A stretch of 24,000 nucleotides of DNA, taken from NCBI GenBank assembly GCA_041489255.1, contig JBGPQV010000002.1, positions 150,447-174,446 of the forward strand. The letters run 5' to 3'. Origin of the DNA: Thermoplasmata archaeon. Lineage in GTDB: Archaea > Thermoplasmatota > Thermoplasmata > RBG-16-68-12 > JAFNFQ01. The notes below the pieces were generated by a model. The model saw nothing but the letters and a program-made list of their open reading frames with translations. It made no database searches and was not told the origin of the DNA. This document shows positions 1-24,000 of this stretch, piece after piece (positions within the stretch are counted from its first letter, which is position 1; every line of letters starts with the position of its first letter). Made by a program: the position numbers and the translations under genes.

Positions 1-1
1 C

Positions 2-667
2 TGGGTCCCCCGCCACGACGAGGTGCCGATGGCGCTCTCGTATATCGATGGCCTGAAAGGATTCACTTCTCACGCTCAAGGGGAAACGACGAACGCGCTC
101 GCGGGTTTCGAGGCGGGCGATCGCCTGGGGATCCGGGGCCCGTTGGGCAACAGCTTCGACATCAGGGGTAAGAGGATCCTCTTCGTTGCCGGCGGTACAG
201 GGATGGCTTCGGTGGTCGCCGCTATGGAAGCCGCCGCGAAAGATGGGAAGAAGGTCGTCACCGCGCTCGGAGCGAAGACCAAGGACGATCTCATCTTCGT
301 GAAGCGCGCAGAGAAGGTCGGAGAGGTCCACGTGGCCACCGACGATGGCTCCGAGGGGTACGACGGCTTCGCGAGCACTCTTGCGGAGAGATTGCTGGAG
401 TCGCACAAGTTCGACCAAATCATCACTTGCGGACCCGAAGCGATGATGAAGAAGGTCGTCGAAGCCGCGACGAAGAAAAGGATTCCGGTCCAGGCATCCG
501 TCGAACGATTCATGAAATGCGGCATCGGGATCTGCGACGCTTGCGCCTTCGGCGACAGGCTGGTCTGCGTCGACGGCCCTGTTTTCGATGGCGAGTATCT
601 TGCTGTGTGCGAGGACTTCGGGCGCTACCGCCGAGACGAGAGCGGGCGCAGAGTACCCATCAAGTAG
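2..667 (+). CDS. pyrK: Dihydroorotate dehydrogenase electron-transfer subunit-like flavoprotein (PyrK family), 5'-truncated by window edge
   Basis: The frame is open from base 2, so no true start lies in the window. GGTGMASV marks a nucleotide-binding fold. The C-terminal MKCGIGICDACAFGDRLVCVDGPVF is the 2Fe-2S Cys cluster motif typical of PyrK-type subunits. Stop is TAG at 665-667. Confidence 0.75.
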   Translation, partial: WVPRHDEVPMALSYIDGLKGFTSHAQGETTNALAGFEAGDRLGIRGPLGNSFDIRGKRILFVAGGTGMASVVAAMEAAAKDGKKVVTALGAKTKDDLIFVKRAEKVGEVHVATDDGSEGYDGFASTLAERLLESHKFDQIITCGPEAMMKKVVEAATKKRIPVQASVERFMKCGIGICDACAFGDRLVCVDGPVFDGEYLAVCEDFGRYRRDESGRRVPIK

Positions 668-701
668 CAAGGTTAAACTGCCTTCCGACGATTCCGCGTG
701 C

Positions 702-2333
702 ATGCTCGACCAGGCAATGGATGCGCTCGCCGAGGAAATCGTGCGGTGGTATGCGCAGTGGAATCCCGTCTATGGCACGTATCTGGGCATACATGACTAC
801 GACCACATGCTGCCAGACTCCTCGCTATCTGCATTGAAAGAGGAGATCCGCCGCACAAAGGAGTTCAAAGCGCGGCTCCAGGCCCTCAAACCGGAGGAGC
901 TCTCGCCCGCCAGACAGATCGACAGGCGCAACCTCCTGAGCGCCGTGGAGCTGAACCTGTTCGACGAGGAGGTGCTCCACAGGTCGGAGACGTACCCGGC
1001 GGCTCCGGGAGAATTCGGCACTTCCATAATGCTCCTGTACCAGAGGGATTTCGCGCCGCTGCCCGAGAGACTGAGGTGCATCTCATCTAGGTTTGCGGCG
1101 GCGCCCAAGTATCTGGGGGATGCGAGGGAGCGGCTCACCAAACCGGTCAAGCTCTGGACGACGATAGGGATCGAGTCCTGTTCGCAGCTCCAGGGCCTGC
1201 TCAAGATGATAGAGGGAATCGCCAGGGGCGCTCTGCCGCCTTCTGACATGGAATCATTGGTCGACTCCTCTGCGAAAGCATCAATGGCGCTGAGCGACCA
1301 CGAGAATTGGCTGAGGGAGGATGCGCTGCCGAAGGCGACAGACGATATCGGAATAGGCGCACGCAACTTCGACAGGCTCATCAAGCTCAGGGGACTCGGT
1401 CTGACGGCGGACGATATCTACTCCCTGGGAAAGAAGTACCTCGCATCGGCGAAGAAGCATCTTGGAATCCTCGCCGAGCAGATCAGACCGGGGTCATCGG
1501 TCGGTGAGGTCAAGGAACTCGTGCAGTCGAAGCATCCGAAGGACTTCGCAGAAGCGCTGTCAATGACGGTGAAGGCGATGCACGAAGCGAAGGAGTTCGT
1601 TGCGAGGAAGGACTTGGCCACCTTCCCGCCAAAGGAGGAGCTGAAGGTAATCGAGACGCCCGAGTACCTGAGGCACGTGATGCCGATCGCCGCCTACATG
1701 CCCTCCGCTCCTTTTGACACGATTCAACAGGGCATCTACATGGTCACACCCGTGCAGGAGGACTCAAGCGAGCTGAAGAAGCACAGCTACGCGAAGAACT
1801 GGATAACCGCAATCCACGAGGGTTACCCGGGGCACCACCTGCACAACAGCTGCGCTGCCGTGAGAAAGTCGTATGCCAGGGCATACGTTTGGTCGATCGA
1901 GACCGTGGAGGGCTGGGCCCTGTACTGCGAGGAGATGATGCCCGAGTATGGGTTCCACAACGAGCCCGAGGTGAGGTTCTCGCAGACGCTCGACCTGATC
2001 TGGCGGGCCTGCAGGGTCATCATTGACGTGGACCTTCACCGCCGCAAGATGACATTCGATCAAGCTGTCGACATGCTCATGGAAGAGGCAGGACTCGACA
2101 AGGCGACCGCGGCCTCGGAGGTCAAGAGGTACACCTACACCCCGGGATATCCGCTGTCCTACCTGATCGGCAAGCACATGATCATGGAGCTGAAGCAGCA
2201 GGCGAAAAAGGAGCTAGGGCCGAAGTACAGCGACAAGCTGTTCCACGACACCTTCCTCTACGCCGGCCTGATCCCGATGGCGCTCATCAAGGAAGTCTTC
2301 GAGCAGAAGTTCAGAGAGATGAAGTCCACCTGA
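702..2333 (+). CDS. DUF885 family protein (putative metallopeptidase-like)
   Basis: The long ORF carries HEGYPGHHLH, the conserved HExxPGHH-type motif of DUF885. I chose the first ATG after the pyrK stop (702, MLDQAMDALAEE). The 588 start in the ORF track overlaps pyrK. Confidence 0.7.
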   Translation: MLDQAMDALAEEIVRWYAQWNPVYGTYLGIHDYDHMLPDSSLSALKEEIRRTKEFKARLQALKPEELSPARQIDRRNLLSAVELNLFDEEVLHRSETYPAAPGEFGTSIMLLYQRDFAPLPERLRCISSRFAAAPKYLGDARERLTKPVKLWTTIGIESCSQLQGLLKMIEGIARGALPPSDMESLVDSSAKASMALSDHENWLREDALPKATDDIGIGARNFDRLIKLRGLGLTADDIYSLGKKYLASAKKHLGILAEQIRPGSSVGEVKELVQSKHPKDFAEALSMTVKAMHEAKEFVARKDLATFPPKEELKVIETPEYLRHVMPIAAYMPSAPFDTIQQGIYMVTPVQEDSSELKKHSYAKNWITAIHEGYPGHHLHNSCAAVRKSYARAYVWSIETVEGWALYCEEMMPEYGFHNEPEVRFSQTLDLIWRACRVIIDVDLHRRKMTFDQAVDMLMEEAGLDKATAASEVKRYTYTPGYPLSYLIGKHMIMELKQQAKKELGPKYSDKLFHDTFLYAGLIPMALIKEVFEQKFREMKST

Positions 2334-2347
2334 GGACGTGGTCCCGA

Positions 2348-2365
2348 GGCGGGACTGCTCCCGCC
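2348..2365. terminator. GC-rich hairpin between convergent genes (possible bidirectional terminator)
   Basis: GGCGGGA-ctgc-TCCCGCC forms a perfect 7-bp stem. It lies between the DUF885 stop (2333) and the stop of the minus-strand small ORF (2384). Confidence 0.3.
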
Positions 2366-2383
2366 ATCAACCGGGATGCCGCT

Positions 2384-2632
2384 TCAGGGACTTAATCCCA
2401 ACTGATCCTGCCCGGCGTCATTCCCTTCGTCGCCGTCGCAGCAGTGACATTGGCCATGGTTGCCGCCGCCACCGTATGTGCCGTTGTTTCCATCGTGCAT
2501 TCCGCCGCCATTCCCCTGATCACCCATCATCGGGTGGTCGCTCATCATCTGGCCCCCGGACATGGCGACCGCCGTCGTGCCGACGCCCGCCACGGACAGA
2601 GCCGAAAGCAGGGCGATTACCGCAGTGTTCAT
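2384..2632 (-). CDS. Small secreted Met/His/Gly/Asn-rich protein with CHCC cluster (putative metal-binding peptide)
   Basis: The start MNTAVIALLSALSVAGVGTTAVA is a clear signal-peptide-like N-terminus, preceded by GAGGAG about 8 nt upstream. The mature part is SGGQMMSDHPMMGDQGNGGGMHDGNNGTYGGGGNHGQCHCCDGDEGNDAGQDQ. Third codon positions are GC-rich, like neighbouring genes. Confidence 0.6.
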   Translation of the reverse strand: MNTAVIALLSALSVAGVGTTAVAMSGGQMMSDHPMMGDQGNGGGMHDGNNGTYGGGGNHGQCHCCDGDEGNDAGQDQLGLSP

Positions 2633-2684
2633 TGTTGTGTCTCCTCGGCCCACGGAACCCGCAGGCCTCAGGCATCATTATGGC

Positions 2685-2743
2685 TGAAACAGCTTATGAC
2701 ACTGACCTGAAACGAAGTGAAATGCATTTCAGAAGGATGAAAT
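2685..2743. promoter_or_regulatory. Cluster of TGAAAY motifs including 14-bp palindrome TGAAATGCATTTCA (candidate operator)
   Basis: TGAAAC occurs at 2685 and 2708, and TGAAAT at 2718 and 2738. The inverted copy at 2726-2731 makes a perfect palindrome over 2718-2731. All lie in the short spacer between the wHTH regulator stop and the small secreted-peptide gene. An AT-rich CATAATGATG (minus-strand reading, plus-strand coordinates about 2672-2681) could be its TATA box. Confidence 0.4.
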
Positions 2744-3324
2744 CAGGCGGGTTCTGAGGGTTTTGGCGGCATTGTCCTTAGGCGGATCTTGTTCGTCATG
2801 CCGTGCCTTTCGCGGGTCACGATCTCCTTGCCCTCGAGCTTGTCCAGCAGGCGCGTGACCTTCGCCTTGGAGAACGAGCCAGACGCCACGATGTCCTTCT
2901 GGAGCATCTCTCCGCCCCTTTCGCGGATGAGCGCGTAGAGGCGCTTCTCGTCTTCATCCAGCATCTTGAAGAACGCCGCCTCTTGATTGCGGGACACATG
3001 CGGAGCTTCCTGTTCGGGAACTGAAGGGACGGCGGACGAGACCGGATAAGTTGGGGCCATCGTTCCGACGGCTGGAGCCTGATTGATCGTGGGGACATCC
3101 TGGCGGGAAGACATCAGGAAGAAGACCACGGCTACCAAGACGACTCCCAATAGCAGGGTGACCGCAAGCCAGCCAATGCTGAAGCTTCCTCCCCCGCCGC
3201 CCATCATGCCTCCACCCATCATCCCGTTTGACATGAACATCGCGCCGGCGGAGCCTGCGAGAAGGAGTGCCACGAACACCGCCAGTATCACAAGGACAAC
3301 GGTCATCTCTTGGCTTCTCGCCAT
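2743..3324 (-). CDS. Membrane-anchored winged-helix transcriptional regulator (COG2512-like) with Met/Gly-rich loop between two TM helices
   Basis: Predicted TM1 is VVLVILAVFVALLLAGSAGA and TM2 is IGWLAVTLLLGVVLVAVVFFL, with the loop MFMSNGMMGGGMMGGGGGSFS between them. The C-terminus EKRLYALIRERGGEMLQKDIVASGSFSKAKVTRLLDKLEGKEIVTRERHGMTNKIRL is a MarR/TrmB-like wHTH. An alternative ATG lies at 3306. Confidence 0.75.
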   Translation of the reverse strand: MARSQEMTVVLVILAVFVALLLAGSAGAMFMSNGMMGGGMMGGGGGSFSIGWLAVTLLLGVVLVAVVFFLMSSRQDVPTINQAPAVGTMAPTYPVSSAVPSVPEQEAPHVSRNQEAAFFKMLDEDEKRLYALIRERGGEMLQKDIVASGSFSKAKVTRLLDKLEGKEIVTRERHGMTNKIRLRTMPPKPSEPA

Positions 3325-3406
3325 CTGCTTTCGATCTCCTGCCGAGTGAGTGACCTACTCAACGGCATTGTTTAATGTTTGGCAATTCTTGGCGGGATAA
3401 GCCATT

Positions 3407-4135
3407 CTAAATCAGGTCGCCCCGGAAGAACGCAGCTGTCCTGTCATCATCGAGGCGGCGGACCTCGTCAATCGGTCCGCTGCCCAGCACTTCTCCCTGA
3501 TACAGGAACAGACAGCGCTTCGCGAGCCTCTGCGCCTGGAACGGGTTGTGCGAGACCATGACGACCGTGCATCCTGACTTCTGGCGGTAAGTGGCCAGGG
3601 CAGACTCTAGCATTTTGATATTTGACGGGTCCAGGTTCGCTGTGAATTCGTCGAGGAACAGAACCTCGGGCTCGATCGCAATCGCGCGGGCGAACGCGAC
3701 CCTCTGCGCTTCCCCGCCGGAAAGGGTGAAGGCCTTCCTACGCTCGAACCCCTCCAGACCAACATTCTTGAGGGCGGTGAGTACGCGGTCCCGGATCTCC
3801 TTTTCCTGCACTGCCCTCAATCGTAGACCGTAGGCAACGTTCCCAAGAACCGTGTCCCTGAACATCACTGACCTCTGGAGGAGCATGGTCATCTTCCTCC
3901 TCAGCGCCTGGCCGTCCTGGACGGACGATCCGGGGTCACCGAATCTGACCGCCCCCTGGTCCGGCTGCTCGAGGAGGTCCAGGATGCGGAGCAGCGTGCT
4001 CTTGCCGCTCCCGCTCGGGCCCATTATCGCGAATATCTCGCCCGCCTCGACCCTGAAATCCACTTTCGAGAGAACTGCAGAACCGCCGTATGACTTCGAG
4101 ATTCCCGCCGCCTCGACCGCGATCCCCAAACTCAA
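3407..4135 (-). CDS. tupC: ABC transporter ATP-binding protein (tungstate-type, TupC-like)
   Basis: Has Walker A GPSGSGKST, ABC signature LSGGEAQRVAFARA and Walker B VLFLDE. The TTG start overlaps the upstream permease stop (TTGA). Confidence 0.8.
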   Translation of the reverse strand: MSLGIAVEAAGISKSYGGSAVLSKVDFRVEAGEIFAIMGPSGSGKSTLLRILDLLEQPDQGAVRFGDPGSSVQDGQALRRKMTMLLQRSVMFRDTVLGNVAYGLRLRAVQEKEIRDRVLTALKNVGLEGFERRKAFTLSGGEAQRVAFARAIAIEPEVLFLDEFTANLDPSNIKMLESALATYRQKSGCTVVMVSHNPFQAQRLAKRCLFLYQGEVLGSGPIDEVRRLDDDRTAAFFRGDLI

Positions 4136-4773
4136 CCCCTCTCCTGGATCTCCCTTATGACGAAGTACACGGCGAACGCGATGATCAACAGGATTCCCGC
4201 CAACAGGAATGAGGTGCCATAATCCGCCATCTGGGTGTGCTGCATGATCGCCGTTGTGATGACCTGCGTCGACCCCTCGATGTTACCTCCCACCGCCCAG
4301 ACCGCGCCGACCTCGCTAATCGCCCTCCCGAAACCGACCATAACCGCCCCGAAGATGCCGAACCTGGCCTCGTGCATCACCCTGGACATCAGCTGCCTAT
4401 TGTTCGCACCCAAGGTCTTGATCGTGAGCCGGACGCTCTCGTCCACATCGGATATGGAGGACATGGTGAGCCCGGTCACAAGTGGGAAGATGAGCACCGA
4501 TTCGGCGATAACCATGCCTATCGGCGTCCATATCCAATCGAGGAAGCCAAGCGGACCACTGCGCGAAAGCAGTGAGTAGACAATCAGGCCCACTACCACC
4601 GAGGGAAGCGCGAACAGTGTGTAGACGCCAGTCCTCAAGAGCCAGCTGCCGCGGAATCTCTTGATCGCAAGGAAAGCACCCAACGGCAGCGCCACGAGCG
4701 AGGTCAGTACCGTCGCTGTGACCGAAACGTATAGGGAAAGCGCGACGACCTGAGCGATGTCAAGTCCGCCCAA
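4132..4773 (-). CDS. tupB: ABC transporter permease (TupB-like)
   Basis: A 213-aa polytopic membrane protein with a MetI-like permease architecture. It sits between the binding-protein and ATPase genes, and its stop overlaps the tupC start. Confidence 0.7.
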   Translation of the reverse strand: MGGLDIAQVVALSLYVSVTATVLTSLVALPLGAFLAIKRFRGSWLLRTGVYTLFALPSVVVGLIVYSLLSRSGPLGFLDWIWTPIGMVIAESVLIFPLVTGLTMSSISDVDESVRLTIKTLGANNRQLMSRVMHEARFGIFGAVMVGFGRAISEVGAVWAVGGNIEGSTQVITTAIMQHTQMADYGTSFLLAGILLIIAFAVYFVIREIQERG

Positions 4774-4792
4774 GCGAGTTGCCCTCCATCAT

Positions 4793-5665
4793 TCACGGCT
4801 CCGCGTTGGGAAAGAACAGCTGGTGGCCATTGGCGGTGTGGGATGCTATTAGGTCCTGCATCTCCGGGCTCACGATCCATTCGGCGAATATTACGGCGTA
4901 CTTCACGTTGACGTTCAGGTTCTTGGCGGGATTGGCCGGAATCACGCTGTATTGGTTGAAGAACAGGGTATCGTTCCTGAAGAGCTCGACGAGGTCCAGC
5001 GCCTGAATCATCGAGAAGTACGTGCCCTCGTCTGTCAGCGTATAGGCATCACCCATTCCGTTGGCCATGATGAGCGTATCCTCCATGCCCTTGCCGACCT
5101 TCAGATACCACGAGCCGAACTGATCCGGGTCCAAGCCTGCCAATCCCCATATCTGCAGCTCCTTGGCATAGGTCCCGGAGTTGTCCGATCTCGAGAGGAA
5201 TCTGGATGTGGAGGAATTGTCCGCGACCTTCTCGAACGCCGCGGTGGCGTTCCAGGCAGTCGCGACGCCGGCTGGGTCGCTCGACGGACCTACTATCGCG
5301 AACTGATTGTACATCACCTGCCATTTGAACAAGCCATACCCTTGCTCCATGAACGGCGCTTCCAAGGAGGGTGAGTGCGAGAGGACCACGTCCGCGTCGC
5401 CTCTTCTTGCGTAGTCCAGAGCCAAGCCCGATCCGACGGCGACGACGTCGACCTTGACACCGTACATCGACTTGAAGTCGGGAAGGATGAAGTCCAGCAG
5501 GCCAGAGTTCTGCGTGCTGGTTGTCGTTGCGAGGATCAGCTTCGATTCCGGCGGGGAGAAGATCCCTGAGATTGCTAGTCCCACCGCCACGAGGGCGATC
5601 ACTACGAGTATCACCGCCAAGAAGAGCCATTTCGTCCTGTTCATGAAGGCCGCCCGCCTGGGCAT
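4793..5665 (-). CDS. tupA: Tungstate ABC transporter substrate-binding protein (TupA-like)
   Basis: Has an N-terminal membrane anchor or signal (WLFLAVILVVIALVAVGLAI). ILATTTSTQNSGLLDFILPDF contains the TTTS motif I associate with TupA-type oxyanion binding proteins. An alternative start (MNRTK) lies at 5644. Confidence 0.7.
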   Translation of the reverse strand: MPRRAAFMNRTKWLFLAVILVVIALVAVGLAISGIFSPPESKLILATTTSTQNSGLLDFILPDFKSMYGVKVDVVAVGSGLALDYARRGDADVVLSHSPSLEAPFMEQGYGLFKWQVMYNQFAIVGPSSDPAGVATAWNATAAFEKVADNSSTSRFLSRSDNSGTYAKELQIWGLAGLDPDQFGSWYLKVGKGMEDTLIMANGMGDAYTLTDEGTYFSMIQALDLVELFRNDTLFFNQYSVIPANPAKNLNVNVKYAVIFAEWIVSPEMQDLIASHTANGHQLFFPNAEP

Positions 5666-5736
5666 CGCCCTTCGCTAGTTAGACTTTATGACAACCCATG
5701 AGGGAAGCGCTCGGAACTAGGCCGGTTCTCGCAAAA

Positions 5737-5744
5737 CTTAATAG
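5737..5744 (+). promoter_or_regulatory. TATA-like box upstream of gfcR-like gene
   Basis: AAAACTTAATAG is centred about 34 nt upstream of the ATG at 5775. It resembles AAACTTAAATAG in the korA/ridA divergent region. Confidence 0.35.
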
Positions 5745-5774
5745 AGGAAGTCAGGATACGAGGCGCGGTGGAAC

Positions 5775-6368
5775 ATGAAGAGCATTGACGCCCTCGTGAA
5801 GAAGGCGATGGATTACAAAAAGAAAGGCCTGAAGGAGGACGAGATAGCAGACGAGCTGCACCTCTCGAAGGACACGATCATCTGGCTGCTGACCCGCGGC
5901 CTGAAGGGCGGCGAGCCGCCTAAGGACGTCAAGATCGGCTGGCGCTCCATCGGTGTCATGGGCAACAGGATAGCGGCGATGGCTTCCTCCATGACCGACA
6001 TCATCCTCGAGGAGACGGAGAAGAGCGGCAACGAGCCGCAGTGCGTCGCCGGCATTGCGATCAACGGCATACCTTATGCCACATGCATATCCGAGGAGCT
6101 GGGGGGCGAGCTGGCGATATACAGGCCCCCGAGCGAGAGAGGGAAGGCGGGCGGTCATTTCTCCAGCAACTACGCCGCGGTTCAAAATAAAAAAGTGATC
6201 TTCGTTGATGACGTCGTGAGCACCGGTGAAACGATGAAGGGCGCGATAGCGGACGCGCGAGCTTCCGGCGGCACTCCGATCCTCGCGGTCGTCTTGGTGA
6301 ACAAGACGGGACAGGACGAACTGGACGGCGTCCCCCTGCGGGCACTCATCCGCGCCAGGTCAATCTAG
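5775..6368 (+). CDS. Orotate phosphoribosyltransferase-like protein with N-terminal HTH (GfcR/PyrE-like regulator family, COG0856)
   Basis: The N-terminal KKGLKEDEIADELHLSKDTIIWLL is HTH-like. The C-terminal VIFVDDVVSTGETMKGAI is a PRPP-binding motif of type I PRTases. Its TAG stop overlaps the GTG at 6368. Confidence 0.7.
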   Translation: MKSIDALVKKAMDYKKKGLKEDEIADELHLSKDTIIWLLTRGLKGGEPPKDVKIGWRSIGVMGNRIAAMASSMTDIILEETEKSGNEPQCVAGIAINGIPYATCISEELGGELAIYRPPSERGKAGGHFSSNYAAVQNKKVIFVDDVVSTGETMKGAIADARASGGTPILAVVLVNKTGQDELDGVPLRALIRARSI

Positions 6369-6376
6369 TGGTGCAG

Positions 6377-7978
6377 ATGCACTGGTTCGACGAGCTCCTC
6401 GGGAATGCGGAGGAGTTCCTTCACGGGCGCGAGAGGGTCCTCTGCAACGCGGGCTTGAGCGTCTCCGGTCTGCAGCATGTAGGCCGTCTAAGAGGGGAAA
6501 TCGCGCTCAACCACGCGATAGTCAGAGCATTGAGATTGAAAGGAAAGAAGGCCTCTCAGAACCTTGTACTATACACGCAGGACCAATGGAAAGGCAAGGA
6601 GGGACAGCTGGGCAGGTTCAAGGCCGGGGAAGGGGAGCAGTACATCGGTCGGAGGCTGATGGATGTCCCGGATCCGGAAGGCTGCCACAGGAACTGGGTG
6701 GAGCACTACTGGGTCGATTTCGGGGACCACCTGGACAGGTTCGCCCCCGGGATAAGCGTGATCAGCACGACGGAGGTCTACTCCCGCCAGGATATGAAGG
6801 ACCTCGTCATCGAGCTCGTGAGCAAGAAGGAGGCCGTGCGGGAGGTGGTGAACAAGTACCGCAGCAGGAGACCCTACCCGTCGGACTGGATTCCATTTGA
6901 GGCTTATTGCGAGAAGTGCCAGCGCGTCGGCAGCGCGAAGACGCTGGAGCTCCTTCCCGATCACCGGGTGCGCTACGAGTGTGAGTGCGGCAACTCCGGG
7001 ATCTCCCCCATCGAGAGGGGGAAGCTGAACTGGCGACTCGAATGGCCGGCCCTGTGGAAGGTCCTGAAGGTCGATGTCGAGCCTTTCGGGAAGGACCACG
7101 CCGCGCCTGGCGGGTCGAGGGACAGCTGCAAGGAAATCGCGCAGAAAATCATGGGGATGGAGGCGCCATTCCCGATCCCCTACGAGTGGGTCGGGCTGGG
7201 GCGGGGAGGGAAGGATCTCGGGGACATGGGCTCCTCCGACTTCATCGGTTTCACTCCGAAACAATGGCTGGAAATCGGCGACCCGGAGGTCATCCGCTAC
7301 ATCTATTTCTTCAACCCGGTCTCGAGGCGGGTGGTCCTCGACTTGAGCAAGGTGGACTCATATCACGACCTCTACGATTCCGCCGAGAGGGCACATCATT
7401 CCGCGAAGAAGAATGAGGAAGAGGAGGTCGCGGCTCGGAGCTTCGAACTCGCGCTCGTCGAGAAGACGATGGAGGAGATGCCGTTCCAGCTCTCATACCG
7501 CCACGCGGCATACCTTTCGCAGATCTCACCGGCTGAGCACAAGGTGAGCTGGTGCATCCAGCGACTGAGGGACACCGGCATGCTCTCCCTGCCTCTCACG
7601 CCGTTCGAGGAGGGCAGGATAGAGAGAAGGCTGACGCACGCTATGAAATGGGTGGAGCTCTACTCCCCCGAGAACAAGGTCATGCTCCTTCAGGAAGTGA
7701 CTCCGAAAGTAATCGAACAGCTCGACGAGAAAGACAGGGAAGCTCTCTCGATGTATCTCGGAGCGGCGGTAAAGACTGAATGGCGGGAGGATGCAATCAA
7801 AGAGTCCATGGTTGCGCTCACAACGAGCGGGAAATTGCCGGTCGAGACTCCTCGCTTCTTCAGAGATCTGTATCTCGTGCTCCTCGGACAGGAAAGAGGC
7901 CCGCGCGCAGCGCCTTTCCTCGCGGTGCTGAAGAAGGAATGGGTCCTGGAGAGGCTGAAGGAGACGGCAAAGGCCTAG
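6377..7978 (+). CDS. lysK: Lysine--tRNA ligase, class I (archaeal type)
   Basis: The N-terminus MHWFDE resembles archaeal LysK N-termini. SGLQHVGRLRGE is a HIGH-like region. CEKCQRVG...YECECGNSG is a Cys-rich zinc knuckle. EPFGKDHAAPGGSRDS and a MGSS (KMSKS-like) region are present. A GTG start at 6368 is also possible. Confidence 0.8.
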   Translation: MHWFDELLGNAEEFLHGRERVLCNAGLSVSGLQHVGRLRGEIALNHAIVRALRLKGKKASQNLVLYTQDQWKGKEGQLGRFKAGEGEQYIGRRLMDVPDPEGCHRNWVEHYWVDFGDHLDRFAPGISVISTTEVYSRQDMKDLVIELVSKKEAVREVVNKYRSRRPYPSDWIPFEAYCEKCQRVGSAKTLELLPDHRVRYECECGNSGISPIERGKLNWRLEWPALWKVLKVDVEPFGKDHAAPGGSRDSCKEIAQKIMGMEAPFPIPYEWVGLGRGGKDLGDMGSSDFIGFTPKQWLEIGDPEVIRYIYFFNPVSRRVVLDLSKVDSYHDLYDSAERAHHSAKKNEEEEVAARSFELALVEKTMEEMPFQLSYRHAAYLSQISPAEHKVSWCIQRLRDTGMLSLPLTPFEEGRIERRLTHAMKWVELYSPENKVMLLQEVTPKVIEQLDEKDREALSMYLGAAVKTEWREDAIKESMVALTTSGKLPVETPRFFRDLYLVLLGQERGPRAAPFLAVLKKEWVLERLKETAKA

Positions 7979-8014
7979 AACGCCGCGGTGGGTTTTGCGC
8001 CCTCCGACCTGCAA

Positions 8015-8070
8015 GCCAAGCCTTCGAGGTTCTGGGCCTCGCGACCGCAGTTCGAATCTGCTTGGGGCCA
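8015..8070 (+). pseudogene. tRNA-Gln(CUG)-like 3' portion (D-loop to discriminator) lacking a recognisable 5' acceptor/D stem
   Basis: The anticodon arm CGAGG-TTCTGGG-CCTCG is perfect (U33, anticodon CTG). The T arm CGCAG-TTCGAAT-CTGCT has one C:T mismatch. The 3' acceptor is TGGGGCC and the discriminator is A. No complementary GGCCCCA-type 5' strand lies upstream. The best candidate, GGCCTAG at 7972-7978, gives only 4 Watson-Crick pairs, 2 G:U pairs and 1 mismatch, and it overlaps the lysK stop. Confidence 0.5.
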
Positions 8071-8148
8071 TACGTCTCCTCCGTCATGTTTTCAAGATCC
8101 CGCCCATGGTCGAGGTTGCCCTCCGAAGGGATGCCTCAGGAGGGAAAT

Positions 8149-8156
8149 GCTTAAGG
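8149..8156 (+). promoter_or_regulatory. TATA-like box upstream of vapB
   Basis: GAAATGCTTAAGG shares the 9-mer AAATGCTTA with the box upstream of tRNA-Gln. It lies about 38 nt upstream of the ATG at 8190, which is preceded by GAGGAA. Confidence 0.35.
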
Positions 8157-8189
8157 CAAGTGTAACACATGTACTACTTGAGTGAGGAA

Positions 8190-8420
8190 ATGGACACGAC
8201 AATCCGCGAACTCGACGACGACCTCTACCGGCAGGCAAAGGCCAAGGCGGCCCTCATGGGTATCTCCATCGGACGCGCTATGAACGAGGCCATGCGGAAG
8301 TGGATCTCAGAAGGCAGCGAAGCCAAGAAGGGGAGCATCCTCGATCTGAAACCGGCGAGATTCGGGAAGGGAAGCGAGCATCTCAGCGAAGAAATCGACA
8401 AGGTCCTGTATGGGGAGTAA
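8190..8420 (+). CDS. vapB: Type II antitoxin, VapB-like (ribbon-helix-helix)
   Basis: MDTTIRELDDDLYRQAKAKAALMGISIGRAMNEAMRKWI fits the RHH antitoxin pattern. Its stop lies 2 nt before the PIN gene start. The ORF-track start at 8169 is also possible. Confidence 0.7.
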   Translation: MDTTIRELDDDLYRQAKAKAALMGISIGRAMNEAMRKWISEGSEAKKGSILDLKPARFGKGSEHLSEEIDKVLYGE

Positions 8421-8422
8421 GG

Positions 8423-8827
8423 ATGCTGCTGCTTGACACCAGCGTGATAGTCGCCTTCAGGAATGCCGATGACGTGAACCACGAGAGGAGCATGCGGGTG
8501 TTCGAGGACCTGGCGAACGGCAAATATGCGAACGGCCTCGTAAGCGAATTTGTGTTTCTTGAGACGGTGACAGTGCTGAAGAGGAAGTGTGGAGCGACGA
8601 TCGCGGTTGAGACCGGCGAGGCACTTCTCGACTCGAAGGAGATCAAAGTCCTCCCATCTGGAGACTTATCCGATGCTTCCTGGAAGGAATTCGTGAACCT
8701 TTCGAAGACGAAGCTGAGCTTCGTCGATGCCTCCAATCTCGTTGCCATGCGGATGTACGGGACCCGGGAGATAGCGACGTTCGACCAAGAGTACCGCAAA
8801 ATCAAGGGGATAGAGGTCGTCGGATAG
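8423..8827 (+). CDS. vapC: Type II toxin, PIN-domain ribonuclease VapC
   Basis: MLLLDTSVIVA carries the first acidic residue. The other PIN acidic positions are at SEFVFLE, SFVDASNL and ATFDQEY. Size is 134 aa, and it immediately follows vapB. Confidence 0.85.
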   Translation: MLLLDTSVIVAFRNADDVNHERSMRVFEDLANGKYANGLVSEFVFLETVTVLKRKCGATIAVETGEALLDSKEIKVLPSGDLSDASWKEFVNLSKTKLSFVDASNLVAMRMYGTREIATFDQEYRKIKGIEVVG

Positions 8828-8912
8828 ACCACGCGACCGTGTCCGGAGGGAGAACGGCCTGCCACTCTCGGACCGTTTCTGGGCATCTACCTGCCAAGTC
8901 CCCGTCGAAAAT

Positions 8913-8920
8913 GCTTATAC
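8913..8920 (+). promoter_or_regulatory. TATA-like box for tRNA-Gln (and possibly glnS)
   Basis: GAAAATGCTTATAC is centred about 28 nt upstream of the tRNA 5' end at 8944. Confidence 0.45.
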
Positions 8921-8943
8921 GGAGACGCGGCTTGACGGAACGT

Positions 8944-9014
8944 AGCCCCGTGGTGTAATGGCAGCATAAGAGGCTCTGGACCTCTTGGCATCGGTTCGAA
9001 TCCGGTCGGGGCTG
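8944..9014 (+). tRNA. tRNA-Gln (anticodon CUG)
   Basis: Manual cloverleaf fold. Acceptor is AGCCCCG/CGGGGCT (A1:U72). D stem is GTGT/GCAT with loop AATGGCA. Anticodon stem is AGAGG/CCTCT with loop CTCTGGA (anticodon CTG). T arm is ATCGG-TTCGAAT-CCGGT. The discriminator is G and no CCA is encoded. Confidence 0.9.
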
Positions 9015-9043
9015 CCTGTCCATCCGAGATTCGGTGAAGAAGA

Positions 9044-10729
<1,686 letters not shown>

Positions 10730-10764
10730 GAGGGGGTTTTCTCCGGCTCATCTGATTTCCTCCG

Positions 10765-10780
10765 ATGTCATGCATGACAT
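10765..10780. promoter_or_regulatory. Perfect 16-bp palindrome ATGTCATGCATGACAT
   Basis: Self-complementary by inspection. It lies 36 nt after the glnS stop and about 54 nt before the ATG at 10834. It could be a binding site or a weak terminator hairpin. Confidence 0.3.
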
Positions 10781-10833
10781 GTCAGGGCAAGTGTGATAAA
10801 CTCCCCGTGCATTGGTGGAAATGGAGGTTGAAG

Positions 10834-11442
10834 ATGGCCCCCCCTACAAATACAATATTGCTGCTTGCCCTGATTGTTGTTGCCTGCCTCGTGATAATCC
10901 TTGTGGCATTGGCAATCTTTTGGCTGGGTCAGAAGGAACCTGCACCGAAGGGCAAGGTGCGGCAGAGAAGGGCCGTTGTGACAATCCTCGGAGCGGCCGT
11001 TTTCCTATCGTCGTTCTTCGCTGCGATCTACTCAGATCCTGGCACGCCGTGTTGCGGAATCAGCCTCAGAATGCGTGTGGTCGATTCGTCCGGTGGATTC
11101 ACCATGGATGACTTTCTGGTGACTCTGGATCATTCCCCGGACAGGTACCTCAGCGTCGAAAGGAACAATGAATATGTGCTGATTGATGGGATTTCCAGCA
11201 GCGACATCCTTCCAATCAGGCTCGAATGCAGCCAATCACCAATCTTTTGGGGCAACAGCAGTCTAACCCTGAACTCCTACGTGTCACACCATTTCTTCAT
11301 CTTGACATACGCCAATTCGACAGGGGACTCCGATATGGTCACGTTGTATCTGAATCATGATGACAATATTCATGTCTACCACTTCGGATTTGGAAACGAA
11401 TGGGTGGACATCGAGGTTATGGTCTCAGAAAAGCAATATTGA
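10834..11442 (+). CDS. Hypothetical membrane protein (two N-terminal TM segments, extracytoplasmic domain with N-x-S/T sequons)
   Basis: The MAPPTNTILLLALIVVACLVIILVALAIFWL and AVVTILGAAVFLSSFFAAIY segments are hydrophobic. I recognise no family. The region is visibly more AT-rich than its flanks. The ORF-track start at 10765 would add a Cys-rich MSCMTCQGKC extension. Confidence 0.5.
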   Translation: MAPPTNTILLLALIVVACLVIILVALAIFWLGQKEPAPKGKVRQRRAVVTILGAAVFLSSFFAAIYSDPGTPCCGISLRMRVVDSSGGFTMDDFLVTLDHSPDRYLSVERNNEYVLIDGISSSDILPIRLECSQSPIFWGNSSLTLNSYVSHHFFILTYANSTGDSDMVTLYLNHDDNIHVYHFGFGNEWVDIEVMVSEKQY

Positions 11443-11606
11443 CTACCGACTTCGGCGCACAATTGATGAAGCTAGTCCGTCTTTAAAGCGGTTCATCGGA
11501 GGATAGTTCCTTCTCAAGCGGACTGCCATCGAGTGCCATGGGATCGCCTCCCGCCCGATGGTGCATCAATAAATACCTCATCCGCTTTCGGTGCGCCGGG
11601 GATAGA

Positions 11607-12035
11607 ATGGTCCGAGAGGTTGACTATAAACCGAAGCCCATAGACGCCGAATTCCTGAACAAGCCAGGTGACTACCCTGTCACGGGCAAGCACCTCGAGC
11701 ACGAGATCATGGCGGAGGGCAAGCAGCGCATGGACGCTGAGAACAAGCCCTACCCGACCAAGCTCGGCATCCACGGCCATCATGTGGCTGTCGATTTCGA
11801 GACGTGCGTCGCCGACGGAGCATGCCAGGACGTGTGCCCGGTCGATGTCTTCGAGTGGCTGCTGAACCCGGGGAACAAGGGGACCGGCAACGACAAGGTC
11901 CTGGAGAAGGGCTCGCCTGACTGGCAGAAGTACAGGACCGACAAGGCCGATCCCGTCCGAGAAGGCGACTGCATCGACTGCATGGCGTGCGAGACGGCTT
12001 GCCCCGTGCTGGCGATAAAAATCACGCCCGGCTGA
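11607..12035 (+). CDS. Zinc-containing 2x[Fe-S] ferredoxin (Sulfolobus/Thermoplasma type)
   Basis: LGIHGHHVAVDFETCVADGACQDVCPVDVFEW and ADPVREGDCIDCMACETACPVLAIKITP align from memory with Sulfolobus zinc ferredoxin. The HLEH and IHG histidines and the ADP Asp sit at the expected Zn-ligand positions. GGGGA lies upstream of the ATG at 11607. A start at 11538 is less likely. Confidence 0.85.
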   Translation: MVREVDYKPKPIDAEFLNKPGDYPVTGKHLEHEIMAEGKQRMDAENKPYPTKLGIHGHHVAVDFETCVADGACQDVCPVDVFEWLLNPGNKGTGNDKVLEKGSPDWQKYRTDKADPVREGDCIDCMACETACPVLAIKITPG

Positions 12036-12364
12036 GCAAGAGTCATGGCGCTCTGGGCGCAGGACTCCTTCGCTGCGAATCGGCTTTGGCGAGTGCGACC
12101 GAGAAAGCTCCCTCGACCACTTTCACCTGACAATGTCCGATTTTTCCCAAATCGTTATCGCGGATGATATCCGCGCCGAAACCGGCTTGAGGAGTGGGTT
12201 GACCTTGGGTCTGCTATGGCGGTCGTTTTCACAGCCGGGGGAATAGCTGCGTCCTGCCATCTCGCTCCGCGGCATGGCGGTGACCGGCCTTGATGCCCCT
12301 CACCAAGCGAGGGGTGAACAAGGTGCTCGGCTGCAGCCTGTTTCGAACGGGGGAAGAGGAGCCG

Positions 12365-12736
12365 ATGACCGTCGTGTCCGAGATACTCAGACGGAGCGGC
12401 GTGAAGGTCGGGAAGGTCGATAAGAAGAGCAACCAAATCACGGGGAGAATCGGGTCGTTCTTCGACCCGTACGCCTGCAAGGTTACCGCCCACATATTCA
12501 ATCAGAAGTCGATAAGCCTCATCGAACTCGTCTGCGAGGGAGCGTGGGGTAGACCGGGGGAGAAGGTTCTGTCCGACTACCTCAAGATCCTCTGTCGCAA
12601 CTTCAATGACCTTTCGCTCTCCGATATCGAGAATACGATCGACTGGGGGTGGAGCGGTTCGAAGGGGGAGGGATCCCACAAGGCTCGCACACAAGCCGTC
12701 GCGCTCATCAAGAACATCGAGGCTGAAATGAAGTAG
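12365..12736 (+). CDS. Hypothetical protein, likely co-transcribed partner of the downstream GTPase
   Basis: GAGGAG precedes the ATG at 12365. Composition is balanced and third positions are GC-rich, like real genes here. The stop lies 21 nt before the GTPase ATG. I recognise no family or motif. Confidence 0.5.
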   Translation: MTVVSEILRRSGVKVGKVDKKSNQITGRIGSFFDPYACKVTAHIFNQKSISLIELVCEGAWGRPGEKVLSDYLKILCRNFNDLSLSDIENTIDWGWSGSKGEGSHKARTQAVALIKNIEAEMK

Positions 12737-12757
12737 AAACGGGGCTGCATACCCTTG

Positions 12758-13570
12758 ATGGAGAAAACGGGCAAGACCAAGTTCAAGATTTGCATCGTCG
12801 GGGAAAAGTCGGTGGGCAAGACGTCGCTTCTCGAGAGGTATATCTTCGGCACCTTTGGCGGTGACTCAGGGGCCTCTTCCGGCACGAAGATGTCTTCGGT
12901 GAGTTCAAGGAACATCGAGGCGGGCGGCAAGGTGGTCGACGTTGATGTGGCCTTCTTCGACCTCATGGGTGCGACGGCGGTGAGGGACTCCTTCAAGGAA
13001 GTGTTGTTCTGGGGCGCGCATGGTTTCCTGGCGGTGGCGGACATGACGAGGTCGGACACGATCCGCGCTCTCCCTGCCTGGGTGAAGGTCGTGAGATCCG
13101 TTGCGGGGGAGATCCCGTTCCAAGTGCTCCTCAATAAAGCCGACCTGGCACTTGGAGGCGAATTAAATCTTGAGGACATTGGCTGGTTAAATTCACGGTT
13201 CCCCAAGACGCCGTATCATCTAGTCAGCGCAAGAAGCAGCATCGGAGTCGAAGACGGCATCGACGCGCTCGTAAAGGACGTCATCGAAAGCATCCTCGCA
13301 AAAGCCGCCGTGAAGAAGGAGACACCCGTTCGAGTCGGCGAGATCAGCAGGAAGATTCTGTCCTTCGCAAAGAGGAGGAGCCCCATAGGCGTCCCCAAGA
13401 AAGACCTCCTGATGGTCATCAAGAACGTGGACCACGATTCCTTGATGGCGGAGATTGAAGAACTCAAGGAGAACGGGCTGGTGACGATAGAGTTGACCGG
13501 CCCGGCGTCATTCTTGGTCAAGATCACCAAGGAAGGCGAGAAGCAGCTCGAGCTGACGGCGGCTCACTGA
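12758..13570 (+). CDS. Ras-superfamily small GTPase fused to C-terminal winged-helix domain
   Basis: All GTPase motifs are present: G1 GEKSVGKT, G3 DLMG, G4 NKAD and G5 SAR. The C-terminal approximately 85 aa (ISRKILSFAKRRSPIGVPKKDLLMVIKNVDHDSLMAEIEELKENGLVTIELTGPASFLVKITKEGEKQLE) fits a MarR-like wHTH pattern. Confidence 0.8.
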   Translation: MEKTGKTKFKICIVGEKSVGKTSLLERYIFGTFGGDSGASSGTKMSSVSSRNIEAGGKVVDVDVAFFDLMGATAVRDSFKEVLFWGAHGFLAVADMTRSDTIRALPAWVKVVRSVAGEIPFQVLLNKADLALGGELNLEDIGWLNSRFPKTPYHLVSARSSIGVEDGIDALVKDVIESILAKAAVKKETPVRVGEISRKILSFAKRRSPIGVPKKDLLMVIKNVDHDSLMAEIEELKENGLVTIELTGPASFLVKITKEGEKQLELTAAH

Positions 13571-13575
13571 CAGAG

Positions 13576-13660
13576 TGCGGCGGCCAGGATTCGAACCTGG
13601 GGACTCCTTCGAGACGAGGACCTAAACCTCGCGCCGTTGGCCGAGCTTGGCTACCGCCGC
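13576..13660 (-). tRNA. tRNA-Leu (anticodon UAG), class II with long variable arm
   Basis: Manual fold on the minus strand. Acceptor is GCGGCGG/CCGCCGC. D arm is GCC-AAGCTCGGCCAAC-GGC. Anticodon stem is CGAGG/CCTCG with loop TTTAGGT. The variable arm is TCTCGAAGGAGTC. T arm is CCAGG-TTCGAAT-CCTGG. The discriminator is A and no CCA is encoded. Confidence 0.9.
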
Positions 13661-13682
13661 GGCCCGCCAATGAGGGCGTCCC

Positions 13683-13692
13683 GCTATAAAGC
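13683..13692 (-). promoter_or_regulatory. TATA box for tRNA-Leu
   Basis: The minus strand reads GCTTTATAGC, centred about 27 nt upstream of the tRNA 5' end at 13660. Confidence 0.5.
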
Positions 13693-13826
13693 TCACTTCG
13701 CGATTCCATTGTGGACATATGTGGAATACGAAGGTCGCTTCAAATGCTGCCAACGAGATGCGGATCTCGGTAGAGTATTAATAGACCGAACTGCACTCAG
13801 TCTCAAAATCGAGAGGAAGGCGTCAA

Positions 13827-14189
13827 ATGAGCGCACCACAGCCGCAGATGAGTCAGCTGCCGATGACTGCCGCATATGATCAAGGCCAGAATCCCGGGCA
13901 GACCTGGGGGCCTCCGATGATGAGCCAGCCGTTCATGGCACCGCCTCGGGTTGGGATGCCACCAAAGACTGGACATGTGCTCGTCCTCATCGGCAATATC
14001 CTCGTTGCGACAGGTGTGATAATCTTGGCGTTTTCATTGACAACGGTGACCTTCGCCATTCAGGACAATCCCAACCCCGACCAGGTTTCGTTAGGCATAG
14101 GAGCGATCTTCCTCACGCTCGGTGGACTGCTTGTCGGCATAGGCTTCCTCGTCAGAAGCTTCGGCGCGTACATGGCCGCAGTCCGGTAG
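13827..14189 (+). CDS. Small membrane protein with Gln/Pro/Met-rich N-terminal tail and two TM helices
   Basis: GAGAGGAAGG precedes the ATG. The N-terminus is MSAPQPQMSQLPMTAAYDQGQNPGQTWGPPMMSQPFMAPPRVGMPP. It is followed by VLVLIGNILVATGVIILAFSL and LGIGAIFLTLGGLLVGIGFLV. Confidence 0.55.
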   Translation: MSAPQPQMSQLPMTAAYDQGQNPGQTWGPPMMSQPFMAPPRVGMPPKTGHVLVLIGNILVATGVIILAFSLTTVTFAIQDNPNPDQVSLGIGAIFLTLGGLLVGIGFLVRSFGAYMAAVR

Positions 14190-14344
14190 CTCAATGGAAG
14201 AACGTCGAGAATCAATCCGACAACTTATGATTGAGACGGGCGAGCAGACCGCTTGCCTTCGATTTGCTCGTTCACCGATGCCGGCAGCGGGGCATTGCCC
14301 TGCAAATCCTTTTGCGGCCGACCGCCTTCCCGCCACGGGAGAGC

Positions 14345-15259
14345 ATGTCTTTCCATCCACTCGACTGGGACAAGTCGACACTTATCACTGACTCGGGCAT
14401 GTTCAACACGGAAGAGTTCGGCGCCATCTACCTTATCGAGGACGACAAGGTAACGATGGTGGAATCAGGCACGTCTTTCGATACCGAGCGCATACTGTCG
14501 GCGGTCAGGGAATTTGGTCACACGCCCGGCGACATAGACAACCTGATCGTCTCGCACATACACTTGGACCACGCCGGTGGCGCGGGCTTTTTATTACAGG
14601 AGATGAAGAACGCCAGGGTATTCGTCCATGAGAGAGGCTACAAGCACCTTGTCGATCCGACTCGGCTGCTCGCGAGTGCGCGGGCGGCACTAGGGGCCTC
14701 CGCGAACGAATTCGGCACGATGAGACCGATACCTGCTGAGAGGCTCGTGGCGGTCAAGGACGGGGACAAGCTGGAGCTCGGCAAGCGGGAGCTTATCTTC
14801 TACGATTCGCCCGGGCACGCGCCGCACGAGCTCACGATATTCGACACTTACAATAAGGGCATCTACACCGGGGACGCCGCGGGTCTCTATCTATCCAGGG
14901 ACGAGGTCCTTATGCCGATAGCTCCAGCGCCTACGTTCAGCCTCGAAGACAACATCAGGAGCCTGGACAGGATGCTCACTCTCCAGCCGCGCGCGCTTTT
15001 CTTCAGTCACTATGGCCCGCACACCAGCCCGAAGGCGGTCGTCACCATCCAGAAGATACAATATGCCGAATGGGCTGACTTCGTGCGGAGACGGAGAGGC
15101 CTGGACTCGGAGGAAATGATGACTGAGCAGCTGTTCAGGGACTATGGCATCCGCATCAAAGCCTACGAGCCGGGTTTCGTCAAGAAGAGGATCAGGGACA
15201 GCGTCGAGGGGCTGATCGTCTACCACCAGAGGCTGGAGGATGCTGCCCGCAAGATTTAG
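14345..15259 (+). CDS. MBL-fold metallo-hydrolase
   Basis: Contains the HxHxDH motif VSHIHLDHAGGAG and downstream His/Asp motifs (SPGHAPHE, TGDAAG, FFSHYGP). I chose the start at MSFHPLDW because the upstream extension from 14231 is Arg-rich and looks non-coding. Confidence 0.8.
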   Translation: MSFHPLDWDKSTLITDSGMFNTEEFGAIYLIEDDKVTMVESGTSFDTERILSAVREFGHTPGDIDNLIVSHIHLDHAGGAGFLLQEMKNARVFVHERGYKHLVDPTRLLASARAALGASANEFGTMRPIPAERLVAVKDGDKLELGKRELIFYDSPGHAPHELTIFDTYNKGIYTGDAAGLYLSRDEVLMPIAPAPTFSLEDNIRSLDRMLTLQPRALFFSHYGPHTSPKAVVTIQKIQYAEWADFVRRRRGLDSEEMMTEQLFRDYGIRIKAYEPGFVKKRIRDSVEGLIVYHQRLEDAARKI

Positions 15260-15266
15260 ATCGCGG

Positions 15267-16130
15267 ATGCACAGGATCGCCGCTGACAGGAAGTCCGGCG
15301 CGATCGAGCTCGCACTGGCGGTTGTCGAGGCCTTCGAGGGGTTGTCGAACTCACGCCCGCTGCCGGAGAAAAAGGAGATGATGGCGGCGGTGAAGTTCCT
15401 CTCGAACTCCCAGCGATCAATGGTCCCCATCCGCAATTCGGCGGAGATGTGCGCGCGGATACTGGCGGGCGGCGGTGAATCGGCATTCCGGCTGGGACTT
15501 CTCTGGACACTCATCGAAAGCTCCCGTGAAAGGGTCGCGATGAATTCCCAGGCTATCTTCGGCAATAAATCGGTGGTGCTCACACTCAGTCGAAGTTCAA
15601 CGGTGCTACTTGCCCTCCAAGTCGCTGCGAAGTCGGGGAGGCTCGGAAAGCTATTCATCATGGAGTCCAGGCCACGGCTTGAAGGAAGGTCGACGGCAAA
15701 GATGGTGGCCGAAATGGGAGTGGAATGCACATTGGTAGCAGACGCCATGGGGCCTTCGCTCGTCGAGGACGTGGACCTGGCGGTAGTCGGTGCCGACGCG
15801 ATCCTCAAGGATGGCGGCGTGGTCAACAAGGTGGGGACCTATCCGCTTGCGCTCGCCTGCACCGATAATGGGAAGCCCCTCTGCGTGCTCGCCGAATCGA
15901 TAAAGCTTGACCGGCGGTCCAGCTCGGAGACTTGGGCGGGGTCCGAGGAGAGAGACGAATTCGAATTGCTCCCCCGACCGCCACGCAGCCTGAGAGCGCT
16001 CAACCGCTACTTCGACCTCACTCCCCCCGCCAACGTCAGCTGCGTCGTGCATGAGGATGGTATATCCAGACAAGGATGGGCGAAGATTATGGGGAAGATA
16101 CTCGACCGTCTGACGGACGAGAGCGCATAG
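15267..16130 (+). CDS. eIF-2B alpha/beta/delta family protein (ribose-1,5-bisphosphate isomerase/MtnA-like fold)
   Basis: DRKSGAIELA, VLTLSRSSTVL, ESRPRLEGR, VVGADAILKDGGVVNKVGTYPLALA and VLAESIKLD match the eIF-2B-related family pattern. The ATG at 15240 would overlap the MBL gene by 20 nt. Confidence 0.6.
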   Translation: MHRIAADRKSGAIELALAVVEAFEGLSNSRPLPEKKEMMAAVKFLSNSQRSMVPIRNSAEMCARILAGGGESAFRLGLLWTLIESSRERVAMNSQAIFGNKSVVLTLSRSSTVLLALQVAAKSGRLGKLFIMESRPRLEGRSTAKMVAEMGVECTLVADAMGPSLVEDVDLAVVGADAILKDGGVVNKVGTYPLALACTDNGKPLCVLAESIKLDRRSSSETWAGSEERDEFELLPRPPRSLRALNRYFDLTPPANVSCVVHEDGISRQGWAKIMGKILDRLTDESA

Positions 16131-16197
16131 AGCAGGCTCAGGCTTACTTACAGAATATAGTCAACCGTTATCTAGCCAGCTCGGGAAAACCCTCTCG

Positions 16198-17553
16198 ATG
16201 TCCGCTCTAGCTGCGAAGCCGAAACCGCGCCTCAACCCGGTGAGAGTCAAGGTCAAGGAAGTCGAGCCGAGCCAGAGGGTGAAGGGCTTCGGCGAGGTCA
16301 TCATCCCCTATACGCGCGAGGAGGCGATCGCCGAGGCGCAGCGCTGCATACAGTGCGGCAAACCCTACTGCAACGAGGCGTGCCCGATCGGCCAGGACGC
16401 CCGCGGATACATCAAGCTCATGGCCCAAGGGAACTTCGACGAGGCTGCCGCCAAGATCGTCTGGGACAATCCCCTGGCCGAGTGCCTCGGCAAGGTGTGC
16501 TATCACTTCTGCGAGGAGGCCTGCACCATCGGAAAGAAAGGCGAGCCGATTGCGATCAGGCAGCTCAAGAGGGCCGCGCTGGAGTTCGGCAAGACGCCCG
16601 CACCCTACGATGCCGTCCCCAAGAACGGGAAGAAAGTGGCCATTATCGGAGCCGGCCCGTCAGGCATAATGGCGGCATGGAGCCTCGGGAAGATGGGCTA
16701 TGACATCACAGTGTTCGAGGGCACGAAGAACCTCGGCGGGCTCATGACCATGAGCATACCCGGTTACCGCCTGACGAAGGGCACCTTCCAGAAGGACCTG
16801 GAGCGCATGAAGAACATCGGCATCGACTACAGGGTCGGAGTCCGAATCGGCCGCGACAAGAACTTCGAGGACCTGTTCAATAGCGGGTACGACGCCGTTT
16901 TCGTGGCGGTAGGGACGATGGAGCCTCAGGGTATCAGGATCCCAGGCACACAGCTTCCCGGAGTGCTCACTGCACTCGACATGCTTATCAGCATCAACAC
17001 CGGCCAGAAGGTAACAATGGGGAAGAGGGTGGCGGTGATAGGCGGCGGCGACGTCGCAATGGACTCCGTCCGGAGCGCCCTGCGGTTCGGAGCGGAGAAG
17101 GTGACCCTCGTCTACCGGAGGAGCCGCGAGGAGATGCCCGCCAGCGACGATGAGATCGCGGAGACGCAAGCAGAGGGCATCGAGTTCATGTTCCTGACAG
17201 CACCGCTGGATGTCTTGGGGAATGACAGAGTCGCCGGCCTCAAGTGCCAGAAGATGCAGCTGGGCGAACCCGACGAGAGCGGCAGGAGGAGGCCCGTCCC
17301 GATTCCGGGTTCGGAATTCGTACTCGACGTTGATACGGTCATCCTCGCGATCGGCCAGCAGCCCAGCCTCAAAGGGATACCGGACATAGGGATAGTCGTG
17401 AACAAGAAGGGAGTGATCGAGGGCGACCCCGAGACCGGCGGCACGAAGCAGCCAGGGGTGTACGCTGGCGGCGGTGCTTCCGTCGTCCATGCCATGGCGG
17501 CGGGGAGGAAGGCGGCACTGTCAATCGATAAGTTCCTGCGCCCCGCAAGCTGA
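16198..17553 (+). CDS. Glutamate synthase small-subunit-like NAD(P)H oxidoreductase (GltD/NfnB/SudA family)
   Basis: The N-terminal Fe-S region is RCIQCGKPYCNEACP...CYHFCEEACT. The FAD/NAD dinucleotide motifs are VAIIGAGPSGIMAA and VAVIGGGDVAMD. AIGQQP and GVYAGGG are also present. Confidence 0.85.
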   Translation: MSALAAKPKPRLNPVRVKVKEVEPSQRVKGFGEVIIPYTREEAIAEAQRCIQCGKPYCNEACPIGQDARGYIKLMAQGNFDEAAAKIVWDNPLAECLGKVCYHFCEEACTIGKKGEPIAIRQLKRAALEFGKTPAPYDAVPKNGKKVAIIGAGPSGIMAAWSLGKMGYDITVFEGTKNLGGLMTMSIPGYRLTKGTFQKDLERMKNIGIDYRVGVRIGRDKNFEDLFNSGYDAVFVAVGTMEPQGIRIPGTQLPGVLTALDMLISINTGQKVTMGKRVAVIGGGDVAMDSVRSALRFGAEKVTLVYRRSREEMPASDDEIAETQAEGIEFMFLTAPLDVLGNDRVAGLKCQKMQLGEPDESGRRRPVPIPGSEFVLDVDTVILAIGQQPSLKGIPDIGIVVNKKGVIEGDPETGGTKQPGVYAGGGASVVHAMAAGRKAALSIDKFLRPAS

Positions 17554-17575
17554 GTGGACAGACCTCTCGAGACAC

Positions 17576-18442
17576 TCACATCGCTTCTTCGATCATCTCT
17601 TTGGGATCTGAGATTCCGAGCTTCTGCTTCAGCGGCATCCCCTGCTTGTACGCCGGCTCCAAGTCCTCGTAAGTGGGCACGCCCTCGGCGACATAGAAAA
17701 TCCCGATCGGTATCCTCTCGCCCCATTCCAGCGCTTTCGTCCAGGCAACCCCTATGTCCTTGGTGTCGTGGTTCTCCTTCTGAAGGTTGTAGACCTTCGG
17801 CCGGAAGTAGTCATAGGTGTTGTATTTGTTGTAGGTCACGCAGGGAGAGAACACGTCGACAAGGGAGAAGCCCTTGTGCTTGATCCCAGCCTCGATGAGC
17901 TCGGCAAGGCCTTTCGGGTCCCCGGAAAATCCGCGCGATATGTAAGTCGCTCCAGAAGCGAGGGCGAGCGCGATCGGGTTGATGGGGTTCTCGATGACTC
18001 CTTCCGGCGTCGATTTCGTCTTCATCTCCTTCAGGGACGTGGGAGAGGCCTGCCCGGTCGTGAGACCGTAGATCTGGTTGTCCATCACGATGTAGGTGAT
18101 GTCGAGGTTCCTCCTCATCGCGTGGATGAAGTGACCGGCGCCGATGCCGTACCCGTCCCCATCTCCACCGGTTCCGATGACCGTCAGCTCGGGGTTCGCC
18201 AGCTTCAGTCCGGTCGCTATCGGCATGACCCTCCCATGGATGCCGTGCACGCCGAATGCTGATAGGAAATGGGGTAGGTTCGACGAACACCCGATGCCCG
18301 AGACGATCGCCACCCGCCAAGGCTCCAGCTTCAGGTTCGTCAGCGCTTTGTGCACCGCGTTCAGGACGGCGTAGTCCCCGCAACCGGGGCACCATGTCGG
18401 CTTCACACCCGACTTGAACTCATAGACCTCCTCGTCAGGCAA
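17576..18442 (-). CDS. korB: 2-oxoacid:ferredoxin oxidoreductase beta subunit (TPP-binding)
   Basis: Contains TWCPGCGDYAVLNA, SGIGCSS and GTGGDGDGYGIGAGHF (TPP/Mg motif). It overlaps the alpha subunit gene by 8 nt. Confidence 0.9.
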   Translation of the reverse strand: MPDEEVYEFKSGVKPTWCPGCGDYAVLNAVHKALTNLKLEPWRVAIVSGIGCSSNLPHFLSAFGVHGIHGRVMPIATGLKLANPELTVIGTGGDGDGYGIGAGHFIHAMRRNLDITYIVMDNQIYGLTTGQASPTSLKEMKTKSTPEGVIENPINPIALALASGATYISRGFSGDPKGLAELIEAGIKHKGFSLVDVFSPCVTYNKYNTYDYFRPKVYNLQKENHDTKDIGVAWTKALEWGERIPIGIFYVAEGVPTYEDLEPAYKQGMPLKQKLGISDPKEMIEEAM

Positions 18443-20189
18443 GCTTCATCACCTCCTTGATCTTCGAGACGATGTGGCGGGGCTCGAAAGGCTCGCCGTC
18501 GTACTTGCGCAGGTGATGGTTCATCTCGATGCTCGTCTCCGCCCTCAATAGGCGGGCGAACTGCCCTGTGTGGTTGCCCTCCACCGCCATCGTCGAGCTC
18601 GCGCTCTTCAGAATCTTCTTCGTTTCGTCCGAGTGGAACGGGAAGACGTAGCAGTATTCGAGCGAGTTGACCTTTACGCGGTTCTCCGCGTTCACCCTTG
18701 AGATCGCCTCTCTAAGAGCGCCTTGAGTGGCCCCCCAGCTCACAAGGGTGAGGTCCGCCCTCTCCGGCCCCCAGAGCTCCGGTCCGGGAGTGTCCTTGAT
18801 GATGCCCTCGAGCTTCCTCATGCGCTTGTCGTGCATCTTCACCCTTCCCTTGAGGGAATCTGGCATTCCCGCCAAGACGTCGCTGATGAGCGTCCCGTCC
18901 TCCAGGTGCTCGTCGCTGCCTGCGATGTGCTCGAATCCCTTCTGGCCGGGGAAGGCGCGCGGAGAGACTCCGGAGTCGGTAACGAGGTACCTCTTGAATT
19001 CCTCGGGCTTCGATTCGTCCGCGATCATTCCGCGGTTGATTGGAACGTTGAAATCGAATGTGCTGACCGTGCCGTAGCTCTCACTCAGCACAAGGTCCGT
19101 CATCAGGATGATCGGTGTCTGATAGACATCCGCCAGGTTGAACGCTTTCACCGTCGTGTCGAAGCATTCCTGCTGGTTCCTGGGGGCGATTATCGCGCGT
19201 GGCCAGTCCCCCTGCCCCGCGCCCATCGCGAGGTTCAGATCGCCCTGCTCGGTCTTCGTCGGGAGACCGGTGGAAGGCCCGCCGCGCTGTGCGAGCACTA
19301 CGACCACAGGGACCTCCAGCATTCCCGCCAGTCCGAGCCCTTCGACCATCAGCGAGAAGCCGCCGCCTGAAGTCGCCGTCATGGCCCTGACTCCGCCCAA
19401 TCCGGCGCCAATCGCCATATTGATGGAGGCCAGCTCATCCTCCGACTGCTTGACCACCACGCCGTTCTTCGGCCCGTGGGCGGCAAGGTAATGGAGGATG
19501 CTGGACGATGGTGTCATCGGATATTGGGCGTGGAACTTCACTCCGGAAGCGAGCGCCCCCATCGCGATGGCTTCATTGCCGGTCACGAGCATACGCCGCT
19601 GCTTCGTATACCTGACCGAGTGCTGGAAGCTCCCTTTCCCCTTCGCGACGAAATCGTGACCCGCCTTCGCCGCTCCGACGTTGGCGTCGATCACATCCTG
19701 CTTCTTAGCACCGAACTGGCTCTTGACGACGCTGACGAAGATGTCGAAGTCCATGTCCAGGAGGCCCACGGCCGCGCCCAAGGCCACGGTGTTCTTCATG
19801 ATCTGCGCAGTGCTGTAGGTACGAGACAATTCCAGAAGAGGGATCTCAACGAGAGTCACGCCTTTCTTGAGTTCGTTCTTCTCGACCTTCACGGCGTTCG
19901 AATCGACGATTATCGCGCCGCCCTCCGTCACATTCTTCGCGTGCAAGTCAGCGGTGTCCTGATTCAGGCAGATCAGGACATCGGGGTCCTCGCCATGGCA
20001 GCTAACCGGGGACTCGCTGGCCCGAACCTGGGTCCAGACGTGCCCTCCACGAATTATGGACTGATAGAACGAATAGGTTGAGACGAAGAGGCCGCTCCTC
20101 GTGCAGGCCCTCGAAAACGTCTCTGCGCTCGAGGCGACCCCGTCGCCAGCCGCCCCGCCGATGCGGAATGATACCTCGCCTTTCTTCAT
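18435..20189 (-). CDS. korA: 2-oxoacid:ferredoxin oxidoreductase alpha subunit (fused gamma-alpha type)
   Basis: A 584-aa protein with an N-terminal gamma-like domain (IGGAAGDGVASSAETF) followed by an alpha domain (GNEAIAMGALASGVKFHAQYPMTPSS, TATSGGGFSLM). The two-subunit architecture is as in Sulfolobus and Thermoplasma. AGGAGG precedes the ATG. Confidence 0.9.
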   Translation of the reverse strand: MKKGEVSFRIGGAAGDGVASSAETFSRACTRSGLFVSTYSFYQSIIRGGHVWTQVRASESPVSCHGEDPDVLICLNQDTADLHAKNVTEGGAIIVDSNAVKVEKNELKKGVTLVEIPLLELSRTYSTAQIMKNTVALGAAVGLLDMDFDIFVSVVKSQFGAKKQDVIDANVGAAKAGHDFVAKGKGSFQHSVRYTKQRRMLVTGNEAIAMGALASGVKFHAQYPMTPSSSILHYLAAHGPKNGVVVKQSEDELASINMAIGAGLGGVRAMTATSGGGFSLMVEGLGLAGMLEVPVVVVLAQRGGPSTGLPTKTEQGDLNLAMGAGQGDWPRAIIAPRNQQECFDTTVKAFNLADVYQTPIILMTDLVLSESYGTVSTFDFNVPINRGMIADESKPEEFKRYLVTDSGVSPRAFPGQKGFEHIAGSDEHLEDGTLISDVLAGMPDSLKGRVKMHDKRMRKLEGIIKDTPGPELWGPERADLTLVSWGATQGALREAISRVNAENRVKVNSLEYCYVFPFHSDETKKILKSASSTMAVEGNHTGQFARLLRAETSIEMNHHLRKYDGEPFEPRHIVSKIKEVMKLA

Positions 20190-20236
20190 AGAGTGCCTCC
20201 TGATTCATCGACTGCTTGACCCGTTTCAAAGGCAAG

Positions 20237-20253
20237 GAAACTTAAATAGTTTC
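20237..20253. promoter_or_regulatory. Palindromic TATA-like element GAAACT-TAAAT-AGTTTC in divergent korA/ridA intergenic region
   Basis: The 6-bp inverted arms flank an AT-rich core. It reads as a TATA-like box on both strands, about 48 nt from the korA ATG and about 85 nt from the ridA ATG. Both genes have SD-like sequences. Confidence 0.35.
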
Positions 20254-20331
20254 ACAATGGCGCGTCTCCATAACGCGAAGCCTTATGTCATGAATGGCGA
20301 TTCGGTCGGCCGAAAAGAAGGAGGTTCAAAG

Positions 20332-20727
20332 ATGTCTCCAAAGAGCGCCCCCAGAATCGAAGGATACTACACGCCCCTCGGTCCATACTCGCACGTGGTC
20401 GCCGCCAACGGCTTCATTTTCCTCTCAGCACAGACCCCCCTGAAACCCGATGGCTCGTCGAAGGAGTTCATCGGCTCAGATGTCAAGGAGCAGACCCGCC
20501 AGGTCCTGTCCAACGTGAAGATGCTGCTGGAGAAGGCGGGCAGCTCCCTGGAAGATGTGGTGAAGGTCACGGTGTACCTGACCAATCCGAAGGACTCGGG
20601 TGCCATGAACGAAGTCTATAGAGAGTTCTTCCCGAAAAACCCGCCCGTGAGATCCCTCGCCAGAATCGGATTGGAGCCGCCGGGCCTCTTGGTCGCGGTG
20701 GACGTCATCGCGGTCCAGAAGAAGTGA
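20332..20727 (+). CDS. ridA: RidA/YjgF family reactive-intermediate deaminase
   Basis: PLGPYSHVVAANGFIFLSAQTP, QTRQVLSNVKMLLEKAGSSLEDVVKVTVYL and AVDVIA are typical of RidA. GGAGGT precedes the ATG at 20332. Confidence 0.88.
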   Translation: MSPKSAPRIEGYYTPLGPYSHVVAANGFIFLSAQTPLKPDGSSKEFIGSDVKEQTRQVLSNVKMLLEKAGSSLEDVVKVTVYLTNPKDSGAMNEVYREFFPKNPPVRSLARIGLEPPGLLVAVDVIAVQKK

Positions 20728-21033
20728 TCAGAAGGCCATCCTCGCGAGCGTCTTCGTGGCCTTGATGCCCTCTATCGCCCGGACTTTGGAGACCACGATC
20801 TCGCCTATCTTGTCGTAGGTCTCCGCCTCGACCTTGGCGATCAGGTCGTACTCGCCGAAGAGCGGGTAGAGCTCCACCACCTCTTCGATCTTGAGGAGAC
20901 GCTGGTAGACGTCTCTCTCCATGGAGGGCTCCACGCTTATGAGCACGAATCCTACCGCCAAATCGTCACCGAATTTTGCGGATGCGTGGGCCGTAGTTAA
21001 GGTTGTCGGTATGGTTCCGATATGCGCTACCAT
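20728..21033 (-). CDS. Stand-alone Lrp/AsnC-type ligand-binding (RAM) domain protein, no HTH
   Basis: AVGFVLISVEPSMERDVYQRLLKIEEVVELYPLFGEYDLIAKVEAETYDKIGEIVVSKVRAIEGIKATKTL matches the AsnC-type C-terminal domain pattern. I chose the start at MVAHIG. The longer ORF would overlap the upstream surface-protein gene. Confidence 0.6.
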   Translation of the reverse strand: MVAHIGTIPTTLTTAHASAKFGDDLAVGFVLISVEPSMERDVYQRLLKIEEVVELYPLFGEYDLIAKVEAETYDKIGEIVVSKVRAIEGIKATKTLARMAF

Positions 21034-21076
21034 AATATTCAGCCGGGGCTGGCGAGGTCTGACGTTGCGGTAGTCA

Positions 21077-22840
21077 TCAGCTTGTGTTGAATTCCTGACT
21101 GTACGTTGCGTAGCCCCAGAGCACGCTGATTTCGACCTTGTAGTTCGTCTGCGGATTCCCGTGGAGTATGAAATAATCGCCAGAAGAAAGGAATCCATTT
21201 GCATCGCCGTCTATGAAGGTCAGGTTCCCGCCTGGGAAGTAGTAGATAGATCCGTTGACCAAGGCGCGGCTATCGAGGACCAGGGTCGAGTTTTCCCGGA
21301 GGGACACGTTGAGATGCTTGCTCAGGTTGAGCTCCTGATGCCACCAGGGCACGCTCACGTTTATCGTCAATGGCATCTGCGTATCTTTGGCTGTGAGACG
21401 AACACGAGGAATGTTGCCAATTATATGGCCATAGCCGGCAATCCATGTTGCGTCAATCGTCCATCCTCCATTGAGCTGGATTCCGAAAGATATTCCCGTC
21501 CTGTTTGCGATGCCGCCGATCGTGAAGCGGTCGCCTGCGTTGAGCATCCCGTTTCCATCAACGTCAGAGTAGCCTATCGTGACTCCATCAGTTGTAGTCA
21601 CGGGCAAATCCGCCATCCGGCCCTGGAGTATTGTATCGTTTCCCGCCGAGTGAAAAGTGAAATTCATCTGGGAGAGCGGGAAATCTCCGGTGTGTCCGTG
21701 CTGCACTACTTCAATCGTCGAGGTGACATTCAGTCCGATTTGATCTCCAACGTGGCGAAGGTGCAATGTGCTGGAGTCACCATCAATGACCAATTGATAT
21801 GGACCACGGTCATGATTCAGGACATACTTGATTCCGCAAATGTAGCCACAGTCTCTCATGCCGCCGCCAAACGACCATAGATAGGTCTGAAACCCGAGGC
21901 CGCTCATCTCGTCAAGATGCAAGCTGAACTGATCGCCGTCGTCGAGCAGGTTGTTGCCATTCAAGTCGAAATAGCGTATCGTCCCGTTCCGAGATGTCCC
22001 GTTCTTCAATGATTGCATCTCGTCCACGACTGGCATGCCCCAATATCCGCCTGACAACGATACATATTCGATAGCCGCGATTATGATCCAAGTGGCAGCC
22101 GAATCGATCAATGGGGCAGCCGAATCGATCAATGGTATGCCCTGTAGATACGCCGGGATTTCATAGACTGCCTTGGTCAATGTGACATTCACAAGATTTA
22201 TGGGGTATCCATCGCCGTCTCGCGTGAGCACCGTATAGGACATCCATCCCGTCTCGTTCCGTTCCCCAGGCATGAGGTAAACCCCCATCACATATGAGAC
22301 CGCATCCATGACTACTCCAATCGACTGGAAGACCATTGGAGTCGGACAAATGAATTCCTCTGCCCAGACGCCTTGCACGTTGTTGAAATCATGGGGCGTG
22401 AAATGGAGGGTCGTTCTGAATCGTTCTCCGACGGCGTACTGCTTATTGATATCTCCGCGGACTAGACCAGAATCATTGCCACATAAAGCGAATTGACCGT
22501 TGAGCTGCACGTACACCTCGCGGCCATAGGTCGTGTTGAAGTAGTTGACTTGCGTGATTATCCCTTCAACGTCTCTCACCTCACCGAGCTTCCAGTGCTC
22601 ATGGAGGATAACCTCGTCCGCAGTGTATGGTCTGTAATAGATATGCCATAGGCCGTAGGATGCACTCGACACGATGGTGAATGCGACTAGAACGGCAATG
22701 TCCGCGCCCCACCGTCCAATCCGCAACCTATTCTTCACCAGATACGATGATAACCAATCGTCACCCTTAAAACTATTCTTGGGGCGAATGGCAGCCGTGT
22801 CAAGAATGATTATCACGGAAGACAACGCGGGAGCAACCAT
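21077..22840 (-). CDS. Large membrane-anchored/secreted surface protein, sequon-rich, with three repeated D-x-[DN]-G-N-x-x-L-x-x-G-D-x-F motifs
   Basis: Has hydrophobic N-terminal segments and about 17 N-x-S/T sequons. The motifs are DLNGNNLLDDGDQF (21926-21967), DVDGNGMLNAGDRF (21524-21565) and DGDANGFLSSGDYF (21170-21211). The region is AT-richer than its flanks. I prefer the ATG at 22840 over the TTG at 22858. Confidence 0.65.
   Translation of the reverse strand: MVAPALSSVIIILDTAAIRPKNSFKGDDWLSSYLVKNRLRIGRWGADIAVLVAFTIVSSASYGLWHIYYRPYTADEVILHEHWKLGEVRDVEGIITQVNYFNTTYGREVYVQLNGQFALCGNDSGLVRGDINKQYAVGERFRTTLHFTPHDFNNVQGVWAEEFICPTPMVFQSIGVVMDAVSYVMGVYLMPGERNETGWMSYTVLTRDGDGYPINLVNVTLTKAVYEIPAYLQGIPLIDSAAPLIDSAATWIIIAAIEYVSLSGGYWGMPVVDEMQSLKNGTSRNGTIRYFDLNGNNLLDDGDQFSLHLDEMSGLGFQTYLWSFGGGMRDCGYICGIKYVLNHDRGPYQLVIDGDSSTLHLRHVGDQIGLNVTSTIEVVQHGHTGDFPLSQMNFTFHSAGNDTILQGRMADLPVTTTDGVTIGYSDVDGNGMLNAGDRFTIGGIANRTGISFGIQLNGGWTIDATWIAGYGHIIGNIPRVRLTAKDTQMPLTINVSVPWWHQELNLSKHLNVSLRENSTLVLDSRALVNGSIYYFPGGNLTFIDGDANGFLSSGDYFILHGNPQTNYKVEISVLWGYATYSQEFNTS
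22094..22135. repeat. Perfect 2 x 21-bp tandem duplication inside the surface-protein gene
   Basis: GGCAGCCGAATCGATCAATGG appears twice back to back (22094-22114 and 22115-22135). It is in frame and encodes PLIDSAA-PLIDSAA. Confidence 0.95.
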
Positions 22841-22876
22841 GAATACCTTGCACGCCAATAATCATGGTTCAAGACG

Positions 22877-23347
22877 ATGAGAAAAGAGACGCGCCACAAG
22901 AGATGCATGCAGAGCTGCGTCCCCTATCCGTTTGAAACGCTGAGACGCTGCTACGTCACGTTGTTCGGCGGCGTCTCACCCGACCTGCAGGCATATCAGG
23001 TCGGAATCAATAGAGAGGCGCTCGCCGGCAACACAGAACTGGACGCCCTTGACAGGGTGGCGGTTGGTATCCTAGGCGAAGGTCGCACGCGCCCCTTCTT
23101 CATGGAGAGGCTCTACGACGTCACGGCTCTCGACGCCACGACGCCAGACGCGATCGCGAAATCGGCATTCGGCGAGGCGGTGTTCTCGGTCGAGCTGGAC
23201 ATGGGAAGAAGGCCGTTCGACTCCCTCAGGGAAGGCCGTATGATCGTCCTCAGCGCGGTCTTGGCCGACCCTGAGGCGGAAGGCATGGGATGGCGGCTGG
23301 ACCTGCTCGCCAAGGCCCTCCGCGAACTCCGCATACTCGAATCCTAG
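22877..23347 (+). CDS. Hypothetical protein
   Basis: A 156-aa ORF with GC-rich third positions and balanced composition. I recognise no motif. An alternative start (MQSCV) lies at 22907. Confidence 0.4.
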   Translation: MRKETRHKRCMQSCVPYPFETLRRCYVTLFGGVSPDLQAYQVGINREALAGNTELDALDRVAVGILGEGRTRPFFMERLYDVTALDATTPDAIAKSAFGEAVFSVELDMGRRPFDSLREGRMIVLSAVLADPEAEGMGWRLDLLAKALRELRILES

Positions 23348-23401
23348 ACTCCGCGCGATTTCTGAAAAACCTTATCTCACACTCCCTTCTACTGATTGCC
23401 G

Positions 23402-23992
23402 ATGCGCATCGGAGTCGTTGGTCTGCAGGGAGACGTCAGCGAGCATGTCGAGGCGGTCAAGCTCGCGTTGAAGAAATCGGGTCGGCATGGCGACGTGATC
23501 CTCCTCCGTCGACCTGAGGACCTGGAGAAGGCCGACGCCGCCACGATTCCCGGCGGGGAGAGCACGACGATTTCGAAGCTGCTGATCAAGTCGGGTCTCT
23601 TCGAGCCGCTCAGGCGCAGAGGAAAGGAGGGCATGCCGATACTGGGCACCTGCGCGGGCTGCATCCTTCTTTCGAAGGAAGCGGGGAATCAGGCTGAGAA
23701 GACGAAGACCACCTTGCTTGCCCTGATGGATATGGAGGTCGACCGCAACGCTTTCGGGCGGCAGAAGGAGAGCTTCGAGGCCCCACTGACCATCGAGGGA
23801 CTTGACGGGCCGTTCAAGGGGGTCTTCATCAGGGCCCCCGCCATCGTGAAGGTCTGGGGCGAATGCAGGGATCTGGCCAGGTTCGGCGACTCGATCGTGC
23901 TGGCCAGACAGGGAAACCTTGTGGGCGCCGCGTTCCATCCGGAGCTCGGCGGGGACACGAGGTTCCATGAATGGTTCCTTAGCCTGATCTAG
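23402..23992 (+). CDS. pdxT: Pyridoxal 5'-phosphate synthase glutaminase subunit PdxT
   Basis: MRIGVVGLQGDVSEH, IPGGESTT, GTCAGCILL (catalytic Cys), VDRNAFGRQ, GVFIRAP and AFHPEL (catalytic His/Glu) are all present. Confidence 0.9.
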   Translation: MRIGVVGLQGDVSEHVEAVKLALKKSGRHGDVILLRRPEDLEKADAATIPGGESTTISKLLIKSGLFEPLRRRGKEGMPILGTCAGCILLSKEAGNQAEKTKTTLLALMDMEVDRNAFGRQKESFEAPLTIEGLDGPFKGVFIRAPAIVKVWGECRDLARFGDSIVLARQGNLVGAAFHPELGGDTRFHEWFLSLI

Positions 23993-24000
23993 GGGATCAG

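Follow-up and report, generated by a model that had tools for sequence, protein, structure and literature searches.

What does a DNA-binding protein that is anchored in the membrane by its own N-terminal part respond to, and what is the role of the small exported protein encoded directly after it? The question is raised by two minus-strand genes of an uncultured Thermoplasmata archaeon that lie in the window, the whole 24,000-nt stretch of DNA that was analysed. The original prediction took them for a membrane-tethered winged helix-turn-helix (wHTH) regulator with a Met/Gly-rich loop and a secreted Met/His/Gly/Cys-rich peptide, together a candidate metal-sensing module. Both genes are present (Table 1), and we favor, with a probability of about 0.55, a three-part unit of a tethered membrane regulator, an operator array and an exported metal-buffering peptide.

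Table 1. Positions of the regulator, the peptide and the predicted control elements in the window.
Feature	Position	Strand	Basis
Membrane-anchored wHTH regulator, DUF7343 transmembrane transcription regulator, 193 aa	2743..3324	-	ORF and Pfam
Regulator TM helix 1, residues about 3-32	3229..3318	-	AlphaFold2 helix and hydrophobicity scan
Regulator extracytoplasmic Gly/Met loop (predicted), residues 33-49, NGMMGGGMMGGGGGSFS	3178..3228	-	AlphaFold2: disordered
Regulator TM helix 2, residues 50-75	3100..3177	-	AlphaFold2 and hydrophobicity scan
Regulator cytoplasmic tether, Pro/Ala/Val-rich, disordered, residues 76-111	2992..3099	-	pLDDT <50
Regulator wHTH domain, residues 112-182	2779..2991	-	AlphaFold2 pLDDT ~85; H-H-strand-H-H-wing
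Exported peptide gene, 82 aa and stop	2384..2632	-	ORF, homologues, pN/pS 0.22
Peptide N-terminal signal peptide or signal-anchor, residues 1-23, ending A-V-A	2564..2632	-	conserved M-x-T...G16-x-G18
Peptide low-complexity Met/His/Gly/Asp-rich exported part, ~59 aa	2387..2563	-	composition; no family match
Peptide CHCC (CxCC) motif, residues 62-65	2438..2449	-	invariant Cys in alignment A2
GGAG ribosome-binding site, 8 nt before peptide ATG	2641..2644	-	sequence; GGAGG-like sites at matching positions in most related spacers
Regulator-to-peptide spacer: operator array and promoter of the peptide gene (predicted)	2633..2742	-	32-spacer comparison
Core operator (predicted), 14-bp perfect palindrome TGAAATGCATTTCA	2718..2731	.	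genome and related-locus scans
TGAAAT half-site overlapping the regulator stop codon	2738..2743	+	sequence scan, spacer comparison
TGAAAC half-site, 10 nt from the first half-site of the palindrome	2708..2713	+	sequence scan, spacer comparison
Promoter-proximal TGAAAC half-site	2685..2690	+	sequence scan, spacer comparison

The architecture proposed for the regulator, two transmembrane (TM) helices flanking a Met/Gly loop and followed by a linker and a wHTH, is borne out by AlphaFold2, Pfam and a hydrophobicity scan. Pfam DUF7343 (PF24034) matches residues 123-182 with 52.7 bits (3.9e-14; gathering cut-off 27.6), and the paralogues likewise match this model. With a wHTH and two TM helices in one polypeptide, the protein has the architecture that defines the TTR class (Demey et al. 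2023). The regulator has 142 homologues in a family of about 708 clusters (50% identity, E<=1e-10), and exactly two TM segments were found by hydrophobicity scan in 100 of 120 homologues. The loop motif MMGGGMMGG persists in relatives down to about 40% identity; family-wide, the loop consists of 30% Gly and 12.6% Met. The tether differs in length and sequence across the regulator alignment A1, the 17 invariant residues of which all lie inside the wHTH. Because the protein has two full-length TM helices and a DNA-binding C-terminus, the loop is predicted to face outward, as had been proposed, and a mild positive-inside bias in the regulators agrees with this orientation.

Foldseek placed ArsR/SmtB/MarR wHTH domains at the top of its matches to the regulator wHTH (E ~2e-3), and searches against solved structures by PDB profile and Foldseek returned weak wHTH matches only, those of the profile search to MarR proteins having E-values of 0.02-0.1. 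The MarR model PF01047 scored 27.1 bits against a cut-off of 24.6, covering just 42 residues of the wHTH. Membership in MarR was rejected, since the structural model has the wHTH core 112-182 with no flanking dimerisation helices. ArsR/SmtB, a family with metal ligands in alpha3/alpha5, was also rejected (NF033788, 17.8 bits against a cut-off of 55); the wHTH has no Cys and one His.

The longest reading frame of the peptide gene (2384-2653) begins with GTG, but the more likely start, judged from the ribosome-binding site, is the ATG at 2632. The reading frame is regarded as a real gene because Cys and Asp residues are invariant in homologues (C62, C64, C65 and D66 among about 10 sequence homologues in alignment A2) and the pN/pS against the same-genus orthologue is 0.22, that of the regulator being 0.23. 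CHCC, CPCC or CCGCC is found in the peptides of loci L004, L026, L031, L053 and L054. A signal-bearing peptide of about 59 aa with QCHCCDGD had been expected; reading frame, Met/His/Gly-rich composition and motif agree with this description, while the N-terminal segment may be a signal peptide or a signal-anchor. About 20 hydrophobic or small residues make up the segment, which has a conserved G-x-G and no basic n-region. Among 14 representative peptides drawn from nine genus-level groups, 11-13 retain M-x-T...G16-x-G18, even though their mature parts are unalignable. Such a segment would suit a retained membrane anchor and could contact the regulator directly. No relatives of the peptide were found in Pfam, NCBIfam (E<=0.1) or PDB; phmmer recovers it in close relatives only, and the wider family is recognised by position, N-terminal segment and composition. 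A RiPP or bacteriocin precursor seems unlikely, since none of the genes next to the pair in the loci examined could be recognised as that of a modifying enzyme or dedicated transporter.

Co-occurrence of the two genes across genomes had been set beforehand as a test that could refute the prediction. The prediction withstood it: the pair recurs between families and in further classes, including places outside the local synteny. Across the order, 42 of 79 genomes carry the regulator, covering all 10 genera. At 76-124 nt downstream of it, nearly every full-length locus encodes a small exported peptide of low complexity, one locus having a 555-nt gap. The pair is kept in families with different flanking genes, and is also found in further classes and orders within the phylum. 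In locus L054, the peptide reading frame with GCHCCG was left uncalled by the gene caller, yet it occupies the pair position. Regulator, spacer and peptide are, from the comparison of these loci, a conserved unit across the order.

The spacer between the two genes carries a TGAAAY-NN-RTTTCA palindrome and phased TTTCA half-sites. The exact 12-nt core, GAAAY-NN-RTTTC, is present in 25 of 32 spacers and near-exact in 5 more, and TTTCA reaches 3.2 copies per spacer where 0.12 would be expected. Among 19 related loci (264 kb total), 15 have the core once per locus and always at the spacer position. In the 2.74-Mb genome of the window there are only two matches to TGAAAYNNRTTTCA, one being the spacer palindrome and the other lying after a tRNA-like stretch (C9:3072). 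A cluster of at least four TGAAAY within 80 nt is unique to the spacer in this genome, and the genome-wide search for a wider regulon gave no second site cluster. A single target is therefore argued from the one further palindrome match and the lack of another cluster. The spacer is 96% identical to that of the same-genus orthologue, with a pS of 0.15-0.20 in the flanking genes; in other lineages variant half-sites (TTGCA, TTTTCA) appear together with altered recognition-helix residues. Since the pair is conserved, the spacer holds the palindrome and half-sites, and the site cluster is unique in the genome, the peptide gene is very probably under the control of the regulator. The claim of a one-component transmembrane regulator acting on its neighbour thus gains support, the conserved operator array being situated exactly between the recurring genes.

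A TATA-like element may lie at about 2692-2699 in the window, and in AT-richer relatives the promoter-proximal half-site is directly downstream of such an element. With operator sequences on both of its flanks, the arrangement is compatible with activation or repression alike. Scans for bacterial sigma-70 promoters and intrinsic terminators found nothing, as expected for an archaeon. Autoregulation through the upstream region of the regulator (3325-3406) was rejected, as that region has no TGAAAY/RTTTCA site.

The following mechanism is proposed for the favored three-part unit. A two-helix membrane hairpin would expose a Gly/Met loop of 13-17 residues outside the cell and be joined by a flexible tether of about 35 residues to the cytoplasmic wHTH, which would bind the TGAAAY/RTTTCA array of palindrome and phased half-sites as a dimer or higher oligomer. 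The array would bracket the TATA-like element of the peptide gene, the only evident target of the unit. Outside the membrane, a soft metal ion, e.g. Cu(I) or Ag(I), would be bound by the Met thioethers of the loop, probably bridging two or more hairpins, and the tethered wHTHs would change in oligomeric state or geometry on the operator, turning the peptide gene on. The peptide, predicted to be small, exported and disordered, would serve as a PcoE/SilE-like extracytoplasmic metal sponge; its Met/His/Gly half would mirror the sensor loop, and its C-terminal half would contribute CxCC and acidic residues. As the chemistry of the peptide is that of the loop, the two may compete for the ion, giving negative feedback. 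Counting against the involvement of metal, the loop lacks His and Cys and is very short, so that a single loop would be unable to form a defined site.

The case for metal as the signal, copper-like and both sensed and buffered outside the cell, is circumstantial. Paralogous modules are located inside or beside cop clusters in genera g4, g9 and g10. In one paralogous branch the gene order is Lrp-TRASH, FTR1, regulator, peptide, DUF1573 and DsbD-like, and in g9 and g10 this branch adjoins a CopA with two HMA domains. In a second branch the regulator is accompanied by a two-TM SHOCT membrane protein in place of the peptide, and 4 of the 15 loci examined from this branch have CopA no farther than about 5 kb away. 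The Lrp-TRASH proteins of the paralogous loci are separate neighbouring genes. DsbD_TM-like proteins and DUF1573 accompany paralogous modules, with VKOR and Redoxin genes in one locus; such neighbours connect the family with thiol and copper stress outside the cytoplasm. A weak DUF411-like N-terminal domain (E=0.034) is found in the DsbD-like protein after paralogous modules, not in the peptide. Copper islands of Cuniculiplasma are reported to be adjacent to SHOCT genes (PMC5498576), and in Haloferax silver induces a membrane protein with SHOCT (PMC10694973). In the genome of the window, DsbD-type thiol-redox genes stand behind a SHOCT-type paralogue on contig C3, not beside the module of the window.

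For the branch to which the window belongs, cop genes were never found within +-7 kb of the pair, which is flanked instead by DUF885/pyrK and gfcR/lysK (L036, L037, L045-L049 and L052, from families f6 and f3 and one metagenome relative). What ties the unit to metal is therefore carried over from paralogues of 35-45% identity. The original claim of metal sensing and buffering gains indirect support from the peptide chemistry and from paralogues in cop-type loci (CopA, Lrp-TRASH, DsbD-like, DUF1573); against it, the copy in the window is itself outside a cop cluster.

Met-rich loops pair with Met-rich peptides, and in two non-sister clades with Met-poor, acidic/Gln/His/Cys-rich peptides the MM motif of the loop is lost in both, a co-variation that amounts to two independent events only. 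The matching of Met/Gly loops with Met/Gly/His/Cys peptides, and of acidic/Gly/His loops with acidic/Gln/His/Cys peptides, suggests that the low-complexity outward loop may be the ligand site, matched in composition to the secreted peptide that it controls, with shared selectivity and extracellular feedback as the outcome. We hold this further step only tentatively. If it is true, specificity would be readable from the loop sequence, and the regulator would be, in the literature searched, the first kinase-free membrane-bound transcription factor sensing extracellular metal.

Alternatively, the same regulator, operator and peptide may answer a non-metal signal, the peptide being a membrane-retained co-component or feedback ligand, or else being secreted in the manner of an autoinducer, with its Met/Gly segment touching the matching loop. 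ToxS for ToxR and TcpH for TcpP offer parallels; unlike toxRS, however, the peptide gene has its own predicted operator-laden promoter and no translational coupling. The N-terminal segment of the peptide is of TM-helix length and better conserved than the remainder, whereas the C-terminal halves, with their Cys, His and acidic runs, resemble metal ligands rather than an interaction surface. Contact with the loop would agree with the composition match of loop and peptide, and a co-component with the two-TM SHOCT protein that one paralogous branch has downstream instead of a secreted peptide; yet the paralogues associate with the cop locus, and on balance we consider this explanation unlikely. 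The co-component and metal readings are not mutually exclusive.

Met-rich sequence can also act as an oxidant sink, which counts against metal as the signal. In an oxidant defence of this kind, hypochlorite- or peroxide-type oxidants outside would oxidise the Met residues of the loop and thereby turn on a sacrificial Met-rich peptide. The Met content is high in both loop and peptide, but the invariant CxCC, His and Asp would be unnecessary for a Met sink, and Met-poor members of the family share the architecture. A membrane-bound regulator with an exported Met-rich peptide has an analogue in the MrpX system of Azospira, reportedly described by Melnyk et al. in 2015, in which a periplasmic Met-rich peptide is under SigF/NrsF control. 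Nevertheless, the surroundings of the unit hold no methionine sulfoxide reductase gene, and the genome has a single PMSR gene, on a different contig (C1:253441). In related loci, the conserved neighbours that similarity or Pfam could identify include no reductase, and the paralogues associate with cop-type genes. An oxidant as the signal is thus quite improbable.

The pair follows tupABC on the same strand, as had been noted; NCBIfam and Pfam identify tupA, tupB and tupC, and the reading frames place tupC (3407-4135) 82 nt from the regulator. Relatives L004-L006 share the arrangement with an extra NosD/beta-helix gene in between. None of the window-type loci named above has tupABC beside the pair, and no TGAAAY site exists upstream of tupA or of the regulator. 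By synteny, tupABC is a lineage-specific neighbour. Despite the shared strand, the short gap and the recurrence in L004-L006, the suggestion that the pair regulates or assists the tungstate transporter TupABC is rejected because related window-type loci of other families examined lack tupABC; with no operator sites near tupA, and thioether/thiol chemistry ill-suited to the oxyanion tungstate, it retains hardly any likelihood.

DUF7343 has no occurrence in the literature searched, and no description of a regulator-operator-peptide unit was found there (searched for Met-rich, archaea, copper and membrane-bound transcription). To our knowledge, archaeal metal regulators (CopR/TRASH, ArsR and MerR types) sense the cytoplasm. 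Envelope metal sensing is known from bacterial two-component systems. If the metal-buffering unit is real, it would form a minimal route from the cell exterior to a promoter, made up of no more than a small protein, an operator and a target gene, and conserved in a moderately large family (~700 clusters at the thresholds given). The unit is easy to synthesise (14-bp palindrome, 70-residue DNA-binding domain, 17-residue loop, 59-residue peptide). It provides a functional handle on DUF7343 proteins, and may extend to the widespread SHOCT membrane proteins that replace the peptide in the sister branch. As the L054 example illustrates, small low-complexity reading frames skipped by gene callers can be conserved regulon members.

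Among known systems, the transmembrane transcription regulators or TTRs (ToxR/TcpP/CadC of bacteria, ArnR/ArnR1; Demey et al. 2023, PMC10269533) are like the regulator in having a membrane anchor and a DNA-binding domain in one protein with an adjacent target gene, and they and the regulator alike are presumed to act on DNA from the membrane, although proteolytic release is conceivable for the regulator. In ToxR and CadC the OmpR-type wHTH is N-terminal, there is a single TM helix, and the sensor domain is a folded one in the periplasm. ArnR/ArnR1 of Sulfolobus acidocaldarius, which control archaellum and pili genes, have an N-terminal HTH and C-terminal TM helices (Bischof et al. 2019, PMC6396743, cited in PMC13286277). 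In contrast, the order is reversed in the regulator: the TM hairpin is N-terminal, the DUF7343 wHTH C-terminal, and all that would be exposed outside is a loop of low complexity and about 15 residues. Membership in the ToxR/CadC type was rejected for the opposite domain order, the two TM helices and the 17-residue loop as the only external part, and that in ArnR/ArnR1 for the ends at which hairpin and wHTH lie. The text of the TTR census (PMC10269533) has no match to 'copper', 'MarR' or 'Thermoplasm'.

Archaeal cop clusters of the Ferroplasma/Cuniculiplasma type (PMC5498576) contain CopR (Lrp/AsnC HTH and TRASH), CopT/CopM and CopA; paralogous modules are inside or beside such clusters, unlike the copy of the window. 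CopR senses cytoplasmic metal via TRASH, whereas the regulator lacks TRASH, Cys and HMA elements alike, and the one part of it that is a candidate for sensing is directed outward. Membership in archaeal CopR was rejected for want of a TRASH match. Scs (suppressor of copper sensitivity) and DsbD-type proteins are thiol-redox systems. DsbD_TM-like and DUF1573 neighbours of that kind occur with paralogous modules and are absent beside the module of the window.

CopG (DUF411) binds a Cu4 cluster via CxCC and two Met (PMC7558416), and the peptide likewise has CxCC (CHCC or CPCC) with nearby Met in an extracytoplasmic protein. CopG folds into a thioredoxin-like domain, whereas the peptide, a low-complexity chain, has an unrelated sequence; membership was rejected, as there is no DUF411 match and a low-complexity sequence of 59 aa cannot form the fold. 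PcoE/SilE are copper-induced periplasmic metal sponges controlled by CusRS/PcoRS/SilRS (PMC7558416). They and the peptide are small, exported, presumably disordered Met/His-rich proteins whose genes are driven, in the case of the peptide by prediction, by an envelope-sensing regulator, and first-line sequestration of Cu(I)/Ag(I) has been proposed for them as it is here for the peptide (PMC7558416). This likeness is one of composition and presumed role only, family membership having been rejected with no Pfam, NCBIfam or PDB match. The peptide is shorter (~59 aa), Gly-rich and equipped with CxCC, and its host is an archaeon without an outer membrane. Finally, CusRS, PcoRS and SilRS each consist of a histidine kinase and a response regulator, whereas here the regulator is a one-component membrane wHTH protein.

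The membrane-anchored winged-helix regulator and the exported Met/His/Gly-rich peptide encoded next to it are, on comparative grounds, a conserved unit and not a local accident. The regulator is present in 42 of the 79 genomes of the order, representing all 10 of its genera, and essentially every full-length locus has a same-strand ORF 76–124 nt downstream (110 nt in the window; one exceptional locus has a 555-nt gap). These ORFs encode a hydrophobic N-terminal segment and a low-complexity, Met/Gly-rich body with Cys. Only 16 of 401 genomes in a phylum-wide sample carry the regulator. Full-length copies were examined at 14 loci, and at 11 of them the next gene encodes a small protein, exported or membrane-bound, that is rich in Met or Cys. 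At 50% identity and E ≤ 1e-10 the family falls into about 708 clusters. The original prediction asked that the pair co-occur across genomes, and it does recur, both in the order and elsewhere in the phylum. Its description of the regulator, the peptide and the tupABC neighbours is also accurate, since all were found as stated through ORFs, profile matches and an AlphaFold2 model.

Features of the regulator–peptide unit in the window, with spacer elements in order as read on the coding strand
Feature	Position	Strand	Remarks
Regulator ORF	2743-3324	minus	193 aa
TTTCA	overlaps regulator stop codon	coding-strand reading	first spacer element
Perfect palindrome TGAAATGCATTTCA	2718-2731	coding-strand reading	second spacer element
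GTTTCA	2708-2713	coding-strand reading	third spacer element
TATA-like stretch	between 2708-2713 and 2685-2690	coding-strand reading	between the two GTTTCA sites
GTTTCA	2685-2690	coding-strand reading	last spacer element
Peptide gene	ATG at 2632 (likeliest start)	minus	82 aa; GGAG 8 nt upstream

The regulator matches Pfam DUF7343 with 52.7 bits (cut-off 27.6). The match to the MarR model is marginal in the Pfam search, and scores for the ArsR/SmtB and Lrs14 models lie far under their cut-offs in the Pfam/NCBIfam profile searches. The AlphaFold2 model, for which 28 homologues served as input, predicts a helix (residues 3–32), a disordered Gly/Met loop (33–49), a second helix (50–75), a disordered linker (76–111) and a confident winged helix (112–182). 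Foldseek finds a weak likeness of the winged helix to ArsR/SmtB/MarR-type domains (E about 2e-3), and none of the solved structures is close to the regulator in sequence. Exactly two TM segments are predicted in 100 of 120 homologues; their loops have a median of 15 residues with 30% Gly and 12.6% Met, and 46 of the 100 contain MM. The mean K+R count falls from 1.36 (N-tail) to 0.81 (loop) and rises to 2.01 behind TM2. That both segments span the membrane is supported by their length, 26–30 residues in the model with hydrophobic cores of about 20. Provided that they do, the loop is predicted to face outward, as originally proposed, because the C-terminal domain must reach the DNA.

The spacer between the two genes is 96% identical to that of a same-genus genome, which exceeds the conservation of synonymous sites (pS 0.15–0.20), and its layout is kept where the regulators share only 35–48% identity. 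The 12-nt core GAAAY-NN-RTTTC is exact in 25 of 32 spacers and near-exact in 5 more, and same-strand TTTCA averages 3.2 per spacer against 0.12 expected per 110 nt. Among 19 related loci (264 kb in all), 15 have a single copy of the core, invariably inside this spacer. The 24-kb window contains 26 TGAAAY sites; five of them fall in 2685–2743, and the regions upstream of the regulator and of tupA have none. The window's 2.74-Mb genome has no second place where four or more TGAAAY crowd into 80 nt, and the 14-nt palindrome pattern occurs in it at two places. The other match, TGAAACTTATTTCA at G000:C9:3072 (contig C9), precedes an ORF start and has a tRNA-like sequence some 100 nt upstream. AT-richer relatives have a clear TATA-like element immediately ahead of the last half-site, so the array would bracket the core promoter. 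Regulator and DNA site appear to change together across lineages: among the related loci L055–L057/L060–L061, those of another class combine the half-site TTGCA with a recognition helix FSRSKVTR that differs from the window type, and those of another order combine TTTTCA direct repeats with MSDAKVSR. From the conserved layout and its restriction to the spacer we infer with high confidence that the regulator binds there and has the peptide gene as its main, probably only, target; the binding itself and the sign of regulation are inferences. We put at roughly 85% the probability that the unit consists of a membrane-anchored regulator, its operator and an exported-peptide target.

The peptide gene is real, with a pN/pS of 0.22 against the same-genus genome (0.23 for the regulator). 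Its product has a hydrophobic N-terminal segment ending in A-V-A; in the other ~59 residues Met, His, Gly and Asp abound, and QCHCCDGD occurs among them. In about ten sequence homologues C62, C64, C65 and D66 are invariant, and the N-terminal segment is nearly so. The mature parts of related peptides cannot be aligned, and phmmer retrieves the closest ones only. Nevertheless, the downstream peptides form a single family whose exported part changes fast, since M-x-T...G16-x-G18 is common to the N-terminal segments of 11–13 of 14 representatives from nine genus-level groups. CHCC, CPCC or CCGCC recurs near the C-terminus in several lineages; others have C-x-C-x5-C followed by a YMY[DE]HNY[TS]W-like tail. 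After a distant family member, at L054:7538–7968, lies a small ORF overlooked by the gene caller, which encodes a signal segment and a Met/His-rich body with GCHCCG; Redoxin and VKOR genes flank this locus upstream, and DUF1573 and SfLAP-like genes downstream. The conserved, TM-length N-terminal segment is what speaks for a metal-free scheme in which the peptide or its anchor serves the regulator as co-component or ligand; we regard this scheme as rather unlikely.

The original prediction was of a one-component transmembrane metal sensor controlling an exported metal-buffering peptide. That an extracytoplasmic soft metal is the signal and the peptide its buffer has, in our estimate, slightly better than even odds. 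Metal outside the membrane would be bound by Met thioethers and bridge hairpins, and this bridging would alter operator occupancy and hence transcription. MM-containing loops precede Met-rich peptides, whose mature parts are 10–24% Met (9% for the genus of the window). In two clades the peptides have 1–2% Met and abundant Asp, Glu, Gln, Asn, His and Cys, and the loops are GRGHWMTGED-like (g4-A) or DTGTGGGQGQGGGGDETS-like (g9-A). In a maximum-likelihood tree g9-A is nested among Met-type regulators with 99/97 support and is not sister to g4-A, so the switch happened at least twice; two events suggest that loop and peptide composition change together. A Met-oxidation sensor with a sacrificial peptide would also use methionines, but the family includes Met-poor members, CxCC is invariant in the peptide and no methionine sulfoxide reductase lies near the unit, which leaves this idea improbable.

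The metal link of the window's own copy is transferred from paralogues. The family has three branches in the order. The window type has a housekeeping context, with DUF885/pyrK on one side and gfcR/lysK on the other. Type B is arranged as Lrp/AsnC-TRASH regulator, FTR1 permease, regulator, Met/His/Glu/Cys-rich peptide, DUF1573 and DsbD_TM-like protein, and in genera g9 and g10 it adjoins a P-type ATPase with two HMA domains. In type S the place of the peptide is taken by a SHOCT protein that has two TM segments and a GMMG-type loop, DUF1573 and a DsbD-like protein are often next, and 4 of the 15 fetched loci have CopA no more than about 5 kb away. Contig C3 of the window's genome carries a type-S unit, and contig C1 carries CopA. 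These surroundings fit reports that copper islands of Cuniculiplasma (Thermoplasmata) adjoin SHOCT genes (PMC5498576), that a SHOCT membrane protein of Haloferax is induced by silver (PMC10694973), that CopG binds a Cu4 cluster via CxCC and two Met, and that PcoE/SilE are copper-induced periplasmic sponges (PMC7558416).

The paralogous unit on C3 (L002, G000:C3:10514–13822, and G000:C3:9554–11528) has a DUF7343 regulator with two TM segments and a loop that is not of the Met type, a spacer without the TGAAAY palindrome, and then a two-TM SHOCT protein (GGYYGMMGTG loop), DUF1573 and a 443-aa DsbD_TM-like protein. DsbD_TM/SfLAP-like proteins also follow paralogous modules at L040:5703–7034, L041:4976–6307 and L051:5009–6316. 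Their N-terminal soluble domain has CGEC...EGHVP and a weak DUF411/CopG likeness (Pfam E=0.034); these proteins may join a CopG-like domain and a thiol-transfer membrane domain in one chain. In genus g9, L041:7132–10285 (genome G073) and L050 (G075) hold a Met-type and an acidic/Gln-type regulator–spacer–peptide unit, both complete and separated by about 1.5 kb, with an Lrp-TRASH regulator gene between them and CopA nearby. Cross-talk is possible, since both spacers use the same half-site.

In the window tupC lies upstream of the regulator across an 82-nt gap, and the identity of tupABC was confirmed with Pfam and NCBIfam. Its insertion is limited to the window's genus and nearest relatives; in the metagenome relatives L004–L006 a NosD/beta-helix gene is also inserted (L004:2908–5181, a 757-aa NosD/beta-helix/fn3 protein, between tupC and the regulator). 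The DUF885 / gfcR-lysK synteny around the unit is retained in families f1, f3 and f6, and the ancestral neighbours, the convergent DUF885 gene and the divergent gfcR-lysK, lie to either side of it in the window, at 588–2333 and 5775–7978. Because the pair stands between DUF885/pyrK and gfcR/lysK without tupABC in f6, f3 and a metagenome relative, tupABC is ruled out as part of the unit, and the alternative first offered, an accessory role in tungstate uptake, is hardly tenable. Elsewhere in the window, 13827–14189 encodes a protein of 120 aa that has two TM segments and an N-terminal tail rich in Met, Pro and Gln, and for which no significant Pfam match and no link to the regulator–peptide unit were found.

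DUF7343 is mentioned in no paper of the literature searched. Checked against the defining features of the ToxR/CadC, ArnR, MarR, ArsR/SmtB and CopR families, the regulator falls outside all of them. By definition of the class it is a transmembrane transcription regulator; the class is known to be widespread, and an archaeal genome has about four such regulators (PMC10269533). The peptide would be like PcoE/SilE in presumed role, by analogy and not homology, and it shares with CopG the CxCC motif, again without homology.

Follow-up and report, generated by a model that had tools for sequence, protein, structure and literature searches.

A Ras/Roc-type small GTPase fused to a winged helix, and its probable partner gene, in an uncultured order of Thermoplasmata

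In most accounts, Ras-like switches that have regulators of their own are a speciality of eukaryotes and Asgard archaea. Archaeal Rab-like proteins are described from Thermoplasmatales and Aciduliprofundum, as single-domain proteins present once in each non-Asgard genome (Surkont and Pereira-Leal 2016, PMC4915359), and prokaryotic small GTPases have been classified as 'Rup' (Wuichet and Sogaard-Andersen 2014, PMC4316618). The GTPase treated here shares with such Rab-like or Rup proteins (e.g. Thorarchaeota Rab, PDB 7ezb) the Ras fold, the motifs G1, G3, G4 and G5, matches to Rab, and the lack of a C-terminal prenylation Cys. It differs from them in carrying an 85-aa winged helix (wH), in lacking the catalytic Gln, and in having 19 paralogues in its genome.

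The window is a 24,000-nt stretch of DNA from an uncultured Thermoplasmata archaeon (GCA_041489255.1, contig JBGPQV010000002.1, positions 150,447-174,446, forward strand). The features of interest all lie on its plus strand: a conserved promoter- or operator-like block (12150..12193), an ORF of 147 codons about 100 nt downstream (ORF147, 12293..12736), and the GTPase-wH gene (12758..13570), which encodes 270 aa. Between the end of the upstream ORF (12736) and the GTPase ATG (12758) there are 21 nt, exactly as the first-pass annotation had it; translation of the GTPase could alternatively begin at a TTG (12755). That annotation began the upstream gene at 12365 and gave it 124 aa, although this start yields 123 aa. 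Its start is almost certainly the ATG at 12293, yielding 147 aa, because the 24 extra N-terminal residues are conserved and form the first beta strand: they carry LGCSLFRTG.EEP, conserved in 12/12 close homologues, and residues 10-18 are the first strand of the predicted fold.

The 270-aa protein is a Ras/Roc-type small GTPase fused to a C-terminal winged helix, and here the first-pass annotation was confirmed by Pfam matches to Roc and Ras, by AF2 topology and by profile matches of the wH. The G domain (12758..13321, residues 1-188, with an extended last helix at 164-188) matches Roc best in Pfam (9.9e-16, 58.5 bits against a cut-off of 27) and also matches Ras (E 1.8e-13, 50.8 bits, cut-off 21.6). 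All the G motifs claimed earlier stand in the ORF translation: G1 GEKSVGKT (residues 15-22, 12800-12823), G3 DLMG followed by AT (residues 68-73, with DLMG at 12959-12970), G4 NKAD (residues 126-129, 13133-13144) and G5 SAR (residues 157-159, 13226-13234). Across an alignment of 40 sequences K10, G15, G20-K21-T22, D68, G71, N126-K127, D129 and S157-A158 are invariant. By sequence, Rab43 and Rab21 come closest among solved structures (E about 2e-11), and Foldseek matches the GTPase model to Rab1, Rab11 and Rab7 in the PDB with target-normalised TM of 0.80-0.87 over about 175 columns. When the whole GTPase-wH model was searched against the PDB and a viral library, only Rab-like matches were returned, and these cover the G domain only, so that the search does not assess the wH. 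In switch I (G2) the family mostly has GTLG where Rab aligns TIGVDF, while the window protein has Ser (ASSGTKM). The catalytic Gln after DxxG is replaced by Ala72 (DLMGAT). Some recognised Ras subfamilies also lack this Gln; its absence bears on mechanism and not on membership of the superfamily. The chain ends in LELTAAH after the folded wH, with no C-terminal Cys of the kind used in Rab prenylation.

The wH domain (13340..13567, residues 195-270) is joined to the G domain by a linker of low confidence in the AF2 model (mean pLDDT 81, pTM 0.62). Residues 195-269 of the model run helix, short strand, helix, helix, strand, strand, helix, which is the winged-helix order, at block pLDDT of 84-90 (H195-206, H214-220, H226-238, E242-248, E251-256). 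A profile of 16 wH domains matches wHTH proteins (QsrR/HxlR, PadR-like, MarR, YodB, AspA, RosR) at E 1.5e-3 to 0.1. Pfam matches are weak and go to winged-helix families, the best for the 16 members being B-block_TFIIIC (E 3.8e-4), and every Pfam match listed for the window's own wH falls under its cut-off. Helix 3, HDSLMAEIEELKE, aligns with the DNA-reading helix of QsrR and MarR; its charge is -4 and it is acidic throughout the family, while the net charge of the whole domain, over 40 members, lies between -3 and +4 and averages about +1. The domain had been called a MarR-like wHTH. The winged-helix topology stands, but the likeness to MarR comes down to marginal profile matches (E about 1e-3), and the helix expected to contact DNA is acidic.

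About 40 full-length homologues of the GTPase-wH protein were found, at 32-96% identity, so the architecture is not a chance ORF. They occur in 69/79 genomes of one order of uncultured Thermoplasmata, against about five weak matches in a 300-genome sample of the phylum; the family is confined to this one order and apparently undescribed. It divides into two paralogous groups. Group 2 keeps the Gln and group 1, to which the window protein belongs, lost it; group 1 branches off on a long stem as a clade supported at 100/99. The earlier remark that the catalytic Gln is missing thus extends to the whole group 1 clade, where the residue after DxMG is Glu or Ala in the loci examined, and Ala in the window's own clade. 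Three more distant members of the 40-sequence alignment carry DLMGQ, and the window genome holds a second full-length GTPase-wH paralogue, with DIVGQ, at C28:13134-13943. A stand-alone homologue of the wH is also conserved in the order, one family of which has this form only. An all-against-all BLAST of ORFs flanking distant GTPase-wH loci clustered only the GTPase and its shadow frames; the comparison of neighbourhoods that the first-pass annotation had called for thus revealed no neighbour common to distant loci.

Ras-like GTPases are numerous in these archaea. There are 19 in the window genome and 7-20 in each near-complete genome of the order, and several are fused to extra domains; the first-pass view that Ras-superfamily GTPases are uncommon outside Asgard archaea therefore fails for this order. 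In the literature searched we found no description of the GTPase-wH fusion or of a GTPase expansion in Thermoplasmatota. The window genome also has eight Roadblock/LC7 genes, and elsewhere in it a separate GTPase gene adjoins two Roadblock genes. At L171, one of the ORF147 loci described below, two Roadblock genes and a receiver-V4R gene lie nearby.

ORF147 has no Pfam or NCBIfam match, in keeping with the first-pass impression of a protein with no recognisable motif. Its AF2 model is moderately confident (core pLDDT 70-89, overall 68), with topology b-a-b-b-b-b-a. On this pLDDT-68 model Foldseek returned the BamC N-domain, KA1 and START/Bet v1 at E 1.7e-4 to 1e-2 and 5-14% identity, with weak TM of 0.38-0.44 when query-normalised and 0.5-0.6 when target-normalised; the predicted fold would be of a helix-grip or KA1-like alpha+beta kind. 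A Roadblock or longin identity was ruled out by the lack of any family match and by the different topology (b-a-b4-a), so the earlier judgement by eye that the protein is not Roadblock-like was right. In a profile search of 1.84 billion proteins the family comprised 26 cluster representatives at E<=1e-3. This search of all representatives, with further gene contexts, overturned the notion that ORF147 is confined to a close clade; an apparent match to the 2604-aa protein P0077 was discarded, as this is a tandem-repeat protein that the wider profile does not match. No Arg, Asn or Gln that could mark a catalytic finger is invariant in the family, and no ORF147 paralogue was found in the window genome.

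In the window and at L001, L002/3, L007, L171, L172 and L165(-), a group 1 GTPase-wH gene follows an ORF147 homologue, with a gap of 4-21 nt or an overlap. At L165(+) the gene that follows, 13 nt downstream of a paralogue of 26% identity, encodes a 186-aa GTPase without a wH, and at L167 a homologue precedes a GTPase gene cut by the contig end. At every informative locus examined, that is with enough flank, the homologue stands directly upstream of a Ras-like GTPase gene, at identities of 26-100%; among the loci examined, homologues with no GTPase gene directly downstream are found only on short contigs or at contig-end cuts (L168, L169). Adjacency within the clade that shares the order ferredoxin-ORF147-GTPase could be partly inherited synteny, but it also occurs at L171, L165 and L167, whose contigs lack the ferredoxin synteny. 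Since the family precedes GTPase genes in distant relatives too, ORF147 is probably the working partner of the switch, and on gene context we consider a functional partnership likely. The GTPase-wH family as a whole cannot require ORF147, which is found in 4/79 genomes of the order (absent from 75/79) against 69/79 for the GTPase-wH family. The first-pass expectation that the upstream ORF is conserved with the GTPase is thus half borne out: it holds for position upstream of Ras-like GTPases at 26-100% identity, but not for presence across genomes.

In the block 5' of ORF147 a dyad, GTTATC-N6-GATATC (12154-12171), is followed by CGAAAC and by a TATA-like CTTGAGG (12187-12193). Outside this block nothing in the 257-nt intergenic region is strongly conserved across the window, L007, L001 and L002; within it the dyad arms are kept and the spacer varies. 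In the general form GTTATC-N6-GATAWC the dyad also precedes ORF147 homologues at L171, L172, L165 (perfect GTTATC-N6-GATAAC) and L169, and the ORF147 paralogue paired with the wH-less GTPase. Over the genome TTATC-N6-GATAA is over-represented (7 observed against 0.4 in shuffles), and dyads precede two other small-GTPase genes of the window genome. The full 45-nt block occurs once in the genome, which disposes of a repeat; an RNA family was rejected with no Rfam match beyond chance level (E 0.08), and a micro-ORF because both strands are open, frame extents are not conserved and substitutions have no 3-periodicity. A sigma-70 and terminator scan of the region is uninformative for an archaeon. 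In 22/43 GTPase-wH genes of both groups the TATA box is preceded, at 13-17 nt, by a related box, TGATAA; among wH-less GTPase genes the count is 6/81. TGATAA is not the general TATA box of the genome: TAAATA, TTTATA and TTTAAA are the hexamers enriched in promoters, and TGATAA has 108 intergenic copies against 84 expected.

A candidate binder of the dyad is an ArsR-type HTH_20 regulator conserved in 79/79 genomes at 79-90% identity. Around the gene of one paralogue (C15:13235-13597) two TGATAATCA sites and one dyad lie within C15:13125-13641, and upstream of another (C6:43351-43677) two dyads, at 51 and 141 nt. Operator-like sites round a regulator's own gene are the usual signature of autoregulation. 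Because such sites stand in its own promoters, the dyad is better explained by this predicted binder than by the wH of the fusion. Taken with the acidic 'recognition' helix, this makes DNA binding by the GTPase-wH fusion unlikely.

We infer all functions at this locus. The reading that we prefer, at about even chances, is a two-gene operon of a GTP switch and an accessory protein. The G domain would bind GTP and hydrolyse it poorly alone, which would make it a slow switch, controlled by factors acting in trans. The target of the ORF147-family protein, which also accompanies a GTPase without a wH, would be the G domain, and the protein would be either its regulator (GAP-, GEF- or GDI-like) or its effector. 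Joined to the G domain by the extended last helix and a flexible linker, the wH would serve as an output or adaptor module, with protein binding or self-association more probable than DNA reading. Transcription of the operon would start from a promoter with a GATAA-type dyad, probably bound by the conserved ArsR-type regulator. A bolder version, which we hold only tentatively, is that the ORF147 family forms a previously unknown class of small-GTPase regulators (GAP, GEF or GDI-like) with a helix-grip or KA1-like fold, serving Gln-less Rab-like GTPases of non-Asgard archaea, of which the window pair would be the simplest example, with the wH as built-in output.

Should ORF147 be a mere neighbour, it would be a lineage-specific gene inserted between an old promoter and the GTPase, and the GTPase-wH protein would work alone or with partners encoded elsewhere, for instance by the eight Roadblock/LC7 genes. 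Its absence from 75/79 genomes and the want of any conserved neighbour at distant GTPase-wH loci fit this account, as does the resemblance of the promoter block before ORF147 to the block directly before GTPase-wH genes elsewhere; so do the Roadblock genes of the window genome and the two that lie, with a receiver-V4R gene, near L171. We nevertheless think it unlikely, for tight spacing or overlap recurs in homologues down to 26% identity, outside the ferredoxin synteny and with a different kind of GTPase, and the exceptions among the loci examined are limited to short or end-cut contigs. Another reading is a GTP-gated transcription factor, in which the wH would bind the GATAA dyad or box in its own and other promoters, nucleotide-dependent dimerisation of the G domain would set two wH on half-sites 11 bp apart centre to centre, and ORF147 would tune the switch. 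The fold and its marginal profile similarity to MarR/PadR/HxlR-type regulators agree with this, and so do the dyad with conserved arms and variable spacer before all ORF147 operons and the dyads before two further small-GTPase genes; the enrichment of TGATAA before GTPase-wH genes (22/43 against 6/81) is compatible with a wH that binds DNA. We judge such a factor rather improbable, given a helix 3 of charge -4 that is acidic family-wide in a domain of net charge about +1, a motif that surrounds two HTH_20 paralogues in the manner of autoregulation, and a dyad that is also found before the ORF147 paralogue whose GTPase has no wH.

In Roco-type proteins, too, the catalytic Gln can be missing and a further domain immediately follows the G domain. 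The wH could be a minimal scaffold of COR-A type, and the GTPase activated by dimerisation with no need of a GAP or GEF. In Pfam the G domain does match Roc best, both Roco features are present, and the stand-alone wH homologue of the order could pair with the fused wH. But there is no COR family match at E<=1, no Foldseek match spans both domains (aligned lengths are <=190 columns), and the pTM of 0.62 with the low-confidence linker suggests independent domains; we think this device very unlikely. The operon of switch and accessory protein remains our preferred reading.

What the locus offers is a Thermoplasmata order with 7-20 Ras-like GTPases per genome, some of them fused, and one fused GTPase paired with a compact unannotated family. 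At 147 and 270 aa the two proteins are small, and they look soluble. If ORF147 is a regulator, it would bring a new regulator fold to small-GTPase biology and a handle on what such switches do in archaea without endomembranes. With a protein-binding wH, the fusion would exemplify an effector domain built directly onto a Ras-like switch; a DNA-binding wH would make it a GTP-gated regulator of a new kind.

With MglA-MglB the locus shares a small GTPase with a small partner gene directly upstream and, as we would predict for the window pair, partner-dependent hydrolysis; it differs in that ORF147 has no Roadblock match and another order of strands and helices, and in that its G3 is DLMG and not of the MglA type. 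MarR/PadR/HxlR regulators (QsrR 4hqe, Smu.1604c 3l9f, YodB 5hs7, AspA 5k1y) have the same wH topology, with profile similarity over H2-H3-wing at E 1.5e-3 to 0.03, whereas the window wH falls under Pfam cut-offs, has an acidic recognition helix and no dimerisation helices, and is fused to a GTPase. To our knowledge none of the KA1, BamC-N and START/Bet v1 folds is a known small-GTPase regulator. ORF147 resembles KA1 (C-terminus of MARK, SAD, Chk1 and AMPK alpha), the BamC N-domain and START/Bet v1 in an antiparallel sheet packed by helices (b-a-b4-a), but at 5-14% identity and TM of 0.4-0.6 on a pLDDT-68 model, from which no family membership can be claimed. Roco proteins (Roc-COR) likewise have a Roc-like G domain directly followed by another domain and non-canonical hydrolysis machinery, whereas the window protein, of only 270 aa, has no COR match and neither repeats nor a kinase.

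The GTPase gene (window 12758–13570, +) encodes 270 aa, with an alternative start codon, TTG, three bases before. The G motifs listed for it in the first-pass annotation, GEKSVGKT, DLMG-AT, NKAD and SAR, are all present exactly as claimed. The protein passes the curated Pfam cut-offs for Roc, at E 9.9e-16, and for Ras, at E 1.8e-13, and the nearest solved structures are Rab43 and Rab21 (E ~2e-11). In an AlphaFold2 model made from 40 homologues (mean pLDDT 81, pTM 0.62), the G domain has Foldseek TM scores of 0.80–0.87, normalised to the target, against Rab1, Rab11 and Rab7. That pTM, together with a low-confidence linker (~189–194), suggests that the G domain and the C-terminal domain probably do not pack rigidly against each other.

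Residues 195–269 are predicted as helix, short strand, helix, helix, beta hairpin and helix (block pLDDT 84–90), which is the order of a winged helix (wH). Foldseek with the whole model gave no match extending past the G domain. A profile from an alignment (A3) of 16 C-terminal tails has as its top solved matches only winged-helix DNA-binding proteins (QsrR/HxlR, PadR-like, MarR, YodB, AspA and RosR), at marginal E-values of 1.5e-3 to 0.1. Pfam matches of the tail are weak and spread across winged-helix families, and every one listed for the tail of the window protein falls below its cut-off. Topology and this consistent marginal similarity therefore argue for a winged helix, as first proposed; with such E-values and sub-threshold Pfam matches, the narrower label 'MarR-like' is not supported as a family.

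About 40 full-length GTPase-wH homologues were found (266–307 aa, 32–96% identity), all in Thermoplasmatota metagenome bins. The wH profile matches 69 of the 79 genomes of the window's order of uncultured Thermoplasmata; an even sample of 300 phylum genomes gave five matches, weak ones. Three wH copies occur in the window's own genome, G000 (2.74 Mb, 96% complete, with the window at C2:150447–174446): the fused one in the window, a full-length GTPase-wH of 269 aa on contig 28, and a stand-alone homologue of ~100 aa just behind an adenylate kinase gene (L105:3256–3498, +, equal to G000 C24:29424–29666; L denotes a compared locus and C a contig of G000). Similar stand-alone wH genes were found across the order, and are the sole form found in family f52.

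The 54 GTPase-wH genes from the order split into two paralogous groups. Group 2 keeps the catalytic Gln (DxxGQ), while group 1, to which the window protein belongs, has DxMG followed by Glu, or by Ala in the window's clade; the missing Gln already noticed in DLMG-AT is thus confirmed and group-wide. In a G-domain tree a long stem leads to the group 1 clade (support 100/99); group 2 is nested among G000's ordinary small GTPases. The well-supported, long-stemmed clade indicates that loss of the catalytic Gln is an old and fixed trait of group 1, which lends support to the earlier suggestion that hydrolysis may depend on a partner.

Ras-like GTPases had been described as uncommon outside Asgard archaea, which fails here. 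G000 has 19 Ras-family genes, besides eight Roadblock/LC7 genes, and all 29 order genomes that are at least 90% complete (29/29) have 7–20 Ras-family matches each at E<=1e-10. Across the phylum, 201 sampled genomes included 45 with a match, mostly just one, although a few lineages had 5 to 17 or more. Single Rab-like genes have been reported in Thermoplasmatales and Aciduliprofundum (PMC4915359, PMC4316618); our literature search found no description of a GTPase expansion or of the GTPase-wH fusion. Some G000 GTPase genes are in tandem, for example at C4:111988–114321 and C7:60660–61846. Other small GTPases bear different C-terminal tails: a 267-aa protein with WDIMGD whose tail resembles another helix-turn-helix (L106:3001–3801, +, equal to C2:228409–229212), and proteins of 276 and 280 aa with WDVLGQ and a common unannotated tail of ~100 aa (L107:3001–3828, +, and L108:3001–3840, −; C10:49346 and C3:39395). 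None of the three tails has a Pfam match.

The upstream gene, ORF147 (12293–12736, +), ends 21 nt ahead of the GTPase gene, as annotated at first; its length of 124 aa was wrong. It almost certainly starts at ATG 12293 and encodes 147 aa, and the 24 N-terminal residues omitted before hold a conserved LGCSLFRTG.EEP and make up the first strand of the predicted fold. At pLDDT 68 (core 70–89), the model runs strand-helix-four strands-helix and ends in a tail predicted with little confidence. Foldseek matches are the BamC N-domain, KA1 domains of MARK/SAD/Chk1/AMPK, the SOS2 C-terminal domain and START/Bet v1 proteins (E 1.7e-4 to 1e-2, TM only 0.4–0.6). We would call it a helix-grip-like alpha+beta domain and claim no narrower membership. 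Roadblock or longin identity was rejected on the order of elements and on finding no Pfam or NCBIfam match, in keeping with the first-pass impression of a protein unlike Roadblock.

In initial searches ORF147 homologues appeared only next to GTPases sharing at least 60% identity with the window's, and GTPase-wH loci beyond that range had different neighbours. Searching 1.84 billion representatives with a profile then gave 26 clusters (alignment A5). Homologues of 148 and 147 aa end 17 and 10 nt ahead of GTPase-wH genes in L171 and L172, whose GTPases are 56 and 53% identical to the window's. On the JGI metagenome contig L165 (1–8208), four genes within 8 kb encode Ras-like GTPases and two belong to the ORF147 family: a shortened one directly ahead of a group 1 GTPase-wH, and another (26% identical to ORF147) ending 13 nt ahead of a 186-aa GTPase without wH. 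In L167 a homologue (31% identical) stands before a GTPase gene truncated where the contig stops. Only L169, a 2.6-kb contig, and L168, a cut one, lack a GTPase directly downstream; in every inspected locus with enough flank the homologue adjoins one. That this adjacency outlasts large divergence, the disappearance of the synteny around it and a switch to another type of GTPase suggests a functional link to the G domain. Conservation of the upstream ORF with the GTPase, set at first as a check, stands for gene order, but the family is in just four of the 79 order genomes, and so is no general requirement of GTPase-wH proteins.

Several of these loci have further features. The shortened homologue in L166 abuts an integrase (rve) gene and may have been cut by an insertion. 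P0016's GTPase-wH gene has no ORF147 upstream; a frame overlapping its 5′ end (L170:2957–3397, +) faintly resembles the profile (E 1.5e-4) and may be a decayed remnant. On the opposite strand of L171 (4198–6489, −), ~700 nt past the end of the group 1 GTPase-wH gene, lie two Roadblock/LC7 genes with receiver-V4R and receiver genes. Two genes upstream in the window is a 561-aa class Ic aminoacyl-tRNA synthetase (9044–10729, +), syntenic in L001 and L002.

The 257-nt spacer ahead of ORF147 is poorly conserved save for a 44-nt block (12150–12193), which contains an imperfect dyad (GTTATC-N6-GATATC, its arms conserved and its spacer variable), then CGAAAC and a TATA-like CTTGAGG. The same arrangement precedes the ORF147 homologues in L171, L172, L165 (a perfect GTTATC-N6-GATAAC) and L169. 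GTPase-wH genes without ORF147 have a single TGATAA 13–17 nt before the TATA box, in 22 of 43 genes from both groups versus 6 of 81 among GTPase genes with no wH (Fisher 7e-8, overstated because sequences are kin). Since a like motif lies directly ahead of those genes, ORF147 seems to be placed between an old GTPase promoter and its gene. That the motif is G000's general TATA box was rejected; TTATC-N6-GATAA occurs seven times in G000 versus 0.4 in shuffles. An ArsR-type HTH_20 regulator (gene C15:13235–13597, within 13125–13656; L155) is preceded by two TGATAATCA sites and followed by a dyad, and a paralogue (C6:43351–43677, within 43351–43842) is preceded by two dyads, at 51 and 141 nt. The regulator is found in 79 of 79 order genomes (79–90% identity), with 3–7 paralogues in each, and is probably master of a GATAA-dyad regulon. 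At window ~22745–22790 a TGATAACC box and TATA-like TTAAAA lie 129 nt ahead of a 156-aa ORF (22877–23347, +) without Pfam match, which may be a further member.

The anatomy, family, Gln loss, gene order and cis element are established, and the account that we build on them has about an even chance of being right as a whole. The G domain would bind GTP and hydrolyse it slowly, the ORF147 protein would act on the G domain, and the wH would be an output or adaptor domain, protein binding being more probable; the operon would sit in a GATAA-dyad regulon together with further small-GTPase genes and those coding for TPR, GAF-PAS, DUF835, Alba and SLOG proteins. The partner case is weakened by A5, where no Arg, Asn or Gln is invariant, and ORF147 might merely be a neighbour of the GTPase gene; given how the adjacency persists, we find this improbable. 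The dyad and TGATAA before GTPase-wH genes could also mean that the wH itself binds DNA, gated by GTP. However, the HTH_20 regulator, flanked by like sites, would be a simpler candidate binder, and the helix aligned with the DNA-reading helix of QsrR (HDSLMAEIEELKE in the window protein, charge −4) is acidic family-wide, including paralogues and the stand-alone homologue. With a wH net charge averaging +1 over 40 members, this predicts a poor surface for reading DNA, and on the regulator and the acidic helix 3 we rate a GTP-gated DNA binder slightly lower still. A Roco-like dimer device is the least credible of these readings. Function is wholly inferred, yet the ORF147 and GTPase-wH pair is unusually easy to test.

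Elsewhere in G000, a divergent GTPase (Ras E 6e-11) adjoins two Roadblock/LC7 genes (C4:150878–152046, −; L096, L097); this resembles a classical MglA-MglB-type module and is distinct from the window locus. New from the window locus are the partner family, the split into Gln-bearing and Gln-less groups and the promoter dyad, and the GTPase-wH itself is real: an undescribed variant, restricted to its lineage, of a protein kind already known.
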